Shown here piece by piece: positions 1-64,000 of a stretch of DNA of 64,000 nt (position 1 is its first letter; each line of letters starts with the position of its first letter). A program made the position numbers and the translations under genes. Below the pieces are notes generated by a model, which saw only the letters and a list, made by a program, of their open reading frames with translations, was not told where the DNA came from and made no database searches. Origin of the DNA: Myxococcota bacterium (GTDB lineage: Bacteria; Myxococcota_A; UBA9160; SZUA-336); NCBI GenBank assembly GCA_965247115.1, contig CBDFGR010000003.1, positions 2,240,001-2,304,000 of the forward strand, in the 5' to 3' direction.

Positions 1-1
1 C

Positions 2-790
2 TCCATCAACATTCAGTTCTTTCGCCCGGATGGAGCCGAAGCGCCGCCATGTGTCTACTACATCCACGGCGGCGGTATGCAGGTATTGTCCTGCTACGAC
101 GGCAACTACCGAGCGTGGGGCAGGATCATCGCGCAGCAGGGCGTGGCTGTCGCGATGGTCGACTTCCGCAATGCATTGACGCCGTCGTCCGCGCCAGAAG
201 TTGCGCCCTTTCCGGCGGGTCTCGACGATTGCGTGTCCGGCCTGAAGTGGGTTGCCAACAGCGGCGACGCGCTGGAAATCGATACGAGCCGGATCATCGT
301 TGCCGGTGAAAGCGGTGGCGGGAATCTCACTCTCGCTACCGGGTTGCGTCTTCTCAGAGAGGGAAGCACTAACCTGATTCAGGGCCTCTACTCCCTGTGC
401 CCGTACATCGCCGGCATCTGGCCCCTCGAGGAAAACCCGTCGTCCATCGAAAACAACGGCATCTTGCTGGACCTGCACAACAACCGGGGCGCGATGGGCT
501 ATGGAATCGAGGAGCTCGAGCGCAGGAACCCGCTCGCGTGGCCGGGCTTTGCAACCATCGATGACGTCAGGGGGCTACCGCCGACCGTGATCAGCGTGAA
601 CGAGTGTGATCCACTCCGCGATGAGGGCATCAACTTCTACCGGCGGCTTCTCGACGCAGGTGTCCCGGCGACCTGCCGCCAGGTCATGGGCACGATCCAC
701 GGCACGGAGGTGTTTCCCGTGGCGTGTCCGGACATCAGCCGAGAAACCGCTCGGAGCATCGCGGATTTCTGCCGAGGAGCGACCCGCTAG
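2..790 (+). CDS. Alpha/beta hydrolase, HSL-family esterase/lipase (5'-truncated)
   Basis: Frame is open from the window edge. Contains YIHGGG oxyanion motif upstream of ORF 77, GESGG nucleophile elbow, DPLRDEG and a catalytic His. Confidence 0.9.
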   Translation, partial: SINIQFFRPDGAEAPPCVYYIHGGGMQVLSCYDGNYRAWGRIIAQQGVAVAMVDFRNALTPSSAPEVAPFPAGLDDCVSGLKWVANSGDALEIDTSRIIVAGESGGGNLTLATGLRLLREGSTNLIQGLYSLCPYIAGIWPLEENPSSIENNGILLDLHNNRGAMGYGIEELERRNPLAWPGFATIDDVRGLPPTVISVNECDPLRDEGINFYRRLLDAGVPATCRQVMGTIHGTEVFPVACPDISRETARSIADFCRGATR

Positions 791-837
791 ACGGGGCGTC
801 GTCAGAGCAGACCTCGCCATGTGCTCGCCGGGTCTGC

Positions 838-1251
838 TTACCTCGGATCGAGTCGGATCGGGAGCGACCCCTCTCGATCCGTGTCCCCCATGGTCAGAGC
901 GATGAAGCGATCGGCGAGGCCGTACTTGTCTCGCATTAGCGCGTTCACTCGCTCCCTCGCCGCGTGGTCCCGCTGCGGCACTGCGAGGAAGGGAGCCTGG
1001 TGATCGGCCCGTTCCGCGCGGACCTCGGGGTTGTCGAGCAGGCGTTGAACCCAGCCCGAGTCCGGGCCCCCACGCACCCAGAGTGCGCCCGCTTCCTCTA
1101 CGACCCAGATGCGCGTTTGGTGGGGCTCGCCCGCGGCATCGAGCGTCTCGAGCACAAGGACCTCGCCAGACTCGGATGCCAGGAGCTGGGCGACGCCCAG
1201 GAGCAGGAACAGTCCGGCCACGGCGCCGATTGCAATGGCGATCTTCTTCAC
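838..1251 (-). CDS. Membrane-anchored split-barrel flavin/deazaflavin-binding protein (DUF385/DUF2255-like)
   Basis: N-terminal hydrophobic helix; T-x-IWVV, WVQRLLDNPEV and MRDKYG motifs resemble this family. Confidence 0.5.
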   Translation of the reverse strand: MKKIAIAIGAVAGLFLLLGVAQLLASESGEVLVLETLDAAGEPHQTRIWVVEEAGALWVRGGPDSGWVQRLLDNPEVRAERADHQAPFLAVPQRDHAARERVNALMRDKYGLADRFIALTMGDTDREGSLPIRLDPR

Positions 1252-1259
1252 GGGGACGC

Positions 1260-2453
1260 TCAGATCACTTTTTGGTCCCGCAGCGTCCCGATCGCAGCGG
1301 CGTCCAGGCCGAGCTCGTGCTCCAGAACCTCGGCCGTGTGCTCGCCCAGCAGGGGCGCGCGCCGGTAGACGATCTCGGAGTCGGACAGGTGGATCGGGCA
1401 GCCAAGGTTCGTCATGGGACCGCGCTCGGGGTGGTCGAACTCCACGTACATGCCGCGCGCGCGCAGCTGCTCGTTGTCGAACAGATCCTCGCTGTCGAGA
1501 ATGGGTCCGACCGGCACACCGGCCTTCCCGAGGATCTCGAAGACCTCGAGCTTGGTGCGCTGCTTGGTCCAGTCCTCGATGATGCGCCGCAGCTCGCCGC
1601 CGTCGTCAGGGCCGCGAAGCCCGAAGCGCGCGTAGCGCTCGTCCTCGAGCAGATCCGCCCGGTCGATCGCGCGGGCAAGCCCCTCGAACATGCGGGGGGT
1701 GATGGGCGCCAGGTAGACGTAGTCGTTCGGCCCGCCTGGCGCGCAGGCGAACACGCCCATCGGCGCGCCCTGGGCGTCGCCCGTGCGCGGCAGTGGGCCG
1801 CGCTCGGGGTTGCGCCCTGTCATGGGCACGCGCACGTAGTTCGTGACCGCCTCCTGCATCGATACATCGACGAAGACGCCCTTGCCGGTGCGGCGGGCCT
1901 GCCAGAGCGCCGAGAGCATGCCGAACGCCGCATGGATCCCGGTGCCGGTGTCCCCCATGGTCGGCCCCGGCTTTAGCGGCAACGTGTCGGACGTGCCGGT
2001 GATCGCCATGGCACCGCCGGTGGCCTGCGCGATCATGTCAAAGCTCTTCATCTGTGCCCACGGTCCCGTGCTGCCAAAGCCCTTGACGCTGCAGAACACG
2101 ATGTCGGGCTTGTGCTGCTCGAGCACGTCAAAGCCGAGGTCGAAGCGCTCCATGGTGCCGAGCGTGAAGTTCTCGACGACCACGTCGAAGCCCGGCAACA
2201 GGCGGAGAAAGAGCTCGCGCCCCCTCTCGCTCTTCAGATCGAGGGTGATCGAGCGCTTGTTGTTGTTGAGCGCGATGAAGTAGTTGGAGTCGGCCTTGCT
2301 GCTGCTGAGCAGGGAGCGGCCCGGGTCGCCGCCGGTCGGCGACTCCACCTTGACGACGTCGGCTCCGAACCAGCCGAGCGCCTGGGTGGAGCTCGTTCCA
2401 GCTTCGTACTGGGTCAGATCCAGAATGCGAACGTCGGAGAGTGCCCTTTCCAC
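1260..2453 (-). CDS. Family III CoA-transferase (CaiB/BaiF, formyl-CoA transferase-like)
   Basis: ILDLTQYEAG, GADVVKVE, NKRSITLDLK, VVVENF, catalytic GDTGTG and C-terminal APLLGEHT. Confidence 0.92.
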   Translation of the reverse strand: MERALSDVRILDLTQYEAGTSSTQALGWFGADVVKVESPTGGDPGRSLLSSSKADSNYFIALNNNKRSITLDLKSERGRELFLRLLPGFDVVVENFTLGTMERFDLGFDVLEQHKPDIVFCSVKGFGSTGPWAQMKSFDMIAQATGGAMAITGTSDTLPLKPGPTMGDTGTGIHAAFGMLSALWQARRTGKGVFVDVSMQEAVTNYVRVPMTGRNPERGPLPRTGDAQGAPMGVFACAPGGPNDYVYLAPITPRMFEGLARAIDRADLLEDERYARFGLRGPDDGGELRRIIEDWTKQRTKLEVFEILGKAGVPVGPILDSEDLFDNEQLRARGMYVEFDHPERGPMTNLGCPIHLSDSEIVYRRAPLLGEHTAEVLEHELGLDAAAIGTLRDQKVI

Positions 2454-2478
2454 AGGTTCCTCCTGTCGTGAGCCGACC

Positions 2479-4110
2479 TCAGACGGCTCGATACGCCGCG
2501 AACGACTGTGTCGACGAACGCGCCTTGGGATCGGTGATCACGTTCACGACGGCGGGCCGGCCCGAGGCCGCGGCGCGCTCCAGCGCGGGCCGGACGTCGG
2601 CCGGCTTCTCGACGAACTCGCCGTAGGCGCCGAACACCTCCGCCATCTGGTCGTAGCGCGAGAAGCCGAGCTCGCGGCCCGTCATGCCGCCTTCGGCCGC
2701 CCAGCCGCCGTTGTTGCTGATGACGATGAGCGCGGGGATGTCGTGCCGCACCATGGTGTCGATCTCGAGTCCGTTCATGCCGAACGATCCGTCGCCGCTG
2801 AGCACGATCACCTGGGTATCGGGCTTGGCCACCTTTGCGCCGAGTCCGAACGGCACCGCGACACCCATGCAGCCGTTCGGGCCGGCGTTCAGGCGGTGGC
2901 CCGGCGCATGGGTCGGCACCGACTGGCGAGCGAAGTTCAGGATCTCGTGGCCGTCAACCACGACGATCGCGTCGCGGTCCATGAACTCCCGCACCTCGTT
3001 GCACAGTCGCAGTGGGTGCATGGGCGTCTCGTCGGAGTGGAGCAGCTTCTCGGCCTTCTGGCGCGACTCCTGGTCGTAGCCGCGCAGCGTCTCGACCCAG
3101 GCGCTCGCAGCGCCGACGCCGAGCGCGTCACCACCCGCCTCGCAGAGCTGTCGCAGAACCGTCTTGGCGTCGCCCACGATTCCGACGTCGACCGAGCGAT
3201 TGCGGCCAATCTCCTCATCGGAGATGTCGATCTGGATCATCTTCGCGTCCTCGGCAAAGCGTGGGGCCATGCCGAAGCCGATGACGAAGTTCATGCGGGT
3301 GCCGACGATCAGGACGACGTCAGCTTCCTTCCACGCCCGGCCGCGCGCGCCGAGGAAGCACAGCGCGTGGTCTTCGGGGATCACGCCCCGGCCCTGGGGA
3401 GTTGTGTAGAACGGAATGCCGGCGAGCTCCACGAACTCCCGAAGCTCGTCCATGGCGTCGGACCAGAGCACGCCGCTCCCGGTCACCACGATCGGTCGCT
3501 CGGCCGCGGCCAGCAGCGCGATCGCGCGCCTGACCTCCGCGGGATCCGCGGCCAGCCGGGGCACCCGGTGGGGCGAGCGCGGGAACAGGACCTCCTCCGC
3601 TTCCACACGGCGGTAGAGCACGTCGCCGGGAAGGTCGAGATAGACCGGGCCGGGCTGACCGCTCGTGGCGACTCGGAACGCCTTGTTGACGTACTCCGGG
3701 ATGCGCCGCGCGTCCTTGACGCGCTCGGCCCACTTGGTGATGGGCCGGAACATGCCCACCTGATCCATCTCCTGGAACGCGCCCATACCGTCCTGGGAGA
3801 TCGCGCTCGCGCCCCCGAGCGTGACCACCGGTACGGCGTCGAGAAACGCGTTCCCGACCCCGGTGATCAGATTGGTGGTGCCCGGGCCGGACGCGGCAAA
3901 GCACACGCCGGGCCTGCCGCTGACCCGGCTGTAGGCGTGGGCGGCCATCGACGCGGCCTGCTCGTGCCGCGTGTCGACGCAGTGAATGCCGGCGGCGAGC
4001 GCCTCGCCGGCGACGTCGACGATCGGGCCGCCCGTCAGGTAGAAGGCGGTGTCGACGCCCTCGTCCGAGAGTGCCTGCACCACGAGCTGGTTTCCGCTGA
4101 TCTTGCCCAT
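2479..4110 (-). CDS. Thiamine-diphosphate enzyme, oxalyl-CoA decarboxylase/2-hydroxyacyl-CoA lyase-like
   Basis: RHEQAA, SGPGTTN, GAFQEMDQ, GPVYLDLPGD and the GDGSFG...NN TPP-binding motif. Confidence 0.88.
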   Translation of the reverse strand: MGKISGNQLVVQALSDEGVDTAFYLTGGPIVDVAGEALAAGIHCVDTRHEQAASMAAHAYSRVSGRPGVCFAASGPGTTNLITGVGNAFLDAVPVVTLGGASAISQDGMGAFQEMDQVGMFRPITKWAERVKDARRIPEYVNKAFRVATSGQPGPVYLDLPGDVLYRRVEAEEVLFPRSPHRVPRLAADPAEVRRAIALLAAAERPIVVTGSGVLWSDAMDELREFVELAGIPFYTTPQGRGVIPEDHALCFLGARGRAWKEADVVLIVGTRMNFVIGFGMAPRFAEDAKMIQIDISDEEIGRNRSVDVGIVGDAKTVLRQLCEAGGDALGVGAASAWVETLRGYDQESRQKAEKLLHSDETPMHPLRLCNEVREFMDRDAIVVVDGHEILNFARQSVPTHAPGHRLNAGPNGCMGVAVPFGLGAKVAKPDTQVIVLSGDGSFGMNGLEIDTMVRHDIPALIVISNNGGWAAEGGMTGRELGFSRYDQMAEVFGAYGEFVEKPADVRPALERAAASGRPAVVNVITDPKARSSTQSFAAYRAV

Positions 4111-4135
4111 CCCGTGGCCTCCTGGTTCGAGCGTG

Positions 4136-5848
4136 TTACGCGTGGCCGTGACGCAACAGGCGTCCCGGCGTGGCCTCCGTGCACTCGCCGTCGACGAAGG
4201 TCGGCTCCCCGTTCACGAAGATCCAGCGATACCCCTGGGGCTTCTTGACGCGGCGCCACTCGCCCGCGGGGAAGTCGCGGACCACCTCAGGCGGCGAGCT
4301 GTGGAGCTGCTCCAGGTCGTAGACGATCACGTCCGCCGGGCGGCCCTCGGCCAAGAGGCCCCGATCTTCGAACCCGGCCATCTGGGCTGGCAGGGCGGAG
4401 AGCCGGTAGTGGGCCTCTTCGAGGCTGAGAAGGTCCTGATCCCGGCAGAGATCTGCCAGGAAGTCGGTGGTGTAGGCGCCGAGCGTCAGGAACTTCGTGT
4501 GGGCCCCACCGTCCGACACGCCAGGCACGGTGTACTCGGAGTCGAAGAGCTCGCGGGTCATGGCCGGATCGGTGTTGAACGGGGGAGTGAAGATCGTCGT
4601 CTGCAGCTTCTCGCTCGTGACGAGGTCGAGCAGCGCCTCGATCGGGTGCTTTCCGGTCATCTCGCCCAGCTCCGCGATCTTTTTGCCCCGGAACTTCTCG
4701 TTCTCTGGTCGCTGGGTCTCGAGGATCACGAACTCGCGGATCGGACCGGTGGTGATTGGCATGCGGCCGTGGTCGTAGTCGTGCCGGAGGGCGGCGCGCA
4801 CCTCGGGGTCGCGCATCTTCGCGAGCCGCTCGTCGACCGTTCCGAGCGTCGCTTCGCGCCACGCGTCCACGCCGTCGAGAAGGTTGAAGTCCTCGAACGT
4901 GTAGGTGAGATCGTTGCCCGCGGTCAGCGTCTGGCCGTACACACGCTTGCCGTTGGCCTGGCACTCCTCGATCCACTTCAACAGACGTCGGTGCTGATTC
5001 GGGTGATAGTTGTTGACGATGACGGCGTTGAACAGGATGGGGACGCCCGAGGCTTCTGCGAGCTTCCCGACGAACGCCAGGTCCTCGTCGATGTCCTCTT
5101 TCGCCTGCGTGATCTGGATGTGGCCGCGTCCCTTGCGGCGCAACACCTCGGCGAAAGCGAGGCACTCCTCGTCGCCCATGATGTCGGTGACCATCGGCGT
5201 GCCGTCGTAGTCGCGCTGGACGGAGGTGAAGCTGTCGCCGAGCCGCTGCACGGACCAGCCGCAGCCGCCAGCGTCGAGCGCCAGCTCGAGCAGCCGGCAC
5301 ATCTCGGCGATCTCCGCCTGCGTCGGCCTGCGGCTCTTGGCAGCCTCGAGGCCCATCACCCAGACCATGAGCGGGCCGATGGGAACGTACGAGAGCACGT
5401 TCACGCCCTTGGGAATGCGCTCCAGCGTGTCCAGCCACTCAGGAAACGTGACCCAGTCCCAGAGCATTCCCGTCTTCATCGAGTCGAACGGGATCGCCTC
5501 GACGCGCGACATGGTCAGCATGGCGCGGTCGCGCTCCTCCGGTCGCACGGGCGCGAAGCCGAAGCCGCAGTTCCCCAGCACGAGCGACGTCACGCCGTGC
5601 CACCCGGACAGGGTCGCGTACGGATCCCACTGGATCTGGGCGTCGTAATGGGTGTGTAAGTCCACGAAGCCGGGCGCCACCACCAGTCCGGTGGCGTCTA
5701 CGACGCGGGCGGCTTCGGCGGCGGGCAGCGAGCCGGCCGAGATCGCGGCGATATTCCCGTCGCGGATCCCCACACTCCCGCGAAAGCGGGCCTGGCGCGT
5801 CCCGTTAATGATGGTGCCGTTCTGAATGATGGTGTCGAACTGTGGCAT
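4136..5848 (-). CDS. Amidohydrolase, N-acyl-D-amino-acid deacylase family
   Basis: PGFVDLHTHYD, GVTSLVLGNCG, SDGGAH, DRGLLAEGRPAD. Confidence 0.88.
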   Translation of the reverse strand: MPQFDTIIQNGTIINGTRQARFRGSVGIRDGNIAAISAGSLPAAEAARVVDATGLVVAPGFVDLHTHYDAQIQWDPYATLSGWHGVTSLVLGNCGFGFAPVRPEERDRAMLTMSRVEAIPFDSMKTGMLWDWVTFPEWLDTLERIPKGVNVLSYVPIGPLMVWVMGLEAAKSRRPTQAEIAEMCRLLELALDAGGCGWSVQRLGDSFTSVQRDYDGTPMVTDIMGDEECLAFAEVLRRKGRGHIQITQAKEDIDEDLAFVGKLAEASGVPILFNAVIVNNYHPNQHRRLLKWIEECQANGKRVYGQTLTAGNDLTYTFEDFNLLDGVDAWREATLGTVDERLAKMRDPEVRAALRHDYDHGRMPITTGPIREFVILETQRPENEKFRGKKIAELGEMTGKHPIEALLDLVTSEKLQTTIFTPPFNTDPAMTRELFDSEYTVPGVSDGGAHTKFLTLGAYTTDFLADLCRDQDLLSLEEAHYRLSALPAQMAGFEDRGLLAEGRPADVIVYDLEQLHSSPPEVVRDFPAGEWRRVKKPQGYRWIFVNGEPTFVDGECTEATPGRLLRHGHA

Positions 5849-5981
5849 GGGAGTTCCCCCTGTTCCGCTGTGCCTGTCCGACGCGGCCCACGCGGCGGAT
5901 GACGAACAGCGCGTGATTCCTCTGGAAGTCTGACCGCTGCGGCGTCACACTGTCAACTGGGGCAGTCGGAAAGGGAGGCCC

Positions 5982-7166
5982 ATGGACGAGTACACGATCA
6001 TCGATGTCGACACCCACGTCACCGAGACGCCAGAGGTCTGGACGAGTCGAGTTCCGGAGCGCTTCAGGAATCGCGTGCCGTACGTGGACGTCGACAAGCG
6101 CGGACGTCAGTGCTGGTACCTCGAGGGAACGCGTATCGCCCTGGTCGGGATCACGGCGACGGCTGGTGTCGGCGACATGATATCGCGGCCCAAGACGTAC
6201 GAAGACATGCACCCGGGTGCGTACGACGCCGCCGAGCGCATCAAGTACATGGATCAGATGGGTATCTGGGCCATGGTCATGTATCCGAACGTGGCGGGGT
6301 TCGGAAACCAGCAGTTCCTGCGGCTCAAGGATCCGGAGCTGATGCTGGCGTGTGTCGAGGCGTACAACGACTGGCAGACCGACTGGGCTTCGGTCGATCC
6401 GCGGCGCTTGCTACCCGTGACCTCGACCCCGTTTTGGGACGTCGACGCCGCTGTCATCGAGGTGAAGCGCTGCGCCGAGAAGGGTCACCGGGGCATTCTG
6501 TTCACCGGCCAGCCGCAGTCGTTCGGGGAGCCCTTCCTCGGAGATCCGCACTGGGATCCCCTCTGGGAGGTCGCGGTGGACCTGGACCTGCCCGTGAGCT
6601 TTCACATCGGCTCGGGGAACATGGAAGATGCTCTGGGCGGCGGGCGGGCGAAGGTCTACGGCCGGATGGCGGCCTTCACGGTCGACTCCGTGGACATCTT
6701 CCTGCGCAATGGAAACCACGTGGCTGACCTGCTCATGTCGGGTGTTCTCGCGCGCTATCCCGACATCAAGTTCGTCTCGGTGGAGTCGGGCGTCGGCTGG
6801 ATTCCCTTCATGCTCGAGGCGATCGACTACCAGTTCCAGGGCAACCGCGTCGCCGAGAGCCGGCCCGACTTCGAGATGCTCCCGTCGGAGTACTTCCGCC
6901 GCAACGTCTACGCGTGCTACTGGTTCGAGGAGACCGCCCCCCGCAGGCTGCTCGACAAGGTCGGCGTCGACAACATCATTTTCGAGACGGACTTCCCGCA
7001 TCCAACCAGCCTCTACGGCGACGAGGTGCACGCGCGGATCGCCGCCGGGCTCTCTGACTGTGAGCCGGAGGTGCGCCACAAGATCCTGTGGGCGAACGGC
7101 GAGAGGCTCTACAAGGTCGAGCCCCCCACGGCAGCAGATCTGGAGAAGCTCGCAGCTTCGGCGTAG
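5982..7166 (+). CDS. Amidohydrolase_2 family metallo-hydrolase/decarboxylase
   Basis: IIDVDTH, PVSFHIG, VESGVGWIP, FETDFPH. Confidence 0.88.
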   Translation: MDEYTIIDVDTHVTETPEVWTSRVPERFRNRVPYVDVDKRGRQCWYLEGTRIALVGITATAGVGDMISRPKTYEDMHPGAYDAAERIKYMDQMGIWAMVMYPNVAGFGNQQFLRLKDPELMLACVEAYNDWQTDWASVDPRRLLPVTSTPFWDVDAAVIEVKRCAEKGHRGILFTGQPQSFGEPFLGDPHWDPLWEVAVDLDLPVSFHIGSGNMEDALGGGRAKVYGRMAAFTVDSVDIFLRNGNHVADLLMSGVLARYPDIKFVSVESGVGWIPFMLEAIDYQFQGNRVAESRPDFEMLPSEYFRRNVYACYWFEETAPRRLLDKVGVDNIIFETDFPHPTSLYGDEVHARIAAGLSDCEPEVRHKILWANGERLYKVEPPTAADLEKLAASA

Positions 7167-7184
7167 AGCGGAGGGGTCCCGCAA

Positions 7185-7277
7185 TGCAAGCGCCGCGGAA
7201 GCGGCGCGCGCAGCGAAGGCCCTTGGCCTGAGCGGAGGCGGGTGGCGCGCGACCGCTCGCGCGCCGGGTCCCGCAAG
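7185..7277 (+). repeat. Repeat family A copy (about 93 bp multi-hairpin REP-like element)
   Basis: TGCAAGCGCCGC...GGGTCCCGCAAG; near-identical to the copy at 14578; lies between convergent genes. Confidence 0.9.
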
Positions 7278-7295
7278 TCAGGTCCGGCGCTCAGC

Positions 7296-7700
7296 TCACC
7301 CAAGCAGCCCGAACGCAAGCCCCATCAGCGTGAAGCGGACCACGTGGTAGCCGCCGTTGATGAGGAAGAGCCGGAGCGAGCTGCGCTCGAACAGGTAGTT
7401 CGTGCCGATCGAGAAGGCGACCCAGAAGAGGCCAGCGCTGAAGCCAAAGCCCATGGCGAAGAGCGCAGAGTGCTGGCCGAGCAGCGCGAGGAAGATCCCG
7501 AAGACGAACGCCGAGAGGGCCGCCAGCAGCGCGCTCGTCCCATACGTTTTCACGGGGTCGAAGTCCCGCGAGAGATCCTCCTCCGTAAAGTCGTGCTCGG
7601 CCATCCAGGACTTGCCGAGCAGCGGCCCGTACCAGAGGGCGCCGAGGGCGAACGCAAGCACGGTGGCGACGAGTGTGGCAAGCCAGGAGATTTCGGGCAT
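7296..7700 (-). CDS. DUF1761-family membrane protein
   Basis: LGALWYGPLLGKSWM, four hydrophobic helices, NYLFE...LFLINGGY. Confidence 0.8.
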   Translation of the reverse strand: MPEISWLATLVATVLAFALGALWYGPLLGKSWMAEHDFTEEDLSRDFDPVKTYGTSALLAALSAFVFGIFLALLGQHSALFAMGFGFSAGLFWVAFSIGTNYLFERSSLRLFLINGGYHVVRFTLMGLAFGLLG

Positions 7701-7837
7701 GGGTGAGCCTCCGCTGGAGCCGTGCCATCATGCGCGCTGGCTCGCAGCGAGATCAAGGAGGATCTCCGCTACCCGGCTAGCTGCTCCCTCTCCGGCTTCA
7801 GATCGGGGTCGTCGCCGCCGAACCAGTACGTCACTGG

Positions 7838-8749
7838 ATGGTCGGACTCCGCTCAGCGTGTCTTGCGCTCCTGCTGCTGGCGTACCCTGCTGCGCACGCG
7901 TGGTCGGCGGAGCCCGGGCTCAATCCCGCGTTCGCCGCGCGCGTGGCGAGGGCCCAGCAGGCAGAAGAGCAGGCGCGTCACGCGCTCGAGCGGGCACTCT
8001 CGATCCAGGCCCGCGCTGAGAGCGCCCAGAACGTTCGCGCGCTCCAGGTCGCGCGCCTCGCGATCCGTCGTGCGCAGGACGCGCTCGCCCAGGCGAGGGC
8101 CGTAAGGGCGGAGCGTGAGCGGCACCTGAAGGCAGCCCGCCGCGCTGCAGAGTCCCTGCCGGCGAATGCAGCGTCGAATCCGTTGAACGGGGCAGTGTTT
8201 GGACTCCCCACCAACGTGACGGGGGACGTGCGGATCAAGACCAAGCACGGCTGGAAGCCACTGAACGCCTCTACTCGATTCGGGCCCGGTGATGTCGTCG
8301 AGACGGGGGAGGACAGTCACGTGGAGTTCGTCACGCCGGATGGCTTCATCGTGCACATGGGCCCCAAGAGCTCTCTCCAGGCATCGGTGCCGCCCAGGCG
8401 ATCCCGCTGGGAGCGATTCAAGGGGCGGGTGCGCTTCACCGTGATGTGCGTGAAGAAGAAGGGGCTCGCGCGCGAGCTGACAGCTGGACGCCACCGGCCC
8501 ACCTGCATGCGACCGGCGGTCCTGCGTCTGTCCAGGGCGACGGCCGCGGTTCGGGGAACCGAGTTCGAGGTCGAGTCGATCGACGAGCGGGCTATACGCA
8601 TCCGCGTGACCGAGGGAACGGTCGAGCTCACGCTCGACGGTCATGAGGCGCCGATCGATGTACCGGCCGGGCACGAGGCCATCCTGCGCGACGACCACGT
8701 CGAGGGTCCGCAGCCCTTCGAGCAGGCCCAGGAAAGAGGGTCTGTTTGA
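7838..8749 (+). CDS. Secreted FecR-domain protein
   Basis: Signal peptide, Ala/Arg coiled coil, GDVVETG, AAVRGTEF and VTEGTVEL FecR motifs. Confidence 0.8.
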   Translation: MVGLRSACLALLLLAYPAAHAWSAEPGLNPAFAARVARAQQAEEQARHALERALSIQARAESAQNVRALQVARLAIRRAQDALAQARAVRAERERHLKAARRAAESLPANAASNPLNGAVFGLPTNVTGDVRIKTKHGWKPLNASTRFGPGDVVETGEDSHVEFVTPDGFIVHMGPKSSLQASVPPRRSRWERFKGRVRFTVMCVKKKGLARELTAGRHRPTCMRPAVLRLSRATAAVRGTEFEVESIDERAIRIRVTEGTVELTLDGHEAPIDVPAGHEAILRDDHVEGPQPFEQAQERGSV

Positions 8750-10089
8750 CCCGACTGCGCAGGTCCGGCCCCGTCGGCCTGTGTGTGCTGGCGCTCGCGC
8801 TGGCCAGTCCGGCCACGGCCGATCCCCCCGATCCGCGATACGACCCCGACGGCTACGCCGAATGGTGCGGTAGGCAAAACAACGGGACCGTCTACAACGA
8901 TGCGAACGGGTATGGCTGCACGCCCGGCTCCGGCTCGTCGTTCACACCGACGTACGGGGGCGACCCGTACCAGGCCATGATGAACGCGGTCTTCCAGCCG
9001 ATCGGGAACGCGCTCGCGCAGCACATGCAATGCGCACTGGACCCGAACTGTGGCGTCGATCACGAGGCGGCCCAGCGTGCGGCGCAGCAGCGCCAGGCGG
9101 TCCGCGAGCACAGCGAGGGGATGGCGCGTGCGCGACAGGAGAAGATCCGCGCGAGACGCGAGAACGAAGCCGAGAAACGCCGCCAGCTGGGGCTGGCGAG
9201 GCAACGCATTCTGGGCGAGATGGGGAACCTGCCGGGCGAGTTCGGCGCCGGGAGTGGACTGCCAGAGCTTCGCGTGGAGCCAAAACAGGGGGCGTTTGGT
9301 GACGAGATCCTCACGTCTCCCGACCTGATGAAGCTGGCCCGCGCCGACGCGCGGGGGCGCGCGACTCCGACGACGGAAGCGGGGCGAGCACGCTGTGCCG
9401 CTCACCTGCTCGTGCAGGCGAACCGCTCGGCGGCCGCCGCGTCCGCGTCCGGCGAGTCCGAGCTTATCTCGGGCCGCCTTGAAGAGGCCCGCTACTTGAG
9501 CGAGCAGGCTGGGCTTCTGATGGGTGGCGGAGCCAGCGGAGCGTCAGGGGTGGACTGTCCCGCGAAGATCGCCGAGGTGCCAGACGTGATGGGCGCTCCG
9601 ATAGAGGAGAGCGCCATTCGGGCCAAGCAGGCCGAGCGCCTCCTGCAGAATACGCGCGCCTACACACAGCTGTTTACGCGAGCGAGGGAGCAGGTTGATG
9701 ACTACCACGCGGCGCGGTCCCAATTGACCGAGGCCGAGACCGCGATCGATCAGGCGAAGCAGCGCGCCGACGAGGCGAAGCTCGAGGTCGAGCGCTTGAA
9801 GCAGGAGCCGGCGCCTCCAGCCAATCTCACTGACGAGCCCGCGCCGGCAGAGCTCGACGCAGCAGACGACGCGCTGCTGGCTGAGGCTCTCGCCGCACTC
9901 GAGGAGAGCGAGAAGGCACTCGGGGACGCGGAGCTCCTGCGAGACGAGCAGCAGAAGAACATCCGCGAGCTCGAGGAGGGCATCGGAGCCACCGGCGAGA
10001 TGATCCAGGATCTGCAGGAGAACCCGGACCACGCCGAAGGTGTGCTGGCGAAGCTCGAGGAGCCAGGCGCAGCGAAGGAGAGCCCATGA
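8746..10089 (+). CDS. Secreted hypothetical protein, Cys-containing N-terminus and acidic coiled-coil C-terminus
   Basis: Signal peptide; 4-nt overlaps with both neighbours; typical codon usage. Confidence 0.7.
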   Translation: MTRLRRSGPVGLCVLALALASPATADPPDPRYDPDGYAEWCGRQNNGTVYNDANGYGCTPGSGSSFTPTYGGDPYQAMMNAVFQPIGNALAQHMQCALDPNCGVDHEAAQRAAQQRQAVREHSEGMARARQEKIRARRENEAEKRRQLGLARQRILGEMGNLPGEFGAGSGLPELRVEPKQGAFGDEILTSPDLMKLARADARGRATPTTEAGRARCAAHLLVQANRSAAAASASGESELISGRLEEARYLSEQAGLLMGGGASGASGVDCPAKIAEVPDVMGAPIEESAIRAKQAERLLQNTRAYTQLFTRAREQVDDYHAARSQLTEAETAIDQAKQRADEAKLEVERLKQEPAPPANLTDEPAPAELDAADDALLAEALAALEESEKALGDAELLRDEQQKNIRELEEGIGATGEMIQDLQENPDHAEGVLAKLEEPGAAKESP

Positions 10090-12137
10090 CTAGATCCGTG
10101 AGTCCCCATCCCATCTGCGGTCTCGTAGCGCTCCTGAGCCTGGCACTGGCCGGCTGCGTGGCACAGGGAATCCATCACGAGTACTGCAGGGCGGAAGCCT
10201 GCAATTCGGTCATCGCCGGTAACCAGCGCAGCGTCGAGCGCGACCCCGAGAACGCCACGTCGTGGTACTTCCTGGGGGCCGGCTATGTGGGTCAGGAGCG
10301 CTGGGCCAAGGCTGCCGAGCCCTTCCAGCGCGTCCTTGCGAGTCCAACCGCCTCGACCGAGGAGCGCGCCGGAGCTCACTACTACACTGGGCTCCTGCTC
10401 CAGCGACGCCAGGCGTACGAGAAGGCGCTCGCTTCCTACGATCGAGCGATTGAGACCCTTCGTGGCTCGGACTGGGAGATCTGGAGCCAATACGGCAAGG
10501 GCAGGTGCTACTCGGAGATGGGTCAGCTACGCGAGGCGATCGCTGCGTACCGCAAGCACCTCGCATTCGAGACGACCCATCCTCAGCACATGCGGGAAGC
10601 GGATCGATATGAGCGCCTCGCCGTCAGCTATCGAGCGCTCGGTCGGCTGGAGGCGGCGCTGTCGGCGCTCGACGACTCCGTGAGGGTCGTCCCGGACTAC
10701 ATCCCGGCCCACCTTCTGCGCGCCTGGCTCCACCTCGAGGCGCGTGCCTATGAGCGTACGCTGCGGGACATCCGTGCGATCGGGATCGATCTGGCACACC
10801 CGGGCTGGTCCGGCTCCGCCCTGGCGGCTCTGGCCCTTGCCAAGCTGAATCTCGGCGCTCCGCGCGAAGAAGTGCACGAGCTGCTCGAGCAGGCCCGAGC
10901 GGTCAATCCCGACTACTCCTATGACGAACAGGTCGCCGCGGTGCACTACGCCCTCGGAGATCTCCAGCTGGCTCAGGATCGGCTGCCCGACCGCGGCTTC
11001 CTCGGCGTGTATACGCAGTCATCCACGTCTCCTGGACAGCTCGTGACCTTTGTCGTCCCCGCCGCGCCGGCAGAGACGGCCGGCTTGCAGGCTGGAGATC
11101 GGATCCTGGCCGTGAACGGGCGATCGATCGAGAGCTCCGAGGAGCTCGTCGAGCTCACTGGACCGAACGCGCCAGGAACGCGGATCGAGCTCTCGCTCGA
11201 ACGGGGGGATCAGGCGCTGACCCGCAGAGTGGAGGTCGGGGAGCGGATGGAGCACACCGCGTACATCGCGCGAGCGCTGGCCAAGCGTCGGATGTCGGAT
11301 GAGGCCGAACGTCTGGTCGAAGAGGGGCTCCAACGCGCCGCGCTGAACCTCTATCTGGACAAAGTGAGTGAGCGGCCGCTGGACCCCGATGAGGTGCGCA
11401 GCGTGACTCGCCTGGCGCGCGACACCGTCCCGGCGCCAGCCGTCCCCAACCGCGCACGCCGGCACGCCGTTCGCGCGCGCACGCTCGTGGAGCAGGCCGT
11501 CAACAAGAAGGACTTCCTCCGCGCTGTGTCGGAGTACCAGCAGGCGCTGCGGATCGCACCGTGGTGGACCGAGGCTCGTTACTACTACGCGCTGGTTCAA
11601 GAGGAGGCCGGAGACCCAGCCGGCGCGATCGAGACGCTGCGCCTGGTATTGAGCGGAGGGCCGGACTCCGAGACGATCCAGGCCGTTCGCAACAAGATCT
11701 ACTCGCTCGAGATCAAGGCGGAGAAGCTGGCGGTCTTCCAGCGCTGGGAGGGAGACTGGACGACCGGAGACAGTCGCTACACCCTGACCGTGGAGGGCGA
11801 CCAGGCACGACTCGTCTGGGCCCAGCCGGGTCAGAACGCAGGGGAGGCGGGCTATGCCGCTGGCGAGTTGGATACCGAGGGCACGATCGATGGGAACTCG
11901 CTCACCGGCATGTCGTACTGGCGCACGTCGGACTCCGACACTTCGCGCTGCTTTGGAAACCCCTATCCGCTCAAGACGACCGCGGTACTGAGCGACGATG
12001 GCAGCCAGATCACCGAGACCATCTACAACAACACCTACACCATCGCGACCTGTGCGATCGTGAAGACCACGTCGAGTACCCTCGTGTTCACGCGCGTCCC
12101 GAGCCCGGACCTGCCCGCTTCAGCCGGATCGTACTAG
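10086..12137 (+). CDS. Lipoprotein with TPR repeats, a PDZ domain and a C-terminal beta-rich domain
   Basis: Lipobox LAGC; TPR patterns; GFLGV...PAETAGLQAGDRILAVNG PDZ signature. Confidence 0.85.
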   Translation: MTRSVSPHPICGLVALLSLALAGCVAQGIHHEYCRAEACNSVIAGNQRSVERDPENATSWYFLGAGYVGQERWAKAAEPFQRVLASPTASTEERAGAHYYTGLLLQRRQAYEKALASYDRAIETLRGSDWEIWSQYGKGRCYSEMGQLREAIAAYRKHLAFETTHPQHMREADRYERLAVSYRALGRLEAALSALDDSVRVVPDYIPAHLLRAWLHLEARAYERTLRDIRAIGIDLAHPGWSGSALAALALAKLNLGAPREEVHELLEQARAVNPDYSYDEQVAAVHYALGDLQLAQDRLPDRGFLGVYTQSSTSPGQLVTFVVPAAPAETAGLQAGDRILAVNGRSIESSEELVELTGPNAPGTRIELSLERGDQALTRRVEVGERMEHTAYIARALAKRRMSDEAERLVEEGLQRAALNLYLDKVSERPLDPDEVRSVTRLARDTVPAPAVPNRARRHAVRARTLVEQAVNKKDFLRAVSEYQQALRIAPWWTEARYYYALVQEEAGDPAGAIETLRLVLSGGPDSETIQAVRNKIYSLEIKAEKLAVFQRWEGDWTTGDSRYTLTVEGDQARLVWAQPGQNAGEAGYAAGELDTEGTIDGNSLTGMSYWRTSDSDTSRCFGNPYPLKTTAVLSDDGSQITETIYNNTYTIATCAIVKTTSSTLVFTRVPSPDLPASAGSY

Positions 12138-12149
12138 AGCTGTCGCCCG

Positions 12150-14059
12150 TTACGGCAGGGCGAAGGCCACGATGTGGTCGCCGCCCTGCGTACCGGCGCG
12201 TTCGATGCCACCGGCCGCGATCACCACGAGCTGGCGGCCTTCTGACGGATACGTCATTGGCGTGGCCTGGCCGCCGGCCGGGAGTCGGCCCTTCCAGAGT
12301 TCTGCGCCGGTCTCGAGGTCGTACGCGCGCAGGTAGTTGTCGAACGAAGCGCCGATGAAAACGAGACCGGCCGCGGTGATCAGCGGGCCGCCAAGGTTCG
12401 GTAGGCCGAGCTCGAACGCCAGCGGGAGCGGCGTCATGTCGCGTGTCGTACCGAAGGGGCGCCGCCAGAGGATCTCTCCCCCGGCCAGGTCCACCGCCAT
12501 GATCTCCCCCCATGGTGGCTTGTGGCATGGGAGACCCAGCGGAGATGTGAATGTCTCGCGGCGCATGCCGAATGGCGTCCCGTGCTGGGGAGAGATCTCG
12601 ATCCCCGGCCCTGCCCGTCGCCGAGCCTCCGTCTCCTCGGTCGGGAACAGGGTCACGAGCCAGGCGAGGTCCATGACGTTGGCGACGGCGATCTGCCGTC
12701 CTGGGTCCACCGCGATCCCGCCCCAGTTGGAGCCGCCAGCGTTCCCGGGATACATGAGCGTGCCCTCGAGGCTTGGCGGGGCAAAGGGCCCGTCGTGGCG
12801 GAGCTCCTCGATGCGGCGCCGACACCACGCGCGATCGAAGGGCGTCAAGCCCCAGGCGTCCTCGGGTCCGATCCGCTGGCGGACGAGCGGCGGAGGCTTT
12901 GTGGGGAAGGGCTGTGTGGCCGCGAGGGTCTCCCCTGACACGCCACCCTGCGGCACCGGGCGTTCCTCGACGGGGAAGAGCGGGACGCCGGTCTCGCGGT
13001 GGAGCACAAAGAGGTGGCCCATCTTCGTGGTCTGCAGCACCGCTGGCACACGCGCGCCGTCGCGAACGAGCTCGGTCAGGGTCGGCTGCGCGGGCACGTC
13101 GTAGTCCCAGACGTCGTGGTGGACGGTCTGGAAGTGCCAGATCAGCTGCCCCGTTTCACCGCGCAGCGCCAGGACGGAGCTTGCGTACTCGTCGAGGCCG
13201 CGGCGATGACCGCCCCAGTAGTCCGGTGACGAGTTGCCCGTTGGTATGAAGAGCAGGTCGCGCTCCGCGTCGTAGGACATCGGCGCCCAGACGTTCGCCG
13301 TGCCGAGAAAGAAGCCCGCCTCGAAGCCGCGCCGCACGGGGTCAAAGGCCCAGCGCAGCTCCCCCGTGCGCGCGTCGAAGCCTCGCACGACGCCGCTCGG
13401 GGCCTCGGTCGTCTGGTTGTCGCTGATCGCGGTGCCGACGACGACCACATCCCCAGCGAGAACGGGTGCAGAGGTCACCTGGTACTCGCCCTTCCAGTGG
13501 ATCTCTCCCACGCCAACGCTGAGATCGACGCTGCCATGCTTTGCGAACTGCGGGCACGGGCGCCCGGTTGACGCATCCAGCGCGATGAGGCGCGCGTCGT
13601 TCGTGCCCGTGAAGATGCGAGCCTGGCAGTCGGCTTCCGTCTCGGCTGCTGGATCGCGCCAGAAGGTCACCCCTCGGCAGTTGAACTGATTCGCGTAGCG
13701 GCCGGCGAGATCGATCTCCGGGTCGAAGCTCCAGCGCTCGGTGCCCGTCGCGGGGTCGAGCGCGATGACGCGGTTGAGCGGCGTGCAGAAGTAGAGCGTG
13801 TCTTCGGCCAGGATCGGGGTGGCCTCGAAGGCGAAGTCGGATCGTGCGTCCCCACCCCGACCTCCTCGCCAGTCGCCGTGGCGGTAGGTCCAGGCCACCC
13901 CCAGGTCGGCCACGTTCTCGCGTGTGATCTCCGTCAGCGTCGAGTAGTGCTGTCCCCCGGCGTCCCCCCCGTAGTGCGGCCGCCGTCGTGCTCGCCCGCC
14001 ACGGCGAGTGAGGTAGAGGCGAGCAGCGCGGCCAACGCACGGACAGCAGCCGCGGTCAT
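12150..14059 (-). CDS. PQQ-dependent dehydrogenase (glucose/quinate/shikimate type), frameshifted near 13981
   Basis: YGGDAGGQHYS, FQTVHHDVWDYDVPAQP, GGSNWGG, LPAGGQATPMTY. The signal peptide from ATG 14059 is in a different frame; one missing T would restore W-P-H-Y-G-G-D. Confidence 0.85.
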
Positions 14060-14487
14060 CGTGTCCCACCTGGGCTCCGGCAATCTTTTTGCCTGCGGGC
14101 TCTCGAGTTCGGCGGGTGCGCCTCGCGGTAGGCGGCGACGGTCGAGACCACATCCAGGTCGTCTACCTCCAGGTGGAAGGCCAGGGGGCTCGGCGGGAAC
14201 CCGACCTGGTAGGTGCCCCCGTCCGCCCTGCGCTCGAGGTGTCCGTGATCCACGAGCAGACGTCGCAGCGTCACGTGATCCGTCTCGATCGCCGGAGCCA
14301 CCCGGGCATTCCACGCACGGATACACTCGTTAATCTCCGGCTCCGTATACGTCCGACTGCTATCCAGCGTAAGCAGAATACTCTTCATCAGGATCTGCCG
14401 GTCGCGCCGCCTCCGCGGCAACGGCCGCTTCCGCCACCCCGCCCCGAGCCGGATCAGCTCCCCCGCAAACTCCTCGATACTAATCAC
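14056..14487 (-). CDS. DUF2087-like winged-helix protein
   Basis: YTEPEINE...DHVTLRRLLVDHGHLERRADG. Confidence 0.75.
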   Translation of the reverse strand: MISIEEFAGELIRLGAGWRKRPLPRRRRDRQILMKSILLTLDSSRTYTEPEINECIRAWNARVAPAIETDHVTLRRLLVDHGHLERRADGGTYQVGFPPSPLAFHLEVDDLDVVSTVAAYREAHPPNSRARRQKDCRSPGGTR

Positions 14488-14577
14488 CCCCCCAGACTAC
14501 AAACCCCCGGCTCTCCCATCGCGCAGCCAGCGCAGCCACCCCCATCGCGCAGCTACCCCCCACCCGTACAGCCACCC

Positions 14578-14670
14578 TGCAAGCGCCGCGGAAGCGGCGC
14601 GCGCAGCGAAGGCCGAAGGCCTGAGCGGAGGCGGGTGGCGCGCGACCGCTCGCGCGCCGGGTCCCGCAAG
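14578..14670 (+). repeat. Repeat family A copy
   Basis: Same sequence as 7185-7277 with a variant loop (GGCCGAAGGCC). Confidence 0.9.
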
Positions 14671-14671
14671 A

Positions 14672-15772
14672 CTAGCTCTGGAAGCGCACCTCCAGCGCTC
14701 GCCGCTCCTGGTCGCGCTCCAGGGCGAGCTCGATCAGTCGATCGACCTGCTCGGACACGGCGATCCCCGAGTAATCCCAGAGCCTGGGAAACATGCTGCC
14801 ATCGGTGAAGCCAGGGTGGGTGTTGAGCTCGCCGATGTACACGCGCTCGCTGCTTCGCTCGACGAAGAAGTCCACGCGCGCCATCCCCCAACACTTGAGG
14901 GCACGAAACGCACGCAGCGCGAGCTCTCGCAGCTCCTCGCCCTTCTCCTCGGACAGGTCCGCGGGGATCAACAGCTGCGTCTGGTCGCTGGCGTACTTGG
15001 CCTCGTAGTCGTAGAACTCGCCGGTGTAGCGAATCTCGCCGAGCGCGGAGGCTTGCGGCGTGTGACCACCCAATACGGCGCATTCGATCTCTCGGGCGTC
15101 GATCGCGGGCTCGACGAGGACGTCGACGTCGTAGCGCGCTGCCTCCTTGATGCCCTGGTGCAGGTGGGCACGGCTACGCGCCTTCACGGTGCCGACCGAC
15201 GAGCCGCTGTTGGTGGGCTTGACGAATACCGGGTAGTCGAACTGGCGCTCCACCTCGTCGAGGAACGCCGCGTCACTGCCGAGCAGCTGGTGGATCTTCC
15301 CCTCGAGGCTCGGTACCACGGGAAGGCCGGCATCCCGCAGCACTGCCTTCGTCAGGGTCTTGTCCATGCACAGCGCGGTCGACTTGACGTCTGTACCCAC
15401 GTAGGGAACCCCGGCCAGCTCCAGTAGACCCTGCAGGCTGCCGTCCTCACCCGAGCGGCCGTGGATGATCGGAAAGATCACGTCGACGGGACCCTGCAGG
15501 GCCGAGTCGAGCTCCGACCCTCGCGACAGCTCCAGACCGTGGCGCAGCGAGGCGAAGCCGCGCACTGCCTTCGGGCTGCGGAACAGCGCCTCGGGCAAGA
15601 GCTCGAGCTCGGGCTCGGCGGCGAGCCAGTGTCCGTCCTGGTCGATGCCGATCAGGACCGGTGTGTAGCGAGCCGGATCCATCGCCTGGAGAACGGTCGT
15701 GGCCGAGGTGATGGACACCTCGTGCTCCGTCGACCGACCGCCGAACAGGATCCCCACGCGAAGCTTCGACAC
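14672..15772 (-). CDS. ddl: D-alanine--D-alanine ligase
   Basis: GGRSTEHEVS, HGRSGEDG, FVKP..GSSVG, FYDYEAKY, ELNTHPGFT. Confidence 0.95.
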   Translation of the reverse strand: MSKLRVGILFGGRSTEHEVSITSATTVLQAMDPARYTPVLIGIDQDGHWLAAEPELELLPEALFRSPKAVRGFASLRHGLELSRGSELDSALQGPVDVIFPIIHGRSGEDGSLQGLLELAGVPYVGTDVKSTALCMDKTLTKAVLRDAGLPVVPSLEGKIHQLLGSDAAFLDEVERQFDYPVFVKPTNSGSSVGTVKARSRAHLHQGIKEAARYDVDVLVEPAIDAREIECAVLGGHTPQASALGEIRYTGEFYDYEAKYASDQTQLLIPADLSEEKGEELRELALRAFRALKCWGMARVDFFVERSSERVYIGELNTHPGFTDGSMFPRLWDYSGIAVSEQVDRLIELALERDQERRALEVRFQS

Positions 15773-15805
15773 CCCGCGAGAGTAGCAGGGCGCCTCGGGC
15801 TGTCA

Positions 15806-15835
15806 TTGACAGTGCGCGGCAGGCCTCCTTACCCT
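15806..15835 (+). promoter_or_regulatory. Sigma70-like promoter of larE (leaderless geometry)
   Basis: TTGACA-N18-TACCCT, then 6 nt to ATG 15842. Confidence 0.55.
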
Positions 15836-15841
15836 GCACGC

Positions 15842-16672
15842 ATGCCCTCCCTGATGGCCAAGGAAGCCGAGCTGCTCGCGCAGCTCGGGTCGAGTGACGG
15901 GCTGCTAATCGCGTACTCCGGCGGAGTGGACTCCGCGTACCTCGCCTGGGCGGCTCACACCGCGCTCGGAGATCGCGCCCTCGCCGTGACGGCCGACTCT
16001 CCCTCTTACCCGGAGAGCCACCGCAGCATGGCGAAGGCGATGGCCGAGCAGTTCGGTTTTGCGCACCGCTTCGTCGACACGTGTGAGGTGGAGAACCCCG
16101 AGTACGCGGCCAACCCTTCCAACCGCTGCTACTTCTGCAAGTCGGAGCTATTCGACGTGCTCGAGCGGCTGCGGCAGCAGCTCGGCTACGAGGCCGTCGC
16201 CTACGGCATCAACAGCGACGACACGGGCGACTTTCGTCCCGGCCATCGGGCGGCAGAAGAGCATCGTGTCCTGTCGCCGCTGCTCGACGCGGGCTTGAGC
16301 AAGAGCGAGATCCGTCAGCTGTCTCGGGAGGCGGGCTTGCCGAGCGCGGACCTGCCCGCGTCCGCCTGCCTCTCTTCGCGGATTCCCTACGGAATGGAGG
16401 TCACGCCCGCGAAGCTGCGCCAGATCGACCGCGCGGAGGACGCACTGCGCGAGCTCGGCTTCCGGCAGGTACGCGTTCGACACCACGGCGACCTGGCGCG
16501 AATCGAGCTCGCACCCGAGGAGCTGGCCGCAAGCGGCGACACCACTCGCATGCGACTCATGTCCAAGGCTCTCCACGACCTGGGATTCCGCTACGTGGCA
16601 CTCGACCTGGACGGCTACCGCACCGGCTCGCTGAACGAGGTTCTTGTCATCGAGCCTCCGCCAGAGGACTGA
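15842..16672 (+). CDS. larE: LarE-family ATP-dependent sulfur transferase
   Basis: PP-loop AYSGGVDS, NRCYFCK, DFRPG, ACLSSRIPYG, RVRHHG, GYRTGSLN. Confidence 0.9.
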   Translation: MPSLMAKEAELLAQLGSSDGLLIAYSGGVDSAYLAWAAHTALGDRALAVTADSPSYPESHRSMAKAMAEQFGFAHRFVDTCEVENPEYAANPSNRCYFCKSELFDVLERLRQQLGYEAVAYGINSDDTGDFRPGHRAAEEHRVLSPLLDAGLSKSEIRQLSREAGLPSADLPASACLSSRIPYGMEVTPAKLRQIDRAEDALRELGFRQVRVRHHGDLARIELAPEELAASGDTTRMRLMSKALHDLGFRYVALDLDGYRTGSLNEVLVIEPPPED

Positions 16673-16673
16673 G

Positions 16674-17441
16674 ATGATCCAGGCGGAGGGCGCGCCGGTT
16701 GATCAGGGGCGCGCGCAGGGGCGCTCCATGCGTGGCGAGATCGCCAGCGGCGTAAGACTGCTGCGATCTCGCTACGGTGTGCTTGGATGGAGGGGTGCGC
16801 GGGTCCGGGCGATGCGGACGAGTGGACTCGCTCTGGCGCGACAGCTGCCGCAGCAGCGCGAGAGGATGGAGGGCATTGCAGCCGCGGCGGGGGTCTCCGT
16901 TGCCGCGCTCACGTTGGCCGAGCGGCTCCACCGCGTGCAGGGCGCGGGCTTCCTGCTCGGGAGCTGCCTCGGGGCGAGCTTCGAGGTGCCCGTGGAGCTG
17001 GAGCCCGAGCTGGCGCTGCGTGCGAGCCGTCCGGACGCCGGAGGTTTTCCGAGCGTGGAGCTGACCTGTGCTTCGTTCGCTGGCTGCCTGGCCGGCGTGA
17101 ACTCGGAAGGCATCGCCGCCATCTGCCTTGCCGACCGTCGCCTGAGTGGGGTGTCGCTGCGCTTCCTCGCTCAGGAGCTCATCTTTCGGTCGAGGAACCT
17201 CGAAGCGGCCGTCGAACACCTGCGTCGTCGTGTGGCCTATGTCGGGGGAGCAGGCCTGCTGCTCGTGGCTGACGCCGCTGGTGCCGCGTGCTGGCTCGAC
17301 GTAGCGAACGGCGCGGTGAGGGTGAGGCCGGCTTCCGGCGCGGGTCTCGCGCGGGAGCCAATGGTCAGACTCGATACCTCCGAGCGTTCGCTGGTCTGGG
17401 CTCACTCGTCCGGAGAGCGGGAAGCTCGAGCGCTTGCTTGA
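16674..17441 (+). CDS. Hypothetical protein, distant C45/Ntn-hydrolase-like
   Basis: QGRAQG N-terminus and GCLAGVNSEGIA motif; starts immediately after the larE stop. Confidence 0.5.
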   Translation: MIQAEGAPVDQGRAQGRSMRGEIASGVRLLRSRYGVLGWRGARVRAMRTSGLALARQLPQQRERMEGIAAAAGVSVAALTLAERLHRVQGAGFLLGSCLGASFEVPVELEPELALRASRPDAGGFPSVELTCASFAGCLAGVNSEGIAAICLADRRLSGVSLRFLAQELIFRSRNLEAAVEHLRRRVAYVGGAGLLLVADAAGAACWLDVANGAVRVRPASGAGLAREPMVRLDTSERSLVWAHSSGEREARALA

Positions 17442-17537
17442 CGAAGAGCGTGCACTCCCGCGTCAGCCGCGCTCACATCCGCACGCTCTGCCTCGCCGCT
17501 GCTTGACGAGTCGAAATTCGGTTTCGATGCTCCCGGT

Positions 17538-18173
17538 GTGATTCCGACGCTGCTGAAGGATGCGCTGCCACGTCAGCTCGCGTACGCCATCAGCGGAGCT
17601 CGGCTCGCCAAGGAGCTCAAGCCCGTCGAAGGCCTGGAAGAGATGGGGCTGTTCTACCTGTTCACGTCGGGCGTGCAGCTCGACCACTACGATCCGATCG
17701 TGAGTCGCGCCCACGAGTATCCGGTGCTCGCGCTGGACAACAGCCTCCCGCAGCTGACGAACAGCGCGCTGGAGCGCTTGCGGACGAAGACGGGGAGGCG
17801 TTCGGACTTGGGTTGGAGGATCGGTGGCGGCGAATGGTTCACCTCCCGCTTCCACGGCGCTGCGCGTGCGCAAGCTCAGCTCATGGGCTGCTCCGTCGCC
17901 GAGCTCGAGAAAAAGGAATCTGCAGCCGGAGAGCTCGAGCTCTGCCAGCAATCGATCCTGGTCTTCCCCGTGAAGGCCCGGATGCGCAAGCGCGTGACAA
18001 AGTTGATCCTGGAGCACACGATTCAGCCCGTTCGGAACTGGCTCACTGCAGCGCGCAACAGCAGGGAGACGCAACGTCCGTTGGTGATCCTGTTTGACGA
18101 GCAGCGAGGCACGGTCTGGACGAAGTTCTGCGAGGATTGGAGCGATCCCGCCGCTCCTCGACATTACAGGTAG
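17538..18173 (+). CDS. Hypothetical protein
   Basis: Protein-like composition; preceded by TTGACG-N17-GATGCT. Confidence 0.65.
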   Translation: MIPTLLKDALPRQLAYAISGARLAKELKPVEGLEEMGLFYLFTSGVQLDHYDPIVSRAHEYPVLALDNSLPQLTNSALERLRTKTGRRSDLGWRIGGGEWFTSRFHGAARAQAQLMGCSVAELEKKESAAGELELCQQSILVFPVKARMRKRVTKLILEHTIQPVRNWLTAARNSRETQRPLVILFDEQRGTVWTKFCEDWSDPAAPRHYR

Positions 18174-18181
18174 TCGGGTCG

Positions 18182-19633
18182 CTAGCCTTCCTTCGAGGGT
18201 CTGCGGCGCCGGCGACGTCTCTTGCGCTGGGGGGCGTCTTCGACTCGCTCCGCGCTCTCCGTCTCCGCTGCCGCTGGCTCGACCATCTCGGTCTGCTCGA
18301 CGCTCGGGCCTGGGGCGCTGACGTGCCGAGCGCGCAGGTAGGAGAAGAGGACGGCTGCGAGGTGACGCCTTCCGGTTTCGCTGGCCGTCAACGCGTCGAC
18401 GATCGGTAGCATCTCTTCCTGCCGCACGCTGCGCTCTGGCTCGGGGAAGGCGCGCAGATCGTGCTCGATATCCACCTGCAAGCGCTGCGCGATGCGCTCG
18501 TCGACCTCCAGCTGGGTGGGGAGCGGACGCTCCGGAATTGTCATCCGGTTCACTTTTTGCAGCGAGCGAAAGTTGCCGATGTCCAGCCCCGAGACGAGCG
18601 AGATGGCGGTACCCGCCTTTCCCGCACGGCCGGTGCGGCCTGTCCGGTGGAGGTAGACCTCCGGCGAGTCGGGCGAGGTGAACGAGAAGACGTGTGAGAG
18701 GTCGCTGATGTCGATGCCGCGAGCGGCCACGTCGGTGGCGACCAGGATCCGCAGCTCGCCTGCCTTGATGCGCCGCATCACCGCCTCGCGCGCGGCCTGC
18801 GACATCTCGCCCTGGATCATGTCGGCGTCGATCTCGTGCCGGCGCAAGAAGGCGGAGACGAAGCGTGTGTCGTCTCGCGTGTTGCAGAAGATGAGCGCGG
18901 AGTCGGGATCCTCGAAGCGGAGAATACGCAGCAGCGCGGTCTCCTTCTGTGACGCCTGCACGATGTAGTGCCAGTGTTCGATTTCCTCCGGCGATCGCAC
19001 ACCTCCCTCGGAGAAGGAGATGAACTCCGGGTCGTTGAGAAACACGCGCGACAGGGACACTACGCGTTGGGGCATGGTCGCAGAGAACAGGCCCGTCAGG
19101 AGCTTCTTCGGCAAGAACCCCTGGATCTCGCGGATGTCAGGCCAGAATCCCAGGCTGAGCAGCTCGTCAGCTTCGTCGAAGATCAGTACGCGCAGGCCGT
19201 CGAGCGTCATCCTGCGCGACTTCAGGTGGTCGAGCAGTCGTCCTGGAGTTCCGGCTACGATGTGCACGCCCCGTTCGAACGCGTCGAGCTGGGGCCGGTA
19301 TGCCGTGCCCCCGTAGACCGCGATCGTACTGACGCCGATCCGTCTCCCCATGACCGCGAGCTCCCCTTCGATCTGGCCGGCGAGCTCGCGCGTGGGTGCC
19401 ACGATGAGTGCCTGGATCTCACCCCGCTCGGGCTCGATGCTCTCGACGATGGGAAGGCCGAAGCCGCCGGTCTTGCCGCTGCCGGTGACGGCCTGCACGA
19501 TCAGGTCCCGCCCGTTGCGTATCACCGGAATGACGCGGCGCTGCACCGGCATCGGCTCGCTCCAGCCCAGCTCTTCGATCCCCGCTCGGATTCCCTCGGA
19601 GAAGGAGTCGAAGCTCGCCAGCTCTTCGCTCAT
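18182..19633 (-). CDS. DEAD-box RNA helicase
   Basis: TGSGKT, PTRELA, DEAD, SAT, ARGID, HRTGRTGRAG; ATG overlaps the thiI stop. Confidence 0.95.
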   Translation of the reverse strand: MSEELASFDSFSEGIRAGIEELGWSEPMPVQRRVIPVIRNGRDLIVQAVTGSGKTGGFGLPIVESIEPERGEIQALIVAPTRELAGQIEGELAVMGRRIGVSTIAVYGGTAYRPQLDAFERGVHIVAGTPGRLLDHLKSRRMTLDGLRVLIFDEADELLSLGFWPDIREIQGFLPKKLLTGLFSATMPQRVVSLSRVFLNDPEFISFSEGGVRSPEEIEHWHYIVQASQKETALLRILRFEDPDSALIFCNTRDDTRFVSAFLRRHEIDADMIQGEMSQAAREAVMRRIKAGELRILVATDVAARGIDISDLSHVFSFTSPDSPEVYLHRTGRTGRAGKAGTAISLVSGLDIGNFRSLQKVNRMTIPERPLPTQLEVDERIAQRLQVDIEHDLRAFPEPERSVRQEEMLPIVDALTASETGRRHLAAVLFSYLRARHVSAPGPSVEQTEMVEPAAAETESAERVEDAPQRKRRRRRRRPSKEG

Positions 19634-20787
19634 GTAGGCTCGATTCTCTCTCTGCGTGCTCCGCCGAGCGCCTGCCCGACCAGTCCCTTGACGTCGAGGC
19701 CGCGCTCGATCGTCTCCAGGCTGTCGGGCCGCGTCCACGTCGCGGGCTTGCGCGGCATCAGGTAGCTGCAGCAGTCCTCGTCTGGCTCGATGGAGATCTC
19801 GTAGGTCCCGATCCCCTCGGCGGCCTCGATGATCTCGATCTTGTCCATTCCAACCAGTGGTCGGAGCAGGGGCAGGCTCGTCGCCCGTCCCACGGTGTCC
19901 AGATTCGCGAGCGTCTGGGAGGAGACCTGACCGAGGCTGTCGCCCGTGACCAGGGCCAGGGCTCGCTCGGTCTCCGCGATCGCCTCTGCCACACGCAGCA
20001 TGAAGCGCCGGTACAGGATGATGCGCGGCTCGGCCGGAGCCTCGCGCACGAGCGTCTGCTGGATCTCTCCGAACGGAATCTGGTAGAGGCTGGTCGGTCC
20101 CTGGAGCGCGGCGAGGTGCGCGACCAGATCTCTTACCTTGTACTGCGACGCCGCGCTCGTGTAGGGCGCGCTGTGAAAGTGAACATAGACGAGCTCGAGG
20201 CCGCGCTTCAGCATCCGATGAGAAGCCACCGGGGAGTCGATGCCGCCAGAGATCAGCGACACCGCGCGGCCCGCCGATCCGACCGGCAGCCCGCCCGGTC
20301 CGGGCAGCTTCTGCCACAGCAGGATCGCTTCCTCGGAGAGCAGGTGCAGCTCGACCCACAGCTCGGGATTCGAGAGGTCGACCTTCTTTCCCGTGCGCTC
20401 CACGATCCTCGCCCCGAGCTCGCGACAGAGCTCGCTCGAGGTCCAGGGGTGCTTCTTGTCGGCCCGCCGCACCCGCACGCCGAAGGTCTCGAAGGAAGCC
20501 TGATCGACGAGGGCGTCCACTCCCCTCCGGATCTCCTCGAGTGTCGGCTCGAGCATGCTGGCTCGGCTGAAGTAGGCGACGCCGAACACCTGCTCGATCC
20601 TCCGGCTCGCCTCGCCGAAGTCGACGCCCGAGGGCAGCTCCACGAGCAGGCGTCCGTACAGGCTTCGGACATCGCGACAGCCGAGGGGCGCTAGGACGCG
20701 TCGCAGCTGGCGGCGGAGCAGCTGCTCGAAACGGGGCCGATTGCGGCCCTTGAGCGCTATCTCAGCGTAGTGAACGACGACGTGCAC
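19630..20787 (-). CDS. thiI: tRNA 4-thiouridine sulfurtransferase (THUMP + PP-loop)
   Basis: EIALKGRNR, GGLPVG, SGGIDSPVA, GDSLGQVSSQT, EDCC. Confidence 0.95.
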   Translation of the reverse strand: MHVVVHYAEIALKGRNRPRFEQLLRRQLRRVLAPLGCRDVRSLYGRLLVELPSGVDFGEASRRIEQVFGVAYFSRASMLEPTLEEIRRGVDALVDQASFETFGVRVRRADKKHPWTSSELCRELGARIVERTGKKVDLSNPELWVELHLLSEEAILLWQKLPGPGGLPVGSAGRAVSLISGGIDSPVASHRMLKRGLELVYVHFHSAPYTSAASQYKVRDLVAHLAALQGPTSLYQIPFGEIQQTLVREAPAEPRIILYRRFMLRVAEAIAETERALALVTGDSLGQVSSQTLANLDTVGRATSLPLLRPLVGMDKIEIIEAAEGIGTYEISIEPDEDCCSYLMPRKPATWTRPDSLETIERGLDVKGLVGQALGGARRERIEPT

Positions 20788-20802
20788 GCGGGGACTATAG
20801 CC

Positions 20803-21678
20803 TTACCGCTGGCACTTGGCGCAGAAGTGGGTACCCCTCTGCGCGATCGTGATCCTCCGGATCTTGCTACCGCAGCCCGGACATGGCTCGCCGGTCCTGG
20901 CGTAGACGCGGCGCTCGTTCTGATAGGTGCCGTCTGTTCCGTCGGGGGAAATGTAATCGCTGATGCTGGAGCCCCCCGACTCGATCGCGCGTTCCAGAAT
21001 CCCGTGGAGCGCCTCGATCACGGAGTTGCACTCTTTGCGAGTCACGCGCCTTGCGCGCCGTGTCGGCCGGACCTGAGCCAGGAACAGGCATTCGTCCGCA
21101 TAGATGTTCCCGACCCCGGCAATGGTCGACTGGTCCAGCAGCAGGCTCTTGATCTCGATCTTGCGTCCGCGGGCCGCGCGAAAGAGCTGCTCTCCCGTTG
21201 CCAGCAGGGCGTCGACGCCCAGCTTCTCGAGGCGCGGCTCGCGCTCTCCCGGCTCGAGGAGCCGCACCTTTCCGAACTTGCGCACGTCTCTCATCAGCAC
21301 CTTGGATCCGCCGTCTTCGAAGCAGAGCTGCAGATGCGTGTGACGATCGGGTGCGAAGCGGGTCTGTTGCTCGGGCGAGAGGGAGGAACGCGCGGAGGCT
21401 GAGAGCAGTCGGGGGCTCGCTGCCTCCTCGGAGAAGAGCTGACCCGACATGCCGAGGTGGAGCAAGAGCCTCCGGCCGTCATCCAGCAGGGCTACCAGGT
21501 ACTTGCCGTGACGTTCGAGCCCGGTGACAGAGCGACCTGCGAGACGTCGGCGCAGGCGCCGCGGGTCCGTCAGAAAGAAGTAGCTGTTCCCCGTGGTGAG
21601 GACCCGTGAGATGCGTCTGCCCACGAGCAGCCCCTCGATGCGGCGGCGCGTGACCTCGACTTCCGGTAGCTCGGGCAT
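20803..21678 (-). CDS. mutM: Formamidopyrimidine-DNA glycosylase
   Basis: MPELPEVE, GKYL, HLGMSG, GVGNIYADE and a C-terminal Cys4 zinc finger. Confidence 0.96.
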   Translation of the reverse strand: MPELPEVEVTRRRIEGLLVGRRISRVLTTGNSYFFLTDPRRLRRRLAGRSVTGLERHGKYLVALLDDGRRLLLHLGMSGQLFSEEAASPRLLSASARSSLSPEQQTRFAPDRHTHLQLCFEDGGSKVLMRDVRKFGKVRLLEPGEREPRLEKLGVDALLATGEQLFRAARGRKIEIKSLLLDQSTIAGVGNIYADECLFLAQVRPTRRARRVTRKECNSVIEALHGILERAIESGGSSISDYISPDGTDGTYQNERRVYARTGEPCPGCGSKIRRITIAQRGTHFCAKCQR

Positions 21679-21701
21679 GTGTCATGCTAAATATATCCGG
21701 C

Positions 21702-23486
21702 ATGAGAGAACGGGTCTTCGGAATCGAGACGGAGTACGCGCTGATTTACCACCCGCGAGCGGGCGTGAGTCAGCGGGGCCCCACCAAGCTCGAGCTGTAT
21801 CGGCGCTTCGAGGCGGCCCTGCTCCGGCGCGTGCGCACCTTGCCTCAGGGCTTCTCTCCCCTGCGGCCAAAAGGCGGCCGCTTCCTGGAGAACGGCACGA
21901 CCTTTCACTATGAGGCCAGCGCGGACGAGTACGAGAGCGGACTGCTCGAGATGGCGAGCCCGGAGTGCCGTGATCCCTTCGCGCTGATCCACTTCGAGCG
22001 GGCGAAGGACGAGCTGGTGGAAGAGCTGGCTCACGAGGTGAACGAGCAGCTTGCGCTCGCCGGCTACCGCGGCCAGGTACGGCTCGGGAAGAACAACATA
22101 GATAGTCAGGGCAACACCTTTGGCTCGCACGAGAGCTACTGGGTGGAGGATCGCTTCTCCTTGGGACTGCGCCTGCTCTTCGTGCCGCTGTGGCTGCTGT
22201 TGTGCTTGCTCTCGCTGCCTGTCGTCCTCTACCTGCTGGGGCTGCGAGTTGCGTTCGTCGTGCTGGCACTCGCGACTGGACTCTCGCTCCTGGTCGTGGG
22301 CGCAGTGCTGCGGGTCGTGCGACCTGGCGCCGCGCAACGAGTCTTCGGGGCGGTGGAGCGCTTTGCCCGTCAGCTGGAGGACCACCCCGGCGAGCTGGCG
22401 CGCCGCACGCAGAACCTGATCGCTCCGATCTATCCGCTCATGAGTCTCCACTCCGCCGTCTACAATCGCTTCCACTTCCGACGCTTCCGCAAATACCTGA
22501 CCGGCTTCCTCGTTTCGCGCACTCTCTACACGGGAGCCGGAACGCTCTCTTTCGACGGCGGGCCGCTGCTCCGGCTCGCTCAGCGACCACCGTTTCTCAA
22601 GACGCTGGCTCGGATCTTCCCTGATGGCGACGAGCGCCCGCTCTACGAGACGCGCGACCTCTTCTTTCAGCCCTGGTCTGCGCTCCGCGCGCGGCGGCGT
22701 CTGCACCTGCTGATAGGAGACGCGAACCTGTCGGAATGGGCGCAGGTGCTGCGCGTGGGCGCGACGGCGCTCGTGCTGGAGGCGATCGAGTCCGGTGTCG
22801 AGTTCGACTGGCCCGTGTTGAGTGCACCGCTTGCGTCACTGCGCCGGATCAACCGCGATCCCGAGCTCGGCGCAGAGCTGGAGCTGGTCGGAGGGGCGCG
22901 AATGACCGCCCTCGAGCTCCAGCGCGCCTATCTGCACGGTGTGCGACAGGTGCTCGGGAACGCGCCTCAGCAGGCGTGGAAGCGCCGTGTGCTCGAGTAC
23001 TGGGAGGAGACCCTGGAGGCGCTGGAGCTCGATCCGCAGTCGCTTGCCGATCGTGTCGACTGGATCGCGAAGGCGCGGCTCCTGCGCGAGGAGATCGAAG
23101 ATCCCCGAGACCGCAGCGAGCTGCGACAGCGCGGCGCGGAGCTCCTGGCAGACGAGGGTCCGCACGGTCCTGCGGATGCACGGCTGCGAGAGCTGGCGTT
23201 CCGGGCCTGGCGGGTCGACCTGCGCTATCACGAGCTCTCCCCGCGCGGTGGCTACCGGCGGCTCGAGGCGCGCGGCCTCATGCGCCGCCTGACCGACCCC
23301 GAGCGAGTGACCAGAGCCCGCACGTCGCCGCCCGACGACACGCGCGCCTGGGCACGCGGCCGGGCGATCAAGTGGGCGCACGCGCAGGCCGTCTCCGGAA
23401 GGGCGGGCTGGCACCGCGTGCGGATCGGAAAGTTCGATTGGAGGTTCTTTCCCGATCCCCTCGACTCTCAGCGCCAGGGCGAGTAG
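21702..23486 (+). CDS. Pup ligase/deamidase (PafA/Dop) family protein with a hydrophobic insertion
   Basis: FGIETEY, FLENG, EMASPEC, KNNIDSQGNTFGSHESY, FLVSRTLYTGAG, RRLHLLIGDANLSE, DWIAK, DLRYHEL, PPDDTRAWARG. Confidence 0.88.
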   Translation: MRERVFGIETEYALIYHPRAGVSQRGPTKLELYRRFEAALLRRVRTLPQGFSPLRPKGGRFLENGTTFHYEASADEYESGLLEMASPECRDPFALIHFERAKDELVEELAHEVNEQLALAGYRGQVRLGKNNIDSQGNTFGSHESYWVEDRFSLGLRLLFVPLWLLLCLLSLPVVLYLLGLRVAFVVLALATGLSLLVVGAVLRVVRPGAAQRVFGAVERFARQLEDHPGELARRTQNLIAPIYPLMSLHSAVYNRFHFRRFRKYLTGFLVSRTLYTGAGTLSFDGGPLLRLAQRPPFLKTLARIFPDGDERPLYETRDLFFQPWSALRARRRLHLLIGDANLSEWAQVLRVGATALVLEAIESGVEFDWPVLSAPLASLRRINRDPELGAELELVGGARMTALELQRAYLHGVRQVLGNAPQQAWKRRVLEYWEETLEALELDPQSLADRVDWIAKARLLREEIEDPRDRSELRQRGAELLADEGPHGPADARLRELAFRAWRVDLRYHELSPRGGYRRLEARGLMRRLTDPERVTRARTSPPDDTRAWARGRAIKWAHAQAVSGRAGWHRVRIGKFDWRFFPDPLDSQRQGE

Positions 23487-23517
23487 CTCGGCCAGGCGAA
23501 TCAGTTAGCTTCGCCGC

Positions 23518-23805
23518 ATGCGGATCGCCGCAGAGACCGTTCTGCGCATGGCACGCCTCGCGCGGCTCGAGCTCCAACCGGACGAGGTGGAGCGCATGCG
23601 CGAGGATCTGGACGCCATCCTGACCTACGTCGAGCGCCTCGACGAGCTCGACACGTCGGCGGTCCCTCCCACCACCCACGTTCTCGAGCTCACGACACCG
23701 CTGCGACCCGACGAGGTGCACGGCGTGTTGAAGGTTTCCGAGGTCGTCCGCAACGCACCAGAGCACACCGAGTCCGCCATGGTCGTGCCCAAGGTCCTCG
23801 AGTGA
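23518..23805 (+). CDS. gatC: Asp/Glu-tRNA amidotransferase subunit C
   Basis: ARLARLEL, LDELDT, LRPDEV, NAPE...VVPKV. Confidence 0.93.
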   Translation: MRIAAETVLRMARLARLELQPDEVERMREDLDAILTYVERLDELDTSAVPPTTHVLELTTPLRPDEVHGVLKVSEVVRNAPEHTESAMVVPKVLE

Positions 23806-25328
23806 ACAGCCCTCTCGACCCGCTCTGTGCGGAGACACTGGGCGGCATCTCGCGTCTCGTGGCGGCTGGACAGGTGAGCTGTCGAGAGGTGGTCAAGAGC
23901 TGCCTCGACCGTATCGAGGCCGTCGACTCCAGGGTGGGAGCGTTTCTCTCGCTGCGGAGCGAGGAGGCGCTGCGCGAGGCCGAGGCGGCGGACCAGGCTC
24001 GTTCGAGCAGTGCGGCGCGATCCCCGCTCCACGGTCTGCCGATCGCGATCAAGGACAACCTCGTGAGCCCACGCTTCGAGACACGCTGCGCCTCACAGAT
24101 CCTGCGCGGCTATCGCTCGGCGTACGAGGCGACGGTCCTCACGAAGCTCGGCGAGGTCGGCATGGTGATCATCGGCTCCGCGAACATGGACGAGTTCGCG
24201 ATGGGATCTTCGTGCGAGAACTCCGCGCTCCAGACCACGCGAAATCCCTGGGATCTCGCTCGCGTTCCCGGCGGATCGAGTGGGGGCAGCGCGGCCGCCG
24301 TCGCAGCCCGCGAGGTGCCCGCCGCACTCGGGACGGACACCGGCGGCTCGATCCGCCAGCCCGCTGCGCTCTGCGGGGTGGTCGGGCTCAAGCCGACCTA
24401 TGGGCGTGTCTCCCGCTACGGCCTCGTGGCCTTCGCGAGCTCGCTCGATCAGATCGGCACGCTCACCCGCAGCGTCGGGGATGCGGCACTCCTGCTCGGT
24501 GGGATCGCAGGACACGATGCACGAGACGCCACCTCGTCGTCCCGCTCGGTTCCCGACTACCACTCCGCCCTCGGTGAGTCGATCGCGGGGCTGCGCGTGG
24601 GGCTCCCGAGGGAGATGCTCGATGAGGAAGGCTGCGATCCGGAGACCATGAACCGGCTGCGGGAGGCCGTTGCCGTGCTCGAATCTCTCGGCGCACGGAC
24701 CGTCGAAGTGTCGTTGCCTCACAGCTCCTACGGGATCTCCGCCTACTACTTGATCTGTACCGCGGAGGCCTCCTCCAACCTGTCGCGTTACGACGGGGTC
24801 AAGTACGGGTTTCGAGCGGACTCCGACTCGCTGGAAGACATGTACATGAAGACGCGCTCGCGCGGTTTCGGCAGAGAGGTCAAGCGACGCATCCTGCTCG
24901 GCACCTACGTGCTCTCCGCAGGCTACTACGACGCGTACTACCGGAAGGCGCAACAGGTGCGGAGCCTGATCCGCCGCGACTTCGAGGCGGCCTTCGAGTC
25001 GTGCGACGTGCTCGTGAGCCCAACGACTCCCGGGCCGGCCTGGCCCCTCGGCGAGCGGCTCGAAGACCCCCTGCAGATGTACCTCTCCGACGTATTCACC
25101 GTGACGGTGAACCTGGCCGGCCTGCCTGCCCTCTCTCTGCCGTGCGGCTTTGTCGGGGAGGGACTGCCCGCGGGCATGCAGCTGATCGGGAGGCCTCTTG
25201 ACGAGGCGACGCTCCTGCGTGTCGGAGACGCCTATCAGCGTGAGACGCAGTGGCACGAAGCGTCGCCCGAGCCGTGGCACGAAGCGTTGCCCGAGACGCG
25301 GCACGAAGCGTTGTCGACAGGATCGTAG
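23802..25328 (+). CDS. gatA: Asp/Glu-tRNA amidotransferase subunit A
   Basis: AIKDN, NMDEFAMGSS, PGGSSGGSAAAVA, DTGGSIRQP, SNLSRYDG, EVKRRILLGTYVLSAGYYDAYY. Confidence 0.96.
   Translation: MNSPLDPLCAETLGGISRLVAAGQVSCREVVKSCLDRIEAVDSRVGAFLSLRSEEALREAEAADQARSSSAARSPLHGLPIAIKDNLVSPRFETRCASQILRGYRSAYEATVLTKLGEVGMVIIGSANMDEFAMGSSCENSALQTTRNPWDLARVPGGSSGGSAAAVAAREVPAALGTDTGGSIRQPAALCGVVGLKPTYGRVSRYGLVAFASSLDQIGTLTRSVGDAALLLGGIAGHDARDATSSSRSVPDYHSALGESIAGLRVGLPREMLDEEGCDPETMNRLREAVAVLESLGARTVEVSLPHSSYGISAYYLICTAEASSNLSRYDGVKYGFRADSDSLEDMYMKTRSRGFGREVKRRILLGTYVLSAGYYDAYYRKAQQVRSLIRRDFEAAFESCDVLVSPTTPGPAWPLGERLEDPLQMYLSDVFTVTVNLAGLPALSLPCGFVGEGLPAGMQLIGRPLDEATLLRVGDAYQRETQWHEASPEPWHEALPETRHEALSTGS
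25250..25320 (+). repeat. Three imperfect 24-bp tandem repeats in the gatA 3' end
   Basis: GTGGCACGAAGCGTCGCCCGAGCC / GTGGCACGAAGCGTTGCCCGAGAC / GCGGCACGAAGCGTTGTCGACAG. Confidence 0.85.
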
Positions 25329-25329
25329 C

Positions 25330-27228
25330 GTGCGACGTGTGGTCTTCGTCGCTGGCGGACTGCTGCTGGCACTCGGCCTGGTCGTCGTCGCGTTGCTGCT
25401 GCTGGTCGATCCGGAGGAGCTGCGCGAGCCGATCCTGGAACGAGCAGGCCTCGCCCTGGGACGCGAGATCCAGCTCGGGGAGCTCGACCTCGCCCTGTTT
25501 CCGCCTGCCCTGCGCGCGCGAGACATCCGCATTGCGGGACACGCGGCCGAGGACCCGCCCCTGGCCGAGGTCGCCGAGCTGCGGCTGAGGATCTCGGCGC
25601 TCGCCCTGCTCGCGGGTCGTGTCGTGCTCCGTGCGGTCGCTGTGGACAGCCCGCGGCTCCGCATTCCGCTCGATGCCGAGGGCATGCCCGACCTGGCGAA
25701 GCTCCCTGGCGCGTCGACTGGAGAGCCAGCGTCGGAGCCTGGCGCGGATGTCGGCGCGCCGCTCACGCTTGCCGTGCAGACCCTGACGATCAACGATGCG
25801 GAGCTCGAGGCGGGACCCTGGCGCGTGGAGGGTGCGAGTGCGCGGGGCTCCCTCGAGCTGGACGGGAGCGGCGAGCTCTTTTTCGACGCCGATCTCCCTG
25901 GCATCGGCACGCTGCGCGCTGGCCGCGTCCTCGTGGCCGGACTGGGAACCGACGAGCTCGCCGCGACGATCAGCAGTGAGCTCGGACTCGACCTCGCCCC
26001 GCTGGCCGAGCGGCTCGAGCTCGATCCCGTAGAGGGGCGGGTCGCGGGTCCCGCCTCGGCCACGTTCGAGGCCGGACAGCTGGCCGGCGCCGATGCCCAC
26101 CTGGAGGTCGCGGACCTGCGGGTGCAGCGGGGAGATATGGGTCTTCAGGGCGACATCGGCGCGGACGCCAGCCTGCGCGGAGAGGGTCCACTGGAGCTCA
26201 CGCTTCGCCTCGGCAGCAACGAGCTGCGCGTGCAGGTGGACCTCGCTGCGGCGACGCCCACGCTCGAGCTCCAGCCCGGCAGCATCGACCTCGAAGCGCT
26301 CGGGCCCTACCTGACAGGAGTGCCCGCTCTCTCCGGCCGACTCCAGCTCGACACCCTGCGCGTGCGCCCCGAGCCGCTGCAGGTGTCGGGGCTCCTGGGA
26401 CTCGAGGACGTCACGCTGCCCCTCGAGCAGGGCGAGGCGCGCCTATCGGGCTCGCTCGTCGGCGCTGGCAATGTGGTCCGCTTCGATGCGTCAGAGGTCC
26501 ACGTTGCCGGGGAGCCCGCGACGCTCTCGGGGAGCTACGATCTGGTAGCGGGCTCCGTCGCGCTGAACGTCGGCACCAGCGAGGCGAATGTCGGGGCGCT
26601 GCTGCAAGCGCTCATGGGAAGCTCGGAGCTCACTGGCAGCCTCACGTCCAGCGCCAGCCTGGCGGGTCCGCCAGAGCTCGAGAGCATCTCCGGTTCCGGC
26701 AGCTTCCGGATCGACGACGGACGCATCCAGGGTTTCTCGCTCTTGCAACAGGTCTTCGGAGACCTGGCGACGCTGCCCGTGCTGCTCGCTCAGCTGGAGG
26801 GGAAGGATCTCTCACGCTACGAGGAGGAACAGTTCGAGAGCCTGTCTGCGGACTACACGCTTGCAGACGCTCGGCTCAGCACCCAAAACCTCACGCTGGT
26901 CTACCGCAACGCGACCGCCTACCTGCGCGGAGGGATCGGCCTGGTGGACGGTGCGCTGGATCTCTCGGGTCGCGTGGTGCTCTCGCGAGAGGTGGACGAG
27001 GAGCTCGGCAAAGGCTCGCGTCGCCAGACCGTAATTCCCATCGCCGCCGTTGGAGGCACCGTCGACCGCCCGCGCCTGCGTCTGGACCGGCAGGCTCTCG
27101 CGGGCCTCGCGCTGGAATACGCTACTGGCTCCGATCGCCTGCAGGAGAAGATCGAGGAGGCGATTGGTGAGGAGGGCGCGGGCACGGTGAGGGATCTGCT
27201 CGACAGCCTGCTGCGCGGCAATCCATGA
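25330..27228 (+). CDS. AsmA-family protein
   Basis: N-terminal TM anchor, ALGREIQLG, beta-rich body, C-terminal IPIAAVGGTVDRP. Confidence 0.8.
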   Translation: MRRVVFVAGGLLLALGLVVVALLLLVDPEELREPILERAGLALGREIQLGELDLALFPPALRARDIRIAGHAAEDPPLAEVAELRLRISALALLAGRVVLRAVAVDSPRLRIPLDAEGMPDLAKLPGASTGEPASEPGADVGAPLTLAVQTLTINDAELEAGPWRVEGASARGSLELDGSGELFFDADLPGIGTLRAGRVLVAGLGTDELAATISSELGLDLAPLAERLELDPVEGRVAGPASATFEAGQLAGADAHLEVADLRVQRGDMGLQGDIGADASLRGEGPLELTLRLGSNELRVQVDLAAATPTLELQPGSIDLEALGPYLTGVPALSGRLQLDTLRVRPEPLQVSGLLGLEDVTLPLEQGEARLSGSLVGAGNVVRFDASEVHVAGEPATLSGSYDLVAGSVALNVGTSEANVGALLQALMGSSELTGSLTSSASLAGPPELESISGSGSFRIDDGRIQGFSLLQQVFGDLATLPVLLAQLEGKDLSRYEEEQFESLSADYTLADARLSTQNLTLVYRNATAYLRGGIGLVDGALDLSGRVVLSREVDEELGKGSRRQTVIPIAAVGGTVDRPRLRLDRQALAGLALEYATGSDRLQEKIEEAIGEEGAGTVRDLLDSLLRGNP

Positions 27229-28268
27229 GCTTCTTCACCCTGCGTCTCGCACCGGACGGTGTGGAGATGCTCGACCAGCGCGCGCTGCCCGGCGAGGAGA
27301 AGTACGAGCTGTTCAGGAGCGGTGAGGAAGTGGCTCGCGCCATCGAGGACATGGTCGTGCGAGGCGCACCGGCCATCGGTGTAGCAGCCGCGATGGGAGT
27401 CGCGGTAGAGCTGTCGCGCTGCCCGGATGATCAGCTCGGCGCGACGCTCGAGCGCACCCTGGAGCGACTCGCGCGCACGCGCCCGACCGCCGTGAATCTC
27501 TCCTGGGCGCTCGACCGGATCTCCTCGCACCTCCGGCGTCTGCTCGCGGAGGCCGTGGCCCCGGAGCAGCTGCGCGCCGAGGCCAGGGCGCTGGCCCAGG
27601 CCATGCACGACGAGGACGTGGCCACGTGTCGGGCCATCGGTGAGTGCGGCCTGGAGCTCTTCGCGCCGGGGGTGCGGGCGCTGACGCACTGCAACGCCGG
27701 CGCGCTCGCGACTGCAGGGTACGGCACGGCACTGGGCGTCATCCGCTCGGCTGCGCGCGAGGGACGGATCGAGCGCGTGCTCGCGTCCGAGACTCGGCCC
27801 TACCTGCAAGGCGCCCGGCTCACGGCCTGGGAACTCAGCCGGGACGACATTCCCGTGACTCTGATCACCGACTCCATGGGTGGGGCGCTGATGGCCCGGG
27901 GCGAGATCGACCTGGTGATCGTTGGAGCGGATCGTATCGCGCGGAACGGCGATGTCGCGAACAAGATCGGTACCTACAGCCTGGCGGTACTGGCGCACGC
28001 TCACGGCATCCCCTTCTACGTCGCGGCTCCACTCTCCACCGTCGATCCGAAGACCGCGACAGGAGCGGACATCCCGATCGAGGAGCGCAGCTCTGAGGAG
28101 GTCGTGGTGTTTGCCGGCCAGCGCATCACGCCGAAGGAGGTCTCGGCGCTTCACCCGGCCTTCGACGTGACGCCAGCCGCGTACATCAGCGCCATCGTGA
28201 CGGAGCGGGGAATCGCGCGCGCACCCTTCGAGCAGGGGCTCAGAGACTTACTGACCTCCGACCTCTGA
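27225..28268 (+). CDS. mtnA: S-methyl-5-thioribose-1-phosphate isomerase
   Basis: LDQRALP, VRGAPAIG, RPTAVNL, THCNAGALAT, ETRPYLQGARLT, NKIGTY. Confidence 0.96.
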   Translation: MSFFTLRLAPDGVEMLDQRALPGEEKYELFRSGEEVARAIEDMVVRGAPAIGVAAAMGVAVELSRCPDDQLGATLERTLERLARTRPTAVNLSWALDRISSHLRRLLAEAVAPEQLRAEARALAQAMHDEDVATCRAIGECGLELFAPGVRALTHCNAGALATAGYGTALGVIRSAAREGRIERVLASETRPYLQGARLTAWELSRDDIPVTLITDSMGGALMARGEIDLVIVGADRIARNGDVANKIGTYSLAVLAHAHGIPFYVAAPLSTVDPKTATGADIPIEERSSEEVVVFAGQRITPKEVSALHPAFDVTPAAYISAIVTERGIARAPFEQGLRDLLTSDL

Positions 28269-28314
28269 CCGATAGAGCTGAGAGGTCCCAGGCTCTTCCG
28301 GAGGCGCGCCAGGC

Positions 28315-30163
28315 GTGGAAGTTCTGATCGCAGAAGACGACCGCGCGCTGTGTCGCTCGCTCGGGCGTGCGATCGAGAAGCTGGGCTACTCGGTCCGCCC
28401 CGTCCACGACGGGGCGGCCGCGCTGGAGGCGGTAAAGGATCAGCCTCCAGATCTCGTGCTGCTGGATCTTCTGCTGCCGAAGGTCGACGGGCTCGGAGTC
28501 GTGCAGAAGCTGCGTTCCGTCGATCGGACCCGCGATATTCCCATCATCGCGATGAGCGGCGTTTATCGCGGGAAGAGCGTCGCGCGCGACCTCGAGACCG
28601 CAGGCGTTGCCGTGTTCTTGGAGAAGCCCTTCTCCGCCCGCGATCTCGCCGGGCATCTGGAGCAACTGCTGGGCAAACCGGAGAAGGAGAAGCCGGCCGA
28701 GGTCGAACGGGAACGCGGCGACCTCACGACGCTCTCTGCGCCCCGTGTCCTCTGGGAGCCGATGCGCGACCGGAAGAGTGGCCTCATTCACTTTCAGTAC
28801 GGGAAGCGCCACAAGGAGCTGCTGCTGGAGCGGGGCGTGCCTCGTGCCGTCCGCTCCAACCTTGCCAAGGAGACCCTGGGACGGTGCTTGTTCGATGCAG
28901 GCCACATCGACGAGAGGGCGTACCAGGAGGCGCAACGGCGCTCCAGGGCCTCGGGGCAGCCGCAGGGGGCGCTACTCGTCAAGCTGGGTGCGATCCGGCC
29001 AGGTGCAGCTGGACCGTGCCCTGGCGGAGCAAGCGCGAGACAAGCTGCTCGACCTCCTGTCCTGGATCGAGGGCGAGACCTGGTTCGTGGAGGGCTCCGG
29101 TGGGAGCAGGCGGGGCAGCAAGGTCGAGGGCTGGACGCCCAGGCAGGTGATCGTTCAGGGCGCGGGGGTCATTCACCCCTCTGTGCTGGACCGCGAGCTC
29201 GGGCCCTATCACGGCTCCGACGTGTCGCCGGACGCTGAGGCTCTGAAGGGAGAGGAGCTCGGAGGCGCGGCGCAGGCCCTGCTCCAGGCCCTGCGCTCCG
29301 AGAAGCGAGTCAGCTCCTTGCTCCGAGATCACGCGTCCACCCTCTATGCCATGTGGCTCGTCGGCTGCGTGACCTTCACCGAGGTCGCGAAAGGAGCAGG
29401 TGCCCGCACTGCGCCAGCGTCGCGCGGGGGTGCCGAGGTGGCCGAAGAGCTGGCGCAGCTCAAGCGAAAGCAGAGGAAGCAGAACCACTTCGAGGTGCTC
29501 GGTCTCAGCACCAAGGCCACGACGGCGGACTCGCGCGAGGCCTTCGTAGAGCTCGCGAAGCGCTATCACCCCGACAAGCTCGGAGGCGCGAGCGCCGAGC
29601 TGCAGGCGCTCGCCTCGGAGGTGTTCGCGCGCATCTCGCAGGCGCACGAGGTCCTCAGCAATCCGGAGCAGCTCCGCAACTACCTGGATCAGCTCAGCAA
29701 AGGCAGCTCTTCCAAGGAGAGTAAGGCCGCGGTCACCAAGATTCTCTCTGCCGAGCAGCAGTTTCAAAAGGCCGAGGATCTCGTGAAGCGGCGCCAGTAC
29801 TCCGACGCGATCGACGCGCTCAACTGGGCTCTCAAGCTCGACCCCCAGGAGGGCGAGTTTTACGCGCTCATGGGCTGGGCCCGTTTCCTGCAAAATCCCG
29901 AGGACGCGAGTGTCCGGAGGGAGGCGCAGGAGCAGATCCAGAAGGCGACGAGCCTCGCCCCGAACTCGCCGAGCGGCTACTACTACCTTGCCAAGCTGCA
30001 CAAGGCTTGCGAAGAACCCACTCGGGCGGAGAGAATGTTCCGGAAGGTTCTGGAGTATCGCCCCACCCACGTCGAGGCCACTCAGGAGCTCCGCCTGATC
30101 GAGATGCGCAAGTCGAAGAGCGGGAGCAGCAAGACGCTCTTCGGCTTCGGAAAGAAGAAGTAG
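28315..30163 (+). CDS. Receiver + DnaJ + TPR multidomain protein, frameshifted near 28995
   Basis: Receiver domain (AEDD, LLDLLLP, KPF) in ORF 28315; J-domain (NHFEVLG, YHPDK) and TPRs in ORF 28607. Removing one base at ATCCGGC joins the two. Confidence 0.8.
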
Positions 30164-30168
30164 CTGCA

Positions 30169-31086
30169 GTGGTCGACAAGACCGAACAGGTTTGGCTGAA
30201 CGGAGAGTTTGTCCCCTGGGACGAGGCGAGGGTCCCGATCCTCACGCACACTCTGCACTACGGGCTGGGTGTCTTCGAGGGGATCCGCTGCTATGAGTGC
30301 GACGACGGGTCCAGCGCAGTCTTCCGGTTAGACGAGCACCTCACTCGTCTCTACAACTCCGCGAAGATCGTCGAGCTGGAGATGCCGTACCCGGTCGAGC
30401 AGATCGCGAGCGCCATCAAGCAGACGCTGCGCGTCAACAGGCTGGCGGAGGGGTACATCCGCCCGATCGTCTATCTGGGCGAAGGGGCGATGGGTCTCCT
30501 GCCGACGGACAACCCCGTGCAGGTCGCACTCATCGTGTGGCCATGGGGGGCGTACCTCGGAGCGGAGGGCCTCGAGCGGGGCATTCGTGCCAAGGTGTCT
30601 TCCTACTCGCGGCATCACCCGAACGTGACCATGACCAAGTCGAAGACGTGCGGGGACTACGTCAACTCGATCCTGGCGAAGCGCGAGGTCACGCGTCTGG
30701 GCTACGACGAGGCCATCATGCTGGACACGACGGGTCTCGTGTCCGAGGCCACTGGCGAGAACCTGTTCATCGTCCGCGACGGGACCGTGAAGACGCCTCC
30801 CCCCGGGACGATCCTGGAGGGCATCACACGCGACGCCGTGATCCGGATCGCTCGCGACAAGGGGATCGAGGTCATGGAGCAGCCGGTCACGCGGGACGAG
30901 CTCTACAGCGCCGACGAGTGCTTCCTTACGGGAACTGCCGCCGAGGTCACGCCGATCCGCGAGGTGGACGATCGCGTGATTGGCAACGGCGCGCGCGGTG
31001 CCATCACGCGCACCCTCCAGGCGACCTACTTCGACGCGGTCAAGGGACGCGAGAGCAAGTACGACTCCTGGCTGACCCGGGTGTAG
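30169..31086 (+). CDS. ilvE: Branched-chain amino acid aminotransferase
   Basis: LHYGLGVFEGIR, YIRP, EATGENLF, ILEGITR, FLTGTAAEVTP. Confidence 0.95.
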   Translation: MVDKTEQVWLNGEFVPWDEARVPILTHTLHYGLGVFEGIRCYECDDGSSAVFRLDEHLTRLYNSAKIVELEMPYPVEQIASAIKQTLRVNRLAEGYIRPIVYLGEGAMGLLPTDNPVQVALIVWPWGAYLGAEGLERGIRAKVSSYSRHHPNVTMTKSKTCGDYVNSILAKREVTRLGYDEAIMLDTTGLVSEATGENLFIVRDGTVKTPPPGTILEGITRDAVIRIARDKGIEVMEQPVTRDELYSADECFLTGTAAEVTPIREVDDRVIGNGARGAITRTLQATYFDAVKGRESKYDSWLTRV

Positions 31087-31101
31087 CTCGGGGAGCGCCT
31101 C

Positions 31102-31389
31102 GTGAGCGTCTGGTCGAGCTGCAGGATCGAGGTCCGAGCCGGAGAGGCGCTCGAGTTCGAGGACGACGATTGCGACGTTCGCCTCGAAGCCGGCAAGCTG
31201 ACGCTCACCTACTTCGACAGCGAAGGCCCCCTCGTCTTCATCGGGCTCGAGCAAGAGGACGGCTGCTTCGACCTGATCTGCCGCAGCCGCCCCCGCCGCG
31301 CCACCCTCCACCGCAACGGCGACACACTAACCGGTACCTGGCAAGAGGCCGACGCGACCGGAGCGTGGACCATCACCCTGCGCAAGTAG
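31102..31389 (+). CDS. Small hypothetical beta-rich protein
   Basis: 95-aa ORF directly after ilvE, with coherent codon usage. Confidence 0.6.
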   Translation: MSVWSSCRIEVRAGEALEFEDDDCDVRLEAGKLTLTYFDSEGPLVFIGLEQEDGCFDLICRSRPRRATLHRNGDTLTGTWQEADATGAWTITLRK

Positions 31390-31413
31390 TCAGCCCGCCG
31401 CCCCCCCCACGCC

Positions 31414-31525
31414 GTCGGAGGTCGGGAACGTCCCCCGGAGGACTCCGCGCCTTGCGTGCACACAGAACTTGCTCCCCTCGAATACCGCTACCACAGTCCT
31501 CCGGAGGACGTTCCCGACCTCCGAC
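31414..31525. repeat. Repeat family B copy (31-bp inverted arms, 50-nt spacer)
   Basis: GTCGGAGGTCGGGAACGTCCCCCGGAGGACT ... AGTCCTCCGGAGGACGTTCCCGACCTCCGAC. Confidence 0.9.
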
Positions 31526-31543
31526 TCCTTGCTAGCCTCGTTA

Positions 31544-31694
31544 GAACTTGGGGACGGTCCTTAATCCGAACTTACTCCGCGTGAGACGACCGCAGCGACG
31601 CCTAGACGAGCGAATGTGCCCAGGAGTCCCGCCAGAGTGACCAGAAGTTCCGACTTCGCCAAACAAGTTCGGTTCAAGGACCGTCCCCAAGTTC
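31544..31694. repeat. Repeat family C doublet (30-bp inverted arms with a GGGGACGGTCC core)
   Basis: GAACTTGGGGACGGTCCTTAATCCGAACTT ... AAGTTCGGTTCAAGGACCGTCCCCAAGTTC. Confidence 0.85.
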
Positions 31695-31719
31695 GGATTC
31701 CTGCGGGGTTTGGCAACCG

Positions 31720-31809
31720 TGCAAGCGCCGCGGAGCGGCGCGCGCAGCGAAGGGCGAAGCCCTGAGCGGAGGTGGGTGGCCGCGGCCGCCCGCGGCCGGG
31801 TCCCACAAG
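31720..31809 (+). repeat. Repeat family A copy
   Basis: TGCAAGCGCCGC...GGGTCCCACAAG. Confidence 0.9.
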
Positions 31810-31816
31810 ACAAGAC

Positions 31817-33349
31817 CTACCCGATGGCGTAGCCGAAGATGGCGTCGAGGACGCGTTCTTGCTGGATGTCTTCCAGGTCGAATTCGATGGGGAGTAGGAG
31901 GCCCGTCGCGATGGCGCCGTCGGTGGCCGGGAGGACCGCGAGCTCGCGTTCCGCGACGGGGAGGCGGAGGCGGCGGGTCTCTATACCACCGTCGAGAAGC
32001 AGCTTGTGCAGGTCGTCTGCGCTCGTGCGGGCGAAGCGCGTGAGACGGAGCAGGTAGCCGGCGTACACAGAGAGCGCCTCTTCTGGCGTCGGAGGCACGC
32101 GAAAGGCGTCGTAGCGGACGAGCTGCGCGGAGTACTCGGTCGCGACAGCTCGACGGGCGGCGATTCGATCGTCCTGGCTCTCGAGCTCTCGCAGTGCCAG
32201 ACTGGCCAGGCCTTCACCGATGCGCAGCGACGCAGCTCGGGATCGGAAACGATTCGCGAGCTGGCCCGGGAGCGTGACCAGCGCGACCTGATCGCACGAC
32301 GTTCGCCCTCCCACGGGCATGCGAAAGACGCACGCGCACGGTGCCCTGCCGAGCCTGGAGTCGCCGAAGCGAGCGCCCAGGGTGTCCCCGCCATCTTCCA
32401 TCACCTCGAGACCGCGCTCCTCGGCCAGAGCGTAGAGGCGATCCAGCTCTGCGGGCTGGCCGAGCGGGTGCGAGATCAACAGACCTCGCGTGCGTGGGCC
32501 GATTGCCTCCCGCGCGCGCTCGGGATCGAGCGTGAGGCGATCGGGATGCACGTCGACGAGGACCGGCTTCGCGTGCGTTCCCTCCAGGCCACCCGTCGCG
32601 GCGTCCGAGAGGAGTCCGGGACAGATCACCTCGTCCCCCTCTTCGAGCTCGAGCGTCTCCGTCAGGAGTCGGAAGGCGTCGGTGGCGGAGCGCAGTGCGA
32701 AGACGTGCTCAGCGCCGACGTACTCGGCGACCGCCCGCTCGAGTCGATCCGTCTGCGCCCCAGGCTCGCTAATGCTCACGACGGCGTGAAGCTCGGCCGC
32801 GGGATTTCGGCCAGCCTCGAAGGGTACGCTCACGGGAACGAGCGGATTCGAGGGCCGCAGCTGGTCCAGGTACTCCTCGACGCAGCCGACCAGCTCGTCG
32901 ATCATGCGCAAGTAGACCTCGCCCACGTCGTCATCGTCGTCGGCGGGCGAGAGCGTGCGCGTAATCACGTCGCGACCGCGCTGTCGCAGAACCAGTCCCG
33001 GACAGCTGTCCGAGCTGAAGAAATCGATCGCCTCGAGCAGGCCGAGCCTGCAGTTGCCGCCGATGGAGAGCGGAATCTCCGTGTTGACGCCGAGAGCGAT
33101 CGCGAGCTCCGGCCGAATTCGGTCCTCGAGCCAGCGCACGATCTCTTCCCCGAGCTTGTGTCCGCTGCGTGCCGGGATCGAGGCCCGGTCGCAAATTTCC
33201 AGGATCTCCGGACAGAAGTCGCGCTCTCCCCCACCTTCCACCCCGATGAACGCGACGACTCGGTCGCCGCGCTCCAGGAGTCGCTCGAGCATGCAGAGCG
33301 CGCGATACGTCCCGCCTATTAGCAGAATTCTCGGTCCCATGTGATTCAC
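31817..33349 (-). CDS. Degenerate formyltransferase-like + DegT/DnrJ aminotransferase-like fusion
   Basis: N-terminus resembles the Fmt/ArnA start; C-terminus has LERAVAEYVGAEH, GDEVICP, PVLVDV, HPLGQPAE, EVMED; no recognisable catalytic Lys motif. Confidence 0.75.
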   Translation of the reverse strand: MNHMGPRILLIGGTYRALCMLERLLERGDRVVAFIGVEGGGERDFCPEILEICDRASIPARSGHKLGEEIVRWLEDRIRPELAIALGVNTEIPLSIGGNCRLGLLEAIDFFSSDSCPGLVLRQRGRDVITRTLSPADDDDDVGEVYLRMIDELVGCVEEYLDQLRPSNPLVPVSVPFEAGRNPAAELHAVVSISEPGAQTDRLERAVAEYVGAEHVFALRSATDAFRLLTETLELEEGDEVICPGLLSDAATGGLEGTHAKPVLVDVHPDRLTLDPERAREAIGPRTRGLLISHPLGQPAELDRLYALAEERGLEVMEDGGDTLGARFGDSRLGRAPCACVFRMPVGGRTSCDQVALVTLPGQLANRFRSRAASLRIGEGLASLALRELESQDDRIAARRAVATEYSAQLVRYDAFRVPPTPEEALSVYAGYLLRLTRFARTSADDLHKLLLDGGIETRRLRLPVAERELAVLPATDGAIATGLLLPIEFDLEDIQQERVLDAIFGYAIG

Positions 33350-33912
33350 TCGAACTCTCCGCTGCGCTCCTTGCGAAGCGCCTGGGTCTGACTTCTCAGT
33401 GCAAGCTGCACGAGCCGCTCGCGGTCGTCGGGGAGGATCTCCTCGAAGCTGAAGGCAGTGTCGTCGGGTGCGTCCGTGTCTTGGGTCACCACGCGAGCGA
33501 GGGCCCAGATCGGCGGCACCCCTGCGTCACCGAGATCGAGCTGCACCTCCACGAGCGTCTTGTCGGGCAGGTCGATACCGAAGGGTCCGGCAAAGCCTGC
33601 GGCGGAGAGACAGACCTCCACCGGTGCATCGCTCGAGAGCAGCTCACTCTGCATGCCGCCTGCCTGCCGCGCCACGTCGTCGATGCGACGCTCGATGCGG
33701 TCGAGGCTGAGTGCGATGTACTTCAACAAGCCCAGCGCCAGCAGCTGCTCGCTCGGTAGGTTCTGGGCCTCGAGTGCGCCGGGCGCGAACGCTCGGGGGA
33801 TACTGCGCGTTCTCACGCGCGCCCTGGCAGCCGATTCCTCAACGTCGGCCACGACGCGCAGCCCGACGCGCGCATAGCAACGTATGCGGAAGTACTCGCG
33901 TCGGGTGCTCAT
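33346..33912 (-). CDS. PilZ-domain protein
   Basis: RREYFRI (RxxxR), degenerate xLSAAG, ARVV, AFSFEEI. Confidence 0.7.
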   Translation of the reverse strand: MSTRREYFRIRCYARVGLRVVADVEESAARARVRTRSIPRAFAPGALEAQNLPSEQLLALGLLKYIALSLDRIERRIDDVARQAGGMQSELLSSDAPVEVCLSAAGFAGPFGIDLPDKTLVEVQLDLGDAGVPPIWALARVVTQDTDAPDDTAFSFEEILPDDRERLVQLALRSQTQALRKERSGEFE

Positions 33913-34493
33913 TCCACCGCCCATCGCATCAGCTCCTGAAACTGGCTCAGAGCGCGCGGGAGCACGTAGCCTGTGAGATCGGCGAGTCGGACGGGGTCGC
34001 CGCTCTTGAGCTCATCGAACAGATCCTTGACGCCTTCGAGCAGTGCCGTTTCGGCGTTCATCCAGCGGCTGTCGAACTCGGTCTTCTGATCGGGCTCCAC
34101 CTCGAGGAAGCGCCGAAGACCCTGCAGCAAGCTGACGAGTACCTGGAGCGCCTCGATCACGTCGACCAGTCGCGCGCGACCGTTCTGATCCTTGCCAACG
34201 CGGAAGTCCTCCGAGACCGACTCGAGCACACCTCCGATTCGGGCGATCCAGTCCGACGCCTCGCCAAGACTGTTCCGCGCGATCGTCTGCGGAGTGGCGC
34301 TGCCGACGCTGACGCTCCGGACGCTTCCCACGTCGACAGCCTCGAGCTGGTCTTCGTCAATGGCGCGTCCGTTCACGACGAGCTTCTGGATCAGGTGGCC
34401 GGGCCCGAGAGATCGCTGCAGGAGCTCGCGCAGCTCATTGGTGGACGGCGGGTCGACCAGCTGTCGGTTTCCGTTTATCTCCAGGTCGATCAT
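33909..34493 (-). CDS. Hypothetical protein in the glycosylation operon
   Basis: ATGA-coupled to both neighbours; helical C-terminal half (DPVRLADLTGY). Confidence 0.7.
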   Translation of the reverse strand: MIDLEINGNRQLVDPPSTNELRELLQRSLGPGHLIQKLVVNGRAIDEDQLEAVDVGSVRSVSVGSATPQTIARNSLGEASDWIARIGGVLESVSEDFRVGKDQNGRARLVDVIEALQVLVSLLQGLRRFLEVEPDQKTEFDSRWMNAETALLEGVKDLFDELKSGDPVRLADLTGYVLPRALSQFQELMRWAVE

Positions 34494-36130
34494 GGGGCGA
34501 CTCCTTGGTGTGTAGGATCGATGATGTCGCGAACCAGGGCGGCACGGTGCCCCAGCGCTGCGTACTCCTCCGCGCTGCGGAGTGCGAGCGCCGGCAGATC
34601 CGCGTCAGGTAAGCTCTCGAGCGCGGCCTCCAGGGACAGCCCCAGAGGAGCCAGCAAGGGCTCGCTGCGCGCAATTTCAAACGCTTCCCGGTCGCAGCGT
34701 TGCAGCCGTTCTCCCGCACGCTTGGCCCGCACGGGATCGGGTCGATCGCACAGGAGCTCGCGTGCTGTTTGCTCGCCGCTGCAGGCGAGTGTCTCCAAGC
34801 GCAGCAGCCCGTCGACCACGCCCTGGGGCAAGAGGTCCGCCCAGCGCCCTGGCAGGGTGGAGTAGCGCTGCTCGCCCTCGCGCCAGATCTGCTCAGGAAC
34901 GAGGCGACGGCCAGCCAGGCTCTCGAGAAAAACCGCGCGGTAGGCTGCCGCCATGAGCTCGTACGGACGTGGTGGGCGCCGGTGAACCGGGAAGAGATCG
35001 AGCAGGCCGTTCTCGTCAAAGCGCGTGCGGTACAGGTCCGCGCGTGGCAGCTGCGCGATGTCCTCCGGCTGCGCTCCACCCACAATGCGCGACAACAGCT
35101 CCGCGAGCCATTCGCCCGGAATGTCCTCGTGACAGGCCGGATAGCCGCACTTCACAAAGTGGTGGCAGGGTGCGCAGCCGAGCCGGGACATGAGTGCCCA
35201 GTGCCCCTTGGCATAGACGGCCGTCTCCCACGGGTTCCCGAGCCCGACGAAGATCGCGCAGGTCGTTGTTCCGACCGCTCCGGCGAGGTGCATCGTGCCC
35301 GTATCGCCGGTGAGCAGCACGTCGCAGCGCTCGATCACCGCGGCCAGCTCCGGGACGCTGGTCTCCCCGATGAGCTGGACGAAGGGGACCGACGGGCAGG
35401 CGCTGCAGAGCTCGCGAGCCAGCGCCCTCTCCGCGGGCACGCCGACGAGCACCACCTGCACGCCGGGGAGCAGGCGACCCAGCTCGTTCAGTGTCCTGGC
35501 GTAGCTCCGCACCGACCAGGCCTTGGTATCGCTGCTCGCGCCCAGCTGCACCGCGACGAGAGGCACGTCCTGGCGGAGCCGCTCCTTCGCGAAGTGGCGC
35601 GCGTCGGGTGGGATGATCACGCGCAGCGGCTCACCGCAGCCGAGCAGGCCTGCCGCGCCCAGGTAGACGTCGACCAGGTTGTAGCGCGTCACGCGACGGG
35701 CGCGCACGAGCGAGCTCATGTGTTGAAGCCACGCGTTCTCGACGCGCCGGAAGCCCTGGCGGTCGAGGTCGAAGCCGATGGTCTGCTCCGCGTTGAGCAG
35801 GGAGAGCAGCACCCCCGAGGTCCGAGAATGCGTGAAGTTCAGGACCATGTCGAAGCGCACGCGCGCCAGCTCGTCGGCGATGTCGCGTACCTCTCGAAAG
35901 GCGTCGAGGAAGCTCGCGTCCCGATCCATCATGAGACGGGCGAGCGCGTCGCCGTCGATGTCGTGAATGGCGTCCACGCCGGGCAGCAGCTCTGCCACCT
36001 CGCGGAACCGGGTCTTGACGATCAGGTGAAGTTCAGCCTCGGGGTGCCGCTTGCGAAGGCCCGAGAGCACGGGCGTGGTCTGGATGAGATCTCCAAAGCG
36101 GGTCAGGTTGAGAATGGCGATGCGTTTCAC
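34490..36130 (-). CDS. Glycosyltransferase family 9 (heptosyltransferase-like) with a C-terminal extension
   Basis: RFGDLIQTTP, QLGAS..KAW, TGDTGTMHLA, CAPC. Confidence 0.9.
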   Translation of the reverse strand: MKRIAILNLTRFGDLIQTTPVLSGLRKRHPEAELHLIVKTRFREVAELLPGVDAIHDIDGDALARLMMDRDASFLDAFREVRDIADELARVRFDMVLNFTHSRTSGVLLSLLNAEQTIGFDLDRQGFRRVENAWLQHMSSLVRARRVTRYNLVDVYLGAAGLLGCGEPLRVIIPPDARHFAKERLRQDVPLVAVQLGASSDTKAWSVRSYARTLNELGRLLPGVQVVLVGVPAERALARELCSACPSVPFVQLIGETSVPELAAVIERCDVLLTGDTGTMHLAGAVGTTTCAIFVGLGNPWETAVYAKGHWALMSRLGCAPCHHFVKCGYPACHEDIPGEWLAELLSRIVGGAQPEDIAQLPRADLYRTRFDENGLLDLFPVHRRPPRPYELMAAAYRAVFLESLAGRRLVPEQIWREGEQRYSTLPGRWADLLPQGVVDGLLRLETLACSGEQTARELLCDRPDPVRAKRAGERLQRCDREAFEIARSEPLLAPLGLSLEAALESLPDADLPALALRSAEEYAALGHRAALVRDIIDPTHQGVAP

Positions 36131-37956
36131 GCCGGCTCCCCGGCTTCGTTCAGCACCGCGATCTCACCGCGTGCCTCGCGAAGGAAGAGCAGCAGCTTCT
36201 CGTCGTGCGTGAGCGGTCCTTCACCCGACCCAACCGCGCGTGAGATCGCATCGGAGTCGAGCACGTCCTCGGGGTTGACGCGCGCCAGGACGCTCCGGAG
36301 CCCAGGCTCGTCTGTCGCCGCCTCCAGCACGGAGCCCACCGTGGGAAGAATGCTGCGCCGCGGCATGAGTGGGACGGGACCTGCAGAGAGCGTCTCGATC
36401 GCCGACTCCATGCGGTGTCGGTAGGTATGCTCCGCCAGCGCGCGGCGTTGGGATGCCGCGGCGATCTCGGCGCGCTCGTCCGGATGGTCCAGGTAGTAAC
36501 GGAGCTTCTGTCGACACTCGTCGATGTCGGCAAAGGTCTCGAGCTCGACAGCGGGCTCGAAAAAGCGCGACAGCTCGCTCCGCTCGTCTACGAGCTGGAA
36601 GCAGCGCGCCCCCGCGAGCTCGAACGTGCGCGGATTCAGGAAGTCGCCAACGGGATTCACCCCATCACACCAGGGCGAGGAGTGGAGGTTCAGGTTGACG
36701 CGGCTCGAGTTGAAGATCCGGTTCGAATCCTCACTCGACAGCCTCACGTTGGGTTCCGGCATCGCGTCCAGAAAGGCAGCGGAGAGCGGCCAATCGGTGC
36801 CGTAGATGCGCAGCCCGAGCGAGAACAGTGCTGGTAAGAAGTGCCGGCGGTTGTGGTATCCGGCACCTACGAAAGATGTGTCGCACCCGTAGCGAGTCTG
36901 CTCTTCCGAGGAGAGCGCGATTGGTCGGTGCAACGACGGGTCGAAGCCCATCGGGAGCTCGGCGGCGTAGGCGCCCGCCTGCCGCAGCGGTTCGGCGAGA
37001 GCGTCGGGCTGCAGATGGAAGATGGTGTCGTACAGATCCGTCAGGTCGGACCAGTACGACATGACGTGAGCGTCCTCACAAAACCATAACGCGCGGGTCA
37101 CGCCGAGCTGCCCGAGACTCCGCAAGGCCTCGGGATCGAGCGGCGCTCCGGCGACGGCAAAGACCAGGTCGGGGGGATTGAGCCGAAAGCTCCCGAGCAG
37201 CATCTCGCCGATGACGCGAACCAACCCAGCCCTGAGCGACTCGGAGAGCGGCACGAGGCGCTGGTCGGTCGAGATGCGCAGGACTTCCTGGTACGCCGGC
37301 CAGAACGCGGCGAGGTCGAGCATACGAACGTGGTGTCCGAGCTCGAGGAGCGCGCGTCCGCAGGCGGCGGCCACGGGCACGGCCCCCCCGTACAGGGGAG
37401 AGATCACGGCGATGTCCAGGGAGCAAGGGGCGCCTCCAGGGCGGAAGCGCTGGGCCAGCAGGTCGTGGAACGCTGGGAAGCGTCGGCGGCTGGAAGGATG
37501 GGCGAGTAGCAGGCCCCGTTCGGAGCTCGCGAAGATCGGATGCTGCAGGATGTGACCGGCGTCCTCCCCCGCGACGAGCTGGATCCGTTCGAGGGCCTGC
37601 GAAAGGTCGATGCGAGCTAGCACCGCGCGGAGCAGACGTTCCGATGGCTCGGCCACGAGGATCGGTCCGTCGAAGTCTCCGAGAAAGCGCAGCGTGTGGA
37701 CACCCATGCCGAAGAGCACCAGCCGGGTCGCTCCAGCCTCTCGTGCGCGTTCGACGAAGTACGCGGCCAGCTGCCGCGCCTCCGCCTCGGGATCCTCCGC
37801 ACTCGCCTCTTCCGATCCGTCGAGGCGAATGGAGACGGCACCGCTCCGGGCCGCAAAGATCTCGACGTTGCGGTCGGGCTCGGCATCTGTCATGCGTTCC
37901 GCCAGCTCTGGCTGGGTGCGGCGAAGCGCCTCGAGGTTTGCTGCTAGGGGCTGCAT
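36127..37956 (-). CDS. CgeB/DUF3880-type glycosyltransferase with a Maf-like N-terminus
   Basis: NLEALRR..PELA..SAEDPEAEA N-terminus; SFVGAGYHNR, NLNLHS, NPRTFELAG, ALAEHTYRHR. Confidence 0.85.
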   Translation of the reverse strand: MQPLAANLEALRRTQPELAERMTDAEPDRNVEIFAARSGAVSIRLDGSEEASAEDPEAEARQLAAYFVERAREAGATRLVLFGMGVHTLRFLGDFDGPILVAEPSERLLRAVLARIDLSQALERIQLVAGEDAGHILQHPIFASSERGLLLAHPSSRRRFPAFHDLLAQRFRPGGAPCSLDIAVISPLYGGAVPVAAACGRALLELGHHVRMLDLAAFWPAYQEVLRISTDQRLVPLSESLRAGLVRVIGEMLLGSFRLNPPDLVFAVAGAPLDPEALRSLGQLGVTRALWFCEDAHVMSYWSDLTDLYDTIFHLQPDALAEPLRQAGAYAAELPMGFDPSLHRPIALSSEEQTRYGCDTSFVGAGYHNRRHFLPALFSLGLRIYGTDWPLSAAFLDAMPEPNVRLSSEDSNRIFNSSRVNLNLHSSPWCDGVNPVGDFLNPRTFELAGARCFQLVDERSELSRFFEPAVELETFADIDECRQKLRYYLDHPDERAEIAAASQRRALAEHTYRHRMESAIETLSAGPVPLMPRRSILPTVGSVLEAATDEPGLRSVLARVNPEDVLDSDAISRAVGSGEGPLTHDEKLLLFLREARGEIAVLNEAGEPA

Positions 37957-37985
37957 CGCCCTCCAACGGGGGCGAGGAGGACGGG

Positions 37986-38002
37986 AGCAAAGCGCGTGCC
38001 GA
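37986..38002 (-). promoter_or_regulatory. Sigma54-like promoter of the glycosylation operon
   Basis: Minus strand TCGGCACGCGCTTTGCT, exact GG-N10-GC spacing, about 30 nt before the ATG. Confidence 0.6.
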
Positions 38003-38120
38003 CGAGAGGCAGCATCGCTGACACCTCGAGCCGCGTCCCGACGCCCGCGCTGGGCAAGACTTGCCGAGAGCTAGAGTCCTCGCGGCAATCTCCGCCTGCC
38101 CTTATGGGACCTGGCCGCGT

Positions 38121-38212
38121 CTTGCGGGACCCGGCGCGCGAGCGGTCGCGCGCCACCCGCCTCCGCTCAGGCCTACGGCCTTCGCTGCGCGCGCCGCTTT
38201 GCGGCGCTTGCA
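38121..38212 (-). repeat. Repeat family A copy (inverted)
   Basis: Reverse complement of the family A consensus. Confidence 0.9.
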
Positions 38213-38271
38213 GGGAGGTGTGACGGAGATTCCGTGGCGAACCGGCAACCTCCTACGAGGCTCGGCAGCCC

Positions 38272-38362
38272 TGCAAGCGCCGCGCTAGCGGCGCGCGCAG
38301 CGAAGGGCAAAGCCCTGAGCGGAGGTGGGTGGGCCGCGGACGCCCGCGGCCGGGTCCCACAG
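38272..38362 (+). repeat. Repeat family A copy
   Basis: Forms a divergent pair with 38121-38212. Confidence 0.9.
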
Positions 38363-38364
38363 AA

Positions 38365-38697
38365 CTAGACGGACTTGGAGATGAAGGCGGGGCGATTTGG
38401 TCGGGCTGGTTTGTAGCCGAGGTTTGCCGCGCGTGCGCGGCGCAGCTCGTTGATGGCGTTCTGGGTATCGTCGCGCAGCTTCTGATTGATCTCGGCCAGG
38501 CTCTGCTCCGCTCCCGCGAGCTGGTCCGCGAGCTCCGTGGACAGCGGGCGACTCGGCGGATCCGCCTCGAGCGAGCGCTGCAGGTCGGCGCGGACGGCGT
38601 TCGCCCGCTCGAGAGCCTCGAGACGCTCCGCCGGTACCGTGCGGACTGCCGTCTCTGTTGCCTCGAGCCAGGCCGCGAAGCGCGGATCGTCACTCAT
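38365..38697 (-). CDS. Small helical protein, FliT-like by position
   Basis: Overlaps the fliS stop; 110 aa, helical. Confidence 0.55.
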   Translation of the reverse strand: MSDDPRFAAWLEATETAVRTVPAERLEALERANAVRADLQRSLEADPPSRPLSTELADQLAGAEQSLAEINQKLRDDTQNAINELRRARAANLGYKPARPNRPAFISKSV

Positions 38698-39088
38698 GCT
38701 CGTCGCTCGATCCGTGCTTGGTGTCGACCAGCTCTCGCCAGGCGGAGGCGAGCGTCTCCATGACCGGGATCACGCCATCGAGGGATTCGCGGTCGGCGTC
38801 CACGTTGGCCCGGATCAGACCCTCGAGGACGAAGTTGTAGAGCGTTGCCAGGTTCGCTGCGATCAGCGCGCCACGCTCGTGGTCCAGGGCCGAGAGCAGC
38901 TCGGCGACGATGGCGTGGGCACGGCCGAGAGCCTGACCCCGCGTAGCGGGCTCCTCGAAGCTCTCCTGTGCCTGACGGCTGAAGCGAACGGCTCCCTCGG
39001 AGAGGAGCAAGACGATACGCACCGGGTTGGCAGAGCCCACCTGGCCTTGCTGGTATGCCGAGTGGGCGTGATGTGTGCTGATCTGCAT
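38690..39088 (-). CDS. fliS: Flagellin export chaperone
   Basis: AYQQ..V.SANPVRIVLLL.EGA, IVAELLSALD, IAANLATLYNF, LASAW. Confidence 0.92.
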   Translation of the reverse strand: MQISTHHAHSAYQQGQVGSANPVRIVLLLSEGAVRFSRQAQESFEEPATRGQALGRAHAIVAELLSALDHERGALIAANLATLYNFVLEGLIRANVDADRESLDGVIPVMETLASAWRELVDTKHGSSDEHE

Positions 39089-39119
39089 GCTCCGACCTTC
39101 TATCGGGTTGCCGCGGTAC

Positions 39120-40514
39120 TTAGCGGAGTGATTGCAGCAGGAATTGAGACAGGAAGTTCGCCTGCTGCTGAATCCCCGCGATCGTTCTCTCCAACGCTGC
39201 AAACTCGAGGACCAGGTTCTCCTCGATCGTCTCGAGGCGGTCCTCGGCGTCCCTGATGCTCTCCACCAGATCCTGAATGGAGCTGCTCGCCCCATTGATC
39301 CGGGTGACGAGTGCGCCATCGATGGTATCGGTGTGGTTGTCTGCGACATCGCGCAGCTGATCTGCAAAGGAGCCGACGCCTGCGAAGAAGCTCGCCACGC
39401 CCTCGAAGTCGGATGCGAGCGCTGCAGCTAGCTCGTCCTCGTCCAGCTGCATCGTTCCGTCGCGGTCCAGCTCGAGGCCGATCTGGATGGCTGAGGTGAT
39501 GCTGCCGCTGCCGATCTGGCTGGCGACGACTCTTGCGAGCTGCTGCTGCAGGCCGATCAGGGTGCTGTCGCCGATCAGAGGCCCACCACGGTTCGTCGAG
39601 GGGTCTATTTTCGCCTGCTCCGCGATGATCTCGATCACGTCGTTGAAGACGGATACCAGGTCGGAGATCGCGCCCGCCACCTCGTCGGGATCCGGCTCCA
39701 CCTCGATCGTGACGCGATCGGTGCTCACCTTCTCGACCTGCAGAGTGAGCCCGCGGATGAACTCGCTGAACGTGTTCGTCGAGTTGTTGATCGTGAGCGC
39801 ATCCGGAGAGTCGGGGTCAAGCACGATGATGGCGTCCCCCGCGGCTTGCGTCTCGTTGAACACGAGCGGCGACTCCCCGCCTACCAGCGTGTCCGTGATC
39901 GTGATCGTGTTGGCGGCGCCTGTGTCGTTTCCGACCAGGATGATCTTGAAGGGGTTGCTCGCGCCGCCGTCGTCCACGACGAACGCCGTGACACCCGCAT
40001 CGGCACTGTTCACTGCTGCGACGAAGCCCTCGACACTCTCGTTGGAAGAGTCGATTGTGATGTCCGTCGTCGGATCCGTTCCGATTTGAATCGAGAACGT
40101 GCCCGTGCCGACGCTCGCGGTCGTTGCGGAGTAGCCGTTCGAGATGTTCCGTTCCTGGGTGGCCAGCTGGGTGACCTCGATCACGAGTGAGCCGGGCGTC
40201 GCTGTCGACGCAGATGTCGCCGTCGCGATCGTCGAGTTGCTCGAGGTCGCCGCGTAGCGGCGGAACTCTTCCTCGGCGGCCTGGTCCGTGCCGAGCAGGT
40301 TCATGTTGTCGAGCTTGCGGAGCGCATCTCGCAGGGCAAGCGTCCGCGTGTTCAGATCCTGGAAGATGGCGAGCTTCTCCTCGAAGCTCGCCTTGCGTTC
40401 TTCGAGTGCGTCGATGGGCCGCTGCTCGAGCTCCAGGAGCTGCTCGATGATCTGGTCCGTGGGAAAGCCCGAGGAGATGCCAGAGAAAGTAATGCCGCCG
40501 ATGCGGAGCCCCAT
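39120..40514 (-). CDS. fliD: Flagellar filament cap protein
   Basis: SGISSG, IIEQLLELE, VTQLA, NSTNTF, PLIGDSTL, C-terminal coiled coil. Confidence 0.92.
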   Translation of the reverse strand: MGLRIGGITFSGISSGFPTDQIIEQLLELEQRPIDALEERKASFEEKLAIFQDLNTRTLALRDALRKLDNMNLLGTDQAAEEEFRRYAATSSNSTIATATSASTATPGSLVIEVTQLATQERNISNGYSATTASVGTGTFSIQIGTDPTTDITIDSSNESVEGFVAAVNSADAGVTAFVVDDGGASNPFKIILVGNDTGAANTITITDTLVGGESPLVFNETQAAGDAIIVLDPDSPDALTINNSTNTFSEFIRGLTLQVEKVSTDRVTIEVEPDPDEVAGAISDLVSVFNDVIEIIAEQAKIDPSTNRGGPLIGDSTLIGLQQQLARVVASQIGSGSITSAIQIGLELDRDGTMQLDEDELAAALASDFEGVASFFAGVGSFADQLRDVADNHTDTIDGALVTRINGASSSIQDLVESIRDAEDRLETIEENLVLEFAALERTIAGIQQQANFLSQFLLQSLR

Positions 40515-40627
40515 GACCTCTCCTTTCGAGCGCAACCTCTACGAGGTTTAGCTCCCGAGGTTTGGAAACCCCTCCGGGTCGTCCGCCGGAGTCGCGGATC
40601 TCTGTTCTGTCCCCCCTACGCCGAGAA

Positions 40628-41482
40628 CTAGGTCAGAAGCGCCAGGGCGGCCTGCGACGACACGTTGGCCTGCGCGAGTACCGCGATACCGGCCTGCTGC
40701 AACACCTGGGCGCGTGTCAACGCCTCGGTCTCTGCTGCTACGTCCACGTCACGGATGCGCGAGTTCGCGGCCGAGAGGTTCTCGGTCGAGGACTGAAGCG
40801 CGTTGATGGTGGACTGCAAGCGGTTCTGCGCTGCACCGAGGTCACCTCGCAGCGTTGCTACGGTGGTGATGGCCGAGTCGATCGTCCCGAGTGACGCCTG
40901 CGCGGACGCTGCGGTGGAGATCGCGATTCCGCCAGCTCCCGCCTCGACGTTGAGGGCGCTCGCCGTCGCATCGCCGATGGACAGCGAGATCCGGTCGACG
41001 GCCGAGTCGTTGAAGATCCCGACCTGGAAGTTCACGGCGTTGGCGGTGCCGGAGAGGGTGCCGTCGAGCAGGGTCCGACCACCGAACTTGGTGGAGCTCG
41101 CGATTCGCGTGATCTCGGACTGGAGTGAGCTGAACTCGTTCTGCAGGAACGAGCGCTCCGTGTTGGAGATCGAGCCGGACGAAGAAGACTGGACGCCCAG
41201 CTCGCGCATGCGAATCAGGATGCTCGAGATCTCGTTCAGCGCGCCTTCCGCCGTCTGGATGATGGAGATGCCGTCGTTCGCGTTCCGCTCAGCCTGCCGG
41301 AGGCCGCGGATCTGAGCGCGAAGTGACTCGGAGATGGCGAGCCCAGCGGCATCGTTGGAGGCGCGCGTGATGCGCAGACCCGACGACAACCTGTCCAGAG
41401 ACCGTTCCAACGCGAGTTGGCTCCGGCCCAGGTTTTTCTGGGCGGTGAGGGATGCCAGGTTGGTGTTGATCCGAAGACCCAT
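40628..41482 (-). CDS. fliC: Flagellin (284 aa)
   Basis: [51 protein letters not shown]. Confidence 0.97.
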
Positions 41483-41572
41483 CGGATTCCTCCATGAATG
41501 CGGCCTGGCGGCGCTTCCTTGCCCCCGCCATTCAGCCTGTCTGTCCGCAACCGGGCTACGGTCGCAGGTGGT

Positions 41573-41600
41573 TATTCGGAGGCGGCTAGAGCGATCTTTA
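41573..41600 (-). promoter_or_regulatory. Sigma28 (FliA) promoter of fliC
   Basis: Minus strand TAAA-N16-TCCGAATA. Confidence 0.75.
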
Positions 41601-41670
41601 GCGGCGAGGTCCTTTGCATGTGCACAACAATGCACTCAAGGGAGTGCAACTTCGCGCCGAAACGGCTGCC

Positions 41671-42597
41671 ATGCGGATGGATCGGGCCCCGCTTGCGAGC
41701 GCGTCGCGAACCTCTCCGGGGGCGTGCCTGGATTTCGCCGAGCTCGAGAATTTCCTCGATTTGGAGTTCGACGGCAGGCCCGGCATCGCGCGGGAATTTC
41801 CGTTGCTCGTTGGTGAGCGCAATCCCGGGCGCAGCCTGGTGTTGAGGGAGCGAGCTGCGATCGTCTCGCACGCGGCATGGCGGCCGCTCCAGATTCACGC
41901 AGGCGCGCGACGCATCTCTGCCGCCGGCATCGGTCTGGTCACCACCGCTGCCGGCTGGCGCGGCCGCGGGCCGGCAGCGCAGGTGGTTGCCGCCTGTGTC
42001 GAGGCGGCCGCGGGCGAGGGAGCAGAGCTCGCATTGCTGTTCGGGACACCGAGCCCCCTCTACGAGAGGGCCGGTTTCGTGCTCGCCGGCCGCGAACGCG
42101 TACTGCGTGTCGAGCCTGGCACAGACGCGAAGGAGCCGGGTATCCGCTGCGGCGGCCCCCAGGACGCAGCGCGGCTGCTGCCGCTGCTCGAAGGACACGC
42201 GCTGCGGGTCTCGCGCGGCGTTGAGGAATTCCGGATCCAGCTCGGCATTGCGAATACCGAGCTGTACGTGCTCGAGCAGCACGAGCGCCTGGCTGCCTAC
42301 TGTGTGGTGGGGAAGGGTCGGGATCTCGGCGGAGTGATCCACGAGTGGGCCGGCTCGACACAAGCGTTGGAGTCGCTGATCCGCGGCGTGGCCTCACAGC
42401 GTGGCGGGCCGCTCTGGGTGATTGGGCCCGAAGCGCTGGCCCCACCGCTCGAGGCTCCGGGCGGGCTCGGTGCTCTCGCCATGTTCCGGATTCTTTGCCC
42501 CGGGTCCTTTGGCTCGGCGGATCCGGTGGAGCTGTTCGGAAACGCGGAGACCCCAGCGCGGCTACCACTCTATGTTTGGGGGCTGGATTCGATCTGA
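41671..42597 (+). CDS. GNAT-family acetyltransferase
   Basis: [16 protein letters not shown] acetyl-CoA motif; LYERAGF; C-terminal WGLDSI. Confidence 0.8.
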
Positions 42598-42643
42598 CGC
42601 GGGCTGCGGGCGCAGCCCGGCAACCCTGCTAGGATCGGCCATC

Positions 42644-43777
42644 ATGAGCCCGGTGGCTGCTCCCCGGAATCCCACGCGCTCTGTGCGCGCCGGCAACGTC
42701 CAGATCGGTGGGGGGTCGCCCATCTCGGTACAGAGCATGTGCGCCACGCGCACCCGCGACGTCGACGCCACGGTGAGTCAGGCCGAAGCGCTGCGAGCTG
42801 CAGGGGCGGACCTGGTCCGCGTCGCGGTGGACAGCAAGCGTGATGCCCTTGCGCTCGCAGCGATCCGCGCGGGCACGGACGTCGTCCTGGTCGTCGACCT
42901 GCAGGAGCACTATCGGCTCGCGGAGAGTGTCGCCCCGCACGTGGATAAGCTCCGGTACAACCCCGGTCATCTGCACCACCACGAGCGCCAGCGGAGCATC
43001 CGCGACAAGGTCGCCTGGTTAGCCGAGACGGCGGGGGCTCACGACTGCGCGCTCCGGGTCGGCGTGAACTGTGGCTCTGTCGCTCCCGAGTACGACGAGA
43101 AGTTTCCCGGCAACTCGATCGGGGCGATGGTTGCGTGCGCGCTCGACCACTGTGCACTGCTGGACGATCTGGGCTTCACGAACTATGTCGTCTCGCTGAA
43201 GGACTCCGATCCGCACAGTGTCGTAGACGCGAACCTGCGCTTCGCCGAGCAGCGACCCGACGTGCCGCTACATCTGGGCGTCACCGAGGCTGGCCTGCTC
43301 CCCATGGGAGAGATCAAGACGCGGATCGCGTTCGAGCAGCTGGTGAGCCGCGGCGTCGGTGACACCATCCGTGTCTCGCTGACACTGCCGAACGAGCGCA
43401 AGCACGAGGAGGTCGAGATCGGCTGCGAGATCCTGGCGGACATCGGGGCCGGCCGCTTCCGTTCCGTGCCTCCGCTCGACGGCCTCAACATCATCTCGTG
43501 TCCGTCCTGCTCGCGCGTCGAGAACGAGGCGTTCGTCGAGCTGGCAGAGAGGGTCCGGGAGGTGACGCAGTACGCAGCGAGCCACGACGTGACGATCGCG
43601 GTCATGGGCTGCCGGGTGAACGGTCCGGGCGAGACCGACGACGCCGATCTGGGCCTGTGGTGCGGACCGCGTGCGGTCAACCTCAAGCGAGGGACCGAGA
43701 CGCTCGGTAGCTTCTCCTATGCGGAAGTCCTGGACCGGCTCCGCGAAGAGCTCGATCGGATGATTTCGAGCGCTTGA
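42644..43777 (+). CDS. ispG: HMBPP synthase
   Basis: [54 protein letters not shown]. Confidence 0.95.
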
Positions 43778-43787
43778 TGCTCGCCCC

Positions 43788-44735
43788 TCAGCAGAGCTCC
43801 CATGTACCTCCGGCCTCCATGCTTCGGCGGGCGGCGTGGAGCCACGCCACGCTCTGTGCGCCATGGTCGACACGGCGCTCCACCGCGCGACAGCTCACGA
43901 GGAAGTCGCGCAGCAGCTCACGATAGGCCTCGGTCTCGGAGTAGAGGCCGTCCGAGAGCGTCTCGTCTCCCTTCTCGGTGCGGAGGATGGTCTGCGCGCG
44001 GCCGATCTCGAGCTCGCCGCGAGCGCCGATACAGCGGGCGATCGGTGCGCTGCGCTGCTCGCGCCAGGTCAAGCAGATGCGCGAGACGAGACCCCCCTCG
44101 TGCTCGACCTCGACCACTACCTCGTCGTCCACCCCGCCGCACTGGCTCGGGGAAGCTGCGAGCATGCGGATGCGCAGAGCGGGACCCGCCAGCGTCTCGA
44201 CCACGTCGAGGGCATGAGGTCCTTCCTGCCGCCAGATACCATCGGTTGGTGCGTCGAGGAGGATCGCCCGCTTGTGCGATAGATCGCAGTGGACTGCGCA
44301 AAGCCGTCCGATCCGGTCCCGCTCGATCAGATTGCGCGCCTCGCGCAGCGCGGGAAGCGCGCGAAAGGGAGCGGCCGTGACAGCGACGCGACCGCTGCGC
44401 TCCGCCAGCTCGGCCACGCCGTCCGCCTCGAGCGGGTCTTCGGCGAGCGGAGGCTCCACGAGCACATCGACACCTGCGCGTAACAGCGCAGAGGCATGCC
44501 CGGCGTGATCCCAGGTGGCCGAGCAGATCACGGCGAGGTGCGGGACGCAGCCCCTGCGTAGCAGCTCATCGACCGAGGTGTAGACGCGAGGTGCGCCGGG
44601 CAGCGCGCTCGACTCCCCCGCTCCGACCACGGCCTGGAGCTGCAGCTCCGGGAACTCCGGGAGCAGCTCGCGGTAGGTCCGAGTCTCGTCCAAGCCACCC
44701 ACCAGGACGACGCGTTTGTAGGTCAGTGCAGACAT
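43788..44735 (-). CDS. Gfo/Idh/MocA-family oxidoreductase (divergent)
   Basis: HAGHASALLRAGVDVLVEPPLA (EKP changed to EPP), IGRL, GPHALD. Confidence 0.75.
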   Translation of the reverse strand: MSALTYKRVVLVGGLDETRTYRELLPEFPELQLQAVVGAGESSALPGAPRVYTSVDELLRRGCVPHLAVICSATWDHAGHASALLRAGVDVLVEPPLAEDPLEADGVAELAERSGRVAVTAAPFRALPALREARNLIERDRIGRLCAVHCDLSHKRAILLDAPTDGIWRQEGPHALDVVETLAGPALRIRMLAASPSQCGGVDDEVVVEVEHEGGLVSRICLTWREQRSAPIARCIGARGELEIGRAQTILRTEKGDETLSDGLYSETEAYRELLRDFLVSCRAVERRVDHGAQSVAWLHAARRSMEAGGTWELC

Positions 44736-44900
44736 TTGACGACTCCTGCGCGTCCGGCATCGCAAGCTCGGTGCCAGCTCGGGGCGAGCCCGCTGCGCCG
44801 CTCGTCCGTTGCGAGAGAAGTCGTACTCCCAAAAGCGCACCAGAGCTCCGCTCCGGGTAGAGCTGCTAGACTGACCCCACCCACAAGCAAAGAGGCACCC

Positions 44901-45809
44901 ATGGCATCCCCCGAACTTCCCGCACTTGCCCTTGCTGCCGTCCCGGGTCGGCGCGCAGCAACGTTGGAGCTGGCAAAAGAGATCGAGAACCGCGGCTTCG
45001 CCGGTATCTACTGCGCGAGCTTCGGCGATGCTGTCGGCCTGTGCGAGGCGCTCGCTTTTGCCACCGAGCGCGTTCCCTTCGGGACCGCCATTGCCAACAT
45101 CTACATGCGGCACGTCTCGGATTACGCGCTCACGGCCTCGTTCATCCACGAGATCTCGGGGGGACGCTTTCGCTTCGGAATCGGCGTGAGTCACGGACCT
45201 GCGCACGAGCGCGCCGGGATCAAGGCCGGCAAGCCCCTCGGCGACACCCGAGAGTTTGTGGAGCAGCTGCGAGGCACGCCGCGAGTCGGAGAGCTTCCGC
45301 CAATCGTACTGGCTGGCCTGCGAAAGAAGATGGTGGCGTTGTCCGGAGAGATCGCGGAGGGTGTCGTCTTCGCGAACGCCGCCCGCTCGCACATGGCGGA
45401 GTCTCTCTCCGCGCTGCCCGACGAGCAGCGCACCCCTGACTTCTACGTCGGCGACATGATCCCGACGTGCATCTCCGATGACGAGGACGCAGCGGCCGCG
45501 ATCAACCGGCGCACGCTCACCGGCTACGTGATGCTCCCGAACTACCGGAACTACTGGAAGGAAGCCGGCTATGTCGAGGAGATGGAGGCCATCGAGAAGG
45601 CGCAGCAAGCGGGTGAACACGACCGGATTCCCAGCCTGATGACGGACCAGTGGCTCGAGGACACGACGCTCTTCGGCTCCGCGAGTAAGGTTAAAGAAGG
45701 TCTCGAGGCCTGGTACGCGGCGGGTGTCAGCACACCGATCCTCGTGCCCTCTTCGGCCAGCGGCGGGCAAATGAAGGCCTTCGAAGAGTTCTTCGAGGCC
45801 TTCTCCTGA
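44901..45809 (+). CDS. Luciferase-like (LLM) flavin/F420-dependent oxidoreductase
   Basis: ATERVPFGTAIANIY, SGGRFRFGIGVSH, PIVLAGL. Confidence 0.88.
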   Translation: MASPELPALALAAVPGRRAATLELAKEIENRGFAGIYCASFGDAVGLCEALAFATERVPFGTAIANIYMRHVSDYALTASFIHEISGGRFRFGIGVSHGPAHERAGIKAGKPLGDTREFVEQLRGTPRVGELPPIVLAGLRKKMVALSGEIAEGVVFANAARSHMAESLSALPDEQRTPDFYVGDMIPTCISDDEDAAAAINRRTLTGYVMLPNYRNYWKEAGYVEEMEAIEKAQQAGEHDRIPSLMTDQWLEDTTLFGSASKVKEGLEAWYAAGVSTPILVPSSASGGQMKAFEEFFEAFS

Positions 45810-45822
45810 GCGAGTGCGGCGC

Positions 45823-46083
45823 GTGAGCGTTCTCGATGAGATCGTCACCGCCGCGGACAGCGGTCAGCCGATCCGCGTCCACACCAGGGACGGCGAAGTC
45901 CTCGTTGCACGCGTGCTGCAGTTCGACAAACACGAGCTCCGCTACCTGGTCCTGACCTCCTCGCGTCCCGAACGCTACGGCATCTGCGACTCCACCGGCT
46001 TCACCCTCCCCATGAACGAGCTCCAGAAAGTCGTCCTCCTCAAACCCCCACCCCCCCGCGGCCCGGCTCCCACAAAGTTATGA
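45823..46083 (+). CDS. Small hypothetical protein
   Basis: Follows the LLM gene; its stop codon lies inside a repeat C arm. Confidence 0.6.
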   Translation: MSVLDEIVTAADSGQPIRVHTRDGEVLVARVLQFDKHELRYLVLTSSRPERYGICDSTGFTLPMNELQKVVLLKPPPPRGPAPTKL

Positions 46084-46220
46084 TTAAGGACCGTCCCCAA
46101 GTTATCCCTACGGGGCTTGGCATCCATGCAAGCGCCGCGGAACGCGGCGCGCGCAGCGAAGGGCGAAGCCCTGAGCGAAGGTGGGTGGCCAGCGGCCGCC
46201 CGCGGGCCGGGTCCCACAAG
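46075..46220 (+). repeat. Composite repeat: single C arm + linker + family A copy
   Basis: AAGTTATGATTAAGGACCGTCCCCAAGTTA, a linker resembling 31695-31719, then A at 46127-46220. Confidence 0.88.
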
Positions 46221-46224
46221 GGAG

Positions 46225-47661
46225 TCACCGCACGTTGGCTAGGGCGTCGATGATCAGCTGTTGGGAGTCGCAGTCTGGGTAGTAGGGCTGGGTCTCGGCG
46301 ATGCCGATCGAGACGTGGCACGGCGGCGTCTCGAGGGTGGTGGCACCGAGCATGTTGCGGACGCGTCCAGCGAGGGTCTTCAGATCCTCACCCTCACAGC
46401 TCGGCAGCAGGACGGCGATCTGCGTGGCGCCGAGGCGGGCGAACGGATCGCTCGAGCGGAGCATCCCGGCGATGACACCCGCTGTGCGGCGAAGGGTCTC
46501 ATCGAGCGGATCCGTCGACTCCAGAGCGTCGTCACCCGGATCGCACTGCACGATCAGCAGGCCGAGCGGGATCTTGCGCTGCTTGGAACGCTCGTAGAAG
46601 GCATCGAGCAGGTGCTCGAACGACGCACGGTTCATCAGGTCGGTGGCCTCATCGCGCACCAGCGACTGCTCGAGGGCCTCGAGCACGTCTTCGAAGCCGC
46701 TGCGCCCGCTACCGATCTTGCCGGCCAGCGCCCGGACCGTGCGGTCCTGCCCCAGGGTCAGGTCCACGAGAGCCGTGTTCGCCTCGCTCAGCAGATCCTG
46801 GTAGCTGGGCTGCTCCCCGACTGCGATGTCGAGCGAGGCGGCGATGCTCCGTAGCTCGTTCGGCAGCTCCTCGAGGATCGTGTCCGCGACGGCGCGCGGG
46901 ATCTCGATGGTGTCCACCAGCTGCTGGCTCAGGGAGGCCGTCTGGTTCACGTAGGCGCCGATGGTGAGCGCGCGCGCACAGAGCCAGGCGCAGTGGAGAA
47001 TGCGCTGCCGGTCGATGAGTTCCGGATCCCCATCCGTGAGGGGCTCGTGGTGTTGAGCAATGAGCCCGCAGTAGCGCTGCGGGAAGGACCAGTGCTGAAG
47101 CAGAAGGGCGCCGATCCGCGGATGGTCGCTGTCAAAGGCGCTGCGCTCGGCTTCGAGCAGGTCCAGCTCCCCGCGGTAGAAGCGCTTGACGAGCTCGCCG
47201 TACTCGGGAAGCGCGGAGTAGAGCAGGAGCGCGCCGCAGTCGCAGAGCAGCCCGATCAGAAACGCCTCCTCGCAGTCCCAGCCGCCCACCTCCAGGGCGA
47301 GCCTGCGCGCGGCGAGCGAGGTCATGAGGGACGTCTGCCAGAGCTGCTCGATCTCGCGGTCGCCATCGGGAACCCGCAGGCTGGAGACGAACGAGAAGGA
47401 CAGGGCGATGCTGCAGACGCTGTTCGTCCCCAGGTACAGGACGGCCTCGCGCACGGAGGTGACCTCGCGCGACATGGCATACATGGAGGAGTTGATCACG
47501 CGGACGATCTTGGCGGAGAGCGCTGGATCGACCGCGATGACCTCGGCCAGCTCTTCGAGTCCGGCCCCCTCGTCGTCGATGAGCTCGAGGAGCCGCTGGG
47601 CAATCGCTGGGACCGTAGGCAGTGAGGCGGACTCGATCAGATTCCGCTCGAACTCGTTCAC
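46225..47661 (-). CDS. HDOD domain + degenerate GGDEF protein
   Basis: LPTVP, DPALSAKIVRVINSS, EAFLIGLLCDCG, DHPRIG; GGDEF position reads RLGATQI. Confidence 0.88.
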   Translation of the reverse strand: MNEFERNLIESASLPTVPAIAQRLLELIDDEGAGLEELAEVIAVDPALSAKIVRVINSSMYAMSREVTSVREAVLYLGTNSVCSIALSFSFVSSLRVPDGDREIEQLWQTSLMTSLAARRLALEVGGWDCEEAFLIGLLCDCGALLLYSALPEYGELVKRFYRGELDLLEAERSAFDSDHPRIGALLLQHWSFPQRYCGLIAQHHEPLTDGDPELIDRQRILHCAWLCARALTIGAYVNQTASLSQQLVDTIEIPRAVADTILEELPNELRSIAASLDIAVGEQPSYQDLLSEANTALVDLTLGQDRTVRALAGKIGSGRSGFEDVLEALEQSLVRDEATDLMNRASFEHLLDAFYERSKQRKIPLGLLIVQCDPGDDALESTDPLDETLRRTAGVIAGMLRSSDPFARLGATQIAVLLPSCEGEDLKTLAGRVRNMLGATTLETPPCHVSIGIAETQPYYPDCDSQQLIIDALANVR

Positions 47662-47687
47662 CAGAACCTCACACTTCCCCAAGGGAC

Positions 47688-47715
47688 GAATCGGTCACTC
47701 TGTGCAGGAAATTGA
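47688..47715 (-). promoter_or_regulatory. Sigma28-like promoter of the HDOD gene
   Basis: Minus strand TCAA-N16-ACCGATTC. Confidence 0.55.
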
Positions 47716-47845
47716 GCAGCCTGTCCGTCGGTAAATCGGCCCGGAACCCGTGACCTCTGCCCGGGTCTTGCCGAGCGTTCGCGCGCGGGGATAATGAGTG
47801 CGCCCTCGTGCCAGAGCGCGCCGAACCCTCAGGTGGAGAGCGCAG

Positions 47846-49822
47846 GTGGTTGCCCTTTCTCCCCAGACAGTCGAGCTAGTCGCGAAGACGATCCGAGTCC
47901 TCACCGTAGATGCCGTGGCTCGCGCGGGGATCGGGCACGTCGGTCTCCCGCTGGGCTGTGCCGAGCTCGGCACCGTGCTCTTCGGAGAGTTTCTGCGGCA
48001 CGATCCGGCTGCGCCGCGCTGGCCCGACCGCGACCGCTTCGTCCTCTCGGCCGGACACGGCTCCATGCTCCTGTACTCGTTGCTCCACCTGTCCGGGTAC
48101 GAGCTCCCGATGAACGAGATCCAGCAGTTTCGACAGCTCCACTCAAAGACCCCCGGACATCCGGAGTTCGGAGACACTCCTGGAGTCGAGGTCACGACCG
48201 GCCCGCTCGGCCAGGGCTTCGGCAACGCCGTGGGTATGGCCCTGGCGGAGCGCATCCTGGCCGCGCGTTTCGGCTCCGATCTCGTGAACCATCGCATCTG
48301 GGTGCTGGCCAGCGATGGAGACATGATGGAGGGGGTGGCCTCCGAGGCGGCCTCGCTGGCCGGGCACCTTGGGTTGGGTCGGCTGATCGTGCTCTACGAT
48401 GACAACCGGATCACCATCGATGGACCCAGCAGCATCGCCTTCACGGAGGACGTCCCCCGACGCTTCGGGACCTATGGCTGGGAGGTGCAGAGGATCGACG
48501 GGCACGATCCCGTTGCCATCCGCTCGGCCCTGGCGGCGGCTCGGGCGAGCGACGACCGCCCTCAGCTGATCGTCTGCCGCACGCACATCGGGTTCGGCTC
48601 TCCGCTCGTGGATACGGCTCCCGCTCACGGAGGGATCAGTCAGGAGAACGCGGACCAGACGCGCCAGAACCTGGGTTGGGAGCTCGAGCCCTTCCAGGTG
48701 CCGGAGGAGGCCCGCGAGGCGTTTCGCGCCAACGCGGCGCGCGGGGCCGAGCAGCGCGGGGAGTGGGAGCAAGACAAGGCGAAGCTGCTCTCGAGCTCGG
48801 GCCAGGCCCGGCTCTGGAGCGCGATGCTGGAGCGCTCGCTCCCGGAAAACCTGGGCGCGCTCTTACCGGACTTCTCCGGCGCTGACCCCATGGCCACGCG
48901 CCAGGCCTCCGGGGGCGTGCTCAACGCGGTGGCCTCCGAGGTGCCCGGCCTGGTCGGCGGCTCTGCGGATCTGGCGGGCTCGAATTCCGTGGCGCTCAAG
49001 GGTGAGGCATCGATCGAACGGGGCAAGTTCGAGGGCCGCATCGTGCACTTCGGAGTGCGCGAGCACGGCATGGCGGCCGTGGCGAACGGGCTCGCCCTCC
49101 ACGGAGGGATCCGACCCTTTGTCGGCACCTTCCTGGTATTCAGCGACTACATGCGCCCGGCCATCCGGCTGGCAGCCATCATGGGCCAGCCCGTGACCTA
49201 CGTTTTCACGCACGACTCGATCTTCGTGGGAGAGGACGGCCCCACCCATCAACCTGTCGAGCAGCTCGCTGGTCTGCGCAGCGTTCCCAACCTGCCGGTC
49301 TGGCGCCCGGGCGATGCGCGCGAAACCGTGGCGGCCTGGACCGAAGCGCTCGAACGGGAGGACGGTCCCCTGGCCCTGATCCTGACCCGCCAGTCCGTTC
49401 CCGTACTCGAGGGCGAGAACATCGAGGCGAAGGCCCGACGCGGAGCCTACGTGCTCCACGGGGAAACGACCGAGCCCGAGCTGGTGCTCGTAGGCACCGG
49501 GTCGGAGATCCACATCGCCCTGGAAGCCGCCCTCTCCCTGGAGCAGAACGGCCACCGCGTCCGCGTCGTCTCCCTCCCCTGCCTGGAAAAGTTCCTCGCC
49601 CAGCCAGAGGACTACCGGAAGAGCGTCCTGCCCGACTCCCCCCCACGTCTCATCGTCGAAGCGGGCACCGAGCTAGGCCTCTCCCAGCTCCTCCGCCCCG
49701 GCGACCACTTCCACGGCATGACCACCTTCGGCGCCTCCGCCCCCTACAAAGACCTAGCCACCGAATTCGGCTTCACCGCCACAAACCTCCTCACCCTCGC
49801 CCACAACCTCCTAACCCCCTAA
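47846..49822 (+). CDS. tkt: Transketolase
   Basis: [56 protein letters not shown]. Confidence 0.97.
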
Positions 49823-49895
49823 CCCACAAACCAACACCGCATGAGCTCTGCCCCCTACCTAGGGCCCGGAAGCAGCACCGGTGTTGGAGGCTCAA

Positions 49896-50013
49896 GGAGT
49901 CGGAGGCCGGGAACGTCCCCCGGAGGACTGTGGTAGCGGTCCCCGAAGCGAGCACCCCGCCTGAACACGCAAGGAGCGGAGTCCTCCGGGGGACGTTCCC
50001 GGCCTCCGACTCC
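49896..50013. repeat. Repeat family B copy (perfect 34-bp inverted arms, 50-nt spacer)
   Basis: GGAGTCGGAGGCCGGGAACGTCCCCCGGAGGACT and its exact reverse complement. Confidence 0.92.
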
Positions 50014-50101
50014 GCCCTCCGTCGAACCCCAAAAGCTCCACGCGGAACTCGCAGAAAACCGGCAACCCTCTCGACAAACGCGCGAGCCCCCGCGCCTTCC
50101 C

Positions 50102-50344
50102 TCAGCCGCTGCGTTCCAATGAACGAGAATCATCGTAAAGCTTCAACACCTCAACCTGACCTGCCTGCCCAACCCCCAGGCAAAGCTCACACAACGTACA
50201 CTCATCCACGTTTCCATCGACGATCTGCAGCTCGCCTTCCACCTCCCGAAAGATGTCGACCGGGCAGACCTCGACCAGCTTCGCCACCAGCGCTGCGTTC
50301 TGCCGCAGCGCGTCATCCACCCGGACCTCGATGAAGAGCGCCAT
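50102..50344 (-). CDS. Ferredoxin (single 4Fe-4S)
   Basis: VCPVDIF and CTLCELC. Confidence 0.8.
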   Translation of the reverse strand: MALFIEVRVDDALRQNAALVAKLVEVCPVDIFREVEGELQIVDGNVDECTLCELCLGVGQAGQVEVLKLYDDSRSLERSG

Positions 50345-50352
50345 CGTGTGCC

Positions 50353-51258
50353 TCAGAATCCCGCCGCCAGCTGCTGCTCGAGCAGGGCGGGCATGTCCTC
50401 GATCTTCTCGGCGACGGCGATGCCGGCCTCGTTCAAGCGCTCGATCTTCTCGCTGGCCGTATCCGCCCGGCCCTCCACGATGGTGCCGGCGTGGCCGAAG
50501 CGCATGCCCGGCATCTCGTCCATGAAGCGGCCGGCCATGAACGCCACGATCGGCAGCCGGGACTCGTTCTCTCTGGCCCAGCGCGCAAGGTCCGCCTCCA
50601 TGCGGCCACCCGGCTCCGAGTAGATCGCGATCGCCTGCGTCTCGGGATCCTCCTCGAAGAGCGGCATGAGCTCGGCGTAGCTCTGGCCGATGATCGCGTC
50701 GCCTCCGATCGAGATCGCGGTCGACTGGCCCAGGCCCGCAGCAGTCAGGGTGTTGCAGATCTCGGTGGTCATGCCGCCTGAGCGGGACATGACCCCGATC
50801 GCTCCCTTCGTGAACGCCTTCCTGGCGTCCTCGGCCCGCCCCCCGAGTCCTCCGACCTTGGCCTCGCCGGGCGAGAGCACGCCGAGGCAGTTCGGGCCGA
50901 TCACGCGTGCACCGCGCTGACCGGCGAGCTCCACGACCTGCGCGACCTCGTAGCGCGGGATGTTCTCGGTCACGATCACGAGCAGGGGAATGCCCGCTTC
51001 GAGCGCTTCGAAGGCGGCGTCGCGCGAGAAGGCGGGAGGCACGGAGATCACCGAGGCATCGACGCGCGTCTTCCTCGTGATCTGCTCGACCGTATCGTAG
51101 ACAGGCACACCGTGGACGTCGCGCCCGGCGCGTCCGGGAGTCACTCCCCCCACGATCTTCGTGCCGTAGTCCAGACCCTCGCGCGTCATCGTCACGGCCT
51201 CGCGGCCGGTGATGCCCTGAATGATGACCGTGGTGTCCCGGGTGATAAGGATCGCCAC
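50353..51258 (-). CDS. Succinyl-CoA ligase alpha-like subunit
   Basis: QGITG, GGVTPG, IGPNCLG, SRSGGMT, SIGGD, phospho-His motif FGHAG. Confidence 0.9.
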   Translation of the reverse strand: MAILITRDTTVIIQGITGREAVTMTREGLDYGTKIVGGVTPGRAGRDVHGVPVYDTVEQITRKTRVDASVISVPPAFSRDAAFEALEAGIPLLVIVTENIPRYEVAQVVELAGQRGARVIGPNCLGVLSPGEAKVGGLGGRAEDARKAFTKGAIGVMSRSGGMTTEICNTLTAAGLGQSTAISIGGDAIIGQSYAELMPLFEEDPETQAIAIYSEPGGRMEADLARWARENESRLPIVAFMAGRFMDEMPGMRFGHAGTIVEGRADTASEKIERLNEAGIAVAEKIEDMPALLEQQLAAGF

Positions 51259-51260
51259 GC

Positions 51261-52466
51261 TCAGCCCTTCATCCTGGCCACCGCTCGACCTGCCGCCTCG
51301 TACATCGAGACCGAGCGATCGCAGTACTCGACACCGTACTTCTTCAGGATCTTGAAGCCGTCCCGTTCCCACGAGCCAGGGATGCGAAAGATGGCGATCT
51401 TCTCGGCCGGATCGCCGCCTGCCTCGATCACGCCCTTGATCACGCCTCGCGCCACCATGTCGACACGCGTGTTCGAGACGACGTTCATCATGACCGCGAC
51501 CTTCTCCACGCCGGGCTTGGACAGGATGAGCTTGGTCAGGTTACACACTTTGCTGACACTGGGATTGCCGCCGATCTCGCAGTAGTTGGCCGGGTCGCCG
51601 CCATGCTTCTTGACCGCGTCAAAGAGTGTGAGCGAGCCGCCGCCCGCCCCGATGATGAGTCCCAGCGTGCCGTCGAACTCGGTGACGTTTCCTGCGATGC
51701 CGCGATGATCGACGGCGTTGATCTCGGCGCCCGCAAGCTCGAAGGGTGTGGGAGGTCGCGCCTGCCGTGTCTCGTCGTCGCCCACCCCGAGCTCCGTCAG
51801 GATCTCGCGCTGCTGACTGCGCGCCTCCGCTTCCATGTCAACGTGCGCGTCCAGCGCGACGAACGAGCCATCCTCGAGCTTTGCCAGCGGATTGATCTCT
51901 GCGAGTGTGAGTCCATACGTGACGAACACTCTCGCCAGGCTCGCGACGACGCGCGTCAACCGGACGAGGTCAGGGCCCGAGATGCCCAGATCGGACACGA
52001 GCTCCTTTGCCATGTAGTCCGAGACCGGGCGCAGCGATGAGCAGTGACGCCGCGCGATGTGCTCTGGGTGCTGCTCTGCCACCTCCTCGATGTCGATGCC
52101 GCCCATGTCGGAGAGGATCATGACGGGCCGCTTTGCGATGCCGTCCCATGTGACCGCGACGTAGTACTCCTCTGCAATCGCATGCCGGCCCTCGACCAGA
52201 ACGCCTCGAGGACGATGACCCGCGATCTCGAGCTCGAGGATCGCGCTTGCCGCGGTCTCGGCCTCGTCGGGGGTGTCCGCGAACAGTACCCCGCCAGCCT
52301 TCATGCGTCCACCCGTGAGCACGAGCGACTTCAAGACGCTGGGGCCACCGATCTCCGCCGCGATGGCGCGCGCCTCAGCGCTGCTCTTCGCCACCCGCGA
52401 CCCCGCGGGGAGCGGGATCCCGTGCTTACCGAAGAGGACCTTTGATTCGTGCTCGTAGAGGCGCAT
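51261..52466 (-). CDS. Succinyl-CoA ligase beta-like ATP-grasp subunit (divergent)
   Basis: MRLYEHESK, GGRMKAGGV, GGIDIEEVA, EINPL, ALDA, PANYCEIGGNP. Confidence 0.88.
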   Translation of the reverse strand: MRLYEHESKVLFGKHGIPLPAGSRVAKSSAEARAIAAEIGGPSVLKSLVLTGGRMKAGGVLFADTPDEAETAASAILELEIAGHRPRGVLVEGRHAIAEEYYVAVTWDGIAKRPVMILSDMGGIDIEEVAEQHPEHIARRHCSSLRPVSDYMAKELVSDLGISGPDLVRLTRVVASLARVFVTYGLTLAEINPLAKLEDGSFVALDAHVDMEAEARSQQREILTELGVGDDETRQARPPTPFELAGAEINAVDHRGIAGNVTEFDGTLGLIIGAGGGSLTLFDAVKKHGGDPANYCEIGGNPSVSKVCNLTKLILSKPGVEKVAVMMNVVSNTRVDMVARGVIKGVIEAGGDPAEKIAIFRIPGSWERDGFKILKKYGVEYCDRSVSMYEAAGRAVARMKG

Positions 52467-52547
52467 ACGGGAGACAGGCCGATCAGATCGGGCGCACCAT
52501 ACCACGGCGCCTCATGCTCTGGCAGCGCTGTGCCGACACCGCAACGG

Positions 52548-52635
52548 GCAAGCGCCGCGAACGCGGCGCGCGCAGCGAGGCGAAGCCGAGCGAAGGTGGG
52601 CAGCGCGCGGCCGCCCGCGCGCCGGGTCCCACAAG
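52548..52635 (+). repeat. Repeat family A copy
   Basis: Variant with a GGCGAAGCC hairpin. Confidence 0.88.
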
Positions 52636-52654
52636 AAGAGACAGAGGTGAGGCG

Positions 52655-52895
52655 ATGGGCAAGCTATTCGGCATCCTCGCGAATCGTCGTCGGCATCTGG
52701 ATCGGTCTCGAGGTGTACACCAAGGGAATGGATGCGGCCTTTGGCGGTGTCTTCGCGGGGTTGATGGATCCCGTGTCTGACTACGAGCCCAGTCCCGACG
52801 GTCGCAGCCCGGTGCGGCGGATCGGCGACAAGGTGCAGGAAAGCATCAATCTCGGCGCCGAACGCACGCGTCGCGGCGTCGAGCGCAGCGACTGA
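52655..52895 (+). CDS. Small membrane protein, frameshifted near 52682
   Basis: RBS GAGGTGAGG. MGKLFGILA continues as IVVGIWIGLEVYTKG if one A is removed from GCGAATC. Confidence 0.6.
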
Positions 52896-53360
52896 CTAGC
52901 TAGCGCTCTCGGTCTCTTCGGGCGCGGCGAGCTTCTCGAGCTCTCGCGTGACGGCCTCGGCGAGACTGTCCAGCTCCTCGTCCGTACCGGGTTGCTCGAT
53001 CAACTTGTCTGCGGAACGGCGCAGCATCAGGTTCAGACCCGCGTCCTCGCCTCCCCGGAAGTCCGTTCGGACCGCGACGATCGGCTTGGCTCGCGCGTAC
53101 GCGTACCCGCACTCCCAGGACGTCCCGGAGTCCGCATCCGGTCCGTCCAGCACCGCGACGAGGGTGTCGCAGCGATCGATCGCATCTCTGCACAGCTCGA
53201 AGGCACCGTGGAAGTCGGGTGGGTCGCGGAGCAGGGGACCCTGCGCGTCGTCCTGGGGCAGGAAGACCGCGTGCCCCGCCGTGGCCAGCAGCTCTGCGAG
53301 CTCGCGTAGCCAGCGTCGCTCGGACTGGGTGAAGAGCGGCCCCGCCAGGTAGAGATTCAC
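52896..53360 (-). CDS. Nucleoside 2-deoxyribosyltransferase/Rcl-like nucleotide glycosidase
   Basis: LYLAGPLF, FLPQ, DSGTSWECGYA, NLML. Confidence 0.88.
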   Translation of the reverse strand: MNLYLAGPLFTQSERRWLRELAELLATAGHAVFLPQDDAQGPLLRDPPDFHGAFELCRDAIDRCDTLVAVLDGPDADSGTSWECGYAYARAKPIVAVRTDFRGGEDAGLNLMLRRSADKLIEQPGTDEELDSLAEAVTRELEKLAAPEETESAS

Positions 53361-54112
53361 AAGATCCCCTTGTGCTGGCCGCCGTCGACCGACAGGCAGG
53401 CTCCGGTGATCCAGCTGGCTCGCTCTGAAGCGAGAAAGACAACGGCGTTTGCGATCTCCTCCGGGCGGCCGAGCCGCTGGAACGGGATTGACTCGCGCAC
53501 CTGCTCGTACAGCGAGGGGTTCTCCTTCGCGATCGCATCCCAGAGCCCACCGGGAAAGTCGATCGATCCCGGCGCGACCGTGTTCACACGGATGTTCTTC
53601 TCGGCGAGGGCGATGGCAAGGTTCTTCGAGTGGCTGATCAGGGCGGCCTTCATGGCGGAGTACGCCGGCGACCCGGCTGCCTCGATGGCCGCCGTCGAGG
53701 AGATGTGAATGATCGACCCTCCGCCCGCTTCCTCGAGCCATGGCACCACCTTCCAGGAAGCGCGCACGCTCCCCATCAGATCGATATCAAAGCTCGTCTT
53801 CCAGCTGGCCTCGTCGTCGGCATTCAGCAGGCCCGAGGCGTTGTTCACGAGCACGTCGACGTGTCCGAGCGCGTTCCTGGCCGCGTCCAGAAAACTCTCG
53901 AGAGAATCGGCCCGCGACACGTCCGCCAGCTCCGCGAAGACCTTCACCCCACGCTCGCGCAGCTCGCCCGCAGTGGCCTGCAGGTCGGGCTCCGCGCGCG
54001 CGCAGATCGCCACGTCGCTGCCCTCGTCCGCAAACCCGAGCGCGATCGAGCGCCCGATCCCGCGACTCGCGCCGGCCACGACGACCGCCTTTCCCGAAAG
54101 TCCCAGCTCCAC
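53357..54112 (-). CDS. Short-chain dehydrogenase/reductase
   Basis: GASRGIG, LVNNAS, YSAMK, RVNTVAPG, VDGG. Confidence 0.93.
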   Translation of the reverse strand: MELGLSGKAVVVAGASRGIGRSIALGFADEGSDVAICARAEPDLQATAGELRERGVKVFAELADVSRADSLESFLDAARNALGHVDVLVNNASGLLNADDEASWKTSFDIDLMGSVRASWKVVPWLEEAGGGSIIHISSTAAIEAAGSPAYSAMKAALISHSKNLAIALAEKNIRVNTVAPGSIDFPGGLWDAIAKENPSLYEQVRESIPFQRLGRPEEIANAVVFLASERASWITGACLSVDGGQHKGIL

Positions 54113-54121
54113 AAGAGCCTC

Positions 54122-54592
54122 CTACAGCCGTGCCTCGAGGTCGGGCCAGTCGATCAAGCTCTGGGCGGCAAACGCGCGCAGCAGGAGCTCCCGCAGCTCG
54201 CCCTCTTCACCACCGCGGAACTTCTCCAGCGCCTCTTCCAGTTTTGTACCCTCCGGGCACTCGGGGGTGTCGCCAGTGAGCTTTCCCTCCTCGTGCTCGA
54301 CGCCGAGCGCGTCGAGCAGCTCGCTCAGCAAGTCGTTCCGGTGCTCGAGGAAGTACTCTGCCAGGACCTCCTCTGCGGCGGGCGCCATCATCACGCGCGC
54401 CAGCGCTCTGCGCATCCACTCCGCCTGACGCGCCCGTGGCTGCTTCTTCAGGAACTGGGGTCGCAGCTTGAACGCCTGCGACGCTGCCGACAGCGCGATC
54501 CGCGCCACGTTGGGAGCGTCCTTGCGCAACTCCTCCAGGAAGCTTAGTGCCCGTTCGGGCGTCATCTCTCCGAAGATCTCGTTTGAGCGCAC
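54122..54592 (-). CDS. Hypothetical helical protein
   Basis: Protein-like ORF (LRPQFL, LLDALGVEHEEG); TACCCT lies 6 nt before the GTG. Confidence 0.7.
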   Translation of the reverse strand: MRSNEIFGEMTPERALSFLEELRKDAPNVARIALSAASQAFKLRPQFLKKQPRARQAEWMRRALARVMMAPAAEEVLAEYFLEHRNDLLSELLDALGVEHEEGKLTGDTPECPEGTKLEEALEKFRGGEEGELRELLLRAFAAQSLIDWPDLEARL

Positions 54593-54631
54593 GCCGAGAG
54601 GGTAGTCGATCACACGAAGAGCGGGTATCAC

Positions 54632-54779
54632 GCAAGCGCCGCGGAACGCGGCGCGCGCAGCGAAGGGCGAAGCCCTGAGCGAAGGTGGGTGGCCGTCAGC
54701 GGCCCGCGGGTCGCTGACCCGCGGGAGGACCGCTCGCGCGCCGGGTCCCACAAGGCAAGCGCCCGCGGCCGGGTCCCAC
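54632..54779 (+). repeat. Repeat family A copy with an internal insert and a duplicated 3' tail
   Basis: Insert GTCAGCGGCCCGCGGGTCGCTGAC, also seen at about 59206. Confidence 0.88.
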
Positions 54780-54809
54780 TAGGCTCATCTTGGTAGCCTC
54801 CGGGTTGCA

Positions 54810-56570
54810 ATGGACTTCTGGCTGACGCTGGGAATTCTGGGACTGATGATCGTGGGGCTGCTCCAGGAGCGGCTCACCCCCGACACTCTGGTTTTTGGGG
54901 CGCTCGTCTTATTGATGCTCGTGGGGGTGGTGGAGCCCGAAGAGGCGCTCGGCGGCTTTGCGAGTACTACGGTCTTCACGGTGCTGGCGCTCTTCATCGT
55001 CGCCGGGGCGATGCAACAGACGGGCGCGCTCGAGGGTGTCTCGCGGCGGCTGTTCGGCGTCGCGGGCAGCTTACGAAGAGCGCTCTTGCGACTCTGCGGC
55101 ATCGCGACGCTGGCTTCCGCCTTTCTCAACAACACGCCGATCGTCGCCGTGCTGCTCCCCGCCACGCTTGGCTGGGCGAAGCGGATGCGGATCTCGCCGT
55201 CGAAGCTGCTGATCCCGCTCTCCTACGCCGCAGTCGCCGGCGGAGTCTGCACGCTGATCGGAACCTCGACGAATCTGGTTGTGCACGGGCTGATGCAGGG
55301 CCGGGGCATGTCAGGCCTCGGGATGTTCGAGCTCGCCTGGGTCGGGGTCCCCTGCGCGCTCGTCTCGATTGCAGTGGTGATCAGTCTGGCCCCGCGCGTA
55401 CTTCCTGACCGCATCGACGTGCTGGACCAGGTCGAAGAGGACCAGCGCCGCTATCTGGTCGAGCTGGAGCTCCGGGAGCCGTCGCCTCTGATCGGCCAGA
55501 CCATCGAGGCGGCCGGGCTGCGCCACCTGCCCGGGCTCTTCCTCGTGCGGATCGAGCGCTCGACTGGGACGATCTCTCCCGTCGCTCCCGAGGAGAAGCT
55601 GCTCCGGGGGGATCGGCTGAGCTTCGCGGGCGTGGTCGACACCATCGTCGACCTGCAGAAGTTTCGCGGTCTGGTGACCGCGGTCCACGAGCAGGCGCCG
55701 CGCGGCGCTGCGCGCTGGAGCCTGCACGAGGCGGTGGTTGCGGCTGGCTCGCCGCTGGTGGGTCAGAACATTCGCGCGGCAGGCTTCCGCGGTCGCTACA
55801 ACGCCGCGGTCGTTGCCGTCCACAGCCATGGCGAGCGCGTGGAGAGCAAGATCGGCGACATCGTCCTGCGTCCCGGCGACGTGCTGCTGATCGAGGCGCA
55901 GCCAGGCTTCGCGCGGAGCTTTCGCAACTCGAGAGACTTCTATCTGGTGAGTGAGGTCGAGGGGAGCACGCAGCCGCTGCATCAGCGCTCCGGCTGGGCG
56001 TCCATTATTCTCGCTGGCGTCGTTCTGCTGGCCGCGACCGGAGTCGTGCCGGTGGTGCTCGCCGCCCTCGGGGGTGCGGCCGCGGCCGTTGCTGTGCGCT
56101 GCATCGCTCCGGGCGACGCGCGTGGCGCGATCGATCTCTCCGTGCTGGCGGTGATCGGAGCCTCGTTGGGGCTGGCTCGCGCCCTCGACAAGAGTGGCGT
56201 GGCGGCGGCGATCGCCGATCTGCTGGTCGAGGCCGGACGCGGACTCGGGCCGTTCGGCGTCCTCGTCGCCGTCTATCTCGCGACGATGCTGCTCACCGAG
56301 ATCATCAGCAACAACGCGGCCGCCGCACTTGTTTTCCCGATCGCCTTCGCGGCTGCCTCTCAGCTCGGCGTGGACCCGCGCCCCTTCGCAATCGCGGTGG
56401 CCGTGGCCGCGTCGCTGTCGCTCGCGACCCCACTTGGCTACCAGACGAACCTCATGGTCTACGGTCCGGGTGGGTATCGGTTCAGCGACTTTCTGCGCAT
56501 TGGCGCCCCTCTGCAGCTGATTCTCGCCGGCGTCGCGCTCTTCGTGATCCCGCGGGTCTGGAGCTTCTAG
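54810..56570 (+). CDS. SLC13/DASS permease with TrkA-C domains
   Basis: SAFLNNTP, TLIGTSTN, two RCK-C repeats, SNNAAA, TPLGYQTNLMVYGPGGY. Confidence 0.93.
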   Translation: MDFWLTLGILGLMIVGLLQERLTPDTLVFGALVLLMLVGVVEPEEALGGFASTTVFTVLALFIVAGAMQQTGALEGVSRRLFGVAGSLRRALLRLCGIATLASAFLNNTPIVAVLLPATLGWAKRMRISPSKLLIPLSYAAVAGGVCTLIGTSTNLVVHGLMQGRGMSGLGMFELAWVGVPCALVSIAVVISLAPRVLPDRIDVLDQVEEDQRRYLVELELREPSPLIGQTIEAAGLRHLPGLFLVRIERSTGTISPVAPEEKLLRGDRLSFAGVVDTIVDLQKFRGLVTAVHEQAPRGAARWSLHEAVVAAGSPLVGQNIRAAGFRGRYNAAVVAVHSHGERVESKIGDIVLRPGDVLLIEAQPGFARSFRNSRDFYLVSEVEGSTQPLHQRSGWASIILAGVVLLAATGVVPVVLAALGGAAAAVAVRCIAPGDARGAIDLSVLAVIGASLGLARALDKSGVAAAIADLLVEAGRGLGPFGVLVAVYLATMLLTEIISNNAAAALVFPIAFAAASQLGVDPRPFAIAVAVAASLSLATPLGYQTNLMVYGPGGYRFSDFLRIGAPLQLILAGVALFVIPRVWSF

Positions 56571-56627
56571 CGCGTTCAGCTAGGACTGCGAAGCACTCGG
56601 ATCCGCTGCGAATCTGCGTTCCCCCTG

Positions 56628-56655
56628 TCAACCCGGCTGGCACGCCTGCCGATGG
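56628..56655 (+). promoter_or_regulatory. Sigma28-like promoter of the Hpt-DGC operon
   Basis: TCAA-N16-GCCGATGG. Confidence 0.55.
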
Positions 56656-56714
56656 ACTCTTGCAGCGGAACGCGGGCCCGAGGGGGCTCCTGCGCCCTGC
56701 CTCGAAAGGCGACG

Positions 56715-57026
56715 ATGGATCCGATCCGAAGCATCTATGAGGACGACCCGGACATGATCGATATCGTTCGGGAGTTCGCGGATGAGCTGCCAGGCCGGGC
56801 GGAATCCGTCGAGAGTCTGCTGCAGCAGGGGGACCTGGGCGAGCTCCAGCGGCTCGCGCACCAGCTCAAAGGAGCGGGAGGCGGCTACGGATTTGCCCCG
56901 GTCACCGAGGTCGCGGCCGCTCTCGAGCAAGCTCTGAAGGACGGTGTCGACGCAACTGCTCTCGAGGCGCGGGCCTCCGCGCTGTGCGATACGTTGCGTG
57001 CCGTAGAGGTCTCGAAGGAAGTTTGA
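56715..57026 (+). CDS. Hpt phosphotransfer protein
   Basis: LAHQLKGAGGGYG. Confidence 0.9.
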   Translation: MDPIRSIYEDDPDMIDIVREFADELPGRAESVESLLQQGDLGELQRLAHQLKGAGGGYGFAPVTEVAAALEQALKDGVDATALEARASALCDTLRAVEVSKEV

Positions 57027-57961
57027 ATCCCGAAGTCCCAAATCCGACGCGCGTCCTCGTCATCGATGACACGGTGTCGATCCACAAGCTCATCGTGGCT
57101 CGCCTGCGACCCGAGGGTCTGGAGGTGACGGCAGAGCTGGACGGCCAGGCGGGCCTCGAGCGCGCGATCGCCGATGCGCCCGATTTGATCCTGCTGGACA
57201 TCGGCCTTCCCAAGGTCGACGGCTTCGAGGTCTGCCGGCAGCTCAAGGAGCATCGCGCCACGCGAAACATCCCGATCATCTTCCTCACGGGCGAGGCGGA
57301 CAGGGAGTCGAAGGTGCGCGGCCTGGATCTCGGCGCCGTGGACTACGTGACGAAGCCCTTTGACGAGATCGAGCTGCGGGCCCGTGTGCGGGCAGCGCTG
57401 CGCACGAAGCGTCTGCAGGACATGCTGGAGCAGCAGTCCTTTCTCGACGGCCTCACCGGTCTTTGGAACCGCGCCTACCTCGATCGGCGCCTCGAGGCCG
57501 AGCTGAACGTCGCGGATCGGTACGGTCGGCCCCTGTCCGTTGTGATGGCCGACGTGGACAACTTCAAGCCGATCAACGACACGCATGGACACCTGTTCGG
57601 CGACATCGTGCTGCAAGGGATCGCCGAATCCCTGAGCGCGAGCGCGCGCCGCTCCGACATCGTCGCCCGCTACGGCGGCGAGGAGTTCGGGATCTTGCTC
57701 ACGGACACGAACCTGAAGGCGGCCGAGTACGTCTCCGAACGTCTGCGCGCGTCCATCGAGAGCCGGCTCTACGAGGCTCGCAGCGACGCCATTCGCGTCA
57801 CGGCAAGCTTCGGTGTCTCCTGCACCGAAGACATCGACTGCGAACTAACGCCAGCGAGTCTCATCCAAGCCGCCGACCGCGCCCTCTACGCCTCGAAGGA
57901 GGCCGGCCGGAACTGCATCCACCTGTTCCGCCATGGCGAGCTAGTCTACCTCCCCGACTAA
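57023..57961 (+). CDS. Receiver-domain diguanylate cyclase
   Basis: Receiver (IDD, LLDIGLP, KPF); DGLTGLWNR, RRSD I-site, GGEEF. Confidence 0.94.
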   Translation: MNPEVPNPTRVLVIDDTVSIHKLIVARLRPEGLEVTAELDGQAGLERAIADAPDLILLDIGLPKVDGFEVCRQLKEHRATRNIPIIFLTGEADRESKVRGLDLGAVDYVTKPFDEIELRARVRAALRTKRLQDMLEQQSFLDGLTGLWNRAYLDRRLEAELNVADRYGRPLSVVMADVDNFKPINDTHGHLFGDIVLQGIAESLSASARRSDIVARYGGEEFGILLTDTNLKAAEYVSERLRASIESRLYEARSDAIRVTASFGVSCTEDIDCELTPASLIQAADRALYASKEAGRNCIHLFRHGELVYLPD

Positions 57962-57976
57962 CCCCGTCCTCGACCC

Positions 57977-58217
57977 CCGCGCGTCGGGCCCTGCAGAACG
58001 CAAACCGCGCCCACGTGGCGCCGGGCCCCGCAAAATGCAAACCGCGCCTATGGCGCGGTGCGCAGCGAGGCGTAAGCCGAGCGAAGAGCGGGTGGCGCGC
58101 GGCCGCCCGCGCGTCGGGCCCCGCAAGGAATGCAAGCCGCGCCCACGGCGCGGCGCGCAGCGAGGCGAAGCCGAGCGAAGGGGGGTGGCGCGCGGCCGCC
58201 CGCGCGCCGGGTCCCCC
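57977..58217 (+). repeat. Tandem family A copies (truncated piece + 58036-58127 + 58131-58217)
   Basis: Head-to-tail variants of the family A consensus. Confidence 0.85.
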
Positions 58218-58262
58218 ATGTAGGGGTGGCCGAAACCCCGCCGGCGTGCCAACCTTGCTGGC

Positions 58263-59045
58263 GTGGAGACGCCAGTCCATTTCTATGCTGAGAAGCAGCT
58301 GCGTGAGCCCGTCCTCGTGCTGTGCTACGCGGGTTGGAACGACGGCGGCGACGCCGCAACCACGGCGGGCCGATTTCTGCTCGAGGCGTTTGCGGCCAAG
58401 TCGTATGCGTACATCGACTCCGAAGAGTTCCTCGACTTCACGGTGGTGAGACCCCAGGTCCGGATGGCAGAGGAGAATGCCCGCAACATCCGCTGGCCGA
58501 ATCTCGAGTTCTTCTCGATCGAGGTGGAGAGCCAGCCCATCGACATGCTCGTGGGACTCGGCGTCGAGCCGCACCTGCGCTGGAGGGCGTACACACGAGC
58601 GGTGCTCGAGTTCGTCGAGCGCGCCGGGGTGCGCATGGTCGTCTTGCTCGGCGCCATGCTAGACGAGGTGATCTACTCGCAGCCGGTGCAGGTCGTCGGA
58701 TTCACGTCCGAGCCCGAGCTGCAGAAGCAGCTCGGCCTCTCGCGCTCGAGCTACGAGGGCCCGACGGGAATCGTCGGTGTGCTAGGCGAGGCGCTGAGGC
58801 GCGAGGGAACCCAGACGCTCAGCCTGTGGGCCCGCCTCCCGCACTATGTCTCGCAGACACCGTACACCCGCGCCTCGCTGGCGCTGCTCCAGAAGCTGGA
58901 GGCGATCACCCGCTTCCCCATCGACCTGTCCCCCCTGGAGGCGCAGGCCGCCGAGTTCGACCAGTCGGTCTCGGAGATGATCGCAAACGACCCCCAGCTC
59001 AGCGCCTACGTCCGCGAACTAAAACGCCGCGCATTCTCCCAGTAA
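58263..59045 (+). CDS. PAC2 (proteasome assembly chaperone 2) family protein
   Basis: GWNDGGDAAT, DFTVVRP, GVEPHLRW, SYEGPTGIVGV, LWARLPHY, YVRELK. Confidence 0.9.
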   Translation: METPVHFYAEKQLREPVLVLCYAGWNDGGDAATTAGRFLLEAFAAKSYAYIDSEEFLDFTVVRPQVRMAEENARNIRWPNLEFFSIEVESQPIDMLVGLGVEPHLRWRAYTRAVLEFVERAGVRMVVLLGAMLDEVIYSQPVQVVGFTSEPELQKQLGLSRSSYEGPTGIVGVLGEALRREGTQTLSLWARLPHYVSQTPYTRASLALLQKLEAITRFPIDLSPLEAQAAEFDQSVSEMIANDPQLSAYVRELKRRAFSQ

Positions 59046-59046
59046 C

Positions 59047-59265
59047 TGTGGGACCCGGCCGCGGGCGGCCGCGGCCACCCACCTCCGCTCAGGCCAAGGG
59101 CCTTCGCTGCGCGCGCCGCGTTCGCGGCGCTTGCAGGGTGCCTTGTCGTCGAGTGGCGGAGGCAGGACGCGCAGTGAGGCGTAGCCGAACGAAGAGCGGG
59201 TGGCCGTCAGCGGCCCGCGGGGCGCTGACCCGCGGGAGGACCGCTCGCGCGCCGGGTCCCGCAAG
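59047..59265. repeat. Divergent pair of family A copies (59047-59135 minus; 59168-59265 plus, with insert)
   Basis: Matches the family A consensus and the 54632 variant. Confidence 0.88.
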
Positions 59266-59276
59266 GAGCAAGTAGG

Positions 59277-59386
59277 CGGAGGTCGGGAACAGTCCCCCGG
59301 CGGACTGTGGTAGCGGTACCCGAGGCGAGCATGTTCTCTGAGCACGCAGGGAGCGGAGTCCGCCGGGGGACTGTTCCCGACCTCCG
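59277..59386. repeat. Repeat family B copy (30-bp arms, 50-nt spacer)
   Basis: CGGAGGTCGGGAACAGTCCCCCGGCGGACT and its exact reverse complement. Confidence 0.9.
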
Positions 59387-59404
59387 ACGGCGGTGGTGCT
59401 TCTC

Positions 59405-59806
59405 TCAACCCTTTAGCAGTGGGATGTTATCGTCGTTGCCGTCTTCGTCGTCTTCTCCGGCGGCCCGGAGCTTTGCGATGGCCATGCCGAGGACGGCGCG
59501 GGTGCGGGGGTTGAGCTTCTTGAACTCGACGCCGAAGCCCGTCTCGGTATTCCGAATGACCTCCGCGGGGATCTCGACCGGTATGGAGTCTTCGAGGAAG
59601 GACAGGCGGAGCTTGATGCTCGAGCCGGGCATGACCAGCGGATCGACGTCTTCGAGCAGGGCGCCGCTCTTCGAGATGTTGCTGACCCTTCCGGTCCCCT
59701 CGAGTGGTCGACGTCCGTTCGCCGTCTCCATGGTCTTGCCTCGCACCACGTAGGCCACCCGGAAGCGGACTCGCGCACGGGCCTTCTGTCGTTCCGTCTG
59801 CGTCAT
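59405..59806 (-). CDS. Single-domain PilZ protein
   Basis: RQKAR (RxxxR), NISKSG, FGVEF. Confidence 0.9.
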   Translation of the reverse strand: MTQTERQKARARVRFRVAYVVRGKTMETANGRRPLEGTGRVSNISKSGALLEDVDPLVMPGSSIKLRLSFLEDSIPVEIPAEVIRNTETGFGVEFKKLNPRTRAVLGMAIAKLRAAGEDDEDGNDDNIPLLKG

Positions 59807-59818
59807 CGTCGAGGCTGG

Positions 59819-59846
59819 GGATCGGACTCCTGCCAGCGCGGCTTTA
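59819..59846 (-). promoter_or_regulatory. Sigma28-like promoter
   Basis: Minus strand TAAA-N16-TCCGATCC. Confidence 0.6.
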
Positions 59847-59861
59847 GTGTCGCGCGCCGGG

Positions 59862-60245
59862 TCAAGTCTTCAGCAGGGTGATGTCCTCACCGTCCTCGAG
59901 CTGCGCTCCGTCGTCGACGTCCTCGTACGCCTGCCTAAGTTTCGAGATCGCCATGCCGAGAACGGAGCGGGTACGCGGACTCAGCTTTGTGAACTGGACG
60001 CCAAAACCCTCATCCGTCTCCCGTACGACCGTGGCAGGAACCTCGATCGGAACCGAGTCCTCGAAGAAGGAAAAGCTCAGCTTGATCTCGATCCCCGTCA
60101 TCAGCAGCCGATCGCAGTCTTCGATCAGCGCACCGGTCTTGGAGATATTCAGGACCGTTCCGGTTCCCTCGAACGAGGGTCCGTGATAGTCGACCTTGAA
60201 ACGGACACTCGCGCGGGGCTTTCGTCGCTCTGGTAGAAAGGGCAT
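59862..60245 (-). CDS. Single-domain PilZ protein (paralogue of 59405-59806)
   Basis: RRKPR, NISKTG, FGVQF. Confidence 0.9.
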   Translation of the reverse strand: MPFLPERRKPRASVRFKVDYHGPSFEGTGTVLNISKTGALIEDCDRLLMTGIEIKLSFSFFEDSVPIEVPATVVRETDEGFGVQFTKLSPRTRSVLGMAISKLRQAYEDVDDGAQLEDGEDITLLKT

Positions 60246-60263
60246 AAACGAACCCCTGTACGC

Positions 60264-60291
60264 GAATCGGCCCCGGTCGCTCGGTACTTTA
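60264..60291 (-). promoter_or_regulatory. Sigma28-like promoter
   Basis: Minus strand TAAA-N16-GCCGATTC. Confidence 0.65.
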
Positions 60292-60295
60292 GATT

Positions 60296-61162
60296 TCAGC
60301 CGACACCGGAAGGGAACAGCTCCTCGTAGATGCGTCGCGTTGCCGGCGATCGGTTCAGCGTGTAGAAGTGGATTCCCGGTGCGCCCTCCTGCAGCAACTC
60401 CCGACACTGAGCAGTGGCCCACTCGATGCCGACCTCCCGCGTGGCGGCGCTGTCGTCGCCTGTGCGTGCCAGTTGTTCTTCCAGAGCCTGGGGAATGCGC
60501 GCGCCACACATGCTCGTCATGCGCCGGATATTCGGGAGGCTGATCACGGGCATGATCCCTGGCACGATCGGCAGCTGGATCCCCGCCCGACGGACCCGTC
60601 CGACGAAGTCAAAGTAATCGGCGTTGTCGAAGAAGAGCTGCGTGATAAGGAAGTCGGCGCCCGCAGTGGTCTTCTGGACGAGCATCTCGAGGTCGGACTC
60701 GGGACTCCGAGCGGCGGGATGCGTCTCGGGGTAGCACGCAGCGGGCATGCAGAAGCTCCAGCGCGGACGAATGAACTCGATGAGCTCATTCGCGTGGTGG
60801 AATGCGCCGGGAGGAGGGACGTAGTCCTCTGGCTGATCGCCACCCAGGGGCAGGACGTTCGCGATCCCGCCCTCCTGGAGCTGGTCGAGCGCCGCGGCGA
60901 TCTCGTCGCGGCTCGAGCCCACGCATGAGATGTGCGCCATCGCCGTCATCCCGATCTCGTTCTGGATCCGGATGACCAGCTCGACAGTCTTTCGGCGCGT
61001 AGTGCCCCCGGCGCCCCAGGTCACCGAGACGAACGAGGGATCGAGACGCTTCAGCTCCGTGATGGTCTGGAACAGCGACGAGAAACCGCCTTCGGTTCTC
61101 GGGGGAAAGAACTCGAACGAGATGACCGGCCGTCCTGTCCCGAATAGCTCAACGATGCGCAT
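60296..61162 (-). CDS. metF: 5,10-methylenetetrahydrofolate reductase
   Basis: SFEFFPP, SVTWGAGG, YPETHP, ITQLFFD, IHFYTLN. Confidence 0.96.
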   Translation of the reverse strand: MRIVELFGTGRPVISFEFFPPRTEGGFSSLFQTITELKRLDPSFVSVTWGAGGTTRRKTVELVIRIQNEIGMTAMAHISCVGSSRDEIAAALDQLQEGGIANVLPLGGDQPEDYVPPPGAFHHANELIEFIRPRWSFCMPAACYPETHPAARSPESDLEMLVQKTTAGADFLITQLFFDNADYFDFVGRVRRAGIQLPIVPGIMPVISLPNIRRMTSMCGARIPQALEEQLARTGDDSAATREVGIEWATAQCRELLQEGAPGIHFYTLNRSPATRRIYEELFPSGVG

Positions 61163-61174
61163 CTGTCCTCGCGC

Positions 61175-61202
61175 TCAAGCCTGCTCTGAAGGGCTCCGAT
61201 TC
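61175..61202 (+). promoter_or_regulatory. Sigma28-like promoter
   Basis: TCAA-N16-TCCGATTC, 8 nt before the GTG. Confidence 0.55.
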
Positions 61203-61210
61203 TATCGTGC

Positions 61211-61585
61211 GTGAAGGCTTCCGCACGGGCTCGGGCTCGACTCCGCATCTCCTCGGTCCCCGTGCGCTTCGTGGCCGAGGGTTGTGAGGCCACAGGGCTC
61301 CTGAAGAGCGCCTCCCGAGCTGGCTTGTTCATCGAGGCAAGCGAGCTCCCGCATATGGGGAGCCCCGTGGTGGTTCAGTTCGAGTCGCCGGCCGGAGCCC
61401 TCGTGAACGTGCGCGGAGAGGTGCGCTGGACGACTCGAGGTCTGGAGAAAGCCGAGGTCCCGAACGGCTTCGGCGTACTGCTCCACGAGCCCCCGAGAGA
61501 GTACCGAGAGTTCTTCCTCTGGGCGAGGAAGGGGGCTGCGCTCGCTCCTACCCCTCCTCGAACTTGCGGAGGAGAATCGCCGTAA
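61211..61585 (+). CDS. PilZ-domain protein (degenerate second motif)
   Basis: RARLR, SASRAGLFI, GEVRW, GFGV. Confidence 0.8.
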   Translation: MKASARARARLRISSVPVRFVAEGCEATGLLKSASRAGLFIEASELPHMGSPVVVQFESPAGALVNVRGEVRWTTRGLEKAEVPNGFGVLLHEPPREYREFFLWARKGAALAPTPPRTCGGESP

Positions 61586-61823
61586 GGCGTCCGTCCTTGC
61601 TGCGGTACTCGAAGACGACCTGGTCGCCGGAGGAGAACTCGCCGAGATCTGCAATCTCGGGCGGAACGTAGATCCGAACGTGGTCCATGACGACGGTCTT
61701 GTCTTCCAACCGGACCGCTTGCAGGCGGCCCTCCATGAACTCGTTCTCACCAGCGCTCCCGCTTAGCGGGAGCACCGAGGCGAGCAGGATCGCCGCACAC
61801 AGTATTCGAGTTGCAAGTCTCAT
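61548..61823 (-). CDS. Small secreted hypothetical protein
   Basis: RBS AGGAGG, signal peptide, GDQVVFEY; lies directly downstream of pilY1. Confidence 0.7.
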   Translation of the reverse strand: MRLATRILCAAILLASVLPLSGSAGENEFMEGRLQAVRLEDKTVVMDHVRIYVPPEIADLGEFSSGDQVVFEYRSKDGRLTAILLRKFEEG

Positions 61824-61835
61824 TCGACTTCCTCC

Positions 61836-64000
61836 TTAGAAGCGCTGGCGCCAGTAGACCAGCTCGACGGGGTCCGGATACTCTCCCGGGATCGGCATCT
61901 TGAGGACCTCACCCATGGATGTCTGCCCGATCAGCTCGACGGCCATGTTCCCGTTCGAGTCGCGCGAGACCGAGATCCGAGGATCTGCGGGCGCGCCGTT
62001 GCCGAGCTGATCCACGCGCCCCGTGGCGAGCAGACCCTCGCCTCGGGCTACATCGAACAGGAACACGTTCGTCGTCCCTGCAGAGTTGCAGACGTCCCGG
62101 CTGGGGTCATTCAGGTCCGGGGACACGTAGCTCAATGTCAGCAGGATGCCGGAAAAGACGATGTGGTTGGTCACGAACTTCTCGCCGTCCGGAACGAGGA
62201 CATAGTACCCGTCGTCATCCGGCGTTGGATCGTTGGCGAAGTTCGTGATGTCGTTGATCCCACGGCTCTGGCCATTGACGGTCTGGTAACCCTCGAAGTG
62301 CTCCACCTCGAACGGATCCGTGTAGGCCAGGCAAACGCCGCCGGCATTCTTCTGGGTGCACACGCGCAGCGGCGTCCGATCCCAGACCACCCAGAAGCGG
62401 TTGTTGTCGTCGTGGTCACCGGGGATACTGACGCCGGCGCCGCCCTTGCCGCCTTTGCCGCCGCTGCTGGCCCCCGTACCTTGGTAGCCAAGGTTGGCGC
62501 GCTCACCGCTTCCGAAGCCCAGCACGAGCTCGTTATCGACGTAGGTGGCGATCGGTGGGAAGAAGATGCTGTGGAAGTGATAGTCGGTGGTGCCGTCGTT
62601 GTTGACGTCTCCAATGTCCTTCCCCAGGGGATCGCTGAGGCTGTCGCGAGCGGTGAAGAAGACATCGGCCTTCCAGTTGTCGACGACCCCGTCTCCCGTC
62701 TGGTCAACTCCGACCTCGTGGATGTCCCACTTCCACATCTGACCGCCGAGATCGCCGATGTAGACGACGTCCGAGAAGCCGTCGAAGTCCAGGTCGAGCA
62801 CGCCCGGCGTGCTCGGGATGGCGTACGTCATGCGGCTCAAGACCGGGTCGCTCGCGGAGTGCCTGAGCTCGGCGATGACGGACCCATCGCTCATGTCGAG
62901 GATGAAGACGCCCTTCCCCTCGTCCGTCCAGCCGGCACTGCTCGGATTGCCGACGAATGCCGCGTAGTTGTTCGGATCCCCCGTGGCGTCGTAGCCGGCG
63001 CCCACAACGGCGACCCAGCGCTCGATGCACGACCCGTCGTCCGTGTCGTCCTTTCCGCAGTAGTCATTGGCTCCAGGTCCTCTGACCTTGACCCGCGTGA
63101 TGATTGGCTCCGACCAGGTCTCGCCGAGCGGCAGGGTGGTGTTGTCCACCTCCCAGAGGAACTTGGGGTACGGGTAGTGGGAACTGCCGGAGCTGGCATT
63201 TGGCTCGGTCACATCCAGGGCGAAGTAGCCGCGGCCTCCCTGACGCATGGACCCGACCAGCGCCGTCGTCCACTCCGACATCTCCTTTGTGACGTCAGAG
63301 GCGTTGCTCGGCAGCCACACGTCTGCGGCGCTCGGGTTTCCGTCGACGAAGTACTGCTTGCCGAGGCCTCTCTGGGGCAGCAGTTTCAGCCGATCGAGGA
63401 CGAAGCCGGGGATGTAGCCGAAGGTCTCCTCGCCGGTTCCGAGGTCGTAGTAGTCGTTCTCCTGCTCCTGAGTCTGGGGGTTGTCTCCGGACCGGAACAC
63501 GCCGCCGTGGAACGAGTGAAGCATGGCATCGTTGGCACCCACGTAGATGCGGCGCTCGCGGACCTTGTTCTTGTTCAGGAAGGTGCCGGTCTGGTCGAGC
63601 GGGCCAAAGCCGTCCTCGCCGCGCAGCACGGCGGGTGGCGGGCCGATCGCGATGGGGTTCGAGTGGAAGATGTCGCCGAGAACGGCGGCTCTCTTCTCCC
63701 CGAAGTCATTGTCTCGATCGGAGTCGAATACGTCCAGCCCGTGGTAGAAGTTGACGAGGGAATCGGTCAGCTGCCCCACAGTGGTGAACGGCGCGGTCGT
63801 CGGGTTGTCGTAGAGAGTCAGATCCGCGCTGACCACACCGAGATCGGCTGTCGTGATCGTCGCCGTGTCGAAGCTGGCTGGCGAGCTGCTTCCGCTGAGG
63901 TTCGTGAACAGGTTACGCGGCGGATGGGTGGCCGAGAGCATCACGTCCTGCGTGTCCCAGTACGGGAAGCGCGGCTCGTAGAAGCGGTTCGTCGCCGGGT
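61836..64000 (-). CDS. pilY1: Type IV pilus tip adhesin PilY1/PilC, beta-propeller region (5' part outside the window)
   Basis: LGDIFHSNP, YVGANDAMLH, YFVDG, YFALDVT, LGETWSEP, DLDFDGFSDVVYIGDLGGQMWK. Confidence 0.9.
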   Translation of the reverse strand, partial: PATNRFYEPRFPYWDTQDVMLSATHPPRNLFTNLSGSSSPASFDTATITTADLGVVSADLTLYDNPTTAPFTTVGQLTDSLVNFYHGLDVFDSDRDNDFGEKRAAVLGDIFHSNPIAIGPPPAVLRGEDGFGPLDQTGTFLNKNKVRERRIYVGANDAMLHSFHGGVFRSGDNPQTQEQENDYYDLGTGEETFGYIPGFVLDRLKLLPQRGLGKQYFVDGNPSAADVWLPSNASDVTKEMSEWTTALVGSMRQGGRGYFALDVTEPNASSGSSHYPYPKFLWEVDNTTLPLGETWSEPIITRVKVRGPGANDYCGKDDTDDGSCIERWVAVVGAGYDATGDPNNYAAFVGNPSSAGWTDEGKGVFILDMSDGSVIAELRHSASDPVLSRMTYAIPSTPGVLDLDFDGFSDVVYIGDLGGQMWKWDIHEVGVDQTGDGVVDNWKADVFFTARDSLSDPLGKDIGDVNNDGTTDYHFHSIFFPPIATYVDNELVLGFGSGERANLGYQGTGASSGGKGGKGGAGVSIPGDHDDNNRFWVVWDRTPLRVCTQKNAGGVCLAYTDPFEVEHFEGYQTVNGQSRGINDITNFANDPTPDDDGYYVLVPDGEKFVTNHIVFSGILLTLSYVSPDLNDPSRDVCNSAGTTNVFLFDVARGEGLLATGRVDQLGNGAPADPRISVSRDSNGNMAVELIGQTSMGEVLKMPIPGEYPDPVELVYWRQRF

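Follow-up and report, generated by a model that had tools for sequence, protein, structure and literature searches.

A PafA/Dop-family protein with a conserved hydrophobic insert coexists with the canonical Pup-proteasome genes in a Myxococcota genome

One account names PafA as the only Pup ligase (PMC12053664). A different kind of Pup ligase was predicted computationally by Iyer, Burroughs and Aravind in 2008 (PMC2588565), who described proteins of Plesiocystis and Rhodopirellula with four predicted transmembrane (TM) segments right after core strand 4. The genes for these proteins adjoin a Pup gene and a membrane-protein gene, are unlinked to the proteasome, and were proposed to serve in the tagging of membrane proteins (PMC2588565). 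In Hecht et al. (PMC7947786), planctomycete proteins serve as an outgroup, and inspection by eye of the Rhodopirellula and Pirellula rows in its supplement shows a Glu in the catalytic column, a loop of greater length, and the motif G-L-x-E ahead of (S/T)PE. In the literature searched, which included the accessible text of a 2025 review (PMC12288473) and covered subscription journals thinly, we found no experiment on any member of this type and no mention of a lineage lacking its own tag. The gene reported here was originally proposed to belong to a possibly uncharacterised system, which agrees with these searches as far as experimental work is concerned and does not hold for the type, described computationally in 2008. 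What is new is a lineage that has no tag of its own and resides in genomes with the canonical Pup-proteasome system. With about even confidence, we interpret its product as a membrane-bound second Pup ligase that borrows canonical Pup to tag membrane-associated proteins.

The DNA analyzed is a 64-kb stretch (hereafter, the window), which contains an open reading frame for 594 amino acids on the forward strand (21702..23486, +; an in-frame ATG at 21684 would give 600). We assigned it as a membrane-insert PafA/Dop-family gene by Pfam, NCBIfam-type profiles, an AlphaFold2 model, and a fold match. All PafA/Dop motifs quoted in the original prediction were found in its translation in the same order, namely, GIETEY (residues 7-12), FLENG (61-65), HYE (69-71), KNNIDSQGNTFGSHESY (130-146), FLVSR (269-273), RRLHLLIGDAN (332-342), DLRYH (506-510), and PPDDTRA (543-549). 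The protein scored 300.6 bits against Pfam Pup_ligase (PF03136; gathering threshold 25) over profile positions 1-440 of 441, and fell below the cut-offs of both the PafA model TIGR03686 (218.9 bits; equivalog cut-off 551.3) and the Dop model TIGR03688 (210 bits; cut-off 492.3). The AlphaFold2 model, built from 120 sequences (mean pLDDT 91.1), matched solved Dop (5lrt; Z 41.9, rmsd 2.2, 429 aligned) and solved PafA (4bjr; Z 38.3, rmsd 2.7, 430 aligned), and the next structural family followed at Z 18.9. Family membership is thus supported by both the Pfam profile and the PafA/Dop fold (Z 38-42). An assembly artefact as the source of the insert was ruled out by homologues that carry it and by metagenome contigs from three runs of three studies (one run possibly being the window's own source), in which the gene is present without indels and 8 of the 10 base differences within it are synonymous. 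The low lysine content of the protein (1.7%) was considered as a guard against self-tagging and rejected, with gatA at 1.6% and mtnA at 1.2%. A promoter and terminator scan of 21400-23900 found nothing.

The likeness to the TM-insertion ligases of Iyer et al. begins with a hydrophobic insertion immediately after core strand 4, for which anchoring has been proposed. The core strand 4 motif of the 594-aa protein is HESY (22128..22139, +), and the insertion of about 110 residues predicted to follow it was confirmed (residues 151-258; 22152..22475, +), with a net gain of 105 residues and a hydrophobic run of 46. The HE(S/N)Y-FLV(S/T)R spacer is 122 residues in this protein, and 122 is also the median in the insert family (131 of the 132 members measured) and in the planctomycete type (51 of 55 measured); most insert-free relatives have 17 (a few have 15-24). 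Windows of 19 residues with a Kyte-Doolittle (KD) mean above 1.3 start solely at residues 150-194 and peak at 2.68, and among the 131 of 132 members measured the median peak was 2.68 for the insert vs. 1.18 for the remaining protein. The hydrophobic run (residues 158-203; 22173..22310, +) is likely membrane-embedded, as judged from hydropathy and the family columns, which have practically no acidic residue within the run and arginines on both flanks; in 67% of the family, column 182 is occupied by a residue that is polar or breaks helices. Judged by hydropathy only, two non-overlapping windows with KD of at least 1.6 were found in 110 of 131 inserts, one in 15, and three in 6. This pattern would fit a hairpin whose two ends are both cytoplasmic, but AlphaFold2 drew one unbroken helix (154-206) in two runs (the full protein, and the insert alone with 79 sequences), so the run may either cross the membrane twice or form an in-plane helix. 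Because no hairpin break was drawn, a two-helix anchor lacks confirmation from the model. The insert then continues into amphipathic, Arg-rich return helices (residues 208-257; 22323..22472, +) with invariant P242 and H250, recognized from the model and the hydrophobic moment, which is 0.72 for helix 210-227. Since this return arm is amphipathic and not hydrophobic, the description of four TM segments does not apply to the 594-aa protein. The insert is both conserved and hydrophobic, so membrane association is likely; the insert would anchor the enzyme to the inner face of the cytoplasmic membrane, with the catalytic domain in the cytoplasm. The membrane association originally proposed is supported by an insert that is hydrophobic across the family.

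The position of the insert bears on what it may do. It opens exactly at the column of R137 in Corynebacterium glutamicum PafA, the fourth residue past HENY, which is an invariant Asp150 in the insert family. In the accessible text of Block et al. (PMC10465538), R137, R207, and R218 form PafA docking site 2, and R442 and K444 form site 3. That the insert grows from the rim where targets dock is our main reason to think that it would steer the enzyme toward membrane substrates.

Out of 8000 candidates, 265 proteins were retained as hits in a protein search; among the 120 matches listed, identity was 54-99%, length was 550-622 residues, and the named taxa were Myxococcota, Deltaproteobacteria, or "bacterium." A pattern scan with one genome per species found 32 loci, mostly in Myxococcota or deltaproteobacterial metagenome-assembled genomes. 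Within the class of the window genome, probably UBA9160 of GTDB, the insert paralogue was found at E<=1e-90 in 35 of 225 genomes (16 of the 118 high-quality ones), and the carriers belong to families f1, f2, f12, and, once, f11. Four other insert-bearing proteins were found among 70 hits in a search among longer proteins. For the phylogeny, we used 420 core columns with the insert dropped (LG+G4; unrooted; the "paf" and "dop" labels of unnamed proteins are rough motif guesses). A 100/100 branch separates all 23 insert-bearing rows from the rest, and within this group a further 100/100 branch unites the 8 rows of the tag-less lineage, to which the 594-aa protein belongs. An earlier tree that kept the insert columns and left out five rows lacking the start motif agrees. 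The planctomycete type was recognized in the tree by motifs from the accessible rows of the PMC7947786 supplement, the named Plesiocystis and Rhodopirellula proteins and the UBact ligases being outside the sample. Compared with PafA/Dop-type sequences, the insert proteins thus form one clade with the planctomycete type (100/100); because the tree is unrooted, it does not give the order of events. The likeness between the two types covers Glu at the catalytic column, the insertion site, the longer loop, and this grouping on core columns. The 594-aa protein differs from the planctomycete type, to which it has about 30% identity, in keeping H143, H335, R548, and R318/D319 (the last alignment is less certain), most of the planctomycete-type proteins being changed at these residues.

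Most of the known active-site residues are retained. Residue equivalences were taken from alignments to solved PafA and Dop chains, and conservation was counted over 132 family members and 55 planctomycete-type proteins. The strand-1 GhExE motif is GIETEY (21720..21737, +; 131 of 132), in which E9 and E11 correspond to Dop E8/E10 and PafA E16/E18. The Dop columns E8, E10, E99, H155, R205, R221, R227, R239, H241, D246, and W453, here E9, E11, E83, H143, R295, R312, R318, R333, H335, D340, and W570, are retained in 127-132 of the 132 members. H143 of HESY is present in all 132, and S145, where the canonical residue is Asn (Dop N157), is Ser in 95 and Asn in 37. The segment from R295 to D340 (22584..22721, +) holds R295, R312, R318, R332, R333, H335, and D340, and WHRVR (23409..23423, +) holds W570 (132 of 132) and two arginines at PafA site 3, R572 (120 of 121) and R574 (116 of 121). 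Among the PafA substrate-site residues, R207, R218, R442, and K444 map to R318, R332, R572, and R574, and R137 is lost.

The alterations are concentrated in a few other columns. FLENG..HYE..GLLE (21882..21950, +) is aligned as a remodelled beta3/4 hairpin with a longer loop, in which E83 is kept, Ser/Thr replaces Dop R90, His replaces Y92, and Glu71 stands at the catalytic Asp column (Dop D94, PafA D64). The original reading of the YLD Asp position as HYE was accurate, and E71 and E83 occur without exception in the 132 family members and the 55 planctomycete-type proteins. Dop N225 corresponds to an invariant Glu316, H231 is mostly Trp, the alpha-loop Thr-Thr pair is lost, and the Thr-Thr-Arg of PafA (T197-T198-R199) is absent from the family; numerous columns of the groove and active site match neither PafA nor Dop. 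In the accessible parts of the respective sources, PafA D64N is inactive and D64 is proposed as the base (bioRxiv 10.64898/2026.04.10.717840), and Dop R90 holds the nucleotide (PMC8599861). A literature search for catalytic-Asp mutants of PafA and Dop found no Asp-to-Glu data in the text accessible. Arg60 (117 of 132) might replace R90, which is a guess.

These changes raise the question of whether the protein is a weak or dead adaptor that binds Pup and holds it, or pupylated proteins, at the membrane. Such an adaptor would be in keeping with the Asp-to-Glu change at the proposed base, with the missing R90 column and Thr-Thr pair, each of which has been tied to activity in PafA and Dop, and with the patchy occurrence in 35 of 225 genomes. 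However, the residues that bind metal, nucleotide, and phosphate vary little or not at all among the 132 sequences, and the whole membrane clade has Glu71; this clade includes lone enzymes, which have to be active if their tag is in use. We consider this alternative quite unlikely. Rather than the collapse that would have undermined the original prediction, the structure model and the 132-sequence conservation revealed an intact fold and most active-site residues in place, and the alignments indicate that the active site is remodelled rather than collapsed.

At E<=0.001, no match to arc, pup, prcA, or prcB was found in the window, in agreement with the original prediction. Nevertheless, the gene cannot be called an orphan, because a complete arc-dop-pup-prcB-prcA-pafA operon lies elsewhere on the same contig (C3:1340269-1346710), about 0.92 Mb away. 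Scores against the respective cut-offs were 729 vs. 505 bits for arc, 564.4 vs. 492.3 for dop, 62.4 vs. 41.45 for pup, and 548.6 vs. 551.3 for pafA, which is just under. Together with the operon's own two, the 594-aa protein makes three Pup_ligase matches on this contig and is thus a third PafA/Dop relative. The genome's Pup, the sole one found genome-wide, has 68 residues, ends in GGE, and within NCBIfam matched only the Pup model TIGR03687. The 594-aa protein is set apart from the TM-insertion ligases of 2008 by the lack of an adjacent tag gene and by the company of PafA, Dop, ARC, and a 20S proteasome in its genome, none of which those ligases have nearby. Canonical Pup was found in 30 of the 35 carriers of the insert paralogue, and the five misses are 58-75% complete. 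In the class as a whole, 215 of the 225 genomes have a Pup_ligase match and 197 have Pup, so co-occurrence shows availability and not dependence.

Consistent with use of canonical Pup, a complex model of the family alignment with residues 30-68 of the genome's Pup scored 0.88, vs. 0.01 for the best of three controls; at least 86% of contacts recur between runs, with partner pLDDT of at least 70. Among reference pairs, 116 of 157 solved ones and 2 of 215 mismatched ones attain this mark, counts that are a rough guide here, where our own alignment was used. Because PafA-Pup and Dop-Pup complexes have already been solved, the model may simply reproduce these known structures. The main predicted contact, to Pup 55-62, is helix 497-508 with DLRYH (23190..23231, +; model only), in which R501, R504, and L507 are kept in 126, 130, and 129 of 132 members. 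Columns at the Pup interface, which includes catalytic residues, have a conservation of 0.84 vs. a core average of 0.74. As modeled, the docking does not separate a ligase from a depupylase.

For that distinction, we compared the protein with the two known enzymes. With PafA (TIGR03686; C. glutamicum 4b0t and 4bjr), it shares the fold, GhExE, most catalytic residues, the docking residues mapped above, and the absence of the Dop-loop motif; it differs in the Glu at D64, the insertion in place of R137, the lost T197-T198-R199, the membrane insert, and a location outside the operon. Dop (TIGR03688; Acidothermus cellulolyticus 4b0r, 5lrt, and 7oxy) is the best structural fit and shares the H155, R205, R227, H241, and W453 columns, whereas the W47 Dop-loop motif, R90, Y92, D94, T217, and H231 are missing from the 594-aa protein, and a separate Dop is encoded in the genome. 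A depupylase or Pup transferase in the membrane, which would take Pup off membrane proteins tagged by the soluble PafA or move it between them, would suit the closer fit to Dop, the profile scores to solved chains (221 bits for Dop and 210 for PafA), the alpha-loop modeled without a helix, and the gap between E11 and N64, which at 52 residues lies between those of the genome's PafA (38) and Dop (70). It would also suit the invariable presence of the gene in genomes where PafA could supply conjugates. Yet the Dop-loop Trp motif is absent, F61 and A85 correspond to PafA F54 and A72, two indels are PafA-like, and the site-3 arginines are kept; moreover, the enzymes of the sister lineage described below are the sole family members in their genomes and would have no ligase to oppose. 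We regard a depupylase or transferase as improbable, to much the same degree as the adaptor. Taken together, ligase activity is suggested by the missing Dop-loop motif, the PafA-type F61/A85, site 3, the two indels, and the lone enzymes of the sister lineage, and the points against it are the Glu for catalytic Asp, the changes at the R90 column, the Thr-Thr pair, H231, and R137, the slightly better Dop fit, and the non-helical alpha-loop.

The sister lineage has its own tag. We fetched 78 sister-type metagenome loci (from the best 80 of 166 confirmed stretches), and nine Myxococcota genomes outside the window genome's class carry the sister type (401 sampled, E<=1e-45). By a strict pattern, a small open reading frame ending in Gly-Glu, mostly D-x7-Y-x7-GGE, was found in 65 of 79 sister-type loci. 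A full-length ligase is present in 55 loci, of which 51 pass the tag pattern, one has Phe for Tyr, and three have no tag. The tag gene is beside the ligase in all nine of those Myxococcota genomes, each of which has a single Pup_ligase locus, and a 20S beta subunit was found in none of the five tested. A lone enzyme with a Glu-ending tag would most simply be a ligase. The two lineages are therefore complementary: one has its own tag and no proteasome where tested, and the tag-less one has the full canonical system.

Could the tag-less lineage still use a donor other than canonical Pup? No tag gene adjoins the insert paralogue in 62 loci (about 35 distinct places), vs. 65 of 79 sister-type loci. 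A profile of 28 sister tags recovered the tag in 8 of 9 control genomes (E<=2e-6). Applied to the 35 carriers, it gave no match covering the tag C-terminus, with weak partial matches in four genomes (E 0.006-0.1). Neither the locus searches nor the profile searches found a planctomycete-type tag, adjacent or distant. Among 131 open reading frames of the genome ending in G(G/S)(E/Q), canonical Pup alone is tag-like, and it scored highest among 23 filtered short ones ending in G(E/Q). An acidic private-tag candidate (G000:C3:1176432-1176668) was rejected as not conserved, with weak partial matches in one of five relatives. These results weigh against a ligase for a non-canonical donor, such as an unrecognised private tag, the terminal Glu of a protein itself, or a small molecule that donates gamma-glutamyl groups, perhaps to a non-protein amine of the membrane, as does the retention of positively charged protein-docking sites. 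In its favor are the many groove and active-site columns unlike those of PafA and Dop, the lack of any profile match between the sister tag and canonical Pup (probability 0.6%), and the one of nine true tags missed by the profile, which leaves room for a divergent private tag. On balance, we judge a non-canonical donor unlikely. The original proposal of a different substrate in a lipid- or envelope-modification system is likewise not favored, given that membrane-inserted Pup ligases had been described computationally by 2008, that the sister type has Pup-like tags, and that PafA docking residues are kept.

In the window, fpg/mutM lies divergently 23 bases upstream (20803..21678, -; Pfam; 14 of 33 loci), leaving no space for an upstream tag gene, and gatC and gatA follow on the same strand (23518..25328, +; Pfam; gatC in 17 of 33 loci); both provide context only. 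The 33 loci surveyed fall into two contexts, either this one or one with a rhomboid protease gene upstream and a peptidase C26 gene downstream, and none has pup, prcA, or prcB nearby. The absence of proteasome linkage resembles that of the TM-insertion ligases, yet here the genome encodes the proteasome elsewhere. The rhomboid protease gene lies 48-96 bases upstream on the same strand in nine loci from three genera of one family, with GASG and AHxxG intact, and the window genome has a homologue located elsewhere; this link to the insert paralogue is a weak hint. The C26 gene, found in a cluster of 11 of the 33 loci (Pfam checked for two), could be read in favor of a non-canonical donor, but it is encoded on the other strand and does not occur in the window context. 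A 389-aa downstream open reading frame in the second context was rejected as a shadow frame of this convergent gene.

A membrane-bound second Pup ligase, the preferred reading, could work as follows. The PafA/Dop fold, with metal- and ATP-binding residues kept as judged from sequence and model, would be held at the bilayer by residues 158-203, with both Arg-rich flanks cytoplasmic. Pup 51-68 is predicted to lie in the usual groove with its terminal Glu in the cradle, where, by analogy with PafA chemistry, ATP would phosphorylate that Glu, and Glu71 instead of Asp would activate the acceptor lysine. The insert at the docking rim would select targets at or in the membrane. In the least supported step, tagged proteins may pass to ARC and the 20S proteasome, or Dop may release them. 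A broader and more doubtful proposal is a two-ligase Gram-negative system, with soluble PafA serving the cytoplasm and a membrane ligase derived from a stand-alone tag-ligase module and rewired to canonical Pup, followed by ARC extraction and 20S destruction and, in one family, accompanied by a rhomboid protease.

Because PafA, Dop, ARC, and the proteasome are encoded in the same genome as the insert paralogue, the membrane-ligase prediction of 2008 becomes testable with six genes from one genome. The enzyme could reveal if a Glu is able to take over from the catalytic Asp, and is a potential natural membrane-targeted tagging enzyme. If true, a two-ligase Pup system would give bacteria an equivalent of ER-associated degradation that is assembled from components other than ubiquitin.

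In the genome that carries the membrane-insert PafA/Dop-family gene, we found a complete Pup-type proteasome operon (locus L007, G000:C3:1340269-1346710; G000 and C3 being the genome and contig of the window). Pup was found in 197 of the 225 genomes of this class of Myxococcota, and genomes G014 and G098 each gave two Pup matches. Genomes G058, G099, and G208 each gave seven matches to Pup_ligase, possibly representing fragments or additional paralogues.

Disrupted copies of the membrane-insert paralogue were found at two sites. The copy in locus L066 (6001-7816) is spread across two frames, and that in genome G015 (C8:16577-18355) has one internal TGA; either error or decay may account for these disruptions.

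Two more PafA-like lineages bear the hydrophobic insertion, one represented by P0156 and the other by P0149 and P0153; these proteins are 648-660 aa long and have additional C-terminal helices. PafA-like proteins of 776-837 aa that lack the insertion (P0171, P0172, and P0182) are found on a separate branch. Other long matches include one protein fused to TPR/HEAT repeats (P0151) and one Dop-like domain fused to LRR-Roc-COR (P0154); read-through artefacts may account for some of the long matches. Among the planctomycete-type loci, most of which encode a Glu-ending tag, a subgroup (L120, L125-L128, L130, L132, L133, L136-L138, L145, and L146) has tags ending in xGE, not GGE, with a DEAD-box helicase gene close by.

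Elsewhere on the contig, near position 1176400, a short run of small unknown ORFs (L185:2433-3698) is possibly a mobile element, and by eye it also holds a probable DNA methyltransferase fragment. Within the window, two ORFs of 265 aa (16644-17441) and 211 aa (17538-18173) have no Pfam match at E<=0.001. An ORF for a response regulator (28315-29238) overlaps one of DnaJ/TPR type (28607-30163) in another reading frame, and the two look like a single gene broken by a frameshift. At window positions 23518-28268, gatC and gatA precede two genes, the first AsmA-like and the second mtnA-like (IF-2B family), with no gatB directly downstream of gatA; this gatC-gatA-AsmA-like-mtnA-like order was also observed in loci of f1, a family within the class.
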